From an uncultured Verrucomicrobiae bacterium (lineage in GTDB: Bacteria > Verrucomicrobiota > Verrucomicrobiia > Chthoniobacterales > JAFAMB01), in contig CAVXLD010000002.1 in the NCBI GenBank assembly GCA_963762565.1, positions 37,140-101,139 on the forward strand: a DNA stretch of 64,000 nt, in the 5' to 3' direction. Shown one piece after another: positions 1-64,000 of this stretch. The translations under genes were made by a program, and so were the position numbers. Each line of letters opens with the position of its first letter. Position 1 is the stretch's first letter. The notes under the pieces were generated by a model. The model did not search any database and was not told the DNA's origin. It saw nothing but the letters and a program-made list of their open reading frames with translations.

Positions 1-87
1 TGGATCGGCCCAACAGGTACCTAGGCCTGTCAACAGAACCGCCAGCACCAGGCTGCATCGAGCAAGAGAGGATCGCCAGAAACTCAT
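1..87 (-). CDS. 5' end of an exported protein (signal peptide MSFWRSSLARCSLVLAVLLTGLGTCWADP...), runs off the window
   Basis: ATG at 87 read manually; open to the window edge; signal-peptide-like; co-directional with the ACIII operon. Confidence 0.45.
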   Translation of the reverse strand, partial: MSFWRSSLARCSLVLAVLLTGLGTCWADP

Positions 88-164
88 AAGGGGACGACGA
101 GGTATTTGAAATACGGTACGAAGGTTTTGCTCTTTGTCATCAGAGTGGTCCGTCGCCGCAAGAC

Positions 165-436
165 TTGGTGGGGCGAGGCTCCTGAACGGCCAAACCATTT
201 CCATAAGACCCAGAGCGAATGCGGCCCTTGCATTTGATCGAAGTTGACAGACGCGCCGAGCCGCTGGCCCATGGCGTACCACGTTCCTAATCGCGGCAAA
301 AGAGTCAGGTCAAGCAACTGCACCACCTTGGTCCCAACGGCTCGGCGGGTCATTCGGCGTACTCCCACCATTTGATCGCTCAAGCCATAGTCCCTGTTGA
401 TCACTTCCAGGCCGTTCGGGAGCCTCGCCCCACCAA
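165..436. repeat. REPIN-like element family A, copy 1
   Basis: Terminal IR ttggtggggcgaggctcctgaacggcc / ggccgttcgggagcctcgccccaccaa; inner gccgagccg...cggctcggc. Confidence 0.85.
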
Positions 437-475
437 ATGTGGGCCCTACCTCACCAAATATCTGTGTCGCTATCA

Positions 476-1237
476 TCATCTCTGTTGGGGAGCCGGTGAA
501 GCGCTACCCGCCGGTTGGCTTGCCGGTGACGCTCCAGGCGCTGGTTTATTCGCCGCTTGCTGTTCTGATCCCCCAGCCTTGGCCACATCTTTGCCCGGCA
601 AGTTCATAAGTTCGGCGTAAGTCCATTGTTCCTTCCGATCCTTCAATTCGTCGCGCATCTGTTTTACTGCTTCAGGCGGGATCGGCGGCCCGTTGTTACC
701 CCAATCCGAACGAACATAGGTCAGAATATCGGCCAGTTGAGAATCCGTGTATTGGCCTTCCCAAGCTTGCATCGAATTATTAACGCTTTGGCCCCTGATG
801 GTTACTGGGCCTTGTAAACCCTTAAGCACAACCGCAATGAGACGGTTGCTGGCGTCACCTAACACGATCTCTGAGCCGGCTAACGGTGGATATTGGCCAG
901 GTAAACCCTGTCCAGTCGCTTGGTGGCAGGTAATGCAATTCGCGGAGAACAGTGCTTTCCCAATCACTTTTGGATCAGGAGCGGACTGAGGCCCTGAAGT
1001 GAGCGGACCGAATTTCGGCAAATAATCGAACACGTCGGCGCTGAAGCCTCCGCTGTAAGAGAAAAGATAAGCACCCGACCAGAATAGGCCGAAGAAAATC
1101 AAACCAATCAACCATCGCGGAATCACTCCGTCTCCTACCATGGGCACGGTCGGATCGTTGATCGCCGTCTCGCCGTCTCGCCCCTTCACCGTTTCGCTTG
1201 GTCCGGGTGTCTCTAAGTGTTCTTCGTGAGAGCTCAT
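476..1237 (-). CDS. Membrane-anchored monoheme cytochrome c
   Basis: One TM segment, CITCH motif, YPPLAGS, distal Met (NNSMQAW), Pro/Ala-rich tail. Confidence 0.85.
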   Translation of the reverse strand: MSSHEEHLETPGPSETVKGRDGETAINDPTVPMVGDGVIPRWLIGLIFFGLFWSGAYLFSYSGGFSADVFDYLPKFGPLTSGPQSAPDPKVIGKALFSANCITCHQATGQGLPGQYPPLAGSEIVLGDASNRLIAVVLKGLQGPVTIRGQSVNNSMQAWEGQYTDSQLADILTYVRSDWGNNGPPIPPEAVKQMRDELKDRKEQWTYAELMNLPGKDVAKAGGSEQQAANKPAPGASPASQPAGSASPAPQQR

Positions 1238-1857
1238 TGTTGTGGGGCCGGAGCTTCCGGTAAAGCGTAGTCCCGCTTGAGTGAAAGCAGGTAAGCAACT
1301 AGCGCTTCCGCTTCAGCAGTCGGTACAACTTCATGACCAGGTCGTGGAGCATCTGCCCCCTCCAGCTTCAACGCGTTTTGTGACGCTTGTCCCACGATGG
1401 CTTGGTCCTGGAATAGCCACCGATAAGAAGGCATTGTCGTCTCCGGGTCGAACAATCGTGGGTCGTACAAGTACCGATAAAACCATTGGGCATCCTTTTG
1501 CCGGACACCAACGTTAGTCAGGTCAGGACCAAACCGAGAAACGCCCCAGAAAACTTGACCGTCCTTGATGTAATCCCGAGCCACGGTTCGGCGCTTACCC
1601 CATTCCCGGTCGATATCGCTACCTTCGCTCTTGTCGCGGACAAACTGGGAATGACAGGAAATGCAACCGTTGGCCGCATACACGCGGTACCCCTGTTGCG
1701 CAGCGCCGGGTACATCGGGAGGAGCTACCTCTTTCGTGTTCGGATCGACATTTTCTTTCAGCGTAGCAAAGGAAAGGTATGGGTAGACGGCTAATCCCCA
1801 CCACGAGAGTCCGAATAGGACAAACGTGCCGCCGATAATCTTGCTTAGCCGATTCAC
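1234..1857 (-). CDS. ccoO: cbb3-type oxidase subunit II-like monoheme cytochrome c
   Basis: GCISCHSQFVR, SRFGPDLTNVG and TMPSY motifs typical of FixO/CcoO. Confidence 0.85.
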   Translation of the reverse strand: MNRLSKIIGGTFVLFGLSWWGLAVYPYLSFATLKENVDPNTKEVAPPDVPGAAQQGYRVYAANGCISCHSQFVRDKSEGSDIDREWGKRRTVARDYIKDGQVFWGVSRFGPDLTNVGVRQKDAQWFYRYLYDPRLFDPETTMPSYRWLFQDQAIVGQASQNALKLEGADAPRPGHEVVPTAEAEALVAYLLSLKRDYALPEAPAPQQ

Positions 1858-3314
1858 GCTACTGATACCTCCTCATTGATCACCGGTTCGGGAATTTCTT
1901 CAGAATCAGGGGCCCAGGCCGGATTCACAAAGACGGTCAGTAAGGCGCCTAGGCCCAGCAACGCGGAAAGTCCGATAAAAACGGCTGCGAGCTCGTAGCC
2001 AAGTAGAAATGGTTTGGAAAGATCGATCACCGCAGCAAACGGAACTTTCGGATCGATTAGGCCAAATCCTTGAAGCACCCCGGCAATGGTTAGATCAAAG
2101 ACCAGCATCCCAAGAGCAACAATAGATAGCCAGAAATGCACTTGAATCAGTTTGGTGTACTTCCAGGAGCGTCCGATTAATCGCGGCAGGATATAATAAA
2201 TCGCTCCGAAACAGACCAAGGTTACAAAGCCGATCAAGAAGAGATCGGTACGAGCGGTAATGGCCCAGGTAAATTCCAGAATCCGGTTTACTGATCGAAA
2301 GGTTGTGATGGCGTTCCAGATCCCCGCCAAACCAAACACCATACCGCCGGTCACAAGAAACCGTAAGGCTAGGTTCGGTTTAATCAGGTCGAATGAACCC
2401 TTCATGGTGAGATGAAGGTTGGTCGCAAACGCCAGGATCGGCACCACCAGCAACACATTGGCCACAACGCTAGCGGTCTGGATCCAGGCCGGAATAGGTC
2501 CACCGAGGATCTGCGCGATTCCGGTCCAACCGCCAAATGCGAGCATCCCCCAGAAGCTGATGACCGCTAGTTTTGCGCTATAAAGAGGGCGCCCGATCAA
2601 TAAAGGCACAAAATGGTAGACGATCCCGATACCTAAGGGGGTTAACCACAGACTAATCAGACAACCAAAATACCACCATTGAATCGCTGGTTCGGCCGGG
2701 CCGCCCACTTTAACGAATTGTAGGAAATCGTTCGCGCTTCCGTAAGCCCAGGCAAAAGAGATAAACGCAATCAGTAAAAACGCCTGGGAAATGTAGCCGC
2801 CTTTACTTCGCCGGCCAATAACTAGTGCGACCGCCCAAATCGCCATGATGATTTCTGCCAGCCAGATCGGAAACGCGGCATACAGCGGGAATTCCAGCCA
2901 TTCTCTTCCGGTGCTGCCACCACCCAATACGCCCCAAACACCAAACACCAGGCCAAGATTCCAAATAATCGCCGCCCACAATGGCAGGTAACCTCCGGGA
3001 AGCGGATTCTCGGCCATGCTGTCTAAGATCCAAATGGCGGCTCCAACACCGACCATGGATGCCCAGCCATACACGAGCAAATCCATGGCGACTGGGTAGA
3101 CGCGGCCATACGTCAGCCAGGCAACATCGGGAAAAACTAACGGCGCAAATGGATCCGCCGCCTGGAACGCGGACAATGTCCACAGCGCCGCCGCTATTAC
3201 GAGCCAGAAAAGGCCAGAGACAAAGAATAGCAGGATAGGACCGCGCAAAACAGAGCCGTTGCCGGTTGCAACCCGACTCACTTGAAGGTCCGCTATTTGG
3301 TTAGGAACAGGCAT
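1854..3314 (-). CDS. cbb3-type oxidase subunit I (CcoN)-like polytopic membrane protein with metal-ligand His residues absent
   Basis: WLTYGR, REWLEFP, QWWY, RPLYS, GPIPAW and HFWL segments match CcoN; His missing at ligand positions. Confidence 0.8.
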   Translation of the reverse strand: MPVPNQIADLQVSRVATGNGSVLRGPILLFFVSGLFWLVIAAALWTLSAFQAADPFAPLVFPDVAWLTYGRVYPVAMDLLVYGWASMVGVGAAIWILDSMAENPLPGGYLPLWAAIIWNLGLVFGVWGVLGGGSTGREWLEFPLYAAFPIWLAEIIMAIWAVALVIGRRSKGGYISQAFLLIAFISFAWAYGSANDFLQFVKVGGPAEPAIQWWYFGCLISLWLTPLGIGIVYHFVPLLIGRPLYSAKLAVISFWGMLAFGGWTGIAQILGGPIPAWIQTASVVANVLLVVPILAFATNLHLTMKGSFDLIKPNLALRFLVTGGMVFGLAGIWNAITTFRSVNRILEFTWAITARTDLFLIGFVTLVCFGAIYYILPRLIGRSWKYTKLIQVHFWLSIVALGMLVFDLTIAGVLQGFGLIDPKVPFAAVIDLSKPFLLGYELAAVFIGLSALLGLGALLTVFVNPAWAPDSEEIPEPVINEEVSVA

Positions 3315-3373
3315 ATCCCGGAGGTGAGAAATGAGAGGTGGGAGGTGAGAAGGGAGAGGTCGCAGGCCGATTG

Positions 3374-3704
3374 TTGGTGGGGCGAGGCTCCCGAATGCCC
3401 GACTGATATTCGCAGGGCTTACGGTCTATCCCAGCCTCACGGTGCGAAAGGCCGAATGGCTTGCCGACTTGTCCGACGTAGCTCCGCGCATTTTCGCCCA
3501 CAGAGCTATGTACGAGGCGTAGTCGGAGCCGGACCCAGGGCGATGAAAACTGAAAGACCCTCTGGAGGTTAGAATCGCGTCCAGACAGGTGGCACATCTT
3601 GGGCCAACGGCTCGGCGGGTTCATCGGCCTAGCAAAATTCGGGGATTTAAACCGTCGCGAACTCTGTAAACAATTGTCGGTCGATCGGGAGCCTCGCCCT
3701 ACCA
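3374..3704. repeat. REPIN-like element family A, copy 2
   Basis: tggtggggcgaggctcccga ... tcgggagcctcgccctacca; inner gagccg / cggctcggc. Confidence 0.8.
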
Positions 3705-3754
3705 GATTAGAGCGTCGCCCCACCAAATTAGGTCTTATCATTCCAACATTCATT

Positions 3755-4311
3755 TTAATGGCCGGTGGGTGACGTAGACGGCGAAGCGCTAGCAGTCGGC
3801 TCCGGGCTCGAACTGGGTGAGCTAGCAGGTGAAGGTGCTGGGGTAGCACTGGCTGAAGGCGCCGGGTTTGCTGGCGGCGTTACTAGCGGCTGCGACTTGG
3901 GTTGGCGGCTGCCGGAGCCGGACTCGCCGCTGGAGTTGGACTCGCCGTTGGCGGGTTAACCGGGCCGGCTGCATGCGGATGGTTCGCGGACAAATCCTTC
4001 AGCACTAATTCCATCGCCCGGTTAATCGGGATACCAACAATCCCTTTCGATTTATCTACCCAATGATAGGTCGTCAGGATCTTCTGATTATCCGCGTTTA
4101 ACTGAGCCAGATTCTTCAACCGCTCCGCTCGGGTTTCATCGGTGCTAGTGGGGATCGCTTGCTTTTGTAGGAACACGATCCAAACCAGGCCTAAAAAGAC
4201 CAGCAGCATCACCAATGTCGTAACAACGGTCAGAGTAGAAACTTCCCGCTTCTCCCGCGTCTGCGGGACTCCGGCGTGACCGGTTTTGTGGGATTCGACG
4301 GCTTCGGACAT
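3755..4311 (-). CDS. ActG-like single-TM ACIII-associated protein; apparent frameshift near 3900 before a Pro/Ser-rich tail
   Basis: TTYHWVDKSKGIVGIPINRAM motif; ORF 3883..4311 stops early, and another frame continues PPANPAPSAS...TGH* to 3755. Confidence 0.6.
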
Positions 4312-4315
4312 AGGA

Positions 4316-5551
4316 TCAATTGCTCAGCTTTAAAGATTCCAACAACCGCGGGTCCTTGGCTGGAAATAGGTACGCCTTGCCCAACGTTCTTAGGAAAATG
4401 AACGCGAGCGGGCAACCAATAGCAAAAACGCACAGAACATCGAGAGGATGGGTTGAAATCCGGTTGGATGAACGAACGGCATAATGGTGACGTACATATC
4501 CAGCAAATGCATGATCAGCACCCAAACCGAAATAGCGGCCAGGAATTTTGAGTTCCGCTTGGTGTATTCAAACAACAAATAAAGGAATGGGATAAAGAAA
4601 CGTCCAACCACCAGTCGCGGTGCTGAGGGTATTCCAGGACTCGACATTCCGTCGAAGAAACCACTCGGTCTCCTCGGGAATGTTGCCGTACCAAATCAAC
4701 ATGTATTGGGCGAACCCGATGTATCCCCAAAAGATCGAGAAGCAGAAAAGGAGCTTACCCATGATGTGATAGTGCTCCTCGTTAACGAAACTGAGGTAAC
4801 CCGCGTTCTTCAAGCCGAACACCACGAGAATAATCAGGGACATGCTCGCCCCCGCTGATCCGGCAAAAATATAAACTCCCCACATGGTAGAAGCCCAGCG
4901 ATAATCCAGGGACTGCCATCCAGTCGAACGCCATCAAAGTCGTACACACCGCAAAAAGAATGAGTCCGGGAAACGAAAAACCGCGCATCTGGATCGATCG
5001 CTTCGGATCGCCGTCGCCGTCCTGTTTGATCGAGGTGCGGCGGAAGTAAAACGCCGCTCCCATGAAGTAGGCGAAGTAAAGCACGGCCCGAACCCAGAAG
5101 AATGGAACCTCGATCGGTCCAAGGTGCAGGTTGAAGTAAGATAATTTGTCTCTTAACCCCGGCTCCAGATGCGGTTTGTGGATGTCCGTAAGCCACTGCC
5201 AAAGGTCGTACCGCAGCAAAAAAATCGGGATAAAGAAAATCAGCATCCACGGAACCAAGGCCGCGAGATTTTCCATCTGCCGCCGTACGACAATGCCCCA
5301 GCCCGAGTCGGTCGCGTGATGCAATAAAATCCAGAACAGACAACCAATCAGGATGGTGAAGAAATAGAGGAAAGCGAATAACCAGGAAAATATGAATTGA
5401 TGTCTTTCCTGGCTGCCCGCTGGAGCAAAAACCCGAGTAACAGCGCGCCGACCAACGAGATGAGGCCCATCGCCAGCAAAGCGATCATAAACCGGGACAT
5501 CCCCTTGGATTGGAATGTCTCCGGAGCTGGGACATGCGAATGATTACTCAT
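4316..5551 (-). CDS. actF: ACIII membrane subunit ActF, split by about 4 single-base frameshifts
   Basis: Pieces HHATDSGW..RRQME, FDWM.SLDYRWASTMWG, HYHIMGKLLF..YIGFAQYMLIWYGNIPEE and DPRL join across frames. Confidence 0.8.
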
Positions 5552-6242
5552 TTTTGAGCCTCCAAGGCGGCACGTTGACTCTTCTGGTACATCATTGATG
5601 GTGGCATTTTGGCTTCGTTGCAGAGCACGGATATAGGCAATAATCGCCCAACGATCCTTGACGGTAACCTTGTCTCCATAAGCCATCATCGTGTTGTGAC
5701 CGTGCGTGATGGTGTCAAAGATCTGGCCGTCGGCCATCTCTCGGTACTTATCCTGGTGATAGTTCGCGATGCTCAGAAGACCGTATTTCGAAGTGATCCC
5801 ATTACCGATCCCGGTGGCGCCGTGACAGACCGCGCAGTCAATATTGAACACGTCATGGCCTCTCTGTAGCAGATCCGCTGTTACCTGGATCTGCTCCCGG
5901 CATTCCGGTCCCCCAATTTTCTCCCATCTTTCCCGTGTTATAATAATCGGTGCCGGCGCTGAACTCGCCAAACGGCGACATGATGTCATTGGGTACGCCG
6001 GAGTTTTGGAAGGGATGCCCTGGGATATCGTAACCCATAGGAATAGTCCCTCCGACTGGATACCTGGAGCCTGCGCCGTCAGCGAAAAAGTCGCTCGGTT
6101 TTTGGTATTTCACCTTCGACTGACGCTTCATATCGCTAAAGAACTCGATCGGAGGAGCAGCATGCCTTTCGCCTCGAGTGCCGAGCAATCCGACGGTCAC
6201 GACGCAAAGCAAGCCAAATCCAATCAGGAAATTCTTAATCAT
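5548..6242 (-). CDS. actE: ACIII monoheme cytochrome c ActE, with 2 apparent frameshifts (~5897, ~5578)
   Basis: DMKRQSK N-terminal part; CAVCHG and DRWAIIAYIRALQ C-terminal part in another frame. Confidence 0.8.
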
Positions 6243-6798
6243 TATCGTCGTAAATGAGCGTTGCTTCTTTCCCGCCGATCTCAGTGAGGAACTCCACCGT
6301 GCCGGTCTCGGAGAAACGGGGGTCAACCGCTTCGATCACCAGAAAGAAAGAGTCCCTGGTAACACGCCTAAAGGAGGGATAGCCAAATAACGGATGATGA
6401 AACCGCGGTAACCGGTTCAGCACAAAAACACCGAAGAAGGCGGTGAAGGCGGAGAGCAAAATGGTTAGCTCAAACATGACCGGGAAAAAAGCCGGAACCG
6501 TGAAAAAGTTCACCGGCTTTCCGTGAACAATCAGCGGGTAGAGAAATGATGATGGGATGAACTCCAAGGCGACCGCGGTGGCAAACCCGGTAAAACCGCC
6601 ACAAAAGATGATGTAACCGAGGTACGATCTACCCAACCCCATCGCCTTGTTCATTCCGTGGATAGGAAATGGTGAGTGAACATCCCAAAACCGGAACCCT
6701 TTATCCCGGACTGTCTCGGCAGCGTGGTAGAGTTCGGCGGCCGACCCGAATTCTGCGATCGCGGCAAATGGTTCTTGTTTAAGAGCAGCTGCGGTCAT
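6235..6798 (-). CDS. actD: ACIII subunit ActD (DUF3341-type)
   Basis: [14 protein letters not shown] and FELTILLSA motifs; operon position. Confidence 0.9.
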
Positions 6799-8243
6799 GC
6801 GCGTGCCTCCCCTAAATCTTCATCCGCAGTGTCTTGATGCGGCACTGGCGGTTCATAATGAGGATCCGCTTCCGGTAAGACTGATCTAACCTCAGACATC
6901 GCCACCATCGGCAAAAAGCGAATGAACAAGAGAAAGAGCGTAACGAAGATTCCGATTGTTCCGATAAAGGTCCAAATATCGACCCAGGTCGGGTAGTACG
7001 TGCCCCAGCTCGAAGGCAGGAAGTCGCGAGTCAACGAGATGACGAAGATGACGAACCGCTCGAACCACATCCCGCAGTTCACACACATGGCAACGAAAAT
7101 AACTGTAATTACGTTACGCCTGAATGCGCGCACCCAGAACAGTTGGGGCATAATCACATTGCAGGTGAACATCGACCACGAGGCCCACCAGTAAGGGCCA
7201 AAGTAGCGGTTGATAAAAGCAAAGCGTTCAAATGGGTTTGCTCCGTAGTACGCCACGAAAAACTCCATGCTATAGGCGTAACCGACAATCGACCCGGTCA
7301 GCAGGATGATCTTGCACATCACATCGATGTGATTCCAGGTGATTACATCATGCAGCTTGTAGATCGACCGAGCCGGCATCAAAAGGGTCAACACCATGGC
7401 GAAACCGCCGAAGATGGCGCCCGCAACGAAATAGGGCGGGAAAATCGTGGTGTGCCATCCCGGTAGGATTGACGTAGCGAAGTCGAAGGACACCGTTGAG
7501 TGGACCGAGAGCACTAGCGGCGTGGAAATACCGGCCAGGACCAGGTAAGCCATTTCGTAGTGCCGCCACTGGCGATTCCCTCCGCGCCAGCCGAGGGCCA
7601 ATATCCCGTACACAACTTTTCCGACTTTACTCTTCGCTCGGTCCCGCAGGGTTGCCAGATCAGGTACCAGACCCAGAAACCAGAATAAGACCGAGACCGT
7701 GAAGTAGGTCGAGACCGCAAAGACGTCCCACATCAACGGGCTGCGGAAGTTGGGCCAGATCCAATTCGGAACAGGTACAGGGGCGAGAAACCAGGCCATC
7801 CAGATTCTGCCCACATGGATCCCAGGGAAAATAGCGGCGCACATGACCGCAAACAGCGTCATTGCTTCGGCAGAGCGGTTGACTGCAGTCCGCCATTTCT
7901 GGCGAGTTAATAGGAGAATCGCGGAGATAAGGGTACCGGCGTGTCCAATGCCGATCCAGAAGACGAAGTTGGTAATCCCGAATGCCCAACCAACCGGAAT
8001 ATTGTTACCCCAGACGCCAACCCCGGTAAACAAGAGGTAAAAGATACAAAAGACACCGAAAGCGGCTATCGAGCCGGTAATGCCGATGGCGATAAACCAC
8101 CAGAGCGGTGTCTTACTCTCGGGAACGCCCGCGATCAGATCGGTGATCCACGCCATCGAGCGGTTGTTTTCGACGTACGGTGGACGCGGCATGCGTTCCA
8201 CAAAAGGAACCATCTTAGGGGCAGAGACCTGCGTTTCAGCCAT
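6795..8243 (-). CDS. actC: ACIII quinol-binding subunit ActC (NrfD family)
   Basis: [53 protein letters not shown]. Confidence 0.95.
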
Positions 8244-11200
8244 TATGCGTTTCCTCCGGTTGGTACGCTAGTTTGTGTTCGTTCCTGCTCGTTGTCTTCG
8301 TGTTCGGCGTTGATCTTCCCGACTTTGGCGGCTCCCGGCATCTTTGGATTCGGGTTGCGCAGCCTGGCGAGATAACCCGTGCGCGTCTGGATGTTAAGGT
8401 ACTCGAGCAAATGGTATTCCTGCGGTAATTGGCGTTCCTTCGCGACCTGGCTCTCGGGATTTTTCATATCCCCAAAAACGATCGCTTCCGCTGGACAAGC
8501 CTCTTGGCAAGCGGTCCGCACGCTATCAGTCGGAAGCGATAGATCTCCGGTGACACCTGCCTTGATTCGTTGGGAAATCTTGGCGGTCTCAATCCGCTGG
8601 ACGCAATAAGTGCATTTCTCCATGACGCCACGGCTGCGCACCGTGACATTCGGATTCTTCTGCAACTTGGAGATCTCATCCATTCCCCACTTCGCGAGCG
8701 GCCCAAGGATAAGTGTCTGCTTGCCTTGGAACCCAGGTAAACCCCATTCGAGCTTATCTGTTACCGAGCGATCGTTGTAATTGAAGAAATTGAACCGGCG
8801 GACCTTGAACGGGCAGTTGTTGGAGCAGTACCGGGTCCCGACACAGCGATTGTAGACCATCACATTCAATCCCTCTTCGCTGTGAACCGTGGCGTTCACC
8901 GGGCAGACCGTTTCACAGGGCGCGCTTTCGCAATGCTGGCACATCATCGGCTCAACCACCATCTCAGGGTCGTCGTCGAGGTGCGGATTATGCACATCCC
9001 CATCAGCACTGGAAAAATAGCGGTCGATCCGCATCCACTGCATCTCCCGGCCGCGTTCACATTGATCCTTACCAACTATCGGGATGTTGTTCTCTGCCTG
9101 GCAAGCGATCACGCAAGCGGAACAGCCGATACAGGTATTCAGATCAACCACCATGGCCCATTGATTGGGAGCGTTCAGTGGTGGATGCGAATAAAGCGAA
9201 ATGTTCGGCGGGATCTCGGCATCCATCCACATCTTCTTGGCGAATGCCGGGTTCTTCTCATAATCCTCGAGCGAGCCTTCCCGAACCAAGGCGCGACCCT
9301 CCATGCTATGATGGAGTTGAGTGCGAATCAGTTTATATCCATCGCTCTGCAGCAATTTGATACTTACACCCGTAGCGAAATAAAGGGCTGCAGTCGTGCG
9401 CAGTTTGTAAGCGTTAAACCCGCTGCCTTCACCGATCCGGCCTACCTTGTCTCGGCCATAGCCCAGCGTGAACGTTAGTGAATTATCTGCATGGCCGGGT
9501 GAGATCAGCACGGCCGCCTTAACTTTGCGATCTCCGACCGTGATCTCGACCAAGTCTCGCTCGGCTAGCCCAAGGGCTGTCGCCGTGACCGGACTAACCT
9601 GGACCCCGTTATCCCAGGTCAACTTGGTGATGGGGTCGGGCATTTCCATTAGCCAGGCGTTGTTGGTGTAACGCCCATCCTCAACTTTGTAGTCACCGGC
9701 AAAAACAATTTCCAAGGCGTTAGCACTGACCGGACCCGGAAGCGCGGTCGCTGTTCCCAATAACCCGGAGACACTGCCGAAGTTAGGTTTTGCCGGGCTA
9801 GCCTGATAAGCCGTGTCGGCCGTATATCCGTGGCGCAATAACGCGGTCCACGCTTCTTCGAAATCGCCGGTACCGGCAAACGCTTTAAAGGTTTCCCGGA
9901 CTGCTTCCAGTCCGCTCGGGATGGCCGCCAGTTTGGTCAACAGGTCCAGCTGCGACCAACCGCCAAACAGCGGTAAGATCATTGGTTGAACCGGCAGATA
10001 AGTCCCGGTGGGATCGCGTTGATCTCCCCATCCCTCCAGATAATGGGCCTCAGGAACGAACCATCGGAGATTATCTGAGGTCTCGTTTTCCCAGTAACCA
10101 AGTTGGACGACCTCAGGTACCTGCTTCTGAACTTGCTCGGCCCACTGCAGATCCGCAGGTGCTGTATATGCCGGATTGCCAGCCAGAATGAACAACCGCT
10201 TTACGGTCCCGGCTTTAACATCCTTGGCTAGGTCTTCAATGGTGCCGCCTTTTATCTTCGGAGCGGTCAGCACCTGAATGGTAGAACCAAACGCCCCCAG
10301 CGCATTATTTATCGCATAGGCTAACGCTTGAATCGCAGCTGGGTATCGGTTGCCCAACAACACTAGGCTCTTGCCTTTGCGAGCCACCAGATCGTTGGCG
10401 CACTCGGTAACCCATTTTTCGTCAAAGGTGACCGTGGTTTTGAACTGGCCGGCCAGCGAGGTCAAATCTTGGTCGCCCGTCGCTGCCGCCACCTTGTTCG
10501 CGAGCGCAACCGCAAAAGAAGGAATATGGGCGGCAGGGCACCGTAATCGGTGATCCGCCATTCCGCCGGTAATAGTGAACCGGTTCTCCACCGAATAGAG
10601 CCGGTTTACGGCTTCGGTCGAACCTCGAACCCGGCGGCGAGCACTAAAAGCTTTAATGTTATCTAAGGTCTGCTCGAGGCCCAGGAAATCGGCATCGAGC
10701 GAAAGGATCACATCGGCGTTAGCCAAGTTCGCCCGTAGGGCAACGTCAGCGCCGAACAGCGCTTCAACCACCGGATTGATCTCGTCATTGCCGAGCGGTT
10801 CATCGTAATAGAACCGGGCTTGGGGAAAGTCTTGCTGCAACTTCTTAAGAGCCCGGTCGCGCGTCGGTGACCATTGTTCATCAAACAACAACGCAAAACC
10901 GGCCCCTCCGTTCTGCTGCAACTCATTGCGAACCTGTTTTAGATAGGCCTCAAACTTCTCAGCGGTGCTTTCAGCCCCCTTTTCGCGGAAGAAGCGGGCG
11001 CGATCCGGATCGTACAAGTTCAGGATCGACGCCTGGGCGAAAAGATCCGTCCCTCCGTTATAACCTGGAACTAGAGGGTTACCTTCGAGCTTGGTAGGTC
11101 TTCCCTCGAAAGTGGTAGCAACCAATGGCATGCCGCCGAACCGGCGAGGCATCGAAGTGGTGTAAAGAAGGGCCTTACCCGGGATCAACCATTCAACACT

Positions 11201-11455
11201 TTTGGTGTAGGGAACAATGTAGGTCTCCGGACGCCGGCAGCCGCTGAGTCCAACCCCGGCCAGCGCCAGGGATGCTCCCATCAAACGCATGAAATTACGC
11301 CGGGAGACGCCGTCCATCTCCAGTTCGGCCGCTCCCTCGGGAAACTCGCGCTCCAGCCAACTCTTGAACTCAGGAGTTTCTGCTAGCTCCTCGAGTCCAC
11401 GCCAATAACGCCGGCCGGTCGCGGGTTCGGGGGGATGTTGAAAAATCCTCTTCAT
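8243..11455 (-). CDS. actB: ACIII subunit ActB (molybdopterin-oxidoreductase-like plus Fe-S domain)
   Basis: YWRGLEEL, Tat motif [50 protein letters not shown] overlaps the actA stop. Confidence 0.95.
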
Positions 11456-12108
11456 TATCGGTGACAACCGGCGCAGTTTTGCGGCGGGTTAATGTTCCAC
11501 TGCTTCTTTAGCTCGGTTCCAATCTGTTCCTGCGTTTCGCCGTTGGAAGGTTTCCAGTCGAGATTGAACACCTGATTAACTGGGCGCAGGTTTTCTTCCG
11601 GATGCCGATGGCAGTTTAGGCACCAACCCATGCTCAACGGTTCATGCTGGTAGACCACATCCATGTGGTTCACGTCGCCGTGACAGCTGACGCAGCTGAT
11701 CCCGCGATTAACGTGAACTGCATGGTTGAAATAGGCGAAATCAGGTATCTGATGGACCCGGACCCAGTGCATCGGCTGCCCGGTTTCCCAGCTTTGTTTA
11801 ACCGCCCATAGCTTGGGATTATCTTTCTGCACCTCAGAATGGCAATTCATGCAGGTTTGGGTAGTCGGTACGTTCGACGCTGAGGAAACTTGAACGTTGC
11901 TGTGGCAATACCGGCAATCCATGCCGAGCTCGTTCACATGGATCTCGTGAGGAAATGGCACCGGCTGCACGGGCTGGTAGCCCTGGCGCATATACTCTGG
12001 GGTTAAATACCACCAGTAAGCGGCAGACGCTGCTCCTCCGACCACGAGGAGACAAAAGACGAGTTTAATTGCTAAATAATTTGTCCAGCGAGGGAAAAAG
12101 TTAGCCAT
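11455..12108 (-). CDS. actA: ACIII pentaheme cytochrome c ActA
   Basis: Five CxxCH motifs (CRYCH, CMNCH, CVSCH, CLNCH, CAGCH); N-terminal TM. Confidence 0.95.
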   Translation of the reverse strand: MANFFPRWTNYLAIKLVFCLLVVGGAASAAYWWYLTPEYMRQGYQPVQPVPFPHEIHVNELGMDCRYCHSNVQVSSASNVPTTQTCMNCHSEVQKDNPKLWAVKQSWETGQPMHWVRVHQIPDFAYFNHAVHVNRGISCVSCHGDVNHMDVVYQHEPLSMGWCLNCHRHPEENLRPVNQVFNLDWKPSNGETQEQIGTELKKQWNINPPQNCAGCHR

Positions 12109-12652
12109 TCGACGGCAAGGGGGTTACCCGGATCCGCGCAAATGCATACAGCCTTGGGATCCGAATTGCAGCCTTGTTTTGGGGGTTAAAATTCTCGTTC
12201 TCAAACCGCACCGTCAGAGACCTGATGGCGGTTGAGAATATTGCGTCGAATCCATTAGGCAACCAAATTTTCAACGCGTCCCTAACCCCGAGTTCTGGTC
12301 TGTTGACGACATATCCAGTAATTGACGAGCGAACGTTCCGTCAAATGAGAAAATGATTAAATTGCAAATCGTTTTACACGCGAACTTTCACGAATTTCGG
12401 AAGTAGCGAAGGATAAAACTCAGAGAAAGAACGTTATGTCGGGATGGTGGATGGTGGGGCCAGGGATGCTGCGAAAGCGGGTGCGCCACTGCGTGAGAAC
12501 GAATAAGATCCGCCTTCGCCAAGCCTACGTCGCGACAGGCTTTACAGGACATATGGGACCTATATGTCTCGGTCGAGGCAACGCAGCCGGTGCCCAGCCC
12601 CTGAGAGTGAAATGTTATTAAGCACTAACATCGGCCTGTGGGTGCAAATAGG

Positions 12653-12846
12653 GGGAGGGCGCGCAGCCTGTCCGACGAAGCCTGTGGTCTTGAGGTTATT
12701 TGTTCTTTCGCTCGGCGAAGGCGGGTCCTTGCGCGCGCCGCGAGAAGTTACCACAACCCAAGGGCGTATTTGTGTCCGAAATCACAACCTGTCCCTTGGC
12801 TTCGGTCACAATCCGGCAGCTGCCGGACGAGGACGCGATCCCTGCC
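12653..12846. repeat. Interspersed element family C; related copy inverted at ~52540-52720 and related ends at 30779-30986
   Basis: ggagggcgcg / ggacgcgatccct ends; core caacccaagggcgtatttgtgtccgaaatcacaacctgtccc resembles the reverse complement of 52641-52685. Confidence 0.6.
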
Positions 12847-12941
12847 GGGCGATGGGCCTGCACTCAATCTAAGAACGACGGGACGCCCCCACGAGCCAAA
12901 CCCGCTGGGCTCTTGTGCGGGACCATTTCATGGCTATAGGC

Positions 12942-12975
12942 AAAAGGCGGCCACCGGCTTCCCGGCGCCGCCTTC
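12942..12975 (-). terminator. Probable intrinsic terminator after pnp
   Basis: GC hairpin aaggcggc-gccgg...ccggtggccgcc followed by TTTT on the minus strand. Confidence 0.55.
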
Positions 12976-13029
12976 TAGATCCTAGATTCTAGCTCCTAGC
13001 TCCTTTTCGGGCGCCAGGAGGGCTCGTCC

Positions 13030-15171
13030 CTATTGTGAGCTTTCTTCCAAAGCCGATTCTGCTTCGGCATTCCGCTCTTTCATCGCGGCTTTACGGCTGA
13101 GTTTTACCCGGCCTTTTTCGTCGATGCCGATGCACTTTACCCAGACTAGGTCGCCGACCTTAACCACGTCTTCTACATTCTTGACCCGGAAATCGGCTAA
13201 CTCAGAGATATGCACCAGACCGTCTTTACCGGGCAACACTTCAATAAATGCGCCGAACTCCTTGATGGAAACAACGCGGCCGTGATAGCTCTCGCCGACC
13301 TCGATTTCCTTCGTCATCCCGGAGATGATTTCCTTCGCGCGATTCAAGCTGTCGCGGCTCGATGAATAGATGTGCACGGAGCCATCATCGTCGATGTTAA
13401 TTTCAGCGCCGGTCTCCGCCACGATCCCCTTAATCGTCTTACCACCGGGTCCGATAAGAAGCCCGATTTTATCCGGATGGATCTTGATGGTCTCGATCCG
13501 GGGCGCGTATTGGCTGAGTTCTTTACGCGGAGCGTTGATTGCTTCGTGCATGACGTCGAGGACTTTCATCCTGGCCTCACGAGCTTGGCGAATCGCTTCG
13601 GTCATGATGGCGTGCGAAACGCCCGGGAGTTTTAAATCGAGCTGGAAGCCGGTAATACCGTCTCTGGTACCACAAAGCTTAAAGTCCATATCGCCAAAAT
13701 GATCTTCCGATCCAATGATATCGGTTAGCGTCGTGTAGCGTTTCAAATGCTCGGCTTCGTATTCGGTCACTAATCCAACCGAAATCCCTGCCACCGGCTT
13801 GCGGATGGGAACGCCGGCATCCATAAGAGCCATCACGCCCGCGCAAACACTAGCCATTGAAGTCGAGCCGTTCGATTCCATCACTTCGCTGCTGATGCGA
13901 ATGGCGTACGGGAAAACGGTCTCGCCAGGAATGACTGGCGCGATAGAACGTTCCGCCAATGCGCCGTGCCCAATCTCGCGACGGCTAGTGCTCCCGACTC
14001 TGCCCGTCTCTCCCACGCTGAAGGGCGGAAAGTTATAGTGCAAAATGAAACGTTTGCTGAGTTCGCCCCCCGTATAAGCATCAATCATTTGAGCTTCCTC
14101 AGACGAAGCCAGCGTAGCTAAAGCCATCGCCTGGGTTTCACCGCGCTGGAATAGAGCTGAACCATGGGAGCGCGGCAGCAAACCAACCTCGGCGCTCAAC
14201 GGGCGGATATCAAAGAAGCCTCGGCCATCACATCGAACCTTCTTATCCAGGATACTGATTCGGAATGCCTTTTTCTGTAGGTAGTCGAACGCTTGCGAGA
14301 TCTCGAAAGGCGTCGCATCCGGGTATTTGGCCAGAATTGCCTGTTTTACCTCTTTGCTCAACGCATCCACGGCTTTGCTCCGAGCGACTTTACCTGGCGT
14401 ATAAAGAGCAGCCTCAATGCGGTCGCCTGCCACTTGATAAGCAATCTCCAGGAGATCATCCCGAACCGTTAGAAGCTCGGCGTTTCGCTTGGGTTTGCCC
14501 GCGCCGGCGGTCAACTCCTTTTGCATGGCGGTGATCTCGCTCACGAATCCTTGAGCAAATTCGAGGGCTTTGATGAATTCTTCTTCGCTTAACTCATCGG
14601 CAGAGCCTTCGATCATGACGACGTCGTTTTCATTGCCGACGTAAACGAGATCGAGGTCGCTGAGTTGCCGCTGGCTGTGAGTCGGATTGACGACCAGTTG
14701 TCCGTCCACTCGACCCACCCGGACGGCCCCGATTGGACCGGCGAAAGGGATATCTGAAACACACAATGCCGCAGAGGCGCCATTGATGCTGAGAATATCA
14801 GGATCATTCTCGCCGTCCGCACTCAGCAACACGCTGATTACTTGGGTATCGTAAAAATATCCTTTCGGGAACAATGGCCGAAGCGGACGATCGGTCATCC
14901 TGGCGGTCAGCGTTTCCTTTTCTGTCGGGCGCCCTTCTCTCTTGAAATATCCCCCCGGGAATTTACCGACCGCAGCCGCTTTTTCGCGATAATCAACGGT
15001 TAAAGGGAAGAAATCCTGGCCTTCCTTAACCGAGGTCGCGGAGACGGCAGCCACTAGAATCAATGTTTCGCCTGACCGAACCGTTACTGATCCGTCGGCT
15101 AATCTTGCTATTTTACCGGTCTCGATCGTGAGATCGCTAGATCCGATAGTTTTTGAGACTTTCGTTATCAT
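13030..15171 (-). CDS. pnp: Polyribonucleotide nucleotidyltransferase (PNPase)
   Basis: [34 protein letters not shown] and S1 domains. Confidence 0.97.
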
Positions 15172-15491
15172 TTCGAAGTTGAACCTGCGAACGATCGCCT
15201 ATCCGGGCCGTTGCTCGTAGGTCTGAATCCCGCGTTTTCCCGGGACTCAGACCTAAGATCAACGCCAGTGTATAGGGACCATCGAAGGGTTTTGTTAAGA
15301 TTACCCTCCGGCCATTGCCAGAAGGGTGCTTTCGGATGTCAAACCAAGAGACATCCATCCGTGGAAGCATGGCTCGGAAACTCCGCCCATGCGGTAAAAT
15401 ACCCCTTTTTTGAAAGTGAAAAAGAAAAGATCAGACAAGGCCTATAGCTCCTCGGAGCTTCTCTCCCATCGGCCTAGTCTCAACCGCGCCA

Positions 15492-15752
15492 TCACTTCCG
15501 AAGATTAAGCTTTTCGATCACGGACTTGTACCGGTCCTGCTGGGTGCGCTTCAAATAATCCAACAGACTTCTGCGAGTGGCGACCAGCTTCAATAGTCCG
15601 CGCCGGGAAGAGTGATCTTTGCGATAGACCTTCAAGTGATCGGTCAACTGATTGATCCGGCGGGTCAATAGCGCGACTTGGACGTCGGCGCTGCCGGTAT
15701 CCTTATCGTGCAGCCGGAACGCGCTCAGATCAATATTATCACTCATGGCCAT
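15492..15752 (-). CDS. rpsO: 30S ribosomal protein S15
   Basis: [26 protein letters not shown]; true start lies downstream of the ORF-track start. Confidence 0.95.
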
Positions 15753-15877
15753 AATAATTAGGGAGTCAGGAAGATAAAAGATAAGTCTCCCTGTGCAAGC
15801 GCAATTTGCGAAATGGCGAATAGGCGAACCGGCGCAACGTCCGATAAACGCCGACAAAACGCGGATCAGCCCAACAC

Positions 15878-16107
15878 CGGTAGGGCGAAAAACTAGGCGC
15901 GCCGAGGGTATGAATTCAGCACCAGCCCCGTCGCCCCGGTTTTGAGCCGCGACCTCTGGTTCGCCACCTTTTGAAATCCAATGCGATCGGAGCGTCGGTT
16001 TCGCGGTGCATCCCCGGCAAACCACACGCACGGCACGGCTCAAAACCGGCGCGGATGCGTCATAGAAGGAGTATTACCCTCGGCACGCCGAGTTTTTCGC
16101 CCTACCG
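15878..16107. repeat. REPIN-like element family D (GTAG-foot REP pair with an inner 14-bp IR)
   Basis: cggtagggcgaaaaactaggcgcgccgagggta / taccctcggcacgccgagtttttcgccctaccg (2 mismatches in 33); inner ccggttttgagccg / cggctcaaaaccgg. Confidence 0.8.
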
Positions 16108-16164
16108 AACGTCCCCATCGCCCGCTCGCCCATTCGCCGTTTCGCCCATTCGCCCTTTGCTTGA

Positions 16165-16425
16165 TCACGCCTTCTTCCCTTCGCTCCTTACCAGCTCGTC
16201 CGCCAAGTTCCCAAAATTCTGAACCACCAGGCTCTCGCCCAACTCATTGATATTGATCTCGATACCCAGTTTTTCCTCGAGGTGCAGCACCAACTCCACC
16301 AATTCCAGGCTTTGTTGGATAACATCACCAGCGCGCAAGGTTTCCAAGCGGTCGACAGGGACCGCCGGAAAGTGGGCAGTGACAAACTGTCTTATCGCAT
16401 CAAGGACCGCTTGCCGATCAATCAT
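16165..16425 (-). CDS. Acyl carrier protein-like
   Basis: 86 aa, acidic; QQSLELVELVLHLEEKLGIEI resembles the ACP helix II motif; ATGA overlap with the upstream gene. Confidence 0.7.
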   Translation of the reverse strand: MIDRQAVLDAIRQFVTAHFPAVPVDRLETLRAGDVIQQSLELVELVLHLEEKLGIEININELGESLVVQNFGNLADELVRSEGKKA

Positions 16426-17465
16426 AGCTTGGTGCAACTGCCATAGATGACGTGGAAACCGGCTCCCATCGATAGCCACCGGATTGGTTGGCCGGGCTGC
16501 GCCTGATCCAATAGATCCCTCAGAATGTGCAAAATACTGGCGCTGCTCATATTTGAGAAAGTGCGAAAATGTCGAATCGATGGTTCGAGACGGGCTCTAT
16601 CGAGACCGATCCGCTTGGCTACACTCAAAAGCAACATCATTCCCGCGGGATGGACTGCCCAGAGGCTATCTTTCGTGTCTGCCCAATCGATTTCGCTGAG
16701 CGCACCCAAGAGACCCGTCCTAACCTTCCGATCGAAACCCTCGAAATCGGAAACGCTAAAACGATAGTAATTCGAGCTATAATCCCAGCGAATCAGGTCT
16801 GCGTCCCCGCGATGCGACGAATTGATTGGACCGAGTTCAGCCAACGCTCCAGTCGGGTCAGTAGAAAGCCAAATGCCGGAGGCGCCGTCCCCAAAGGTAC
16901 AGATCCCTTGCCAATTGGATCGATCTACGGACAACGGGTCTGCTAACGTGGAGGTCGGTTCAACCACCGCAACCAAGACGTTCCGATGGTGGCTATCGAG
17001 GGTCGAGGCAAGTTGAAGAGCTCGAGAGCTAGCGGTGCACCCTCCGTTGCCTAAGTCCAGCAACAGGGCGTCGCTTTTGACCTGAGATCGTAAGCTGGAC
17101 GCTAACCGGTCAGCGATCCCGGGCAAAAGTTGTCCCACACTGGAAACTCCGATCACTGCGTCAAACGCTTCGGAACCGGCCGACCTCACTTCTTTGCTGA
17201 GTGTGCCGATTGACTCAGTCACGGCGGCGGCAAAAGCAGCGGCATGGTCTTCGAAAGAAGCCAGATCAAGGAAACGCGGACACTGCACGTAACGCGTTCG
17301 CGAGCCGATTAGAAACAGTCGGATTAGGGACAGTAAATGTTCGGTTTCCGCTTCTGGCCGGTTTGCTTTGCCCCGCAGGTGCGCGCTAATCCGGGCGAAA
17401 ACCTCGCGGTTATCCCACTGCTCCCCTACGACCGGGGTATAGACTGATCTGATATACCACTTCAC
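16422..17465 (-). CDS. Type III polyketide synthase / thiolase-fold condensing enzyme
   Basis: Catalytic triad GGC, VHPAG, NMSSAS; FGDGA; MGAGF. Confidence 0.8.
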   Translation of the reverse strand: MKWYIRSVYTPVVGEQWDNREVFARISAHLRGKANRPEAETEHLLSLIRLFLIGSRTRYVQCPRFLDLASFEDHAAAFAAAVTESIGTLSKEVRSAGSEAFDAVIGVSSVGQLLPGIADRLASSLRSQVKSDALLLDLGNGGCTASSRALQLASTLDSHHRNVLVAVVEPTSTLADPLSVDRSNWQGICTFGDGASGIWLSTDPTGALAELGPINSSHRGDADLIRWDYSSNYYRFSVSDFEGFDRKVRTGLLGALSEIDWADTKDSLWAVHPAGMMLLLSVAKRIGLDRARLEPSIRHFRTFSNMSSASILHILRDLLDQAQPGQPIRWLSMGAGFHVIYGSCTKL

Positions 17466-17562
17466 TAGCTAGACTGGCTTCGGAGAACTGTACCTTCCCC
17501 AGTGTACAAATTCTCGCTCCGAAATTGCAGCAGAATGTTTAGGATAAAAGAGAGAATTGTCA

Positions 17563-17807
17563 CGGCAGGGCGAAAAACTGGTGGGGCGAGGCTCCCGAAG
17601 GCCCAGGCATTGAGCAGGGAAAATCTGCAAAACAACCTAGCTGAATAGTCAGCGAGGCCTGTAAACGCGCTGAGCCGAGACCCAGCGATAGACGCGGCTC
17701 GGCAGGCTCAACGGCTTAACAATGATATCCGGCCCGAATTCGCCGGATGCTTCGCGAGCGCGTTGGATCTTTCGGGAGCCTCGCCCCACCAGTTTTCCGC
17801 CCTACCG
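17563..17807. repeat. Family A element (17579-17791) nested inside family D termini
   Basis: ggcagggcgaaaaact-ggtggggcgaggctcccgaag ... ctttcgggagcctcgccccacc-agttttccgccctaccg. Confidence 0.8.
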
Positions 17808-17865
17808 ATCAGGGGCTGCATCACGCATCGCCCATTCGCTCATTCGCCGACACGCCCAAACGCCT

Positions 17866-19857
17866 TCAGAACCCAACCCTCCACTCCTCGCACAACTCGC
17901 CCGGAATCTCTCCCAAGAACCGAGAAGGACGTTGGACCCGCTGGTCGAGATTGCCGTTTGGCCAAATCGCCGGATAAAGAAAATAGAGCTGGTCTTTCGC
18001 CCGGGTGATAGCCACATAGAAAAGCCGGCGCTCTTCCTCGACGTTGTCGGTGGACTCCAAAGACCGGGCACTGGGGAACATCCCGTCGGTCAGCCAAACG
18101 ATGAACACCGCCTGCCATTCGAGACCTTTTGCTTGGTGAACCGTGGAAAGGGTCACTCGTTCCCGATCCTCGTCTTGGGTAGTGAGTTGTTCGGTCTCAC
18201 CGGTCGCCATCAGGGAGAGCTGACTAAGAAACTCGACCGGATCGGTGAACCCGCGAGCAAAATTCTCTAACGCCGTAAGATCCTCGCGGCGTTGTTCATG
18301 GTTGGAATACTTGGACTTCAGGTAGTCGTCGTAGATCGCTTCGAGAATGCTGTGGATCATGGTAGTCGGTGGAACCGGTTTTTTCTCGGGCGCGATCTCG
18401 TCCAGAGTATGCCGAAGCTGCTCCCAAGCCCTTTGCGCTTTCGCCGGCGCTTTCCCTATCTCCAACCAAGCGCCAAAAGTAGTTCTGGTTTCGGACGGGG
18501 CCAGGTTGATTTGTTCCCACAGTTTTTCAGCGTTACGCGCAGCGATTCCTGGAAGCAGCCGAACCATTCGTTTAAAGGCGACTTCATCCGACGGATTGGT
18601 AACAAACTTCATGAAGGCAGCCACATCTTTGATATGAGCCTGTTCGAAGAAACGCAGACCGCTGGTAATCGAGTAAGGGATCCCGGCACGGGTTAACGCC
18701 AGTTGCACCTCCAAAGATTGAAAATGAGAGCGGTAAAGCACCGCGATTTCTTCCAAGTCTACCCCTTCGTCGCGCAACTCCAGAATACGCTGCGCCACAA
18801 ACACGGCCTGTTGATTGTTATCAAGTAAAGGCACCAGCGCTGGTTTCAATTCGGTGCCTTTTCTGTCCGGCCGTAGCACCTTCGAGAATTGACGAGCATT
18901 CGGACGAATCGCGGCGTTGGCTACCTGCAAGACTTCCGGTACGCTACGATAGTTCGTCTCAATCTTGTAGATCGCGGCCGCGGGATAACGTTTGGGAAAA
19001 TCCAGGATGTTCTGATAGTTGGCGCCGCGCCACGAGTAGATCGATTGCGCATCGTCGCCCACCACCATTACGCTTTGATGACGGGCTGCCAGCAGATCAA
19101 TGAACTCGGACTGGAGCCGATTCGTATCCTGGTATTCGTCGACTAGAATGAATTGAAAATAGCGCTGATAGAATTCGGCGATCTCCGGCTTCGTCTTGAA
19201 TAGCTCGACGATCTTAATGAGCAAATCATCGAAATCCATCGCGTTGGCCGCTCGTTTCCGTTCCTCATACCGTTTCTGAATCCACTCGATTTGGTTGGTG
19301 AGCGGAAGAAACCGCCGGTAACGTTCCGCGATCACCTGCGGCAGCGGGCGATCGGTGTTCAGGGCAAAGCTATAGAGGTCTCCCAGTACTTCTCCAGTCG
19401 GGAAACGGACCTGCGTAGTATCAACTTCCTCGCTAGCAACAACGGCAGTCAAGAGGTCTTCCTGGTCTTCCCGGTCCATGATGCTGTACCCGGGCCGGAA
19501 ACCGATCTCGAGAGCATGTTTTCGCAGCAACCGGTTCCCAACTGAATGGAAAGTTCCACCCCAGATCGCGGTGGTTTCTAGCGGCACCAACGATTGAACC
19601 CGAGTTAGCATCTCGCGTGCGGCCTTGTTGGTAAAGGTCAGCAAAAGAATTGACTGCGGCTCCACGCCGTTATCGAGCAACCAGGCAACGCGGTAGGTCA
19701 GGGTACGCGTTTTGCCGCTGCCCGCTCCTGCCAAGACCAGAGAGGGACCAGGCCCCGAAGTCACCGCTGCGTACTGCTGGTCGTTAAGTTCCGCGCGGTA
19801 ATCGATGCTACTGCTCGAAACTGAGGGCAAGTGCTTGAGCTGGTACTCGCGGGCCAT
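17866..19857 (-). CDS. ATP-dependent DNA helicase, UvrD/PcrA family
   Basis: AGAGSGKT, TFTNKAA, VDEYQDTN, GDDAQSIYSWRGA, TVHQAKGLE, EERRLFYVAITRAK. Confidence 0.95.
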   Translation of the reverse strand: MAREYQLKHLPSVSSSSIDYRAELNDQQYAAVTSGPGPSLVLAGAGSGKTRTLTYRVAWLLDNGVEPQSILLLTFTNKAAREMLTRVQSLVPLETTAIWGGTFHSVGNRLLRKHALEIGFRPGYSIMDREDQEDLLTAVVASEEVDTTQVRFPTGEVLGDLYSFALNTDRPLPQVIAERYRRFLPLTNQIEWIQKRYEERKRAANAMDFDDLLIKIVELFKTKPEIAEFYQRYFQFILVDEYQDTNRLQSEFIDLLAARHQSVMVVGDDAQSIYSWRGANYQNILDFPKRYPAAAIYKIETNYRSVPEVLQVANAAIRPNARQFSKVLRPDRKGTELKPALVPLLDNNQQAVFVAQRILELRDEGVDLEEIAVLYRSHFQSLEVQLALTRAGIPYSITSGLRFFEQAHIKDVAAFMKFVTNPSDEVAFKRMVRLLPGIAARNAEKLWEQINLAPSETRTTFGAWLEIGKAPAKAQRAWEQLRHTLDEIAPEKKPVPPTTMIHSILEAIYDDYLKSKYSNHEQRREDLTALENFARGFTDPVEFLSQLSLMATGETEQLTTQDEDRERVTLSTVHQAKGLEWQAVFIVWLTDGMFPSARSLESTDNVEEERRLFYVAITRAKDQLYFLYPAIWPNGNLDQRVQRPSRFLGEIPGELCEEWRVGF

Positions 19858-19985
19858 GATAAGAGGATAAAGGAGCTAGGAGCGAGAATCTAGCGAATGG
19901 GCGAAAGAGCGCACCGGCGAAAGGGCGAAACGGCGAAAGGGCGAAACGGCGTATCGGCGTATCGGCGTCTCGGCGAATGGGCACA

Positions 19986-20286
19986 GCGACGACAAGCGCC
20001 CGGAGGGGAGCCGCTTTGGCGCGTGCCGCAAAAGCCACCCCAACTTTGCTCAATCATGAGCACGACAGAGAAATGTGCTTAACAGGCGGCTCCCGCGAAT
20101 AGCCCAGCGGGGTGTAGCTCCACCGCTCGGGCAAAAGACGAATGAAATCGGTGGGCGAAACATTGCGTTGGGTAATTCCCGGGAGCCGCCTGCTTTCACG
20201 TTTTGAGATCAGCCTCGCGATATAACAAATATCGAAGGTCGTAAGGCACGAGCCAAAGCGGCCCCCCTCCGGGCGCTCGTCGTCGC
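19986..20286. repeat. REPIN-like element family B, copy 1
   Basis: ggaggggagccgctttggc ... aggcggctcccg ... cgggagccgcct ... gccaaagcggcccccctcc. Confidence 0.85.
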
Positions 20287-20345
20287 CGCGCCTCGCATCG
20301 CGGCCATCGCCCTTTCGCCGGTGCGCCGTTTCGCCGATTCGCCCC

Positions 20346-21056
20346 CTACGCTCCGCCGAGGTAAGATTCGCGGACTAAGCTATTGGCTTTAAGATTTTCC
20401 GATTTGTCTTCCAAAATTACCCGACCGGTTTCGAGCACGTAACCGTAATTGGAGATTTCCAAGGCTAGGTTCGCGTTCTGTTCAACCAACAGAATCGTGA
20501 TGCCGAGCTGCCGATTGATTTCGACGATCTTTTCGAAAATGGTTCGGACCAGAAGAGGAGCAATGCCAAGCGACGGCTCATCTAACATCAAATAGGCCGG
20601 TTTACTCATCAGAGCGCGACCAATCGCTAGCATCTGTTGTTCGCCTCCGCTCAACGTGCCTGCCACTTGCTTTTCACGCTCTTTCAAGCGTGGAAAGATC
20701 GAGTACACGTATTCATAGTCGGTCTTGAGTTCGCCGTTGTTTTTCCGGCGATAAGCTCCCATCTGGAGATTTTCTACAACTGTCAGGTTCGGAAAAATCA
20801 TCCGGCCCTCCGGGACCTGGGTTATTCCCAGGCCGACAATCAGGTGAGGCGCCCAGTTAGTTATGTCTTTGCCCTCGAGTTGAATCTGCCCACTCTTTAC
20901 CCGCAACAACCCTGATACCGAGCGTAACGTGGTGGATTTGCCGGCGCCGTTGCTCCCGATCAACGTCACGATCTTCCCTTTCTCCACCCGAATATTAATC
21001 CGGTGAAGGGCCGTGATCGAGCCGTAGGCCACCTCGAGGTCTTTAGCTTCTAACAT
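20346..21056 (-). CDS. livF: Branched-chain amino acid ABC transporter ATPase
   Basis: GSNGAGKST, LSGGEQQMLAIGRALM, LDEPSLG. Confidence 0.93.
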   Translation of the reverse strand: MLEAKDLEVAYGSITALHRINIRVEKGKIVTLIGSNGAGKSTTLRSVSGLLRVKSGQIQLEGKDITNWAPHLIVGLGITQVPEGRMIFPNLTVVENLQMGAYRRKNNGELKTDYEYVYSIFPRLKEREKQVAGTLSGGEQQMLAIGRALMSKPAYLMLDEPSLGIAPLLVRTIFEKIVEINRQLGITILLVEQNANLALEISNYGYVLETGRVILEDKSENLKANSLVRESYLGGA

Positions 21057-21118
21057 GGCAGCAATGACAGATGACAAATTTTTGAGGACCGCATTTGCTA
21101 TGTGCTATCTGCTATTAT

Positions 21119-21880
21119 TCACTCCCCCAAGTAGGCTTGAATCACCTTGGGGTCGCGCCGGATTTCTTCGGGGGCTCCCTCGGCGATGGCTAGGCCATAG
21201 TCTAAGACGTAGATTCGTTTGCAGATGCCCATGACCACGCGCATATCGTGCTCCACCAGCAACACCGAGATGTCGAATTTCTCCTGAATGAATTCGATGA
21301 GATTCATGAGAGCGCTCTTCTCGGTCGGATTCATACCAGCGGCCGGCTCGTCCAACAGTAAGAGCCGCGGCTTAGTGGCGAGCGCCCGGACGATCTCCAG
21401 GCGGCGCTGGTCGCCATACGGCAGACTTTTACACATGACATCGCGAAAGCGATCCAGGTTAAAGATCTTTAACAGGTCCATGGCTTGCGCTTCGATGTCA
21501 GTTTCTTCCCGCTTAAATTTGGCGCCACGGGTCAGAGCGTGAATAGGACCATGTTTGAGATGCAGGTTAAAAGCAGCCCGCACGTTATCGAACACGGTCA
21601 ATGAAACGAAGAGACGGATATTTTGGAAAGTTCGCGCGATCCCGCGGGCCGTAATATTAAACGGCTTCAAACCATTCAGAAGTTCGCCGTTAAGAAAGAT
21701 TGATCCTTCAGTGGGTTGATAGACGCCGGTGATCATATTGAAGACCGTAGTCTTTCCCGCGCCGTTTGGTCCGATCAAGCCCACCAGCTCACGGTTCCCG
21801 ATCGACATATTGAAGTTCGATACTGCCGTGAGACCGCCAAAACGGATGGTGCAGCAATCAACTTTCAATAAGGCATCCAT
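21119..21880 (-). CDS. livG: Branched-chain amino acid ABC transporter ATPase
   Basis: GPNGAGKTT, RTFQNIRLF, LPYGDQRRLEI, AYLG. Confidence 0.93.
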   Translation of the reverse strand: MDALLKVDCCTIRFGGLTAVSNFNMSIGNRELVGLIGPNGAGKTTVFNMITGVYQPTEGSIFLNGELLNGLKPFNITARGIARTFQNIRLFVSLTVFDNVRAAFNLHLKHGPIHALTRGAKFKREETDIEAQAMDLLKIFNLDRFRDVMCKSLPYGDQRRLEIVRALATKPRLLLLDEPAAGMNPTEKSALMNLIEFIQEKFDISVLLVEHDMRVVMGICKRIYVLDYGLAIAEGAPEEIRRDPKVIQAYLGE

Positions 21881-22998
21881 TACTTTGAAGCAGGTGAAGC
21901 CACTCGTTTGCGGCTACCGGCTAAATCTCCAAACAACCCCTGCGGTCGAGTAAGCATCATGATGATCAAGAGGAGCGAATAAAGGATCAAACGATTCTCT
22001 AAAAGCCCTTGTAATGGTGGCAAGTGGATTGGGATGACGCTCTCGAGCGCTTTCTGGAAGGCCGGCACGAAGTCGGTGTGCGCCAATGCCCGCAATAGTT
22101 CCGGCAAGATAGTCAGGAGAATTGCCGCGAGTATCACTCCGGTCGTACTGCCCATGCCGCCGAGAATGACCATCACGACCACATCAACTGACTTAAAAAA
22201 GTTAAATCCTTCCGGAGTCAAATACCCGGTGTAATGAGCAAACAAAGAGCCGGCAGTGCCGGCGAAAAAGGCGCCAACCACAAACGCAATCACTTTATAT
22301 TTCGTGGTATTGATCCCCATGGCTTCAGCGGCCACTTCATCGTCACGGACAGTCAGAAAAGCGCGGCCATAAGTGGAGTTTACCAAACCGAGGACGATAT
22401 AGACGGCAACGGCAGCAATGCCGAACGTCCAAAACATGTTGGTATAAGTCCCCGTCACGCTCATGCCGCGAGCTGCACCTAGGAAATCAATATTCAGAAT
22501 GAGCGTACGAATGATTTCTCCGAACCCGAGGGTCACAATAGCGAGATAGTCACCTCGCAACCTCAGCGACGGGATACCGACCGCCAGGCCGGCCAGGGCA
22601 GCCAGAAAACCGCCGAACAGAGTCGCAATTGCCAAATCCAGATTGTCTGCGACCGCGGTTGGAAGCGCAAACGGCTGCAAAAATGGAAACGGCTTTAACA
22701 CGAAAGTCAGAATGCCGTTTGATCCCGCCAAAAAGTTGACTAGACCTGGACCCAAGTGAGCGGTCCAACTGCCGGCCGCGTAGGCGCCCACCGCCATAAA
22801 ACCGGCATGACCCAAAGAAAATTGCCCGGTATAACCGTTTACCAGGTTCAAACTAACAGCGAGAACCACATTAATCCCGATGTTGATCAGGATGTCGTAG
22901 TAATAAGCTAAATGGGCCGCAAACGGGCGCTCGCCGGTAAGCGCAAACACATAGAGAAGAAGCAGAAAGACCCCCAGGATCGTACGCGCTCGGCTCAT
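21880..22998 (-). CDS. livM: Branched-chain amino acid ABC transporter permease
   Basis: GQFSLGHAGF, LRLRGDYLAIVTLGFGEI. Confidence 0.92.
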   Translation of the reverse strand: MSRARTILGVFLLLLYVFALTGERPFAAHLAYYYDILINIGINVVLAVSLNLVNGYTGQFSLGHAGFMAVGAYAAGSWTAHLGPGLVNFLAGSNGILTFVLKPFPFLQPFALPTAVADNLDLAIATLFGGFLAALAGLAVGIPSLRLRGDYLAIVTLGFGEIIRTLILNIDFLGAARGMSVTGTYTNMFWTFGIAAVAVYIVLGLVNSTYGRAFLTVRDDEVAAEAMGINTTKYKVIAFVVGAFFAGTAGSLFAHYTGYLTPEGFNFFKSVDVVVMVILGGMGSTTGVILAAILLTILPELLRALAHTDFVPAFQKALESVIPIHLPPLQGLLENRLILYSLLLIIMMLTRPQGLFGDLAGSRKRVASPASK

Positions 22999-23996
22999 AC
23001 TTTTTCCCGTTCAACGCGACCGAAAATGCCTGTTGGCTTGAAGAGCAAGATAATGATAAGCACCGCGAAAGCGATGGCGTCGCGAAGTTGAGACAAGCCC
23101 TCGGGAAACAAATAGTGGAGGAAAGGAAACCAGTTCGCTAAATCGTTGGAATATCCTACCACCAGCGTCTCCAAAACCCCGATAATTAATCCGCCTACGA
23201 CCGCTCCGTTAATGTTTCCGATGCCACCCAGTACAGCCGCCACGAACGCTTTTATCCCTGGCAAATTACCCATCAGGGGATTGATCGAAGGCGAATCCAT
23301 CGCCACTAAAATTCCAGCAGCAGCTGCCAAAGCTGAGCCAAGCGCAAAAGTGAACGAAATCACGAGTCCGTTGTTCACGCCCATCAGAGAACAAGCGGTT
23401 GGGTTTACGGACAACGCTCTCATTGCCAGACCGAGTTTCGTCTTCATGACGATCAATCGGAGGAATACCATAAGCACAATGGTTGAGATGATAATCGCCG
23501 CTTGACTGCTCAATACCGTGAGATCTCCCAGGCCCTCGATCGCTCGAACTGGGATCAGCTGTTTGAAGGCTTGCGGCTGAGCCCCAACGAAGAACTGGGT
23601 CATGTTTTGTAAGAACAGAGAGACGCCAATGGCGGTGATTAGTACCGTCAATCGGGGTCGGTCCCGTAACGGTCGATAAGCGATCCGCTCGATTGCTACG
23701 CCAAGGATGGCGCAGAAAATCATCGCACCCAGCATCACGATCGCGGTGCAAGCAAATATCGGGACGAACGTGTGCCGACTGATCGCATTGAACTGGTCCA
23801 AAGGGATGAACTTGTAGAGCAAGTTCGTAATGGCGAAACCGGCATACGCACCCAGCATATAGACATCGCCATGCGCGAAATTAATGAACCGTAAGACCCC
23901 GTACACCATGGTGTAGCCGAGGGCGATCAGAGCATAGATCGAACCCAGCGAGAGGCCGTTTAGTAGCTGCTGTAGGAAAAGTATGACTTGTGCCAT
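22995..23996 (-). CDS. livH: Branched-chain amino acid ABC transporter permease
   Basis: YALIALGYTMVYGVLRFINFAHG, KAFVAAVLGGIG. Confidence 0.93.
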   Translation of the reverse strand: MAQVILFLQQLLNGLSLGSIYALIALGYTMVYGVLRFINFAHGDVYMLGAYAGFAITNLLYKFIPLDQFNAISRHTFVPIFACTAIVMLGAMIFCAILGVAIERIAYRPLRDRPRLTVLITAIGVSLFLQNMTQFFVGAQPQAFKQLIPVRAIEGLGDLTVLSSQAAIIISTIVLMVFLRLIVMKTKLGLAMRALSVNPTACSLMGVNNGLVISFTFALGSALAAAAGILVAMDSPSINPLMGNLPGIKAFVAAVLGGIGNINGAVVGGLIIGVLETLVVGYSNDLANWFPFLHYLFPEGLSQLRDAIAFAVLIIILLFKPTGIFGRVEREKV

Positions 23997-24093
23997 CGAT
24001 TGATCGTGGATCCCTGAGCTCGTCCCGCTTGCCTGGGGCCTATATTCAGCGCATTTCAGGTATTTAGGCCAGAATTTTTAACCGCAAACCCGT

Positions 24094-25245
24094 TCACGGT
24101 TCCACCCTCTGCACCATTTTGACCTGACCGTTTGCGATAGTGACGACGACCACCGGCTTACTCGCGTTGCGTTGTTCGTCCAGCGAAATATTGCCCGTCA
24201 CACCCGGAAAACCTTTCGTTGTGGCAAGGGCGTCCCGGATCTTAGCCGGTTCGGCGGAGCCGGCTCTCCGGATGGCATCGGCCAGCAGTCCGGCACCGTC
24301 ATACCACAACGCAGCTAGGGCGTCAGGGGACGTCCCGTACTTGGCTTTATAAGCCCGGACAAAAGTTTGGACCAACGGCTCCGGGTCATCTGGAGAAAAA
24401 TGATTGGTATAGAAACTCCCGTCAGCGCTCTTTCCCGCGACGGAGACCAAGGAAGGACTATCCCAACCTTCACCGCCCACGAATGGCGCTTTTACTCCTA
24501 GTTGACGGGCCTCCCTTAAGATTAAGGCGGCTTCGGTGTAGTACGCCGGCACAAAAACCACATCGGGTTGCAGGCTTTTTAACGATGAAAGCTGCGCCCG
24601 AAAATCGGTATCACCACTACTGAAACTGAATTCTTCCAGAACTTGTCCTCCTTGTTGGCGGTAATAAGAGCTCAGTTCTGCGCTTACGCCGATACTGTAG
24701 TCTTGTTTGACGTCGGTCAGGATAACCGCACGCCGAGCATTAAGATGATCGATGGCAAATCGGGCCATAATCCGCCCGGTAAACGGATCAGTAAAACAAC
24801 TTCGAAACACGTAATCGCCCACTTTAGTGACGGAAATTGCGGTGGCCGTGGGTGTGATCAGGGGAACATGGGCTTCCTGGGCCAAAGGAGCAGCTTCCAT
24901 GGTCGCAGACGACGTAAGGTCGCCGAGAATCGCTACCACATGGTCTTGGGACAGGAATTTCCGGGCTATCCGCGCCGTCTCTCCCGCCTTTGAACCATTG
25001 TCGTCAACAATCAGGTCGATCGGCTGCCCCAGAACACCGCCCTTGGCGTTGATCTCCTCCGCCGCCATCCGCGCACCTCGAATACTGGAGACACCGAAAG
25101 TAGAGAGCGGACCACTGACACAGCTGACAGCGCCGATCTTGATTTGGGCGACCGCGGGCAGGGCGAAGAGGAAAATCGTGAGAAGTGAGACGAGAGAAGT
25201 GAAAGGTGAAAGGTCGGCCAGGAGCAGCCGGGATATCCTCCGCAA
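24094..25245 (-). CDS. Liv-type periplasmic substrate-binding protein (start uncertain; TTG at 25245 proposed)
   Basis: IKIG, GGVLG, FRSCFTD, DFRAQL; paralog of 25629..26756. Confidence 0.88.
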   Translation of the reverse strand: MRRISRLLLADLSPFTSLVSLLTIFLFALPAVAQIKIGAVSCVSGPLSTFGVSSIRGARMAAEEINAKGGVLGQPIDLIVDDNGSKAGETARIARKFLSQDHVVAILGDLTSSATMEAAPLAQEAHVPLITPTATAISVTKVGDYVFRSCFTDPFTGRIMARFAIDHLNARRAVILTDVKQDYSIGVSAELSSYYRQQGGQVLEEFSFSSGDTDFRAQLSSLKSLQPDVVFVPAYYTEAALILREARQLGVKAPFVGGEGWDSPSLVSVAGKSADGSFYTNHFSPDDPEPLVQTFVRAYKAKYGTSPDALAALWYDGAGLLADAIRRAGSAEPAKIRDALATTKGFPGVTGNISLDEQRNASKPVVVVTIANGQVKMVQRVEP

Positions 25246-25304
25246 CGTGCAGGAAAGGTGATTGGTGATTTGTGATTGGTAAAAGACGGTGAGTCGTCTC
25301 GGAC

Positions 25305-25545
25305 TGGTGGGGCGAGGCTCCCGCAAGTCCCTAAGGGTTTCGCAGGGCAAACAGTTCCTCATAGGGCAAGATACGCAACGCCTAACAACGCGCCGAGCCG
25401 CGGCTCACCAGGGGTGTACGGCTCGGCAGGTTTGAGACATTGGAAGAGAAGTATTCGGCTGTGATGGTTCCGCTTTTGGCCCTTCTAGGCCGTTCCGGAG
25501 CCCGCCTCCGCCAAGCCTACGGCGCGGCAAGCTCTCGCCCCAGCA
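25305..25545. repeat. Family A element, copy with a disrupted right end
   Basis: tggtggggcgaggctcccg; gccgagccg...cggctcggc; right arm ggagc...ctcgcccca interrupted by about 30 bp. Confidence 0.65.
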
Positions 25546-25628
25546 AGTCGGCCCCATTCGGCATACACCGCCAATCACTTCTCACGTCTCACTTCTCACC
25601 TCTCACGAAGCCAGCCGTTTCAGCTGGC

Positions 25629-26756
25629 TTATTTCGGTTCTATCGTTTCGAAATAGTGCTGGGCGCCGTCTTTGATCGTGATGATCACGGCGGACTTATT
25701 GGCATTTCGCTCAGGATTGATCGTGATACTGCCGGTTACCCCTGGGAAATCTTTGGTGCTGGCGATGGCGTCGCGCAATTTCTCCGGATCCGTACCTCCC
25801 GCTCGTTTGATCGCGTCAGCCAGCAGATTAACGGCGTCGTAACCGAGGGCAGCGAAAGCGTCGGGTAGCTTGCCATTGTATTTCTGTTTGTATTTCTGGA
25901 CGAATTCTTGAACAGCAGGCGATTTGCCTTCCGTGGAGAAATGGTTCGAGAAGTAGGAGCCTTCAATCGCCTTGCCGGCCACAGGGATCAACGAAGCTCC
26001 GTCCCAACCATCGCCACCGCAGAAGGCGGCTTTGATACCGAGCTGCCGGCCTTGCCGAACGATCAGGGAGACCTCCGGATAATAACCGGTTATAATGATG
26101 ACATCCGGGTTAGCCGACTTGATATCGGTCAGTTGCGCGCGGAAATCCTTGTCCCCGGAGCTATAGCTCTGTTCCTTGACGATCTGGCCGCCGTTTTTCA
26201 GGAAATAATCTTTGGCGAACTGGGTGAGCCCGACGCTGTAGTCCTGTTTCACATCCGTCATGAAAGCGACTTTGTTCTTGTGCAGCTTTTCCAGCACAAA
26301 ACGCGCGATCACGACCGCCTGAAAGTCATCAATAAAACAGACCCGGAAAATGTAGTCACCAACTTGAGTCACCTTCGGATTCGTGGCCGCCGTGGCGATT
26401 AGAGGGATCTTGTTCTCTTGGGCGACCGGTGCTGCTTCCAGAGTCTTCGAAGAAGCAACTTCTCCGATCAACGCCACGACATGATCCTGAGAAATCAGCT
26501 TTCGGACGATCGTGGTCGTCTGGCCCTGCTTGGTCTGATTGTCCTCGACCGTCAGATCGATCTTTTTGCCGAGAACACCGCCGGCATTATTGATTTCTTC
26601 CACCGCCATTTGGACTCCTTCGTTTTGCGAAGTGCCAAAGCTGGCGTTGTCGCCGGTTAAAGAACCAAACTCGCCGATTTTGATGGTATCCTGCGAAAAG
26701 GCAGGAAGACACAGCCCCAGAAAGGAGCACAGGGAAAGGAACAGCCGCCGTTTCAT
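25629..26756 (-). CDS. Liv-type periplasmic substrate-binding protein
   Basis: Signal peptide; IKIGEFGSLTG, FRVCFID, DFRAQL. Confidence 0.92.
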   Translation of the reverse strand: MKRRLFLSLCSFLGLCLPAFSQDTIKIGEFGSLTGDNASFGTSQNEGVQMAVEEINNAGGVLGKKIDLTVEDNQTKQGQTTTIVRKLISQDHVVALIGEVASSKTLEAAPVAQENKIPLIATAATNPKVTQVGDYIFRVCFIDDFQAVVIARFVLEKLHKNKVAFMTDVKQDYSVGLTQFAKDYFLKNGGQIVKEQSYSSGDKDFRAQLTDIKSANPDVIIITGYYPEVSLIVRQGRQLGIKAAFCGGDGWDGASLIPVAGKAIEGSYFSNHFSTEGKSPAVQEFVQKYKQKYNGKLPDAFAALGYDAVNLLADAIKRAGGTDPEKLRDAIASTKDFPGVTGSITINPERNANKSAVIITIKDGAQHYFETIEPK

Positions 26757-26813
26757 TAGGCGGATATAACGAATCGTTGAGCAAACTGCAATGGGGTTTG
26801 TAGTGGGAGTGCA

Positions 26814-27027
26814 GGTAGGGCGAGGCTCCGGAACGGCCTGCCTATATCTGCGGAGAGCTTTTGCCCGACATGCCTATAGGACATGCGGGACCTGAAAAGC
26901 TGCCGAGCCGGACCTAAGACGCGCCAACCCAACGGCTCGGCGCGATTGACGGTCTAATCACGGTTTGGGCCAAGAACATTCAGTTCTTCGCGAAGGCGAA
27001 CAGGCCATTCGGGAGCCTCGCCCCACC
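26814..27027. repeat. Family A element
   Basis: ggtagggcgaggctccggaacggcctg / caggccattcgggagcctcgccccacc; inner gccgagccg / cggctcggc. Confidence 0.85.
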
Positions 27028-27051
27028 AAAGCGTTCGCCCTGTCGCTCCTT

Positions 27052-27660
27052 CTACGCTGCCGCTTCTACCTCTTCACCGACGGCAAATCGGGCAAACCGG
27101 CGGATGACGATGTTCTCGCCAAGTTCAGCGATTTTCGATGCAACGAGGTCCTTAATCGTTTTATCCGGGTCCTTGATGAAAGCTTGATCAAGTAAACAGA
27201 CGCTGCCGTAAAACTTATCAAGTTTACCGTCCACGATTTTCTCGACGACGTTGGCGGGTTTACCCTTCACTTGTTCCCGATAGATTTCGCGTTCCCGCTC
27301 GACTAGGGCTTCAGGCACCTCATCCCGTACGACATAGATCGGATGGGCGGCCGCGATATGAAGGGTGAGATCTTTGACGAGCTCACGGAAGATGTCGTTC
27401 TTGGCGACAAAGTCGGTTTCACAATTCACTTCCACCAGAACGCCCACTTTGCCATGCAAATGGATGTAGGATGCAACCACGCCTTCCTTCACAGACCGGC
27501 TGGCCTTTTTGGAAGCGCTAGCAATGCCTTTTTTTCGAAGAATATCCTCTGCTTTTTCAAGATCGCCGCCGGCCTCAACCAGGGCTTTCTTGCAATCCAT
27601 CATACCAGCGTTTGTCTTTTCGCGAAGTTGTTTGACCAGAGTGGGACTTACGTCTGACAT
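27052..27660 (-). CDS. tsf: Elongation factor Ts (short form, about 200 aa)
   Basis: LREKTNAGMMDCKKAL, EVNCETDFVA. Confidence 0.96.
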   Translation of the reverse strand: MSDVSPTLVKQLREKTNAGMMDCKKALVEAGGDLEKAEDILRKKGIASASKKASRSVKEGVVASYIHLHGKVGVLVEVNCETDFVAKNDIFRELVKDLTLHIAAAHPIYVVRDEVPEALVEREREIYREQVKGKPANVVEKIVDGKLDKFYGSVCLLDQAFIKDPDKTIKDLVASKIAELGENIVIRRFARFAVGEEVEAAA

Positions 27661-27713
27661 AAGCGTGACAATCAAGCTTCCCGGCCTCCTAGGCCAGGAG
27701 GCGAAGAAGTTTC

Positions 27714-28442
27714 CTATCCAGCGACGGCGGCGAGTGCTGCAGCGCTAGTTTTCTCTTGTTCGTGGGAAGCGGTGTAAATCGCGTCTACCAATTTCTGCAG
27801 AATGACCCGAATCGCGCGAATGGCATCATCATTACCAGCGATCGGGTAGGTCACTAGGTCGGGATCGGCGTTGGTGTCAACGATGGCGACGGTGGGGATA
27901 CGAAGCCTCTTCGCTTCAGCCACGGCAATGCCCTCTCGCATCGTATCAATGATGACCAAGGCATCGGGCAGGCTCGACATGGTGCGAATCCCTTCCAGGT
28001 TTCTGCGGAGCTTCTCAGCTTCCCGGCGTAGTGCCGAAAGCTCTTGTTTGCCCATTTGGGAATATTCCGGCGATTGCTCGATCTGCTCGAGATAGGTCAG
28101 CCGGGCTACGCTCTTGCGAATAGTAGTAAGATTGGTCAGGGTGCCACCCAACCAGCGCTGATTCACGTAAAATTGACCGCAAGCGTGAGCTGCTTCTTTA
28201 ACCGCTTCCTGAGCTTGTTTCTTGCAACCGATAAAAAGGACCTTACCACCACCTCGCGCTACACCCGATAAAAACTCGGTAGCGCCGTGCAGCTGCCTTA
28301 CCGTCTCGGACAAATTAATGATATAGATCGAGTTCCTTTGCTCGAAGATGAAGGGCTTCATCTTCGGGTTCCAGCGCTTGGTTTGATGCCCAAAATGAAC
28401 CCCTGCCTCGAGGAGCTCGGTCATTAATTCCAGTGAAGACAT
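27714..28442 (-). CDS. rpsB: 30S ribosomal protein S2
   Basis: LLEAGVHFGHQTKRWNPKM, RWLGGTLTN, GNDDAIR. Confidence 0.97.
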   Translation of the reverse strand: MSSLELMTELLEAGVHFGHQTKRWNPKMKPFIFEQRNSIYIINLSETVRQLHGATEFLSGVARGGGKVLFIGCKKQAQEAVKEAAHACGQFYVNQRWLGGTLTNLTTIRKSVARLTYLEQIEQSPEYSQMGKQELSALRREAEKLRRNLEGIRTMSSLPDALVIIDTMREGIAVAEAKRLRIPTVAIVDTNADPDLVTYPIAGNDDAIRAIRVILQKLVDAIYTASHEQEKTSAAALAAVAG

Positions 28443-28632
28443 ACGGTATTCGACGAGTAGGATCCCGGTTTTGGCCGGAGTCGGTGACTATGGTTCATGC
28501 ACCAAAACGGTGCAAGTGGAAAAAGATCCAGATTCCTGGGTATATCTCAACCCATTTCCCCATCTCTTTAGCGATCAAGGGGAGCTAAAGCCACCACGAA
28601 CCTTACCACTGCCAAAAACAAAAATCCAATCT

Positions 28633-30126
28633 ATGAGAACCGACCTCGCGAAGGTTCGGGCACTTGCCCGCGTTAGTTTACACCGTAACCGATCACTACG
28701 AGCCCGCCTCGCCGTGGTGTCAACTCTAGCCGCCGGCTTTGTCGTCATGGCGGCACCGTTGCATGCTCAGTTCGTCTACGTGGCAAATACGAACAGTAAT
28801 AATGTCTCGGGCTACAGCCTCGGCGCAAACGGCGCCCTGACGGCCGTCTCAGGTTCTCCCTTTGCGGCGGGGAGGGATCCGGCGTCGGTGGCGGTAGACC
28901 CGACAGCTAAGTTCGCTTACGTGGTGAACGAGGACATCCCCGGCAGCGTCTCGGCTTACAGCATTGGCGCAAACGGCGCACTAACGCCTGTCCCAGGTTC
29001 TCCCTTTGCGGCGGGCAACGAACCCGAGTCAGTGGCGGTGGACCCAAAAGCCAAGTTCGTCTACGTGGCAAACGAGCAGGACAATACCGTCTCCGCTTAT
29101 ACAATCGGTGCAAACGGGGCCTTGACCCCTATCTCAGGTTCTCCCTTTGCGGCGGGGCCGGGATCCGATTCAGTGGTGGTAGATCCGACAGGCAAGTTTG
29201 CCTACGTGGCAAACTCGTTCGGCAACTCCGTCTCGGCTTACAGCATCGATGCAAACGGGGCCCTAACGCCCGTCACGGGTTCACCCTTTGCGGCGGGGAG
29301 CGAGTCCATTAGAGTGACGGTAAACCCAACAGGCAAGTTCGCCTACGTGGCAAACTTGGGGGACAATACCATCTCGGCTTACAGGATCGGTGCAAACGGC
29401 GCGCTGACACCCGTTAGAGGTTCGCCCTTTGCGGCGGGAGGCGGGACAGAATCGGTGACGGTTGACCCAACAGGCCAGTTCGCCTACGTGGGGAGCGAAG
29501 TCGACGGCGTCTTCGCCTACAGCATCGGTGCAAACGGCGCGCTGACACCCGTTCCAGGTTCGCCCTTTCCGGGGAGCTTTACCATTTCAGTGGCAATAGA
29601 TCCCACAGCCAAGTTCGCCTACACGACAGGTTTCAGCGCCAATACCCTCCTGGCCTACAGCATCGGTTCAAACGGCGCCCTGACATCCGTTCCAGGTTCG
29701 CCCTTTGCTGCGGGAAGCGGGCCGTTTTCGGTGGTTGTGACCCCATTGGTCCCCTTTGCCGCCTCCTCGGCAACTCTCACCACCACGGTAGGACCACCGC
29801 CAACCTTCGATCTTAGCGATTCCTTCACGCTTGGCGCAAACAGCAACGGGATTGATCCTGTCACCGAAAAAATCACTCTAAAGATCGGGACCCATTCAGT
29901 AATGATTCCGGCTGGCGACTTCACTCAGATGCCCGATGGCAGCTTCGCATTCGACGGAACAATCAAAGGAGTGAGCTACGACATTACGATTGTTCCCCTC
30001 GGTAACAACCAGTTCACACTCACTGCAAACGGCACAGGCGTGGATTTAAGCAGTCTAGGGAAACGAGTCACAACCGTATTGACGATCGGAATTGATAGCG
30101 GCGCCGTCAAGGCACAGCATGAATAG
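28633..30126 (+). CDS. Secreted lactonase-like 7-bladed beta-propeller with a C-terminal beta-rich domain
   Basis: Seven ~45-aa repeats (FAYVAN..VSAYSIGANGALTPVPGSPFAAG..SVAVDP); signal peptide ending PLHA-Q. Confidence 0.8.
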   Translation: MRTDLAKVRALARVSLHRNRSLRARLAVVSTLAAGFVVMAAPLHAQFVYVANTNSNNVSGYSLGANGALTAVSGSPFAAGRDPASVAVDPTAKFAYVVNEDIPGSVSAYSIGANGALTPVPGSPFAAGNEPESVAVDPKAKFVYVANEQDNTVSAYTIGANGALTPISGSPFAAGPGSDSVVVDPTGKFAYVANSFGNSVSAYSIDANGALTPVTGSPFAAGSESIRVTVNPTGKFAYVANLGDNTISAYRIGANGALTPVRGSPFAAGGGTESVTVDPTGQFAYVGSEVDGVFAYSIGANGALTPVPGSPFPGSFTISVAIDPTAKFAYTTGFSANTLLAYSIGSNGALTSVPGSPFAAGSGPFSVVVTPLVPFAASSATLTTTVGPPPTFDLSDSFTLGANSNGIDPVTEKITLKIGTHSVMIPAGDFTQMPDGSFAFDGTIKGVSYDITIVPLGNNQFTLTANGTGVDLSSLGKRVTTVLTIGIDSGAVKAQHE

Positions 30127-30197
30127 CTGAGCCAATAGCGGCTGTCTTTTTAGCCATTTTGAGCGCGCCCCCAAGTGAGTTTGCCTCGACCGCCCGC

Positions 30198-30743
30198 TCA
30201 CGACTGCGCTCCGCTCTCGCCCTCCGCATACCGCGCAAATAACCACAGTACGTCCGACAGGCGGTTCAGATAACGGACAGTTTCCGGATTCACATATTCC
30301 GCGCTGTCAGCTAGTTCGACCACACGACGTTCGGCCCGGCGGCAAACGGTTCGGGCGACATCGAGAGCGGCGGCATCCAGAGTATGCCCAGGCGTCGCCC
30401 AGCGCTTGAACGAGATATGATGATTTTGTTCCAGGTCGTCGACGACCGAGGTCAGACGCTCGACCATCGGGGTAGTAACGATCTCGTACCCATCCCGTTG
30501 ATAACGTTCGCGGTCTTCGTCGGCGACCGCCAACTCTCCCATCAAAATGACCAATTCCTTTTGGACGGCTAGAACCGTCTTATGAATCAGTTCTGCTTTG
30601 GTTGTGGCTCGTACTAAGCCAAGCGCAGCATTGAGCTCATCTACCGTACCGTAGGCTTCGACGCGCCGGTTCATTTTAGGAACGCGGCGTCCGTACATCA
30701 AAGCCGTCTGCCCGGCATCTCCTGTTTTAGTCGCGATAGACAT
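30198..30743 (-). CDS. ATP:cob(I)alamin adenosyltransferase (PduO type)
   Basis: TKTGDAGQT, EAYGTVDELNA, ARTVCRRAER, YLNRLSD. Confidence 0.92.
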   Translation of the reverse strand: MSIATKTGDAGQTALMYGRRVPKMNRRVEAYGTVDELNAALGLVRATTKAELIHKTVLAVQKELVILMGELAVADEDRERYQRDGYEIVTTPMVERLTSVVDDLEQNHHISFKRWATPGHTLDAAALDVARTVCRRAERRVVELADSAEYVNPETVRYLNRLSDVLWLFARYAEGESGAQS

Positions 30744-31034
30744 GCTAAGAAGATAGCGTGTCCGCTGGCCCAAGACCGGGAGGGATCGCGTCCCCGCGAT
30801 CCGTTGTTCCCGAAGCCCAGCACTTTGGACGACCGAGGGTGAAAATGCACGGCAAGGCGCAAATACACGCTCGCGGCGCGCGAGGCCGCCGCCGCTTCGC
30901 TATGGCGCGCCCTGTCTGCGGGTTTGATAACGCCATAGACCCTGGCCGCGACGAAGGCCTTGCGTAGTCGGGACGCGCGCCCTCCCTGATGGGTGGTCGC
31001 GCGCGTCTCCAGCTGCCGTCCATGCCCAAACGAA

Positions 31035-34000
31035 CTATCCCACTGCAGGCTCTGCTTCCTCCGGCGCCATTTCGGCTTGAGGAACCACCATTTCGAGGGT
31101 TTTCACGTTGCGATGATCGCTGAAACCGGTGCCGGCTGGGATCAGGTGTCCCATGATCACGTTTTCCTTGAACCCGCGTAAATAATCGATCTTTCCGAGG
31201 GTAGCGGCTTCCGTGAGTACCCGGGTGGTATCCTGGAACGAAGCAGCCGAAATAAAGCTGTCAGTCTCCAGAGACGCCTTGGTGATACCTAGCAGAACCG
31301 GCACCGCTTCGGCCGGCTTACCGCCTTGTTCGACAACCCGCCGATTCTCTTTCTCGAACTGGAGCCGCTCAACCTGATCACCCCAAAGCAGAGAGGTATC
31401 GCCAGGCTCAGTAATCTTCACCTTCCGCAGCATCTGCCGGACAATGATCTCGATATGCTTGTCGTTAATTTCGACACCCTGCAACCGATAGACCTCTTGG
31501 ACCTCGTTCACTAGATGTTCCTGCAGATCCTGCGGTCCGCACACGTCAAGAATTTCGTGGGGCACAATCGGACCTTCGGTGAGCTGGGATCCCTTCTTAA
31601 CAACATCGCCTTTGAAGACGATAATGTGCTTGTTCAACGGAATCAGGTGCTCTTCTTCTTGGCCGGTAGTGGCATCTCGAAGGATCAGCCGACGTTTGCC
31701 ACGGACAGTGCCGCCGAACTCGACTAAACCATCGATCTTGGCAATTTCTGCCGCATCCTTCGGACGTCGGGCTTCGAATAGCTCGGCAACTCGCGGTAGA
31801 CCTCCGGTGATGTCTTTCGTTTTAGCGATCTTTCTCGGAGTTTTCGCTAAGAGCGTACCCGCCGGGACCATGCCTTCGTCCGGGACGACGACGTGCGCAC
31901 CGGCCGGGATCGCGTAGCTGGCGATTTCCTTGTTGGAATCGTTAAAGATCACAATCTGCGGGTGCAGATCTTCCTTGTGCTCGATCACGACTGTACCCAA
32001 CAGGCCGGTGGTTTCGTCGATCTCCTTTCTCACGGTTACCCCTGCGATCATGTCACGGAACTCAACCTTACCGGGTTTCTCCGTCAGGATCGGGACGTTA
32101 TACGGATCCCACTGGACGAAGACATCGCCTTTCTTGACCTGTTTGCCATCTCCGACAGAAATGACCGAGCCAACCACAACATTGTAGCGTTCCAGCTCCC
32201 GGCCATCTTTCCCATGAACCGAGATCGATCCATTCTTGTTCAAAGCGATGTAGTTGCCATCGACTGATTGGACCACCCGAAGATCATTGAACTGAACTTG
32301 ACCTTCGTTCTTGGCCTTGATGATCGGCTGTTTGAAGAGCTGGGTCGCAGTACCACCGATGTGGAACGTACGCATGGTCAACTGGGTACCAGGCTCGCCA
32401 ATGCTCTGGGCAGCAATGATGCCTACTGCTTCCCCTAATTTCACCATTTGACCGGTAGCCAGGTTACGTCCATAGCAGCGAGCGCACACTGCCCGCTTCG
32501 ATTCGCAAGTTAACACCGAGCGAATCTTAAGTTGCTCGACACCGATCTTCATCAGAGCCTGCGCCTGCGGTTCCTCGATCAATTGGTTGGTCTTGATGAT
32601 GGTCTCTTTCGAAACCGGATCGGTAATCGTCTCGCAACTTACCCGCCCCACAATTCGGGCAGCCAAGTCGACCACTTCATCGTCACCTTCATAGATCGGG
32701 CGAACAGCGATGCCGTTAGCCGTTCCGCAGTCGTCCTCAACAATGATTACGTCCTGCGCCGCATCGACCAGCTTTCTGGTGAGATAACCAGAGTCGGCGG
32801 TCTTCAACGCGGTGTCCGCTAAGCCCTTACGCGCGCCGTGCGTCGAAATGAAGTACTCAAGCACGCTAAGACCCTCACGGAAGTTTGACGTAATCGGTCG
32901 CTCGATGATTTCCCCTGATGGCTTGGCCATCAGCCCTCGCATTCCGGCGAGCTGTTTTATCTGTTGGCGGTTACCTCGCGCCCCTGAATCCTGCATCAAA
33001 TAGACCGGGTTCAATTCCTTACGCCCCTCGTTATGCTGCAGGGTACGGAACATCACGTTCGAAATCTCTTCACCAGCCTGGGTCCAGATATCGATGATCT
33101 TATTGTATCTCTCACCCTCGGTGATGATACCGCTGCGATACTGCTTATCGACGACTGCAATCTCTTTGTACGCCTTATCCAGCTCGGTCTTCTTCTCGTT
33201 CGGGATAATCATGTCGGTGATCCCGATCGATACCCCCGCCTTCGTCGCCCAGTGGAACCCAAGCTCTTTGAGCCGGTCGAGCGTCTCTACGGTCTTCTGT
33301 TGTCCAGAGACCTGGTAGGTACGCCAGATGATATCGCTAAGCTGTTTCTTGGCGGCGGTCTTATTAAAGAAACCAAGTTCCTTAGGCCAGATACCGTTAA
33401 AGATAACCCGGCCGGCCGTCGTCTCGATTTCCTTGTCCCGCGGATTACCGTACGTCGTTGTTCGGCCGAAGTCCGGATTTAGGAACCTGACCCTTTCATG
33501 AATCTTGACGGCGCCTTCAGCTAGACCGAACTCGATCTCAGCTAACTCATGGAAGCGACGTAAGCGCTCACCGGGTTGAGTAACCTTGCGCGGTTCCTGC
33601 GTTAGATAGTAACAGCCCAGTACAATATCCTGGGACGGAGTGGTAATCGGTTTCCCGCTGGAAGGCGAGAAGATGTTGTTCGGCGCTAACATCAACAGGC
33701 GGGCTTCCATCTGCGCTTCCACAGACAGCGGCACGTGCACCGCCATTTGGTCACCGTCAAAGTCTGCGTTGTATGCCGTACAGACCAACGGATGGATCCG
33801 GATCGCCTCGCCCTCGATCAGTAACGGCTCAAACGCCTGAATCGATAACCGGTGCAAGGTTGGTGCTCGGTTCAGCAGCACTGGATGACCGCGCGTCACC
33901 TCTTCGAGTATGTCCCAAACTTCGGGTTTCTGCGCTTCGATCATTTTCTTAGCGCTACGGACCGTGTGGACGTATCCCAACTCTTTCAACCGGCGGATGA

Positions 34001-35144
34001 TGAACGGCTCGAAAAGCACGAGCGCCATCTTCTTTGGCAAACCGCACTGGTGCAGTTTCAGTTCCGGTCCGATCACAATAACGGAACGACCTGAATAATC
34101 GACACGCTTTCCTAACAGATTCTGGCGGAACCGGCCTCCTTTACCCTTCAACATGTCGCTCAACGATTTCAGCGGACGGTTTCCGGCGCCGGTAACGGCC
34201 CGGCCATGGCGCCCATTATCGAACAGGGCGTCAACCGCCTCTTGCAACATCCGTTTCTCGTTCCGGATAATGACGTCCGGCGTCTTGAGCTGCAGGAGAT
34301 TCTTTAACCGATTGTTCCGGTTAATAACGCGCCGGTAAAGATCGTTCAGATCCGAGGTAGCAAACCGGCCCCCTTCGAGAGGCACCAACGGCCGCAGATC
34401 CGGCGGGATCACCGGCAACACATCCAAGATCATCCATTCCGGCCGGGAATGAGAATTGATAAATCCCTGCACCAACTTGAGCCGCTTTGCTAATTTCTTG
34501 CGGATCTGTTTGCTCTTGGTGTTATTCATCGCCTCTTCCAACTCAAGGTTGAGTTGGCGGAGGTCGATCTGAGAAAGCAGAATCTTGATAGCTTCTGCTC
34601 CCATACCCGCTTTGAAGGTTTCCCCGTACTGTTCCTGGGCTTCCCGATATTCTTGCTCGTTTAAGAGCTGGCACTTCTGCAGTTGCGTCTGGCCAGGATC
34701 AATAACGATATAATCCTCGTAGTAGATAACCCGCTCCAATTGTCGCGAGCTCATGTCCAGCATGAGACCGATCCGGGACGGCATGCATTTATAAAACCAG
34801 ATATGGGACACCGGGACAGCCAGCTCGATATGCCCCATGCGCTCACGCCGGACGCGAGAAAGTGTTACCTCAACGCCGCAACGGTCGCAGATCACACCCT
34901 TGTGCTTAATCCGTTTGTACTTACCGCACGAGCATTCCCAATCTCGGGTCGGACCGAAAATGCGCTCGCAGAAAAGGCCTCCTTTTTCCGGTTTAAAGGT
35001 TCGGTAATTGATCGTCTCTGGATTCTTTACCTCACCTTTACTCCAAGAGCGGATGGCATCCGGCGATGCCACACTGATTCCTACTTGGTCGAAACCGACC
35101 GAGCGCTCTTCCCCAAGAAGTTCGCGAAGATTCGTTTCATTCAT
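31035..35144 (-). CDS. rpoC: RNA polymerase beta' subunit
   Basis: [32 protein letters not shown]. Confidence 0.99.
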
Positions 35145-35247
35145 AGCTTTGACCGCGGGTTTTCAGGATAACAAAGTGCTAAGTGACGCTCGGGAACCGC
35201 GAACCTCGAGTGTGTTAGTTAAAACTTTCAAAACAGCATTTCGGGCA

Positions 35248-38200
35248 TTATCCGGCCGCCACGGCAGCGACATCCAAGGTGGTGTCCAGGAAGGTCTGCG
35301 GTTTCCCGCCCACCTTCACGTCTAAGCCCAGGCTCTGCATTTCCTTAATCAAAACGTTGAATGACTCCGGAGTGCCGGCCTCAAGTGAGTTGTCACCTTT
35401 GACGATAGACTCGTAAATTCGGGTCCGGCCTTGCACGTCATCGGATTTTACGGTCAGCAATTCTTGGAGGGTATAAGCGGCGCCATACGCCTCCAAGGCC
35501 CATACCTCCATTTCCCCGAATCGCTGTCCGCCATATTGGGCTTTTCCTCCCAACGGCTGCTGGGTTACCAACGAGTAAGGACCAACCGCTCGAGCGTGGA
35601 TCTTGTCAGCAACCAAGTGCCCCAGTTTCAACATGTAGATGTACCCGACCACGACTTGTTGATCGAACGAATCGCCGGTGCGACCATCGTAAAGGGTCGA
35701 TTTACCGTTTTCATTCACCCAGGTAAACCCATCGATCTTCTTCGCTTCGGTGAGATACTTGCGAACTTCGGGCTCATCAATTCCGTCAAAAACCGGCGTC
35801 GCCACTTTGAATCCGAGAGCCTTAGCGGCAACTCCCAAGTGTGTTTCCAGCACTTGTCCCACATTCATTCGGCTCGGCACACCAAGCGGATTGAGCACAA
35901 TCTCGACCGGAGTTCCGTCACTAAGGAACGGCATGTCTTCTTCCGGCACGATCTTAGCCACAACCCCCTTGTTTCCGTGACGCCCCGCCATCTTGTCGCC
36001 AACACTCAGTTTGCGCTTACTGGCGATATAAACCTTAACCTGCTTGATGATGCCGGGATCGATATCGTCACCGCTCTCAATTCGGTCGAGCGATCGATCT
36101 TTCTCGAGATCGAGCTCGGCAAACTTATGTTCGAAAGAACTGATGATCTCCCGGATCTTATTCCGGATCGGGCTCGGATCGATGTCAATATGATCGTATA
36201 CTCCGGCCAACTTCCGTAGCAGCGTCTTGGTGATCTTCCGGTTCGCCGGGATGATGATCTCCCCGGTTTCAGCATTCACCACATCCAACGGGATCTTTTC
36301 GCCCAATAGGATGTTCGATAGTGCTTCCGTAAGTTCTTCGTGCAGCTCCTCTTTCTTTTTACGATAGTCTTCGCCGATTTGTCTGGCTTGACGCTTGGTC
36401 TCGGCTGGAGTGAGTTTTTGTTTCTGAACCTCTTTCCGGGATGAGACCTTCACGTCCATCACGATCCCGTAGGTCCCGGACGGCACCGTCAGAGAAGTGT
36501 CTTTAACATCGGCCGCTTTCTCACCGAAAATCGCGCGCAACAATCTTTCTTCCGGAGCAAGCTCGGTTTCGCTCTTAGGCGTAATCTTGCCTACGAGGAT
36601 GTCTCCGGGTTTAACTTCGGCTCCGACCCGGATGACGCCATCAGACCCGAGATTCCGCAATGCTTCTTCGCTGACGTTTGGTATATCCCGAGTGATCTCT
36701 TCCGGGCCCAGCTTGGTATCGCGCGCCCCGATCTCGAACTCGTCGATGTGGATAGAAGTATAAATATCCTCCTTAACCACTTTCTCAGAGATAAGAATCG
36801 CGTCCTCGAAGTTGTAGCCGTTCCACGGCATAAACGCGACCAACACGTTTCGGCCGAGCGCCAGCTCCCCGTTTTCTGTGTTCGGTCCGTCCGCGATTAC
36901 CTGTCCCTTGGCGATCTTGTCTCCTTTGCTGACAATCGGTTTCTGGTTAATGCAGGTACCGGCATTCGACCGCATGAACTTGCGGAGCTCGTAAACATAC
37001 AAGCCGTCTTCAGGCCGGCTCATTGGGCGCTTCTTCAACTCAGGAAGCCTGCCATCCTTAGTCGTAACAATTTGCTCCGCTGTAACCGAGGCGACGGTCC
37101 CGTCCCCTTCTGCTACGATGACTGCTTTCGAATCTCGAGCCACCTTTCCCTCAAGGCCGGTACCGACTAGTGGTGACTCCGACCGGATCAGCGGTACACC
37201 TTGGCGCTGCATGTTAGATCCCATCAACGCCCGGTTTGCATCGTCGTGCTCCAAGAAAGGAATCAACCCGGCAGCAACTGAAACCAGCTGTTTCGGGGAG
37301 ATGTCCATGTAATGGATCCTCGATGGTTCAACCTCCACGAAGTCGCCCCGGAATCGGCAAGAAACTTTCTCGTCGATAAAAGCTCCATTCTTCTCGATAG
37401 GCGCATTCGCCTGAGCAACGACGTAGTTCTCCTCGCGATCGGCCGTCAGGTAGTCGATGTGGCCGGTTACTCGCCCACTCTCAACTTTCCGATAGGGCGT
37501 CTCGATAAACCCGAATTCATTTATCCGGGCAAAGGTGCTCATGGAGCTGATCAAACCGATGTTCGGACCTTCCGGCGTCTCAATCGGACAAATACGTCCA
37601 TAGTGAGACGGATGAACGTCACGAACTTCGAACCCGGCTCGATCGCGGCTCAAACCTCCAGGGCCAAGGGCGGAAAGACGTCGTTTATGGGTCAATTCCG
37701 CCAGCGGATTCGTTTGATCCATGAACTGGCTGAGCTGTGACCGGCCAAAGAAATCGCGAATGACGGCACTCAACGCTTTTGGATTGATCAGCTTTTGTGG
37801 AGTCATCCCGTCGATGTTCACGTCAAAGAGCGTCATCCGCTCTTTCACCAAGCGCTCGGTACGAGCCAAACCGACCCGGCACTGATTCGCCAGCAACTCC
37901 CCAACGGTTCGAACTCGGCGGCTACCGAGGTGATCAATATCATCGAGGAGTCCTTCTCCTTTTCGCAAATTCACGAGGTATTTCATCGCTCCGATGAAGT
38001 CCTGCGTGGTGAGAGTCCGTTCGGTCAAATCAACCTCGATACTGAGCTTCTGATTGATTTTGTAACGTCCGACTCGCCCTAGATCGTACTTCTTCGGATC
38101 AAAGAACAACCGTCGCAACAAACCGCGTGCGTTTGGGATGGTCGGAGGATCGCCAGGCCGCAGACGTCGATAGATATCCCGTAACGCTTCTTCCTCATCG

Positions 38201-39066
38201 TGGGCCGGATCTTTCTTGATCGACTTAATAATGGTGTCGTCGTCTTTCGTGTCGACGACATCGACCTCGGTGATTCCCAGTGACAAGACCTGTTGGATGG
38301 TCGCCTTGGTGAGCGGCTCAAATGCGCGCGCCACGGTGATTTCACCATCTCGCACATCAGCGATCAACACCTTGGTGTTGAGCTGTTCTTCGTCGATGGT
38401 CGCTTTGAGGGAAAGCTTTTCGATCTGATAGAAGACCTTGATAATCTGTTCGTCCGACCCGTAACCGATCGCCCGTAGAAAGGTAGTCGCGAGGAACTTC
38501 CGGCGGCGTTTCCGGCGGTCGAGATAGATGTAAAGCAGGTCGTTGGTATCGAATTGAACTTCCAGCCAGGAACCACGATCCGGAATAATTCGGAAGCTAT
38601 AGAGAACCTTACCGTTAAGGTGGATGCTGGACTCGAACGCGATACCGGGGGAGCGATGCAATTGGCTCACCACAACGCGCTCGGCGCCATTAATCACAAA
38701 GGTGCCCTGGGGCGTCATGAGCGGGATCTCGCCCATGTAAACCTTCTCTTCTTTGGTCCCTTTCTCGTCCTTGAGCTGAAAAGTGACATGCAGCGGCGCG
38801 CTGAAGGTTTGCCCTTCGCGCTGACAATCCAGAGCCGACATTTTCGGGTCACCAATATCGTAGCTCGCGAAATCGAGTACGACTTTGTCATCGTAGCTTT
38901 GGATCGGGAAAACTTCTCTAAAGACCGCCTGCAGGCCGACGTTCTTGCGTTTGCTGGGCGGCACGTCCTTTTGGAGAAACTCAACGTACGAATTGAGCTG
39001 CACTTCAATTAGGTTTGGCGGCTCGACAGCTTCTTTGATCTTTCCGAAATAAATACGCTCTGACAT
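35248..39066 (-). CDS. rpoB: RNA polymerase beta subunit
   Basis: [37 protein letters not shown]. Confidence 0.99.
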
Positions 39067-39327
39067 ACGGATGCTTTTCTCTTCCAACCGATCGGTACTT
39101 TAGTACCGGTTCACTCTGTTAAGGCTCCCTTGCTGGCAAAAACGCCAAAGGGGAACACAAATAGCCCCACTCGCAAGGCCTGTCAACTTTGCCTCACGTC
39201 TGGAGCTTTGAATTGTGCTGAATGTGTTAAACGAGCGAGTGATATCTCGAGTTCCCCCGCGGTCAACGAGCTAACACTCTAACCGATTCCGCCCCAGTCG
39301 CAAGCGGTTTTGGCGGGAGAAGGGTCT

Positions 39328-39639
39328 CCGTGGAGCGCTGCCTCGCTTGCGAGGCCGGCAAGAATGGTGGGGCGAGGCTCCGTAATTACATCAGGCTTTC
39401 GCGGAGCGGTTTGCTGCGTTTAACCCAAAGCGTGCGACTCTGCAGCGCTGCCGAGCCGTGGTCTATGGGGTTGCCAAGACCGTGGAGCTTCGGTCGTCAA
39501 GGGACCGGCTCGGCCGCTTTCCAGCCTAGTCTCCCGTAGAGGCATCGAAGCATCGGCAACCCTGATAACTGCATTTGGTCTTTCGGGAGCCTCGCCCCAC
39601 CATTGTTCCCGGCCTCGCAAGCGAGGCAGCGCTCCACGG
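39328..39639. repeat. Family A element (~39365-39603) nested in a second IR pair
   Basis: Outer ccgtggagcgctgcctcgcttgcgaggccgg / ccggcctcgcaagcgaggcagcgctccacgg; a single related arm at ~42859-42883. Confidence 0.85.
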
Positions 39640-39648
39640 TTTCCGCAC

Positions 39649-39681
39649 AAAAAAACGGGCGCAGAAAGACATCTGCGCCCG
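39649..39681 (-). terminator. Intrinsic terminator after rplL
   Basis: cgggcgcaga-tgtctt-tctgcgcccg followed by T7 on the minus strand. Confidence 0.8.
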
Positions 39682-39721
39682 GTTCAATGAATCCTGAGAG
39701 TTAAAGCGCCGTCTACTCCGT

Positions 39722-40111
39722 CTACTTGATCTCGACCTTGGCGCCAGCCGCTTCGATCTTCTTCTTGATCTCTTCGGCTTCCTGCTTGGTGACGCCTTCC
39801 TTAACCGGTTTAGGCGCGCTCTCTACCAGGGCCTTAGCTTCCGCGAGTCCTAAACCGGACACTGCGGCGCGCACTTCCTTAATGACGGCGATTTTGTTAC
39901 CGCCGACTTCTTTAAGGATCACGTCGAATGCGATCTTTTCCTCGGCTGCAGGCGCCGCCGCCGCTCCGCCAGCTCCGGCCGCCGGCGCTGCTACCGCCAC
40001 TGGCGCTGCCGCGCTGACACCCCATTTTTCTTCGAGTTTCTTGACCAGGTCAGCGATCTCCAAAACGGTCAATCCGCTGAGCTGTTGTACGAGTTGTTCT
40101 GTATCTGCCAT
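39722..40111 (-). CDS. rplL: 50S ribosomal protein L7/L12
   Basis: [33 protein letters not shown]. Confidence 0.97.
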
Positions 40112-40261
40112 ATTTTTCTCTTCGGTATCGTCGCGCTTCCGAAGCCTCAGGAGCATTTAAGATTCCGCAGCTGCAGAACCCGACGAGGAACCAGTTGTTT
40201 TTTGCCAGGGCGCGCGGCTTCTTCGCGCCTCGTTTTGTCCTAGGCCTGGTTAAAACTCAGC

Positions 40262-40813
40262 CTAGGCTAAAATCTGTTCATCACCTTTCACCTCTTCCGC
40301 GCCGCCCTCCTTTTCGAATCTCGCCTTCAGCAACCGAGCTAGCGATGCACCCGGTTCGTTCAGCACGGTAACCAGCTTCTGTAGCGGTGACATCAATACC
40401 CCAAGGAGCTGGGCCTGCAACACAGGCTTCGCTGGGAGGTCGGCCAGCGCCTGGATTTGCTCCTTCGAAAGAACCGCATGATCTAGTACGCCAAGTCGCA
40501 CCACCGGCCTCTGGAATTCAGACGAGAAGGTTTTCAGGACCTTTGCTGCGGCGCAAACGTCGCTTTCGCCAGTAACAATCGCAGTCTGGCCAGTCAAATC
40601 CTTGCTCAGATCTGGGAAACCGACTTCAGCCGCCGCCCGGCGCAAAAACGTATTCTTAACAACCTTGCACTGGGCACCGGCCCCGGCCAGACGATTCCGG
40701 AGCTCTGCAAACTGCAGTACATTCATCCCGGTGTATTCGGTAACGATCAGGAACGGGGACGCGTTCAGTCGCGCAGACAAATCTTCAACAATCGTGGTCT
40801 TTTCAGGTCTCAT
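40262..40813 (-). CDS. rplJ: 50S ribosomal protein L10
   Basis: VVKNT, LADLP; position between rplA and rplL. Confidence 0.95.
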   Translation of the reverse strand: MRPEKTTIVEDLSARLNASPFLIVTEYTGMNVLQFAELRNRLAGAGAQCKVVKNTFLRRAAAEVGFPDLSKDLTGQTAIVTGESDVCAAAKVLKTFSSEFQRPVVRLGVLDHAVLSKEQIQALADLPAKPVLQAQLLGVLMSPLQKLVTVLNEPGASLARLLKARFEKEGGAEEVKGDEQILA

Positions 40814-40825
40814 TTTCGCTTCCCC

Positions 40826-41527
40826 CTATCGGTTGTAAGTAGCCGCATCCAGCCGCAGGCCCGGTGTCATGGTTGCGCTGACGGTAATACTATGAACAAA
40901 CTTGCCTTTGGCAGCCGGCGGACGTGCTTTGACCACCGCATCAATCACCGCGCTTCCGTTCGCCACCAGGGCATCTGGAGCAAATGAGAATTTGCCCATC
41001 GGAACAGCCACATTGCCGTTCTTATCTAGCTTAAATTCAACCCGGCCAGCTTTTACTTCGCGGATAGCCTTGGCCGTATCCTCGGTCACGGTACCGGTCT
41101 TCGGATTAGGCATAAGACCGCGCGGACCTAGAATTTTACCTAGTTTGCGTACTTCCGACATCGCTGCCGGAGTGGCAATGGCGACATCAAAATCTTGGAA
41201 CCCGGCCTGGCACTGTTTGATGAGGTCTTCGAATCCGACATACTCCGCGCCGGCTTCTTTCGCTGCGGTTGCGGCTTGACCTTGCGCAAAAACCAGTACT
41301 CGCACCGTCTTACCGCTGCCATGCGGCAAAGGGCAAGTCCCGCGAACCATCTGATCAGACTGCCGGGGGTCAACGCCTAGCTTAAAAGAGAGCGTGACCG
41401 TCTGGTCGAACTTTGTCGGCGGCAGTTTCTTCAGGAGGTCAACTGCCTCCGGAAGCGAATAGGCCTTCTGCGAATCCACTAGTTCCGCACAAGACCGGTA
41501 ACGTTTACTTCGATCTTTTAGTTTCAT
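40826..41527 (-). CDS. rplA: 50S ribosomal protein L1
   Basis: LGVDPRQSDQMVRG, LGPRGLMPNPKTGTVT. Confidence 0.97.
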   Translation of the reverse strand: MKLKDRSKRYRSCAELVDSQKAYSLPEAVDLLKKLPPTKFDQTVTLSFKLGVDPRQSDQMVRGTCPLPHGSGKTVRVLVFAQGQAATAAKEAGAEYVGFEDLIKQCQAGFQDFDVAIATPAAMSEVRKLGKILGPRGLMPNPKTGTVTEDTAKAIREVKAGRVEFKLDKNGNVAVPMGKFSFAPDALVANGSAVIDAVVKARPPAAKGKFVHSITVSATMTPGLRLDAATYNR

Positions 41528-41534
41528 TTCTTTT

Positions 41535-41569
41535 GCAGTCCTAGCGGTCTGACGGGTCGGACCTCCTGC
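41535..41569 (-). promoter_or_regulatory. Candidate L1-binding autoregulatory hairpin before rplA
   Basis: Minus strand gcagGAGgtc...gaccGCTAGGActgc: two stems around an asymmetric purine-rich loop, 7 nt before the ATG. Confidence 0.45.
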
Positions 41570-41751
41570 GTCTGTTCTCTGTTTTCTTTACCTATTGCGA
41601 ACGATCTCCTCCGATCGCCCGAAGCTCGTCGGAATGACAAATGACAAATGACAGATGACAAATCTTAAACGGCGCCGGCCGTAGACGGGTTTCCGAATTT
41701 GTCATTTGCAATTTGTCATTTGTCATCTGTCCGAGCCTCCGGCGAGGACAG

Positions 41752-42177
41752 CTACTCTACCACATCGATGCCCATTTGCCGAGCAGTACCAACCAATGTC
41801 CGATAAGCTGCCTCTTCGGACCGGGCATTCATATCCTTTATCTTGACCTTAACGATCTCCATGACGTCTTTCTTGGTGAGCTGACCAACCTTGGTTTTAC
41901 CCGGCTCTTTAGATCCAGCTGCAATGTTCGCGGCCTTCTTCAGCAGAATAGCTGCTGGGGGCGCCTTGGTGATGAAGGTAAAAGACTTGTCTTTATAAAC
42001 GGTGATTACGACCGGCAGGATGTCTCCAGCCTGTTTCTGAGTGGCGGCGTTAAACTCTTTGCAGAACGCCATGATGTTGACACCGTTCTGACCCAGCGCG
42101 GGTCCAACCGGCGGTGCTGGGTTTGCTTGCCCGGCCGGGATCTGAAGCTTAATCGTTGCGACGATTTCCTTTGCCAT
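41752..42177 (-). CDS. rplK: 50S ribosomal protein L11
   Basis: [20 protein letters not shown]. Confidence 0.97.
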
Positions 42178-42285
42178 TGTTTTAGTTTTCTATTCCCCGG
42201 TACCCCGGGCTGCTTTAAGTGAGAGGCGAGAAGTGATTGATGAGAGGTGATTGGTGGCGGGCAAGCCCCGCCTATTTGCTATTCT

Positions 42286-42849
42286 TCAACTGCGTTCGAC
42301 CTGCCAATACTCCAACTCGACCGGCGTAGAACGGCCAAAGATGCTGACCGAAACACGCAGTTTGCCACGATCAGGATCAATTTCTTCAACGACACCGCTC
42401 TGGTTCTGAAACGGTCCGTCTGCCACTTTAACTGTTTCCCCCACCTCAAAGCTAACCTTCGGCTTAACCTTATCTTCGCGCTCTCGGATCTGGGCCAGCA
42501 TACTTTCGACCTCTTGAGGCCGCATCGGTATGGGGCGATCCTTAGTCCCGGCAAATCCGAGGACGCCTGGGGTTTCACGGATGAAATACCAAGTCCGGTC
42601 TACCAGCTGGTTCTGCTTATCCAGCAGGTACATATTGACGATGAGATAACCCGGGAAAAATTTGCGAGTCGTCTCGGTGCGTTTACCGCGCTTAATCTCA
42701 GAAACGCGCTCGGTCGGAATCAGGACTTCATAGACCAGGTCGCCCATTTCCTCGGTCTTGATTCGCCGGGTCAGACTCTCGTAGACCTTCTGTTCCTGGC
42801 CTGACAGAACGTGCACCACAAACCATTGATCTTTATCGGGCTCACTCAT
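42286..42849 (-). CDS. nusG: Transcription factor NusG
   Basis: WFVVHVLSGQE, FFPGY, KOW motif DGPF, IFGRSTPVEL. Confidence 0.96.
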   Translation of the reverse strand: MSEPDKDQWFVVHVLSGQEQKVYESLTRRIKTEEMGDLVYEVLIPTERVSEIKRGKRTETTRKFFPGYLIVNMYLLDKQNQLVDRTWYFIRETPGVLGFAGTKDRPIPMRPQEVESMLAQIREREDKVKPKVSFEVGETVKVADGPFQNQSGVVEEIDPDRGKLRVSVSIFGRSTPVELEYWQVERS

Positions 42850-42887
42850 AATTACGTCGGCCTCGCAAGCGAGGCACGCTCCAGGAC

Positions 42888-43109
42888 TCAGGGCACCAGC
42901 CAACCAACTACTTTAACCATCACAAAATCCCAGAACGCGATGTAGCCGCTCAATAACAGCATCGCGATAACCACAACCGTGGTGGAATCAATCAATTCCC
43001 GGTATTTTCTGACCCCGTGTTCTTTAGGGTCCCAAGGCCAGCTCGCCTTCACCAACTCCCCGCGCACTTCACCAACGAAACGACCAATATTTCGAAAGAA
43101 ACCAAACAT
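42888..43109 (-). CDS. secE: Preprotein translocase subunit SecE
   Basis: ELVKASWP followed by one TM; position between tRNA-Trp and nusG. Confidence 0.9.
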   Translation of the reverse strand: MFGFFRNIGRFVGEVRGELVKASWPWDPKEHGVRKYRELIDSTTVVVIAMLLLSGYIAFWDFVMVKVVGWLVP

Positions 43110-43126
43110 AGGGATAGACGGGGAAT

Positions 43127-43199
43127 CAGGTCAGGAGGGACTCGAACCCCCAACCGGCGGTTTTGGAGACCGCTGCTCTACCAATTGAGCTACTGACCT
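43127..43199 (-). tRNA. tRNA-Trp (CCA); 3' CCA not encoded
   Basis: AGGTCAG acceptor stem, GCGGT-CTCCAAA-ACCGC anticodon arm, GTTCGAGTC. Confidence 0.95.
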
Positions 43200-43346
43200 A
43201 AAAAAGTTCACTGCTTTAATCAAACGGCTTGGCAGGAGCTTCACTTTACCCAAAAAACCCTAGCCCCACCAAGAGGAATGGCCCGGCATGGCAGTCGTAG
43301 CTTCGCTAGGGCACGCCATTGACTGCCGGACCTCAAATTTTAACCT

Positions 43347-44549
43347 CTATTTTTTCGAAGCGGGTTCGTCAAGAATATCGGAGACTCGACCGGCGCCCAC
43401 CGTACGGCCACCTTCACGGATAGCGAAACGGATGGTCTTTTCCATCGCGATAGGAGTAATCAACTCCACCTCGACCGACACGTTATCTCCCGGCATCACC
43501 ATTTCGACGCCATCCGGCAGTTTCACGGTACCGGTCACATCGGTCGTCCGGAAGTAAAACTGCGGGCGATAATTCGTGAAGAATGGCGTATGCCGTCCGC
43601 CTTCCTCCTTACTCAGGACATAAACCTCACCCTTAAATCTCTTGTGAGGAGTGATCGTCCCCGGTTTCGCTACGACTTGGCCTCGTTCCACGTCTTCTTT
43701 TTTTACACCTCGCAACAACACACCGACATTGTCACCAGCCCGAGCTTCATCCAACAATTTTCGGAACATTTCGATATCGGTCACCGTTGTCTTCACGGTC
43801 GGACGGATTCCGACAATCTCGACTTCCTCCATTTTCTTGAGGATTCCGCGCTCAACTCGGCCGGTCACCACAGTGCCTCGACCTTCAATGTTGAACACGT
43901 CTTCGATCGGCATCAAAAACGGCTGATCAATCGGCCGCTCCGGCAGCGGGATGTATTCGTCGACCGCAGCCATCAGTTGGTAGATGTTTTCCTTATATTT
44001 GGGATCACCTTCCAGCGCCTTGAGTGCGCTTCCCTTTACAATCGGGATGGTATCACCAGGAAATTCATACTGGGAAAGCAGGTCCCGAACCTCCATCTCA
44101 ACCAAGTCCAGCAATTCCGGGTCATCGACCATGTCGCATTTATTTAAGAACACAACGATCGACGGCACGCCGACTTGGCGCGCCAGCAGAATATGTTCAC
44201 GGGTCTGCGGCATAGGTCCATCCGCAGCGGAGACAACGAGAATAGCGCCGTCCATCTGCGCCGCACCCGTAATCATGTTCTTCACGTAGTCAGCATGACC
44301 GGGACAATCGACATGCGCGTAGTGGCGGTTAGCCGTTGAATATTCAACGTGCGCCGTGTTGATCGTAATACCACGCTCCTTTTCTTCAGGAGCATTATCA
44401 ATTTGATCGTACCGCGTTGCCTGCGCCATGCCCTTCTCGGCCAGTACCGTCGTGATTGCGGCAGTCAAAGTGGTCTTACCATGGTCCACATGTCCGATAG
44501 TGCCGATGTTCACGTGCGGTTTGGATCGTTCGAATTTATCCTTCGCCAT
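43347..44549 (-). CDS. tuf: Elongation factor Tu
   Basis: [30 protein letters not shown]. Confidence 0.99.
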
Positions 44550-44611
44550 TTAAGGTCTCCTTCTTGCTCTATCTTCTATTTAGTAATCTAAGGTCTTTTT
44601 CAGTAAGGACA

Positions 44612-44687
<76 letters not shown>

Positions 44688-44878
44688 ATATGTTATTTTC
44701 TGTCGGACGAGTTGCACACAGGGTGAATCGGCCGACTTTTCCTGCCGGAAATTGATACCAACCAAAAGGCTAATCAGTCGCTAATCCCGCAAATAAAGCC
44801 TATCGATCGCTACTCAAGGTCCGTCAAGCGAGCCCGAAACTTAACAAAGAGCGCATTAGCGTCAACAGGATTCTAGAG

Positions 44879-44947
44879 CAGGCGCGGCTTCTTGGCTCTC
44901 TCGGGCAGCGACGGTCGCTGCCCGAGAGAGCCAAGAAACCGCGCCTG
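44879..44947. repeat. Near-perfect 69-bp palindrome directly after the phosphoesterase stop codon
   Basis: 34-bp arms, 1 mismatch, 1-nt centre. Confidence 0.85.
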
Positions 44948-45814
44948 TTATGGGGTAACCGATTGCTCTTCCCGGCTTGCCGTCTCCCGGGTTGCCGTCT
45001 CCCGGGTTTCTACGGAGGCTGGGGGCCCAGACCGATAAGTCTCGGCAATACGCTGCACCGACATTGCCCGGCCGGTTTCTTCGTCGATATCGACCATCAA
45101 TCCATGCAGTTTCACCTCGCCCTTCGCCACCGGGAAATTGATGGGCATACTGCTATAGAATCGCTGAACGATCGGTTGAATCTCACGCCCCAGGACAGAC
45201 TCGGTCGGTCCACACATTCCAGCATCGCAAATGAACGCTGTTCCACCTGGAAAAATCTGGTCGTCTGCCGTCTGTACATGCGTATGGGTGCCAGCCACGA
45301 CCGAAACCTTCCCGTCCAGGAACCGCCCAAGGGCGATCTTTTCACTAGTAGTCTCGGCATGAACGTCTACGAAAATGACCGGCGTTTGCGTCCGGATCTG
45401 TTCGACCTCATCCCAGACCCGTCGAAACGGATTCTCGAGGGCCGGCAGCATAAAAGTTCGTCCCTGGACATTGATTACTCCGACTTTGCCTTTTGCGGTT
45501 TCTAAGATGATCGATCCTCCCCCGGGAGTCCCTTCGGGATAATTGATCGGACGCAGTAACCGGGGCTCTGTGTCGATGAACGAAACCACCTCTTTCTGAT
45601 CCCACACGTGGTCTCCCGTCGTAATGACGGCCACTCCGCAACGCAGCAAGTCGATCGCGAGTTTCGGCGTTATCCCTCGCCCGGCAGCAACGTTTTCTCC
45701 GTTTGCGACGGCAAAATCAATACCCCAGGCGGATTTTAGGGTCGGCAACATCTCGATAACCGCCCTGCGCCCGGGCTCCCCAATGATGTCGCCAAGAAAA
45801 AGAAGTCGAAGCAT
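44948..45814 (-). CDS. YmdB/TIGR00282-type metallophosphoesterase
   Basis: GDIIG, NGEN, TGDH, DVHAETTSEK, GTHTHV, DAGMCG. Confidence 0.92.
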   Translation of the reverse strand: MLRLLFLGDIIGEPGRRAVIEMLPTLKSAWGIDFAVANGENVAAGRGITPKLAIDLLRCGVAVITTGDHVWDQKEVVSFIDTEPRLLRPINYPEGTPGGGSIILETAKGKVGVINVQGRTFMLPALENPFRRVWDEVEQIRTQTPVIFVDVHAETTSEKIALGRFLDGKVSVVAGTHTHVQTADDQIFPGGTAFICDAGMCGPTESVLGREIQPIVQRFYSSMPINFPVAKGEVKLHGLMVDIDEETGRAMSVQRIAETYRSGPPASVETRETATRETASREEQSVTP

Positions 45815-45925
45815 CGCCTACCGCCAGTAATTACTTTTATATAAGGGTGGAACCAAACTGAAGCAAATCTGGTATGCTGGGAAGGCACTTCGAATCAAGA
45901 TCAAATGAGCGCCACCGCATTGCAT

Positions 45926-46156
45926 GCCCAAGTCCTGGAGGGGAGCCGCTTTGCGGTGCGGCAGTTCTATCGGATGGCTAACAGGCGGCTCCCGGGAAGA
46001 GCCCAGCGTGATCCCTTCACAAAACGACTCTGCTCCGAAGGGTCGATGCGAACATTGCCTCTAGAACTGCGTACCCATTGGCCGTTCCCGGGAGCCGCTT
46101 GCTGCCAACTTGCAGAACTGCCGAACTACAAAGCGGCTCCCCTCCAGGCGTTGGGC
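45926..46156. repeat. REPIN-like element family B, copy 2
   Basis: cctggaggggagccgctttg ... aggcggctcccgggaa ... ttcccgggagccgc ... caaagcggctcccctccagg. Confidence 0.85.
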
Positions 46157-46186
46157 AACGTTTACGCGCCGAGTGTTTCCAAACTC

Positions 46187-47437
46187 TTGGTGCTCGTCCT
46201 CGTAATCATGCTCGAAATTGCGGCCTTCAAACCAGCCTCCGCCGATCCTCTCACGCCCCTCAGCAGTCCGCCTAACTGGGCTCGTCTTCAAAAGTTCCAG
46301 GGAACAATCACCCACGACCAATTCTTTCGCCTGTTGAACGATGTCTACGCAGTGGGCGGTACAGCCCAAAAATGGATTAAGGTGGAGCCGGATTACGCCG
46401 AAATTCAGCCCTCGGGCGGCCACTGGCTGAAGCTGAGGTTCGCCAAGGACGGTGGAAAGCCGATCCCAAAGTTCTGGCACGATCCGAAAACGCTTCCGGC
46501 CAACAATGACAAGCCCTTGACCGGGCTGACGATCGCGCTCGACCCGGGACATCTAGGCGGCCCCTGGGCAAAAATGGAAGAACGTTGGTTTCAGATCGGT
46601 AACTCCGAGCCGATCAGGGAGGGAGATCTGACTCTGCAAACCGCGAAACGTTTAGCCCCGCGCTTGCAGGAACTTGGCGCTAAAGTCGTTTTCGTTCATT
46701 CAAAGCCGGGACCCGTCACCTCTTTGCGCCCTGACGATCTTCGCTCAGAGGCGCGGGCTTCACTAAAATCGCTGGGTGTTCAGCCTATCTTGCAAACTTA
46801 CAAGGGTCCGGCCGACCCGGAAAAAGAGCATTCTATCACGTGGGAGGCCGAACGTCTGTTTTACCGGGTAGCGGAAATTCATGAAAGAGCCAGGCGGGTC
46901 AATCGCATCCTGAAGCCAGACCTCACTCTTTGCCTTCATTTTAACGCGGAGCCTTGGGGCGACCCGGCCAACCCAACTTTGACCGATATCGACCATCTGC
47001 ATTTGATGGTGAATGGCGCCTACGCTGAATCCGAATTGGCTTACGCCGACGTCCGCTATCAGATGCTACTGAAACTATTGAGCCAGTCTTTCGACGAAGA
47101 ACTAGGTATCGCCGAAAGCGTTGCCCATTCTCTTTCCGACGCCACGAAGTTGCCTGCATACCATTATGACAGCGACAACGCGCATGCGGTCGGCGCCAGC
47201 GGCTACGTCTGGGCTCGGAATCTATTGGCCAACCGTTTGTACCATTGCCCGGTTGCTTACGTAGAATGTTACGTGATGAACAGCCACGACTTCTTCGACC
47301 GATTCCAGGCGGGAGAATACGATGGTCTGCGAGAATTCAACGGAGTGATGCACAAGAACATCTACGCGGAATATGCTGACGGGGTAGCACAGGGGCTGGC
47401 TGATTACTTTCGAGCGGTTCGGGGTGGCCAGAAGTGA
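46187..47437 (+). CDS. N-acetylmuramoyl-L-alanine amidase-like exported protein (start uncertain)
   Basis: ALDPGH, EGDLTL, LHFNA and VE zinc-amidase motifs; the ORF-track N-terminus is repeat DNA. Confidence 0.7.
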   Translation: MVLVLVIMLEIAAFKPASADPLTPLSSPPNWARLQKFQGTITHDQFFRLLNDVYAVGGTAQKWIKVEPDYAEIQPSGGHWLKLRFAKDGGKPIPKFWHDPKTLPANNDKPLTGLTIALDPGHLGGPWAKMEERWFQIGNSEPIREGDLTLQTAKRLAPRLQELGAKVVFVHSKPGPVTSLRPDDLRSEARASLKSLGVQPILQTYKGPADPEKEHSITWEAERLFYRVAEIHERARRVNRILKPDLTLCLHFNAEPWGDPANPTLTDIDHLHLMVNGAYAESELAYADVRYQMLLKLLSQSFDEELGIAESVAHSLSDATKLPAYHYDSDNAHAVGASGYVWARNLLANRLYHCPVAYVECYVMNSHDFFDRFQAGEYDGLREFNGVMHKNIYAEYADGVAQGLADYFRAVRGGQK

Positions 47438-47478
47438 TTAGTGATTAGTGATTGGTGATTGGTGATTGGTGATTGGTT

Positions 47479-47745
47479 GGTGGGGCGAGGCTCCCGATTG
47501 GCAGACATATAATCGCAGAGCCCCCGGTTTGAGCAGATCACGTCATTCTGTGGGACTGACTCGCCCGCCGAACCGGACCCAGCGAGAGGCATCCCGTAAG
47601 ATACTCTCCGGTCCGATATCGCTTCATCGGGGGTGCTACACGATGGGCCGCGGCTCGGCCACCGTCCGGCACAACCCAACGATGGTCGAGACATGCTATT
47701 TCACTCTGCAGCAGGTTTCAGATTGATCGGGAGCCTCGCCCCACC
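47479..47745. repeat. Family A element wrapped by inverted GTGATT(A/G) heptamer arrays
   Basis: ggtggggcgaggctcccgat / atcgggagcctcgccccacc; six heptamers at 47434-47475 and their inverse at ~47746-47770. Confidence 0.85.
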
Positions 47746-47868
47746 CAATCACTAATCACAATCACATCACATTGTTCTTTTTACTTCCGATTATCTTACA
47801 ACGTTGTTCATTATACCAACTCCCGCACCGGATCTTTCGTCCCGGTCGCCGGATCAACTCCCCCAAAA

Positions 47869-48892
47869 TATGAGAACACGCGTTCTGCTAAGTTGGGCAG
47901 CCCGACTGGGGCTGTCTTCGATAACTGGAAAGTCCATGGCCAAAGGAATTGGGCTTTCTTTGCCGATTCTCGGCGCCATCACGACGATGTTTGCGCCTAT
48001 CAATGCCTCGGCTGCGGACAAAGCCGTCTACTATTGGATTTCGCATGGCTCGCCGACCGACCCGGTCTGGACCTATTTCCTCCAAGGAGCGGAGCAATGG
48101 GCAAAAGACACCGGGAATGATGTCCGGACTTCGTTCCATAGCGGCGATGTTCCCTCACAGCAAGAAGCAGTGCGAGCCGCAATCGCGGCCAAAGCCAGAG
48201 GGATCGTTACCAGTACTCCCGATCCCGGAAGTCTGACCAAGGTTATCGCTGAAGCTCACGCTGCCGGAATTCCGGTGATCATCATGAACACGGAGGATAA
48301 GACCAGCGGTCGCGATGCCTACGTTGGCGGAGACAATGTGGCGATTGGCCATCGCTGGGCTCAGTATCTCGTCGATCATAACTTCGTCAAAAAAGGGGAC
48401 TTTGTCTGGATGCCGGTCGAAGTGCCGGGCGCCACTTACCAGACCTTGGAAACCCAGGGCATCGATCAGGTATTTAAGCCGCTAGGGATCACTTACGAGA
48501 TCACTGAGACTAAGCTGGATCAGGCGGAAATCATTAGTCGCATGTCGGATTATCTGACGGCTAACAAAAGTAAAATTAAAGGGATCATCGGCCTGGGTGA
48601 CTTGGTCACGGGCAGCATCAAGCGGGTTTTCGATCAAGTTCACGTTAAAGCCGGTGCGATACCGGTGGTCGGATGGGGCAACTCAATTGACACCGCTCAG
48701 GAAGTCTTGGATGGCTATGTGAACGCGGCGATGTGGCAAGACCCGCAGGCAACCAGCTATTTGGCCCTCTCTATGGCATCGATGGCCGCCAGTGGCATCC
48801 CGCCAGGATTCGACATCAACGTCGGTACTTTGTACGAAAAGGACAAAGCCGCCACCTACCTCAAGATCATGCAGGGCGCGGGGCACAAATAA
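47869..48892 (+). CDS. Sugar ABC transporter substrate-binding protein (RbsB-like); start approximate
   Basis: ISHGSPTDPVW, AGIPVI, YVGGDN, QDP; operon context. Confidence 0.88.
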
Positions 48893-49876
48893 TTGGGCAG
48901 ATCCTCGTTCCTACAAAAAGTCATCTCCAAGCCTGAGTTCGGGCCGTTTGTTCTGTTGGTGGTAGAGATCGTAGCGTTTAGCTCGCGGTCTTCCGCTTTC
49001 CTTTCGGCAGGGAACATCAGCAATCTGCTGGCGTTCACTCCGGAGCTCGGCATGATCACCTTGGGGATGACTTTGCTCATGACCGCCGGCGAATTCGACT
49101 TGTCGGTCGGGTCGGTGTTCGGCTTTGCGCCGATCATCATGTGGACTTTCTACAATGCCCACATCGCTCCGCTTGAGGTCGGGTTCGTAGTCGCGATTCT
49201 TTTCGCGGTCCTTGTTGGTCTGGCCAACGGTTGGTTCGTTACCTACCTGAAGATTCCGTCGTTCTTGGTCACTTTGGGCATGCTCTTGGTCGTCAGGGGA
49301 ATCGCCCTTTACATCACGGACGGTTTCCCGCAGCGGACTTGGACGGCAGACTCTCCCTTGATGAAGATCTTGGTAGGCGAATTCACATTTGGCGATCTCA
49401 GCATCTATGCTTCCCTGCTCTGGTTCATCCTGTTTGCCGTGATTCTCGGGTACATGCTTACCCAGTCGAAGGCCGGCAACTGGATACAAGCGGCTGGCGG
49501 GAACCCGGATGCCGCTCGCGCCCGGGGAGTCAAGGTAACTCAAACCAAAATCGCTTTGTTTGTTTTGTCCGCAGTAATCTCCGCCTGGGCCGGCATCACT
49601 AGCTCTATCCGAGTCTCGGCGGCGAACCCGAATAGCGGCACGGGATATGAGCTGGAGGTGATCGCAATGGTGGTAATTGGAGGGACGTCGCTAACCGGCG
49701 GACGCGGTACCATCATTGGCACGGTCATTGGCGTCTTGATCTTGCGTACAATGCGCAACGGCATCGTACTGATCGGTGTCCCCGGTCTGGCCTACAATAT
49801 TTTTATCGGCGGAATCATCCTGGCCATGATGGCCCTCCATTCCTGGCTCGAACGCCGGCATCACGCGGGAACCTAA
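48893..49876 (+). CDS. Sugar ABC transporter permease (RbsC-like)
   Basis: GEFDLSVGS, IPSFLVTLG, GYELEVIAMVVIGGTSLTGG. Confidence 0.92.
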   Translation: MGRSSFLQKVISKPEFGPFVLLVVEIVAFSSRSSAFLSAGNISNLLAFTPELGMITLGMTLLMTAGEFDLSVGSVFGFAPIIMWTFYNAHIAPLEVGFVVAILFAVLVGLANGWFVTYLKIPSFLVTLGMLLVVRGIALYITDGFPQRTWTADSPLMKILVGEFTFGDLSIYASLLWFILFAVILGYMLTQSKAGNWIQAAGGNPDAARARGVKVTQTKIALFVLSAVISAWAGITSSIRVSAANPNSGTGYELEVIAMVVIGGTSLTGGRGTIIGTVIGVLILRTMRNGIVLIGVPGLAYNIFIGGIILAMMALHSWLERRHHAGT

Positions 49877-49990
49877 GACAATAAAATCACCACAAAGACA
49901 CAAAGGACGCGAAGGTTGGGAAACCAAAGGCTTACATTCAAGTCTGGCTTCGTGTTCTTTGTGCCTTTGTGGTGAACCCTTGTTTATTTT

Positions 49991-50752
49991 ATGCCTGAGG
50001 AACTGGTCCGAATGGACCGTATCAATAAATTCTTCGGACGGGTGCAGGCCTTGAACGATGTGAGCCTGTCCGTAAACCGGAGCGAAATTGTCGGCTTATT
50101 AGGGGATAATGGCGCGGGTAAATCGACCCTGATCAAGATCCTTTCGGGCGCACTACGAGCCGACAGCGGAGATATCTACATGCATGGCAACCGGGTAAAA
50201 ATTCGGAATACCACGGACGCCATGGCATTGGGCATTGAGACCATCTATCAAGATTCGGCTCTGATTTCCCAACTCTCTATCGCTCGCAACCTGTTTCTCG
50301 GACGCGAGCCCGTAAAGGCGCCGCGTTTCTTTGATCGGTTGGATCAGGACACGATGAACGAGGTCGCCGGTAAGCTGCTCAAACAGGTCGGCATAAAGAA
50401 AGAAATCCCGCCGACCACCCCAATCAACGCGTTGTCCGGAGGGGAACGCCAAGCCGTCGCTATCGCCCGAGCGATGCATTTCGAGAGCGACTTGATTATT
50501 CTGGACGAACCGACCAACAATCTAGGGGTCGAAGAAACTCAGGGTGTACTTCGATTCGTTCGCAGCGCTCGAGACTCGGGACACTCCTGCATCCTGATCG
50601 CGCATAACATCTACCACGTGTTTCTGGTGGTCGACCGGATCATCGTGCTGCGTCGAGGCAAAACCGTAGCAGACGATATCGACCCGAAAAAGACAACGAT
50701 CGAAGCGGTCGAAAGCGTCATTACAGGGATGCCGATCGCACCCGCTCATTAA
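49991..50752 (+). CDS. Sugar ABC transporter ATPase
   Basis: GDNGAGKST, LSGGERQAVAIARA, LDEPT. Confidence 0.92.
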   Translation: MPEELVRMDRINKFFGRVQALNDVSLSVNRSEIVGLLGDNGAGKSTLIKILSGALRADSGDIYMHGNRVKIRNTTDAMALGIETIYQDSALISQLSIARNLFLGREPVKAPRFFDRLDQDTMNEVAGKLLKQVGIKKEIPPTTPINALSGGERQAVAIARAMHFESDLIILDEPTNNLGVEETQGVLRFVRSARDSGHSCILIAHNIYHVFLVVDRIIVLRRGKTVADDIDPKKTTIEAVESVITGMPIAPAH

Positions 50753-51095
50753 CTTCACCACAGGGCAGACTTCGCCCCATTGCGGCCCTTTTAGCTACGT
50801 CGGCCAAGGAGACAGAGGAGACGGAGATAAAATCCGCAGATTACACAGATTACGCAGATTACGTTTTGAGGTTGTGCGCTGCGGTGTACCAAAAACACGA
50901 GCCGGCGGGACACGTGTTTTTCATTTTCACGGAAAGATTCAGGGTCCAGCACGAAATCTGCGTAATCTGCGGATCTTTAACCTTTCGGTTCCACGGTTCT
51001 TTCTTCCGATGATTTTTAGTTCGGTAGTCGCAGCGTTTGTAGGAATCTGCGGTTGACCTCGCCCATGGGTCGATCTACTCTACGCTTCTTTTCGG

Positions 51096-51169
51096 CGGGC
51101 TGTGGCTCAGCTTGGTAGAGCGCCACGTTCGGGACGTGGAGGCCGTGGGTTCGAATCCCACCAGCCCGA
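51096..51169 (+). tRNA. tRNA-Pro (CGG); 3' CCA not encoded
   Basis: CGGGCTG acceptor stem, CCACG-TTCGGGA-CGTGG anticodon arm, GTTCGAATC. Confidence 0.95.
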
Positions 51170-51352
51170 TTCTAATTCCGGGAGCGCCGGCAGCGCCGAA
51201 AACGCGGCATTCAATCGCCGCATGGAACAAACCCCCGGTACCAAGGAACATAGGAATCGCGGGGACGCGATCCCTCCCGACCCTGGGGCGATCCGGCCAC
51301 CAAGCGCCAAGACTGCACCACCAATCGCTTCTCACCTCTCACTTCTCACGTC

Positions 51353-51874
51353 TCACAGCGAAGCATTAAGCGCCGCTTGGTACGCATCGTAAATCTCGCG
51401 TCCAAAACAAACAAAAATGACGCTTTCGGGGAGCTGATTGGTTTTGAGATAGGCCGTCGTCTCACCCACGGCGATCTGGCAAGCATTCTGAATAGGATAA
51501 CCGTAGATTCCACAACTGATCGCCGGAAAGGCGATTGTTCGCACCTGATGTTTTGTCGCCAATGCCAGCGAGTTTCGATAACAGCGAGCAAGAAGCTCCG
51601 GCTCGCCCCGAGTCCCGCCACCCCAGATAGGTCCGGCCGTATGAATGACGTGTCTCGCAGGTAAACGGTACGCGGCCGTAATCCTCGCTTCGCCCGTTGG
51701 ACATCCTCCTAAAGTTCGGCACTCCGCTAATAGTTCCGGGCCGGCCGCACGGTGAATAGCTCCATCGACACCTCCGCCACCGAGCAAGGACGTATTCGCA
51801 GCGTTTACCACGGCATCGACTTGCAGTTTCGTTATATCACCCTCGATCAATGAAACTCGCGTTAGCGGCGCCAT
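51353..51874 (-). CDS. Macro-domain O-acetyl-ADP-ribose deacetylase
   Basis: [35 protein letters not shown]. Confidence 0.93.
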
Positions 51875-51958
51875 AATTCGTGTCTATTAGTAACTGTTGC
51901 GAACGCCAGACCGTCAATTCACTCAAATAACCAACACTGAAACGAAAGCAGGAACAAC

Positions 51959-52483
51959 ATGGAAACAGGATCTCTCTTCCGCAAATTATTCGCTCAAGCA
52001 CTAGGTTTATCGATTATTTGCGCTTGTGCGAGCGTACCCGCGCTAGGCCAAGACAATAGTCCGAACGGTGCACCTTCCGCGAGTCCCGCAAACCCTGGAG
52101 CGCAAGGAGTCGCGCCGGCCAGGCAGGGACACATGAATCCTGACAAGATCAAGCAGCGCCAGTTAGCGCGGCTACAGCAAATCTGTCAGCTAACCCAAGA
52201 TCAGCAAACCAAGATCACTCCTGTCATCAGCAATTTCGTCGACCAATTAGTGGCGGTGAGAAGTGATAGCTCGCTGCAACCCGACGCAAAGAAGGCCAAG
52301 CAAAAAGAACTGCGCCAAGCGTACAACCGGCAACTGCGATCGCTACTGACGCTGGAACAAAAACAAGCTTTGAAGAACGCGAGAGCCGCTCAAAATCAGG
52401 CTAAAGTTCAGAACCAGAACGGCAATCAGGAACAAGACGAAAAATTCGAGCAGGGATCGAATCAGCCCGGCTCGGGAATCTAG
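51959..52483 (+). CDS. Exported helical protein (Spy/CpxP-like LTxxQ motifs)
   Basis: Signal peptide; LTQDQQ and LTLEQK. Confidence 0.6.
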   Translation: METGSLFRKLFAQALGLSIICACASVPALGQDNSPNGAPSASPANPGAQGVAPARQGHMNPDKIKQRQLARLQQICQLTQDQQTKITPVISNFVDQLVAVRSDSSLQPDAKKAKQKELRQAYNRQLRSLLTLEQKQALKNARAAQNQAKVQNQNGNQEQDEKFEQGSNQPGSGI

Positions 52484-52985
52484 GAGCGGCAAAGCCGCTC
52501 GGGGCGCGTGGTCTTGAATTGAGTTGACGCCCGTCGCAAGGGAGGGATCGCTGCCTGTCCGCCTTAGCCCTGGTACCAATCACGGTTTTCGTGGACAAGA
52601 TTGGCGACGGCGGATCCTGGCGATCCCCTATTACCGAAACGGGGCACGTTGCGATCTCAGACCGAAATACGCCTTTAGGTTGAGGCACGTCCTCGCGGCG
52701 CGCGGGGACGCGCGCCCTCCGCGACCGCACGGGGTTTGGGAAGCTTTTCCTTCTTCGTACCACCTTCCCATTAACTACGGTGGACAGGGAGGCGCGCTTA
52801 CCTCGCGTCGAGCAATCTCAAGCCGATTCGCGGTCAAGTCCGACACTACCTGGGCTTTCACCAAACCGCGAACTTCGCTGCTCGTTGCATCCGTTATTTC
52901 GATCAATCGATCAAATGTTAAACCACTTACAAATAACGTTATTTAATCTTGTATATAATAAGAATCACGCTAAGATCCACCCCAT

Positions 52986-53483
52986 ATGCAAATCACATCT
53001 GTATCCAGAGCTTTGTTCGCTGCCCTCGTCGCCGGCACCTTGGTTTCGGCGTACGCGGATCCAGTCGACCAAGCAACGGCTCCCAAACCAGACGTTCAAT
53101 CCAATGCTAGCCAGCAACCCAGTCCGGTCGCCCCATCCAACTTCCCTAAGAAGCGGTCGGTTTCTCCCGATTCCCTCAAGAAGCGGGAGCTCACCATGCT
53201 ACGAAAGAGTGTCACCTTAACCCCTGACGAAGAGAACAAGGTTACACCAATCATCAGTACCTACGTCGACGCTGTGCAAGTCGTGAAGGCGGACGCCAGT
53301 ACGACCACCGCCGAAAAGAGAGCTAAACGAAAGGAATTACACGACCAATACATTAGCAACGTAAAGGCCGTTCTGACTCCTGATCAGGCGCAGACCTGGG
53401 AAACAGCTAATGCTGAACGGATCGCCCGGCTGCGGGCCAAGAAAAACGCCCCTGCTCCGGCCGAAAGCGCTTCCCAAGAATAA
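52986..53483 (+). CDS. Exported helical protein, similar architecture to 51959..52483
   Basis: Signal peptide ending AYA-D; LTPDEE and VLTPDQ. Confidence 0.65.
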   Translation: MQITSVSRALFAALVAGTLVSAYADPVDQATAPKPDVQSNASQQPSPVAPSNFPKKRSVSPDSLKKRELTMLRKSVTLTPDEENKVTPIISTYVDAVQVVKADASTTTAEKRAKRKELHDQYISNVKAVLTPDQAQTWETANAERIARLRAKKNAPAPAESASQE

Positions 53484-53579
53484 GAGAAACCTGCAACCAA
53501 TCAGAAAGGAGGACAACCCTTCTCCTGCGGTTGCTCCGTAGGAGAAGGCGGCCGCGTGTTGGTGAGAAGTGATTAGTGG

Positions 53580-53675
53580 TGGTAGGGCGAGGCTCCCGAA
53601 TAGCCCAACGGTTCCCCAGAGCACCAGGTATTGCACGTCGAGCGGTGTTATTACGTCAATTGCGCGCCGAGCCGA
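53580..53675. repeat. Left half of a family A element
   Basis: tggtagggcgaggctcccgaa ... cgccgagccg; no right arm found. Confidence 0.6.
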
Positions 53676-53765
53676 AAGCCCCTGGTGAACCACGACTTGA
53701 CACGCGAGGCCGCCGCATCTTCTCTGGTCAGCCAAGAGGAATTCGCGAATAATAGGAGGGTCGAC

Positions 53766-53981
53766 ATGACAATCGCGGAAAGACTCTTGGAACTTAAGCA
53801 TTCCGGCCAAGCTTTTGTCCTGCATTTGAACGACGGCCGCGCACTTAGGATCCGAGCCGGAAATTATATTTCTTTAAACCCTTCCGGCAAAGGTACAAAC
53901 GTGACTGTTTACGGTGACGGCGAGGACGAAGAACATTTTATTCCGATTTTCGCAATCAGTAGCGTCTCGGTAGAGATCTGA
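53766..53981 (+). CDS. Small hypothetical protein (71 aa)
   Basis: AGGAGG Shine-Dalgarno before the ATG; beta-rich, FVLHLNDGR. Confidence 0.65.
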   Translation: MTIAERLLELKHSGQAFVLHLNDGRALRIRAGNYISLNPSGKGTNVTVYGDGEDEEHFIPIFAISSVSVEI

Positions 53982-54176
53982 GAACCGACCTTTCCGCACA
54001 CAACGATGCAGACGTGGGGAGCCGATGACGCTCTGCAGATTTCGATTCGATGCCACTCCTACCGAGCTAATGCGAATTTGCCGATGTCGAGGCTATAAAG
54101 ATTTCGCTACTACGGAGCTCACAGGTCCCTCCGAACGCCAAAAGGCTTTCAGAAGCGGCCAGACGCAAGGCAGGCT

Positions 54177-54593
54177 TCAAGCCATTTCAAACCCGGCAAA
54201 CTCAAATCCTGGCGCAACAGTACACCCCACTAATGTCCAGGCTCCGAGCGTTTCCGCCGTTTGCCATCGGAAGGCTGGAACAATGGCTTGAGGACGTTCA
54301 TTCTTCAGTAAGTCGTTCCCAAGCAGAACGGTTTCAACTGGGCCTTCCCCCTCCCTGATCTGTAACCGGATCGGGGCGCCGCCGTACCAATGCCACACCT
54401 CAACCGCATCGATGCGATGCCAACCGGAAATTTCACCCTGTTTGAGCAAAAAATAGATCGCGGTCGATGCCGATCTTTCCTCTACTTTTTTGGCATCGCG
54501 GAACGTCTCCCGGAAATACCCGCCTTCCGGGTGCGCCTGGAGCTGTAACAACCGAATCACTTCGTCAGCAGTGAGAGAACCAGAGTCGGACAT
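54177..54593 (-). CDS. Cupin_5 (DUF985)-type protein
   Basis: HPEGGYFRET, STAIYFLL, WHR..EVWHWY, CTVAPGFEF. Confidence 0.9.
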   Translation of the reverse strand: MSDSGSLTADEVIRLLQLQAHPEGGYFRETFRDAKKVEERSASTAIYFLLKQGEISGWHRIDAVEVWHWYGGAPIRLQIREGEGPVETVLLGNDLLKNERPQAIVPAFRWQTAETLGAWTLVGCTVAPGFEFAGFEMA

Positions 54594-54802
54594 AGCAACC
54601 GCGAATAGATCCGCCTTCGCACGAAAATAAGTCAAGGGAGATATCTCTTAATCTCAAGCTATGGCGGACAGGCTGCGAATGGACGCGAACACAAAAGAAA
54701 ACAACCGCAGATGGACCCGTCGCAAGATGAGTCGGACCTCTCAATCGTCCGCGTCCTCGAAAGGGCGTGGCACGTTGAAGCGATACGCGATTGCCCTGCG
54801 CC

Positions 54803-55073
54803 TGGAGGGGAGCCGCTTTGGCGCGTATCTTCCCGCCCTCGCGAATTTCGTCTCAACACTAATCCGGCCGAAACGTGCAAAATCAGGCGGCTCCCGCGAG
54901 TGACCCCAGCGGTTTGCAGCTCTACGGCCGAGTGTAAACGAGTCGGAACTGCGGGTAAAATCATCGCGCTGGATTATTCCCGGGAGCCGCCTGTTGTGAC
55001 ATTTTTGGTCGAACTGAACCCTAAAACAAATATCGCGAGGTCGTCTGCTACATGCCAAAGCGGCTCCCCTCCA
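54803..55073. repeat. REPIN-like element family B, copy 3
   Basis: tggaggggagccgctttggc ... caggcggctcccg ... cgggagccgcctg ... gccaaagcggctcccctcca. Confidence 0.85.
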
Positions 55074-55200
55074 CGCGTTGGGAACAAAAACGCCTTTTCA
55101 ACAGGCCACACCTTTCGAGGGCGACGGTCAGGACCGGTCTGGTCCATCTTGCGGCGGATTCATCTGTGGTTGTTTCTTCCATCTTTTCGTCCATTCGCGG

Positions 55201-55557
55201 TTAAGGAATGTAGACGAGCTGATAAACTGTTCGGTGGATCCTTACGCGCTGTTTGGTCTGCGGGTCTCGATACCAAAAGGTCTTTTGTTGGCGGACGAAT
55301 ACGCCGTTCGCGCCGCTCTGTGCCGCCATGGTCCGAACCTGCGACCAAGTATCACCTGACATGGCTTCCAGGCGATCCTGAATCGTGACCACTCCAAGTT
55401 GAGCGAAAGGCGGGCTGGGCGCAGCAGCTAATAACCGAACCGATTGCTCGGGAAGCGCAGGATACTGAGGTCCGGCCGGAGCTGGTTTGTGCGCGCAAGC
55501 GCCGAGCAGCAGACAAGCTGTAGAGATCAGCACCCACTTCAGACGGCGGCTCATCAT
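55201..55557 (-). CDS. Hypothetical lipoprotein
   Basis: MMSRRLK..LLLGAC lipobox; AAQSGANGV. Confidence 0.65.
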   Translation of the reverse strand: MMSRRLKWVLISTACLLLGACAHKPAPAGPQYPALPEQSVRLLAAAPSPPFAQLGVVTIQDRLEAMSGDTWSQVRTMAAQSGANGVFVRQQKTFWYRDPQTKQRVRIHRTVYQLVYIP

Positions 55558-55677
55558 TTTGACATTGACCACTGCTTAGCCTTGTCGTCCAAACTCCCTC
55601 ACCGCGCAATTCGCGGAAACAACCCTGGGGACCGTAAGAATTTCGTAATGCTGATACAGTCCGTCGGAGATATCACC

Positions 55678-55972
55678 ATGATTGGTCGAAATCTGTTGTT
55701 GGTCTTCACGACCGCAAGCTTTGCCGCCGCCCTACTCGATACCTGCAAAAACGAGCTTGGCGGATCCAGTAGCCAGCGTCGTGATGCAATCGCGGCGATT
55801 CGCTGAGGCGGGAAAATGGGAGGAGGCCAATAGAGTGCTTCAAGATGGGCTGTCGGCGACAAAAGAGAAGGCGAACAAAAACATTCTGCTGAAGCGATTC
55901 AGTATGCTGAGCAGGCCGTCCAATTGGCAAAGTCCGGGAACAGTCCCGGAGCCCTTTACGCTGCCCAATTGA
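55678..55972 (+). pseudogene. Possible relic of an exported TPR-like protein
   Basis: Signal-like segment in one frame and AEAGKWEEANRVLQDGL in another; no intact ORF. Confidence 0.25.
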
Positions 55973-56191
55973 GCCCAAGCGAAACTGTACCAGGAAACTG
56001 GTAAAACGACGGAAGCAACGGGACCAGCGGAGCAAAGCCGGGTTGGGGTTGAAGCTTTTGGTAGCGCTGGAGATGCGAAGGATGCTCAAGATTTTCTGGA
56101 GAAGCATCGCTGATTGCCAAAGCTCCCCAGCGGCTCAAATTTCAGACAAAGACACGAAGCGACGAAAAGACAGCCATCCCGCTTGTCCGCA

Positions 56192-59100
56192 GCCTCAACG
56201 CGGCCGCGGCTTGTTAGCCGCGGAAATGTTTACGAGAGTAGACGCCCGTCCCTGACTCGCTCAAGCTTCAATGGGGCCGCGGCTTGTTAGCCGCGGAAAT
56301 CAAGCCTCGGAGGGCATGTCGCACCGCATATTCGAGCGACGCTTCAATGGGGCCGCGGCTTGTTAGCCGCGGAAATCTGCCGTTACAGGTCGATGGACTG
56401 TCGGCGACTTGTCGCTTCAATGGGGCCGCGGCTTGTTAGCCGCGGAAATCTGCCTGCGAGATCGTGCCACCAGTGAGTTGTAACGTAGCTTCAATGGGGC
56501 CGCGGCTTGTTAGCCGCGGAAATCGCCTGAACGTAACAGCTTCGGTGCCGAGCAGATTCAGCTTCAATGGGGCCGCGGCTTGTTAGCCGCGGAAATGTCG
56601 AACTGGAGGTCCGAGCTGCAGCGCCATCACTGAATGCTTCAATGGGGCCGCGGCTTGTTAGCCGCGGAAATCGCGACAATGTCGAGCGATCAGCGCAGCC
56701 TATCACTGGCTTCAATGGGGCCGCGGCTTGTTAGCCGCGGAAATAGCTCGCATGCCGTCACTGGCATCGCGAGTCGTAGACGCTTCAATGGGGCCGCGGC
56801 TTGTTAGCCGCGGAAATTCGTCGACGCTAAGATCCGATCGGTGCCGTCGAGTCATGCTTCAATGGGGCCGCGGCTTGTTAGCCGCGGAAATCGTGCAGTC
56901 ATCGACGATCTGCGATCGACGCGTAGATCGTGCTTCAATGGGGCCGCGGCTTGTTAGCCGCGGAAATTCGAGCTACGCTCCGTCGATCAGCGTCGAGCTA
57001 TAGCTGCTTCAATGGGGCCGCGGCTTGTTAGCCGCGGAAATGCTCGATCGACTGTCGATCTAGATGCAGACCGATAGCGTGCTTCAATGGGGCCGCGGCT
57101 TGTTAGCCGCGGAAATGCATCGACTTGACTGGCATCATGGCGCGTCATCGACGTAGCTTCAATGGGGCCGCGGCTTGTTAGCCGCGGAAATGCTACGCTA
57201 GTTCTACGGCATACGGCAGTCGACATGTACGCTTCAATGGGGCCGCGGCTTGTTAGCCGCGGAAATCGATCGAGTCGCTATGCGAGCATGGTCACGAGCA
57301 TCGATACGCTTCAATGGGGCCGCGGCTTGTTAGCCGCGGAAATGTGCATCGACCGGTCGATGAATCAGCGATGCTACGACAGCTTCAATGGGGCCGCGGC
57401 TTGTTAGCCGCGGAAATGCGTCGACGAATCCATCGAGTCGAGCACGCTGAGCGTCAGCTTCAATGGGGCCGCGGCTTGTTAGCCGCGGAAATGTCGAGCT
57501 GGACTGCATCGAGACGCTGCGAACCGATACAGCTTCAATGGGGCCGCGGCTTGTTAGCCGCGGAAATCACGTCGAGCGTGATCGCCTAGCGATGCTGACA
57601 CAGTGCTTCAATGGGGCCGCGGCTTGTTAGCCGCGGAAATGCTGCGAATGCGAGCCTAACGATGCCAGACGCTAGACTGCTTCAATGGGGCCGCGGCTTG
57701 TTAGCCGCGGAAATCGTCAATGTACCGACGCGAGATCGCTACGGCACGGTACGCTTCAATGGGGCCGCGGCTTGTTAGCCGCGGAAATCGCGACTCATCG
57801 CGTGCAGCTATCGCTGACGCAGCATCGCTTCAATGGGGCCGCGGCTTGTTAGCCGCGGAAATGTCAGCCTGCAGTTCGATGCATAGCGGCGTCAACGGCT
57901 TCAATGGGGCCGCGGCTTGTTAGCCGCGGAAATGCATCGATCGATGCTGCGTTCGACGATCGAGACGATCGCTTCAATGGGGCCGCGGCTTGTTAGCCGC
58001 GGAAATTCGACTGAGTCGGTGAGTGTCATGCATCGAAGTTGATCGGCTTCAATGGGGCCGCGGCTTGTTAGCCGCGGAAATTGTCGCGATGTCGCGAGCG
58101 CTAGTCACGGTCCACGATCGCTTCAATGGGGCCGCGGCTTGTTAGCCGCGGAAATTGCGGTCATGCGGCAGTTACCGTAACGTCTGATGGCATGCTTCAA
58201 TGGGGCCGCGGCTTGTTAGCCGCGGAAATATCGCCGATAGCTGCCGAGTCATGCGTCGGATCGACAGGCTTCAATGGGGCCGCGGCTTGTTAGCCGCGGA
58301 AATGTCGCATGCGATCGCTGACAATGCGCATCAGCTGACGTGCTTCAATGGGGCCGCGGCTTGTTAGCCGCGGAAATATGACCGGCTGCGATCGAGCATG
58401 CTGAGCGTCAATCGCAGCTTCAATGGGGCCGCGGCTTGTTAGCCGCGGAAATACCGATCCGAGCGATCGGACTAGACGCAATGCAATCGACGCTTCAATG
58501 GGGCCGCGGCTTGTTAGCCGCGGAAATGCGGATCAGCTGACGAGCATCGATCGCGACATCGATGACGCTTCAATGGGGCCGCGGCTTGTTAGCCGCGGAA
58601 ATCGATCGACTGGCGCGACAGCTCAGCGATACGCAATCTCGCTTCAATGGGGCCGCGGCTTGTTAGCCGCGGAAATGCATCGAGATGCGTCAGCGTTGCG
58701 AGTCACTGATCATGCTTCAATGGGGCCGCGGCTTGTTAGCCGCGGAAATCGATGCCAGCGATGACGCTCGACGTCGATCGCTGAATCGCTTCAATGGGGC
58801 CGCGGCTTGTTAGCCGCGGAAATGTACGCGCTAGCGAGTATCGCGATGACATGCCGAATAGCTGCTTCAATGGGGCCGCGGCTTGTTAGCCGCGGAAATG
58901 CGTCATCGGCATGGTCACAGCTGATGCGCGATCATGACGCTTCAATGGGGCCGCGGCTTGTTAGCCGCGGAAATCGCTAGTGCTCGTCGCATAGCGTGTC
59001 GACTGCATGCTTGCTTCAATGGGGCCGCGGCTTGTTAGCCGCGGAAATGCGTACGTCGCTGTCGATCGCGACATCGCGATCAATGCAGCTTCAATGGGGC

Positions 59101-59707
59101 CGCGGCTTGTTAGCCGCGGAAATCGATCGAGCTGAGTCGCATGCAGCATCGACGATCGATGCATGCTTCAATGGGGCCGCGGCTTGTTAGCCGCGGAAAT
59201 CTGAGTCGACGCTGGCATCCAGTGACGCGATTACGTGCTTCAATGGGGCCGCGGCTTGTTAGCCGCGGAAATGTCGACGAGCTCGATCATGCCGACAGTC
59301 GCATCAAGCGGCTTCAATGGGGCCGCGGCTTGTTAGCCGCGGAAATCAGCCGGTCCGATCGCACGACATGCTATCGGCATGCGCTTCAATGGGGCCGCGG
59401 CTTGTTAGCCGCGGAAATCGACGGCTATCGGCTCGATAGCGTCGCAGATCACGCTTCAATGGGGCCGCGGCTTGTTAGCCGCGGAAATCGCGTCAGCATC
59501 AGCCTGACAGATCATCGATAGTGCTTCAATGGGGCCGCGGCTTGTTAGCCGCGGAAATTAGCCGATATGCGCTCGTACGGACTGCGAATCGATACGCTTC
59601 AATGGGGCCGCGGCTTGTTAGCCGCGGAAATCTCGGACGCGAATCGCAGCTAGCCGATCGTCGAGCTATGCGCTTCAATGGGGCCGCGGCTTGTTAGCCG
59701 CGGAAAT
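56192..59707 (-). CRISPR. CRISPR array, 48 repeats / 47 spacers, type I-G-like 36-bp repeat ATTTCCGCGGCTAACAAGCCGCGGCCCCATTGAAGC
   Basis: 47 identical repeats plus a degenerate trailer repeat at 56192-56227; spacers 34-41 nt; CCGCGGC hairpin; ATTGAAGC 3' end. Confidence 0.97.
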
Positions 59708-59911
59708 AGCCTCTCGCTAACCCGCTCAGCCGCAATGGGCACACAGCGATCTCGCGAGCGGTACCTTGCATTCGGTTCCGGCCTTTAATTAACCATCCAA
59801 ATTCTATCATGTTCTCTTGAACAGTTTTCTCCTCGTAATTCGATTACATCGCGAGCGCTCTCAACGACTTCTTCATCACCAGACCGCTCGCGACCAAAAT
59901 GTCAAAGAAAT
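59708..59911 (-). promoter_or_regulatory. CRISPR leader
   Basis: Non-coding 204 bp between cas2 and the first intact repeat; AT-richer core; recurrent TCGCGAGCG motif. Confidence 0.75.
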
Positions 59912-60202
59912 TCACACCACGAAACACGCCGTATCCACATTGATATAAGGGATCCCTATGGCCGTGATTTCGCGTTGACCTCGTTGCTCAGCCGGCCCGA
60001 GGCGTATAAATAAAACCTGATCTTCTTCCCGTTTAATTTCTCCAACCAGCTTCTCTTCAAATTGAAGCTTCTCGCCGGGAGTAAGATCGCATTCAAAAAC
60101 CGAGAACTGAAGGTGTTGACCGAAATCTTTGCAAACCTTGAACACCCGACGGAGTCGTTTGGGATCGGCCACATCGTAACAGACGATATAAGTATTTCTC
60201 AT
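59912..60202 (-). CDS. cas2: CRISPR-associated endonuclease Cas2
   Basis: YIVCYDVADPKRLRRVFK, HLQFSVFEC. Confidence 0.95.
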   Translation of the reverse strand: MRNTYIVCYDVADPKRLRRVFKVCKDFGQHLQFSVFECDLTPGEKLQFEEKLVGEIKREEDQVLFIRLGPAEQRGQREITAIGIPYINVDTACFVV

Positions 60203-62160
60203 CGGGTCACAAAAGGCCGATAAATTGCGACCTCTCCGGTTAACACTCGGGCTAGAAGCCGGAACTGGAGCTCGATAGCGCGCCGGTAACAGACTTTATA
60301 ATCGAACACCGGATGGGTCACGACACTGGTTAACCGGGCCTCATACGCTTCAAAGAAGATCTTTCGTCCCCGCGCGGTGAGATTGGTTGCGTTCCCAGCT
60401 CGAACAAAATGAGATTCATCCAGCATCCGATTATTAACCAGGGTCACGGCCACTGAATCCGCGATTAACGGCCGGAATTCTTCCATGATATCGAGCGCTA
60501 ACGCCGGGCGCCCAAACCGAGGTTGATGATAGAAACCGACATAGGGATCGAACCCGACGGCAGCAGCGGCGATCGCGCAATCCTTTGCTAATAAGCTGTA
60601 ACCAAGGGAAAGCAGCGCGTTGACCGGGTCCCGCGGCGGTCGCCGGTTACGTGCTCGAAAGTCGAAAGTTAGGGAGTCGTCGGATTCAGGTTTCAACATT
60701 CCGGCGAAAGCGCCGAAATAGTTTGCTGCCGCTGCGCCTTCGATCCCGAGAAGTTCATTCAAGCTCTTGGCCAGGAGTGCATCATTCACTGCCTGACGCA
60801 ACCGGTTCAATAAAGGCGTGGGTGGTTCCTCATGGTTTCGCATCAACATCGTCCGTTGATTCCGGATTTTGCCGGCAACAAAGGATCTGGAAAAAAGCAG
60901 GCATTGGCGCTCTTGCGCGGCCACACCGAATTGAGCGATCCGGGTAAAGACATTAGTTAGACCGAGTCCATGAGTAATCCCGTAGAACCAGCCGCCGCCC
61001 GAGAAGAATGTAATCGGGACTTCCTGATCGCAAAGTTCTTGTACGACTTGAGTTGAAACTTGGATATTACCGAAAATACCTAGATGATTGATGTCCCGGA
61101 TCCGGACTTCTTGTAGGACGGTTTTCTTGTCGCGGATCTCCAATACCTCCCCTTTCCTGCCGACGTTCAAGCCGGGCGAATTCAGGTAAAGAACACGCCG
61201 TTCATCGCGGGCTGCCAGGGATCTGCGCCCAGTAAAATTAAACTCGTTGTCCCCTTCTGTCTTTACCGATGGGTCTGTATCAGGACCAAGTTGACGCAGA
61301 AAATTGGTTTCATCCGGGAGACACACCGGCGCCAGTGAACAACGCACACATTTCGGTGACGCGACGAGCGGAGCAGGTCGTTCACCCTCCGCACAAGCTC
61401 GAGCTCTGGCTATGATCTCGATCGCCCAATTCTCGATCTCGGGTGTGATTTCCAACCGCACACGCTGTTTCGTGCCGCGATAATAAAGAATCCCTTCTTT
61501 GCAGTCGTACCCGTTATCTCGAAGGATTAGGCATTGCAGAACTAACTGGATCTTATCGGTATCCCAGAGCTCGATCCCGTTCTCACCCTCTCTAGGGGTA
61601 CCGGCTTTATATTCAACCGGACAAACCTGCACATTGCTGAAGAGATCGGTACGAATTTCAACCAGATCCATCTTGCACACTACTCCGAGCCGATCGGAAG
61701 CCAGCTCAACAGAACGCGAATGGATAATGTCTTCCTTCGCCAAGGCGCCGGAGGACAAGTCCTCGCCAGGCTTCCCCTGCCCTCCGTCTCCCTTGGCCGG
61801 AGCGCTTGGTAAAGAGCCAGAGCCTAGATCGACACGTTTATGTCCTTGTGAACCGCGAATCGTGTCAGCGTTCTCCACAAATACGCCTTCCACCTGCTCG
61901 TAGTAGAACAAGCGCGGACAATAAACGAACTCGTTAATCATCCGAGCCGGGAGATAGGTCGGAATTAGATTCGGTTGCTCGGAACGATTAGACGAAGCCG
62001 GATCTAAGATTTGAACCGCTTCTTCCTCAGCCAAGACGGGCAGATTCCCGGTTCGCGGCCCAGGGACCCGAGAGCTAAGTTCTTTTAAGCGTTCTAGACG
62101 GCTGACCGCCCGTCTACTTGGCGACATCCTGCGCGTTTTCGGTCCCGCACGTTTGGCCAT
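60199..62160 (-). CDS. cas4-cas1: Cas4/Cas1 fusion (type I-G adaptation module)
   Basis: Cas4: YCPR, VEYK, CxxCxxxxxC; Cas1: LGIEG, RNRRPPRDPVNALLS, GFYH, LALDIMEEFR. Confidence 0.95.
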   Translation of the reverse strand: MAKRAGPKTRRMSPSRRAVSRLERLKELSSRVPGPRTGNLPVLAEEEAVQILDPASSNRSEQPNLIPTYLPARMINEFVYCPRLFYYEQVEGVFVENADTIRGSQGHKRVDLGSGSLPSAPAKGDGGQGKPGEDLSSGALAKEDIIHSRSVELASDRLGVVCKMDLVEIRTDLFSNVQVCPVEYKAGTPREGENGIELWDTDKIQLVLQCLILRDNGYDCKEGILYYRGTKQRVRLEITPEIENWAIEIIARARACAEGERPAPLVASPKCVRCSLAPVCLPDETNFLRQLGPDTDPSVKTEGDNEFNFTGRRSLAARDERRVLYLNSPGLNVGRKGEVLEIRDKKTVLQEVRIRDINHLGIFGNIQVSTQVVQELCDQEVPITFFSGGGWFYGITHGLGLTNVFTRIAQFGVAAQERQCLLFSRSFVAGKIRNQRTMLMRNHEEPPTPLLNRLRQAVNDALLAKSLNELLGIEGAAAANYFGAFAGMLKPESDDSLTFDFRARNRRPPRDPVNALLSLGYSLLAKDCAIAAAAVGFDPYVGFYHQPRFGRPALALDIMEEFRPLIADSVAVTLVNNRMLDESHFVRAGNATNLTARGRKIFFEAYEARLTSVVTHPVFDYKVCYRRAIELQFRLLARVLTGEVAIYRPFVTR

Positions 62161-62316
62161 TAGATTAGGTGCTCACAATTCTCTAAGAGGAACAATAACG
62201 CGGAGGAACCTTAGCCAAACAGATCCGCGAGAGAAAGCCAAGCAAAACCGCGGCCAAAAAAGGGAGTAGCCGGAAATCTTAGTTGATGGCGGTTAAGCGC
62301 GTGACAGATTTCTGTC

Positions 62317-62580
62317 ATGCAAACGACGTTGCGGATCGATGACGCTCTTTATCGTGAAGCCAAAGCAAAAGCTGCGATCCTTGGGATCAGTCTTACTCAG
62401 CTTCTAGAAGAAGCCCTTCGCGCAAAACTGCGCGAAAAACCGTCGCGCCGGCCTCGACGGCGAGTTCGTTTACCAGTTTCCTCTGCCAGAGGCGGTCTGT
62501 TATCGCCTTCGAAAACGTTGCCGGAGCTGATCGAGGCCGCAGATTTAGCCCATGACCTTTCGACAGCCAGGAACCGATAA
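62317..62580 (+). CDS. Ribbon-helix-helix antitoxin (VapB-like)
   Basis: MQTTLRIDDALYREAKAKAA..SLTQLLEEALR; TAATG overlap with the PIN gene. Confidence 0.8.
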   Translation: MQTTLRIDDALYREAKAKAAILGISLTQLLEEALRAKLREKPSRRPRRRVRLPVSSARGGLLSPSKTLPELIEAADLAHDLSTARNR

Positions 62581-62872
62581 TGGATGTGGTTGACGCTAAT
62601 ATCCTCATCGGCGCATTTCGGCCGGACCATCTTGATCACCGTTTGCTGAAACGCTTGTTACAAGGAAGGCTGAACCAACCGACTTCGATCACCTTTCCAC
62701 ATCTCGTTGAGGTCGCGTTCCTCCGCATTGTTTCGCACCCCAAAATTTTTCGTCACCCGTCAACGTTCAAGGAAGCCCACTCATTCTTAGAAGCGATCCG
62801 TGACAGCGGGGCCTTTGAAGAACCGCCCGTATTACCTGGCTTTAGAAACACTCTGGCTGAGCTTTCCAGGTT
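62580..62872 (+). pseudogene. 3'-truncated VapC/PIN-domain toxin
   Basis: DANIL, FLRIVSHPKIF; similarity ends near aa 97 and the rest is antisense of the next gene. Confidence 0.7.
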
Positions 62873-63920
62873 GAATATCGATAACGGACACCGTGTCGTC
62901 CTGGTAGTTAGTCACGTAGGCAAACTTTTGGTCAGGGGTAATCGCTACCGCCCGTGGCTGAAACCCAACCGTGATTGGCTTTCCCACTGTCTTGTAAGTC
63001 GTCGTACTGACCATAATGACCTTGTTGCTCGGTCCCGAATTGCTCGAATTCAACGGTAGGTAAAGATATTTACCGTCTGGCGTCACCGCACAATACCCGG
63101 GATAATTACTCTCTTTGATGTTCTTGATGACTTTGTTATCCTGGATGACCACGAACGCCCTCTTGGCGAGACTAACCACGTAAACATCCTCCTCGCCTTT
63201 TGGGTTTACGACACAAAAATTTGGATTGGTTGTCTTGATCCCAGAACCGATCACCGCCTGCGCTGCCGTGTCGATCACAAAAACGGCATTGTCATTGCCG
63301 TCGCACACGTAGGCGGTCCTCCCATCCGGGGTAAACGCTACGGCCTCGGCCGAGGTTCCGATTGCAATACTTTTGGTAACCGTTTTGGTTTTCGTATCAA
63401 TCACTGACACAGTCCCAGAATTCACATTCGGCACATAAGCCTGCTTTCCGTCTGGGCTAATCGCCAAGAACTTCGGTTTGTTGCCCAACCCCGCTATCTG
63501 ATTCAGGAGAGTACCGGTGCTGGCGTTGAGAACAGTCACGGTGCCGGGACTAATAGAATTGGTGACGTAAACTTCTGTCCCATCGGGTGTAATCGCCATT
63601 CCGATTGGGTTAGCACCCGCGGAAAAGGACTTCACAACGATTTTGCTCGGCGCGTAGATCTCTGAAATCGTGTTATCGTTTTGGTTCACGACGTACACAA
63701 AAATATTGTCCGGATTGACGACGATCAGGTTGGGACCCGCCCCTACCATAAGCGTAGCAACGACTTCGTTTTTGGGCAGCGTGTCAGGTGTGATCCGGTC
63801 CGCCCCTTCTTGCCCGCAGACCCTTAACATCGGGCAAGCAGCGATAAAGGCGATGATCGTCCTAAGCAAGAATTGTTTGCTGAGCACCCGATGTACGAAT
63901 GCACTTTTATATTTGAGCAT
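62832..63920 (-). CDS. YVTN/YncE-type beta-propeller protein
   Basis: Repeated AITPDG..AYVTN..TVSVID blades; N-terminal signal-like segment. Confidence 0.85.
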   Translation of the reverse strand: MLKYKSAFVHRVLSKQFLLRTIIAFIAACPMLRVCGQEGADRITPDTLPKNEVVATLMVGAGPNLIVVNPDNIFVYVVNQNDNTISEIYAPSKIVVKSFSAGANPIGMAITPDGTEVYVTNSISPGTVTVLNASTGTLLNQIAGLGNKPKFLAISPDGKQAYVPNVNSGTVSVIDTKTKTVTKSIAIGTSAEAVAFTPDGRTAYVCDGNDNAVFVIDTAAQAVIGSGIKTTNPNFCVVNPKGEEDVYVVSLAKRAFVVIQDNKVIKNIKESNYPGYCAVTPDGKYLYLPLNSSNSGPSNKVIMVSTTTYKTVGKPITVGFQPRAVAITPDQKFAYVTNYQDDTVSVIDIQPGKLSQSVSKAR

Positions 63921-64000
63921 AATTCTGACCTCCCCTAAAAGAGCACTAGGCCTGGATTTTTATTCCCTACTCTTGTGAGCGAAAGGGGTCAGTCAAAGGA

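Follow-up and report, generated by a model that had tools for sequence, protein, structure and literature searches.

Are the spacers printed for the CRISPR array in this 64,000-nt window (the whole stretch of DNA that was analysed) sequences that a cell carried? The array comprises 48 repeat copies, 47 exact copies of 36 nt and a degenerate one, which alternate with 47 spacers of 34-41 nt at a period of about 74 nt. Its transcription runs along the minus strand, and to its right lie the leader, cas2 and cas4g/cas1g. The features concerned are as follows.

56192..56227, minus strand: degenerate terminal (trailer-end) repeat, with 3 substitutions relative to the consensus repeat; present in the metagenome contigs X1 and X2
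56228..56264, minus strand: spacer 1, of natural composition (3 triplet runs, 7 doublets)
56265..59707, minus strand: the 47 exact 36-nt repeats as printed, which on the plus strand start with GCTTCAATGG and end with GGAAAT
56301..56340, minus strand: spacer 2, natural-looking (GGG, 7 doublets) and outside the coverage of the X1 and X2 contigs
56377..56635, minus strand: spacers 3-6 with repeats, intermediate (0 triplets in 151 nt of spacer, doublet frequency 0.163)
56672..59671, minus strand: spacers 7-47 with repeats, probable pseudo-spacers (1,560 nt of spacer, 0 triplets)
59708..59911, minus strand: leader, opening with the motif AGCCTCTCGCTAAC...
59912..60202, minus strand: cas2, 96 aa (TIGR01573, 42.3 bits, cut-off 24.5)
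60199..62160, minus strand: cas4g/cas1g fusion, 653 aa, the type I-G adaptation gene (NF049935, 699.1 bits, cut-off 560)

The sequence-only reading had described the repeats as error-free and the array as type I-G. The former holds for the 47 exact copies, the terminal copy being the degenerate one, and the latter is backed by Cas4g/Cas1g. The array has regularly spaced direct repeats, each about 36 nt long, and ends in a degenerate copy, and the adaptation genes (Cas4g/Cas1g fusion and Cas2) and the leader adjoin the array. No I-G effector genes (Cas3g, Cas8g, Cas7g, Csb2) were found adjoining the array; all four families have matches where contig C10 begins, but these are broken into several pieces that differ in frame and score under the curated cut-offs. 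As for unique spacers of natural (mobile-element) composition, these are represented by spacers 1 and 2 only, with spacers 3-47 departing from natural controls. Of 10 metagenome loci with an identical repeat, 5 have the leader motif following their final repeat as well, and the first 26 bases of the leader had no match in the metagenome contigs. Rfam and tRNA scans of positions 50000-64000 returned a tRNA-Pro (51096-51169) as their sole match.

The doubt about the spacers concerns the interval 56377-59671, whose limits coincide with the first base of spacer 3 and the last base of spacer 47 and which had been noted for its lack of triplet runs, its few doublets and its richness in TCGA, CGAT and GATC words. 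Counting showed these traits to be far beyond chance. There is no homopolymer triplet in the 1,711 nt of spacers 3-47 (0 of the 45 spacers contain one), while length-matched sets of genome fragments hold 106 +/- 12 triplets with a minimum of 68 in 2,000 sets, in agreement with the dozens that had been expected for random DNA. The doublet frequency is 0.070 versus 0.271 +/- 0.011 in genome fragments, and 4-mers containing all four bases are 3.5 times over-represented (0.302 versus 0.086 +/- 0.009). When spacers 7-47 are taken alone, the doublet frequency is 0.061 and the share of all-four-base 4-mers 0.317, with a GC content of 0.582 and a mean length of 38.0, and the most frequent of their 1,437 4-mers are TCGA (52), CGAT (49), ATCG (49) and GATC (37). 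By contrast, ordinary composition was found in 279 distinct natural spacers, taken from arrays whose repeats belong to the same family and several of which carry the same leader motif, with 544 triplet positions in 10,232 nt, a doublet frequency of 0.251, all-four-base 4-mers at 0.092 and lengths of 34-41. This de-duplicated set served as the control, since a set of 207 spacers counts some of them twice owing to the overlap of loci L019 and L024 on one contig. The run-length and k-mer comparison that the sequence-only reading had proposed against the genome and related arrays thus found both controls ordinary and spacers 3-47 deviant.

The deviation is graded along the array. The two trailer-end spacers do contain triplets, as had been claimed, with 3 runs in spacer 1 and 1 in spacer 2. 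Composition then changes from natural (spacers 1-2) through intermediate (spacers 3-6, doublets 0.163) to extreme (spacers 7-47, 0.061), and beyond spacers 3-6 the doublet frequency stays flat at 0.054-0.069 up to the leader end.

That spacers 3-47 are real and reflect an unusual source or an extreme acquisition bias against homopolymers would be compatible with the perfect repeats, the intact adaptation genes and spacer lengths (34-41 nt) within the natural range. However, no natural DNA examined came close to such a composition, and the 279 natural control spacers are ordinary. In the whole 6.12-Mb assembly, triplet-free stretches reach at most 274 nt, and a scan of the assembly for sustained low-doublet stretches returned 1,329 short intervals and nothing comparable outside the array, where the longest such interval, of 115 nt, is a tandem repeat. 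Furthermore, a common 10-mer is found in 13 of 820 pairs among spacers 7-47 (0.016) and a common 12-mer in 2 of 820, while only 27 of 38,781 natural spacer pairs have a 10-mer in common (0.0007), meaning that long words are shared between the spacers of this array at 20 times the natural rate. The composition of spacers 3-47 is impossible for natural DNA. The protospacer search that had been suggested as a check gave no protospacer either. The 50,697 phage records searched yielded nothing at E<=1; 72,556 plasmids gave 5 weak matches (67-80% identity) that spread over repeats, array to array, and none at the spacer level; the own genome outside the array gave 85 matches, the longest of 17 nt and all at chance level; and two scans of viral contigs for exact occurrences, one using a 24-mer from spacer 1 and the other a 26-mer from spacer 40, gave 0 matches each, such scans being insensitive to protospacers with mismatches. 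The spacers are also missing from the contigs of the samples that hold the flanks, as described below. The view that these are real spacers is therefore close to refuted, and we give it virtually no chance.

We modelled the spacers as a consensus over unrelated sequences, using a greedy median string with free realignment (scoring +2/-2/-3) and natural spacers as reads. The doublet frequency fell steadily with the number N of sequences, from 0.212 at N=2 (75 triplets in 1,683 nt) to 0.180 at N=4 (32 in 1,531 nt), 0.135 at N=8 (17 in 1,560 nt), 0.092 at N=15 (8 in 1,537 nt), 0.060 at N=24 (0 in 1,152 nt) and 0.050 at N=48 (0 in 1,230 nt). The N=48 run gave all-four-base 4-mers at 0.319, GC of 0.569 and a mean length of 38.4, and simulated GC overall was 0.569-0.576 compared with the observed 0.582. 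Hence about 24-48 unrelated natural spacers in an optimised consensus reproduced the observed composition. The correlation between simulated and observed spectra was 0.96 at the dinucleotide level, 0.93 at the 3-mer level and 0.86 at the 4-mer level; with genome fragments as reads the 4-mer correlation was 0.88, versus 0.59 for a chain whose only rule is not to repeat a letter. The four most frequent simulated 4-mers are the observed ones (TCGA, CGAT, ATCG and GATC), and 10-mers were shared by 7 of 496 simulated pairs (0.014), compared with 0.016 observed. When a majority spacer was present in 9 of 15 reads, the consensus was identical to that spacer in 30 of 30 trials, and this restoration of the true spacer by majority reads explains the natural spacers 1-2.

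The type of consensus matters. A column-majority consensus from a MAFFT alignment was near natural composition at N=6 and gave the opposite composition at N=48 (100 triplets in 1,078 nt, doublets 0.304, GC 0.708), indicating that the consensus must have been optimised with realignment and that the explanation needs a particular class of consensus algorithm. A median under unit edit cost reproduced the trend, but its strings were too short (31-34 nt) and its GC was 0.618, so the outcome of the simulation depends on the scoring chosen. To fit best, the model requires about 24 or more different sequences at each slot, a demand that counts against a consensus origin given the depth of the X1 and X2 contigs (about 15 and 8.5).

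With these points weighed, we consider it very probable, on indirect evidence and at roughly 0.87, that the type I-G array is genuine and that spacers 3-47 as printed are an assembly consensus over a spacer-diverse population, carried by no cell. What is shown directly comprises the composition, the outcome of the simulations, the contig comparison and the return of the signature in other assemblies, whereas the kind of assembler, how many units there really are and what the true spacers were are matters of inference. The sampled population would have held many different spacers at each position, with only the one or two oldest trailer-end spacers in common. Because the 36-nt repeats are identical, reads of different cells could have piled onto one backbone, and a consensus or polishing step may then have sought, unit by unit, the string with the best indel-tolerant alignment to the whole set of reads (a median string). 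Computed over dozens of unrelated sequences, a median string would avoid homopolymers and cycle the four bases in the order C-G-A-T-C, which is favoured by the dinucleotide make-up of the source, and this cycling would lead to the TCGA, CGAT, ATCG and GATC words, a slightly raised GC and a near-real spacer length. Where a majority of reads agreed (spacers 1-2), the true spacer would have been returned, and a few competing variants (spacers 3-6) would have given an intermediate result. Spacer 1 is thus probably a real, widely shared oldest spacer, and the composition of spacers 3-6 agrees with a consensus of a small number of variants (about 4-8) or of a plurality variant. The sequence-only reading had favoured an assembly or polishing consensus averaged over a population with different spacers. 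Its core is supported by the simulations, the trailer gradient, the contigs and the recurrence, but the averaging is not, given that the column-majority consensus yields the opposite composition. Its idea that only the oldest shared spacers were retained fits the passage from natural to extreme starting at the trailer end and the recovery of a majority spacer in every trial.

Hand-typed or machine-generated 'random' DNA favours ATCG-cycle words and avoids runs, and both habits are seen here. The spacer letters might accordingly have been typed, generated or inserted during record preparation rather than computed from reads, and their absence from every run searched, together with the lack of protospacers, would agree with that. 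Such fill, however, would not be expected to track natural input as closely as these spacers do in GC (0.582 versus 0.569-0.576), dinucleotide spectrum (correlation 0.96) and length (38.0 versus 38.4), nor to show a stepwise change at the trailer end that matches population structure, and graded partial versions in three other assemblies, with lengths of 22-51 nt, are also unlike fill. We regard fill as very improbable. The array does not look engineered either, since its spacer lengths vary (34-41 nt) and its flanks occur in four soil-metagenome runs.

Contigs of these four runs, among which the source run may not be included, were compared with the array. The highest share of query words found in any of them was 0.47, about the share of the flanks, and coverage of the array interior was near zero, the small values coming from short contigs that match mostly repeats; taken alone, such low coverage does not show absence. 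Contigs X1 and X2, at depths of 14.8 and about 8.5, match the flanks without a single difference and contain none of spacers 3-47. X1 joins 56227 to 59672 with 37 other letters between them, which replace spacer 1, while X2 joins 56264 to 59672 and holds spacer 1 minus one base at 56233. The difference in the spacer beside the terminal repeat indicates that array variants with identical flanks exist. Given that the contigs of these runs are built from short words, a procedure that loses rare variants and may cause collapse at a 36-nt repeat, the lack of spacers and the joins do not prove absence in the reads, and the joins across the array could be real short arrays.

Could the artefact have arisen from a clonal array that was scrambled by register errors, or by homopolymer-compressing or neural polishing? 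Register errors are plausible with identical repeats, and any optimised consensus over unrelated sequences gives rise to the signature. In that case, however, all slots would draw on one pool of about 47 real spacers. In a simulated register-shifted pile-up of one clonal array the slots were too alike, with a fixed 47-spacer pool giving a common 10-mer in 224 of 1,081 pairs and a common 12-mer in 84, compared with the 13 and 2 of 820 observed. The pools behind different slots are therefore largely different, as would be expected of genuine diversity in the population but not of a single array whose reads were placed out of register. Moreover, reads anchored in the leader would have placed spacers 45-47 correctly, yet these leader-end spacers are as unnatural as the others, and in a clonal sample the correctly placed reads would form the majority and restore the true spacer. 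As to homopolymer-directed polishing, the repeats keep their homopolymers (GGGG, AAA) intact, and doublets in the spacers are reduced but not absent (0.061). An artefact without diversity is thus very improbable.

We surveyed 30 loci of the same order, which have 22 arrays next to cas4g/cas1g, and called an array deviant when its doublet z-score was below -4. Three were deviant, G000 (-9.9), G266 (-5.4) and G258 (-4.9), all in assemblies of 50 contigs or fewer (3 of 13), compared with 0 of 9 in assemblies of more than 100 contigs; G054, an assembly of 4 contigs, carries the low-doublet signature too. In loci L085 and L088 the trailer-most spacer is natural as well. The signature in three other highly contiguous related assemblies is weaker and graded, with irregular spacer lengths of 22-51 nt.

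Since doublets fall steadily with more distinct sequences, a frequency of 0.061 would imply about two dozen or more spacers per position over about 41 positions, taken from pools that are largely different. A broader proposal, which we make tentatively and at slightly less than even chance, is that the footprint marks extreme environmental spacer diversity and that the artefact is general, with several hundred or more spacers in a soil population and one or two shared anchors. Further cases amount to 3 among about 20 arrays looked at. If the footprint is widespread in highly contiguous MAGs, public spacer collections and virus-host predictions would contain invented spacers, and a one-line statistic (triplets and doublets per spacer) would flag them and map the fastest CRISPR turnover. 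For this locus, the advice to keep the spacers out of target prediction was right, because 45 spacers that are not real are uninformative on targets and would feed noise into host-virus linking, spacer databases and strain typing. Data quality is also concerned, given that the record is a species-representative genome and that exact repeats, regular spacing and plausible spacer lengths make the array look perfect to CRISPR finders. The signature is easily screened and, conversely, marks loci with high natural spacer diversity.

A full-text literature search found no description of consensus-made spacers, including in the available portions of PMC6617893, PMC8862349, PMC13543314, PMC8813620 and PMC6593500. 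PMC6617893 reports, from single long reads, many array variants within one community, with the trailer-end spacer present in 263 of 303 and 169 of 173 reads. The present array resembles those in that only its trailer-end spacers look real and the rest looks like a mixture of many variants. It differs in that spacers there came from individual reads with no assembly, whereas diversity here is seen indirectly, as a consensus footprint. The Background section of PMC6617893 names collapsed or chimeric assembly of repeat-containing regions as a problem of short reads. The likeness lies in identical repeats that pile variants on one path, and contigs X1 and X2 represent classic collapse, with the trailer joined directly to the leader. 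Unlike in a collapsed or chimeric assembly, the array here retains its 47 regular units and their perfect repeats, and it is the spacer letters that are in error.

Other close parallels are the behaviour of consensus (median) strings and iterative likelihood polishers, which test single-base edits against all reads. Our simulation is the same kind of search and reproduced the composition, although real polishers use error models and the simulation simple scores. Synthetic recording arrays arise when Cas1-Cas2 in laboratory E. coli is supplied with oligonucleotides designed to lack long homopolymers, and their homopolymer-poor spacers of balanced base content resemble those described here. Recording arrays, however, are of fixed spacer length, of type I-E and found in laboratory strains, whereas the present array has spacers of 34-41 nt, is of type I-G, belongs to a soil-metagenome organism and has a composition that is explained by the consensus simulation.

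The CRISPR array has its oldest spacers at the left and is read on the minus strand, as indicated by the degenerate left-end repeat (the 48th copy of a 36-nt repeat, with 3 substitutions, beside 47 exact copies), the cas genes at the right, and a leader motif that comes after the final repeat in 5 of the 10 metagenome loci with the identical repeat. The sequence-only reading had placed the oldest spacers at this end, and that placement is borne out. Spacers are numbered here from the left, trailer end, and their number, 47 units, is the printed count and putative.

56192-59707, minus strand: CRISPR array, 48 repeat copies and 47 spacers of 34-41 nt
204 nt, right of the array: leader
59912-60202, minus strand: cas2 (TIGR01573, 42.3 bits, cut-off 24.5)
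60199-62160, minus strand: cas4g/cas1g fusion gene (NF049935, 699.1 bits, cut-off 560)

The window is identical to positions 37140-101139 of contig C2 in a 6.12-Mb assembly of 15 contigs, in which the array's repeat was not found elsewhere. Putative type I-G effector genes (Cas3g, Cas8g1/Csx17, Cas7g and Csb2) lie outside the window at the very start of contig C10 (locus L100, 860-8472, minus strand), where base composition is ordinary. Unlike the adaptation genes in the window, which are intact, each effector gene is broken into several overlapping open frames with every piece below the curated cut-offs (Cas3g is in four pieces, at profile positions 1-122, 241-326, 319-582 and 749-854), which may reflect genuine decay or indel errors of the consensus close to the contig end. 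Between the array, a Macro-domain gene and a cupin gene, the approximately 4 kb at 51900-56100 of the window are taken up by short open frames alone, which overlap and lie on both strands; apart from the cupin, none gave an NCBIfam or Pfam match. Many unrelated short contigs from all four soil-metagenome runs match 55027-55097, inside the unassigned open frame 54711-55388, at 90-95%, with summed depth up to 230 against about 15 around it and divergence of the matching contigs on both sides; Rfam and tRNA scans gave no match to this segment, which resembles a short sequence, conserved or mobile, of wide distribution.

The claim that spacers 3-47 (56377-59671) lack runs of three identical bases (triplets) and have few identical neighbours (doublets) was confirmed against 2,000 length-matched samples of the genome. 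These spacers (1,711 nt) contain 0 triplet positions compared with 106 ± 12 (minimum 68), a doublet frequency of 0.070 compared with 0.271 ± 0.011, and a fraction of 4-mers with all four bases of 0.302 compared with 0.086, the commonest four being TCGA, CGAT, ATCG and GATC. Triplet-free stretches reach at most 274 nt anywhere in the assembly, and a whole-assembly scan found no sustained low-doublet region elsewhere. Spacers 1 and 2 differ from the rest, as had been noticed, and are natural in composition; in spacers 3-6 the doublet frequency is intermediate, at 0.163, and it is flat at 0.054-0.069 from spacer 7 to the leader end. Arrays of related repeat are ordinary in this respect. Scanning species-representative genomes with the repeat core (29 loci, adjacent repeats in 18) and metagenome contigs with the exact repeat (10 loci) gave 279 distinct spacers of 34-41 nt (10,232 nt), in which triplet positions number 5.3 per 100 nt, the doublet frequency is 0.251 and all-four-base words are at 0.092. 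No 15-mer is common to the window's spacers and those of the 10 metagenome loci. In one related array (L004, another assembly), two adjacent spacers differ only in their first 3 letters and the variants of the repeat occur in alternation, which suggests a recent unit duplication or a variant mixture in that assembly.

A consensus over a mixed population was then modelled by letting simulated reads at one spacer slot carry unrelated natural spacers, starting from one read, and keeping single-base edits while the summed alignment score to all reads (+2/-2/-3) rose. Doublet frequency fell smoothly with the number of distinct reads N.

Simulated consensus at increasing N, and the observed spacers
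Source; doublet frequency; triplet positions
N=2; 0.212; 75 in 1,683 nt
N=4; 0.180; 32 in 1,531 nt
N=8; 0.135; 17 in 1,560 nt
N=15; 0.092; 8 in 1,537 nt
N=24; 0.060; 0 in 1,152 nt
N=48; 0.050; 0 in 1,230 nt
Observed, spacers 7-47; 0.061; 0 in 1,560 nt

The simulation at N=24-48 thus reproduces doublets, triplets, GC, length and words, supporting a consensus origin. At N=48, all-four-base words (0.319, observed 0.317), GC (0.569, observed 0.582) and mean spacer length (38.4, observed 38.0) agree. The simulated top four 4-mers are the observed top four, and the word spectra correlate with the observed ones at 0.96 (dinucleotides), 0.93 (3-mers) and 0.86-0.88 (4-mers), compared with 0.59 for a chain merely avoiding repeated letters. 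Synthetic fill of the array, the other origin entertained from sequence, is given little credence beside this agreement. A string aligned with gaps to many unrelated strings would have its optimum in cycling through all four letters, runs bringing no gain, and the order of the cycle would be set by the commonest dinucleotides of the input. With one spacer on 9 of 15 reads, the consensus was that spacer in 30 of 30 trials; with 5 of 15 it was returned in 0 of 30, and the doublet frequency of 0.179 was intermediate like that of spacers 3-6. Unit edit cost gave strings that were too short. Plain column-majority consensus moved the other way, to a doublet frequency of 0.304 and a GC of 0.708 at N=48, indicating that the artefact needs a consensus re-aligning during optimisation. 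Common long-read polishers re-align while optimising the consensus. Of the proposal that the spacers are averaged over a population, the consensus origin stands, while the averaging does not: the sequence would have been optimised instead.

An artefact could also arise from one clonal array piled in wrong registers, each slot being fed by one common pool. Simulated slots were then too alike, with 224 of 1,081 pairs sharing a 10-mer compared with 13 of 820 observed, indicating that the slots drew on largely different pools; an artefact without population diversity is accordingly unlikely, if a shade less so than synthetic fill. The observed fraction of 0.016 is close to the 0.014 of the population consensus simulation (natural spacers, 0.0007). 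We read spacers 3-47 as a consensus artefact over a population with truly diverse spacers, with a probability of roughly 0.87, and the letters of these 45 spacers are to be regarded as invented.

Of the words sampled from 55000-61500, the four soil runs, all from one study, contain 0.47, 0.46, 0.32 and 0.30, and the flanks make up about 46% of that interval. A contig of run X1 (4,620 nt at a depth of 14.8) aligns to both flanks with 0 other letters and reads terminal repeat, 37 other natural-looking letters, last repeat and leader; in run X2, a contig at depth 8.5 has spacer 1, lacking one base, followed by the last repeat. The printed spacers 3-47 are not in these contigs, which is support rather than proof because such contigs can collapse through the 36-nt repeat and lose rare variants. 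At 56227/56228, X1 has its different 37-nt spacer next to the terminal repeat, a place taken by spacer 1 in the window and in X2, so the oldest position too varies between samples. The suggestion that only the oldest shared spacers were retained is supported. Of the two spacers with natural composition, the first is probably real and the second plausibly so. That spacers 3-47 are real as printed is extremely improbable. Searches found no protospacer in phages at E≤1, none in plasmids (weak repeat-level matches to other arrays only), none in the own genome (longest match 17 nt), and no match in viral contigs by exact scans with parts of spacers 1 and 40.

The composition signature is not confined to the window's genome. 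Cas4g/Cas1g occurs in 94 of 401 sampled genomes of the same order, and arrays were detected at 22 of the 30 best loci. The doublet z-score was below -4 in three (-9.9 in the window's genome, -5.4 in G266 and -4.9 in G258) and -1.4 to +2.7 in the remaining 19. Deviant arrays numbered 3 of 13 in assemblies of at most 50 contigs and 0 of 9 in those of more than 100, these being small numbers from related genomes with rounded contig counts. Both G266 and G258 have a natural spacer at the trailer-most position, and their spacers become uneven in length (26-49 nt); a set of 20 longer regions brought up one further case, G054 (4 contigs), with a stretch of spacers that have 1-3 doublets each. The I-G arrays of these three highly contiguous assemblies (L085, L088 and L090 in G266, G258 and G054) carry a weaker signature, with a doublet frequency of 0.149-0.171, triplet positions at 1.3-2.8 per 100 nt and spacer lengths that vary as widely as 22-51 nt.

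The portion of the literature covered by our search contained no description of spacers made by consensus in this way, which does not prove that none exists. The largely different pools behind the slots point to real spacer diversity among cells, strongest everywhere but at the trailer end, a pattern that is also reported from single reads of natural communities (PMC6617893).
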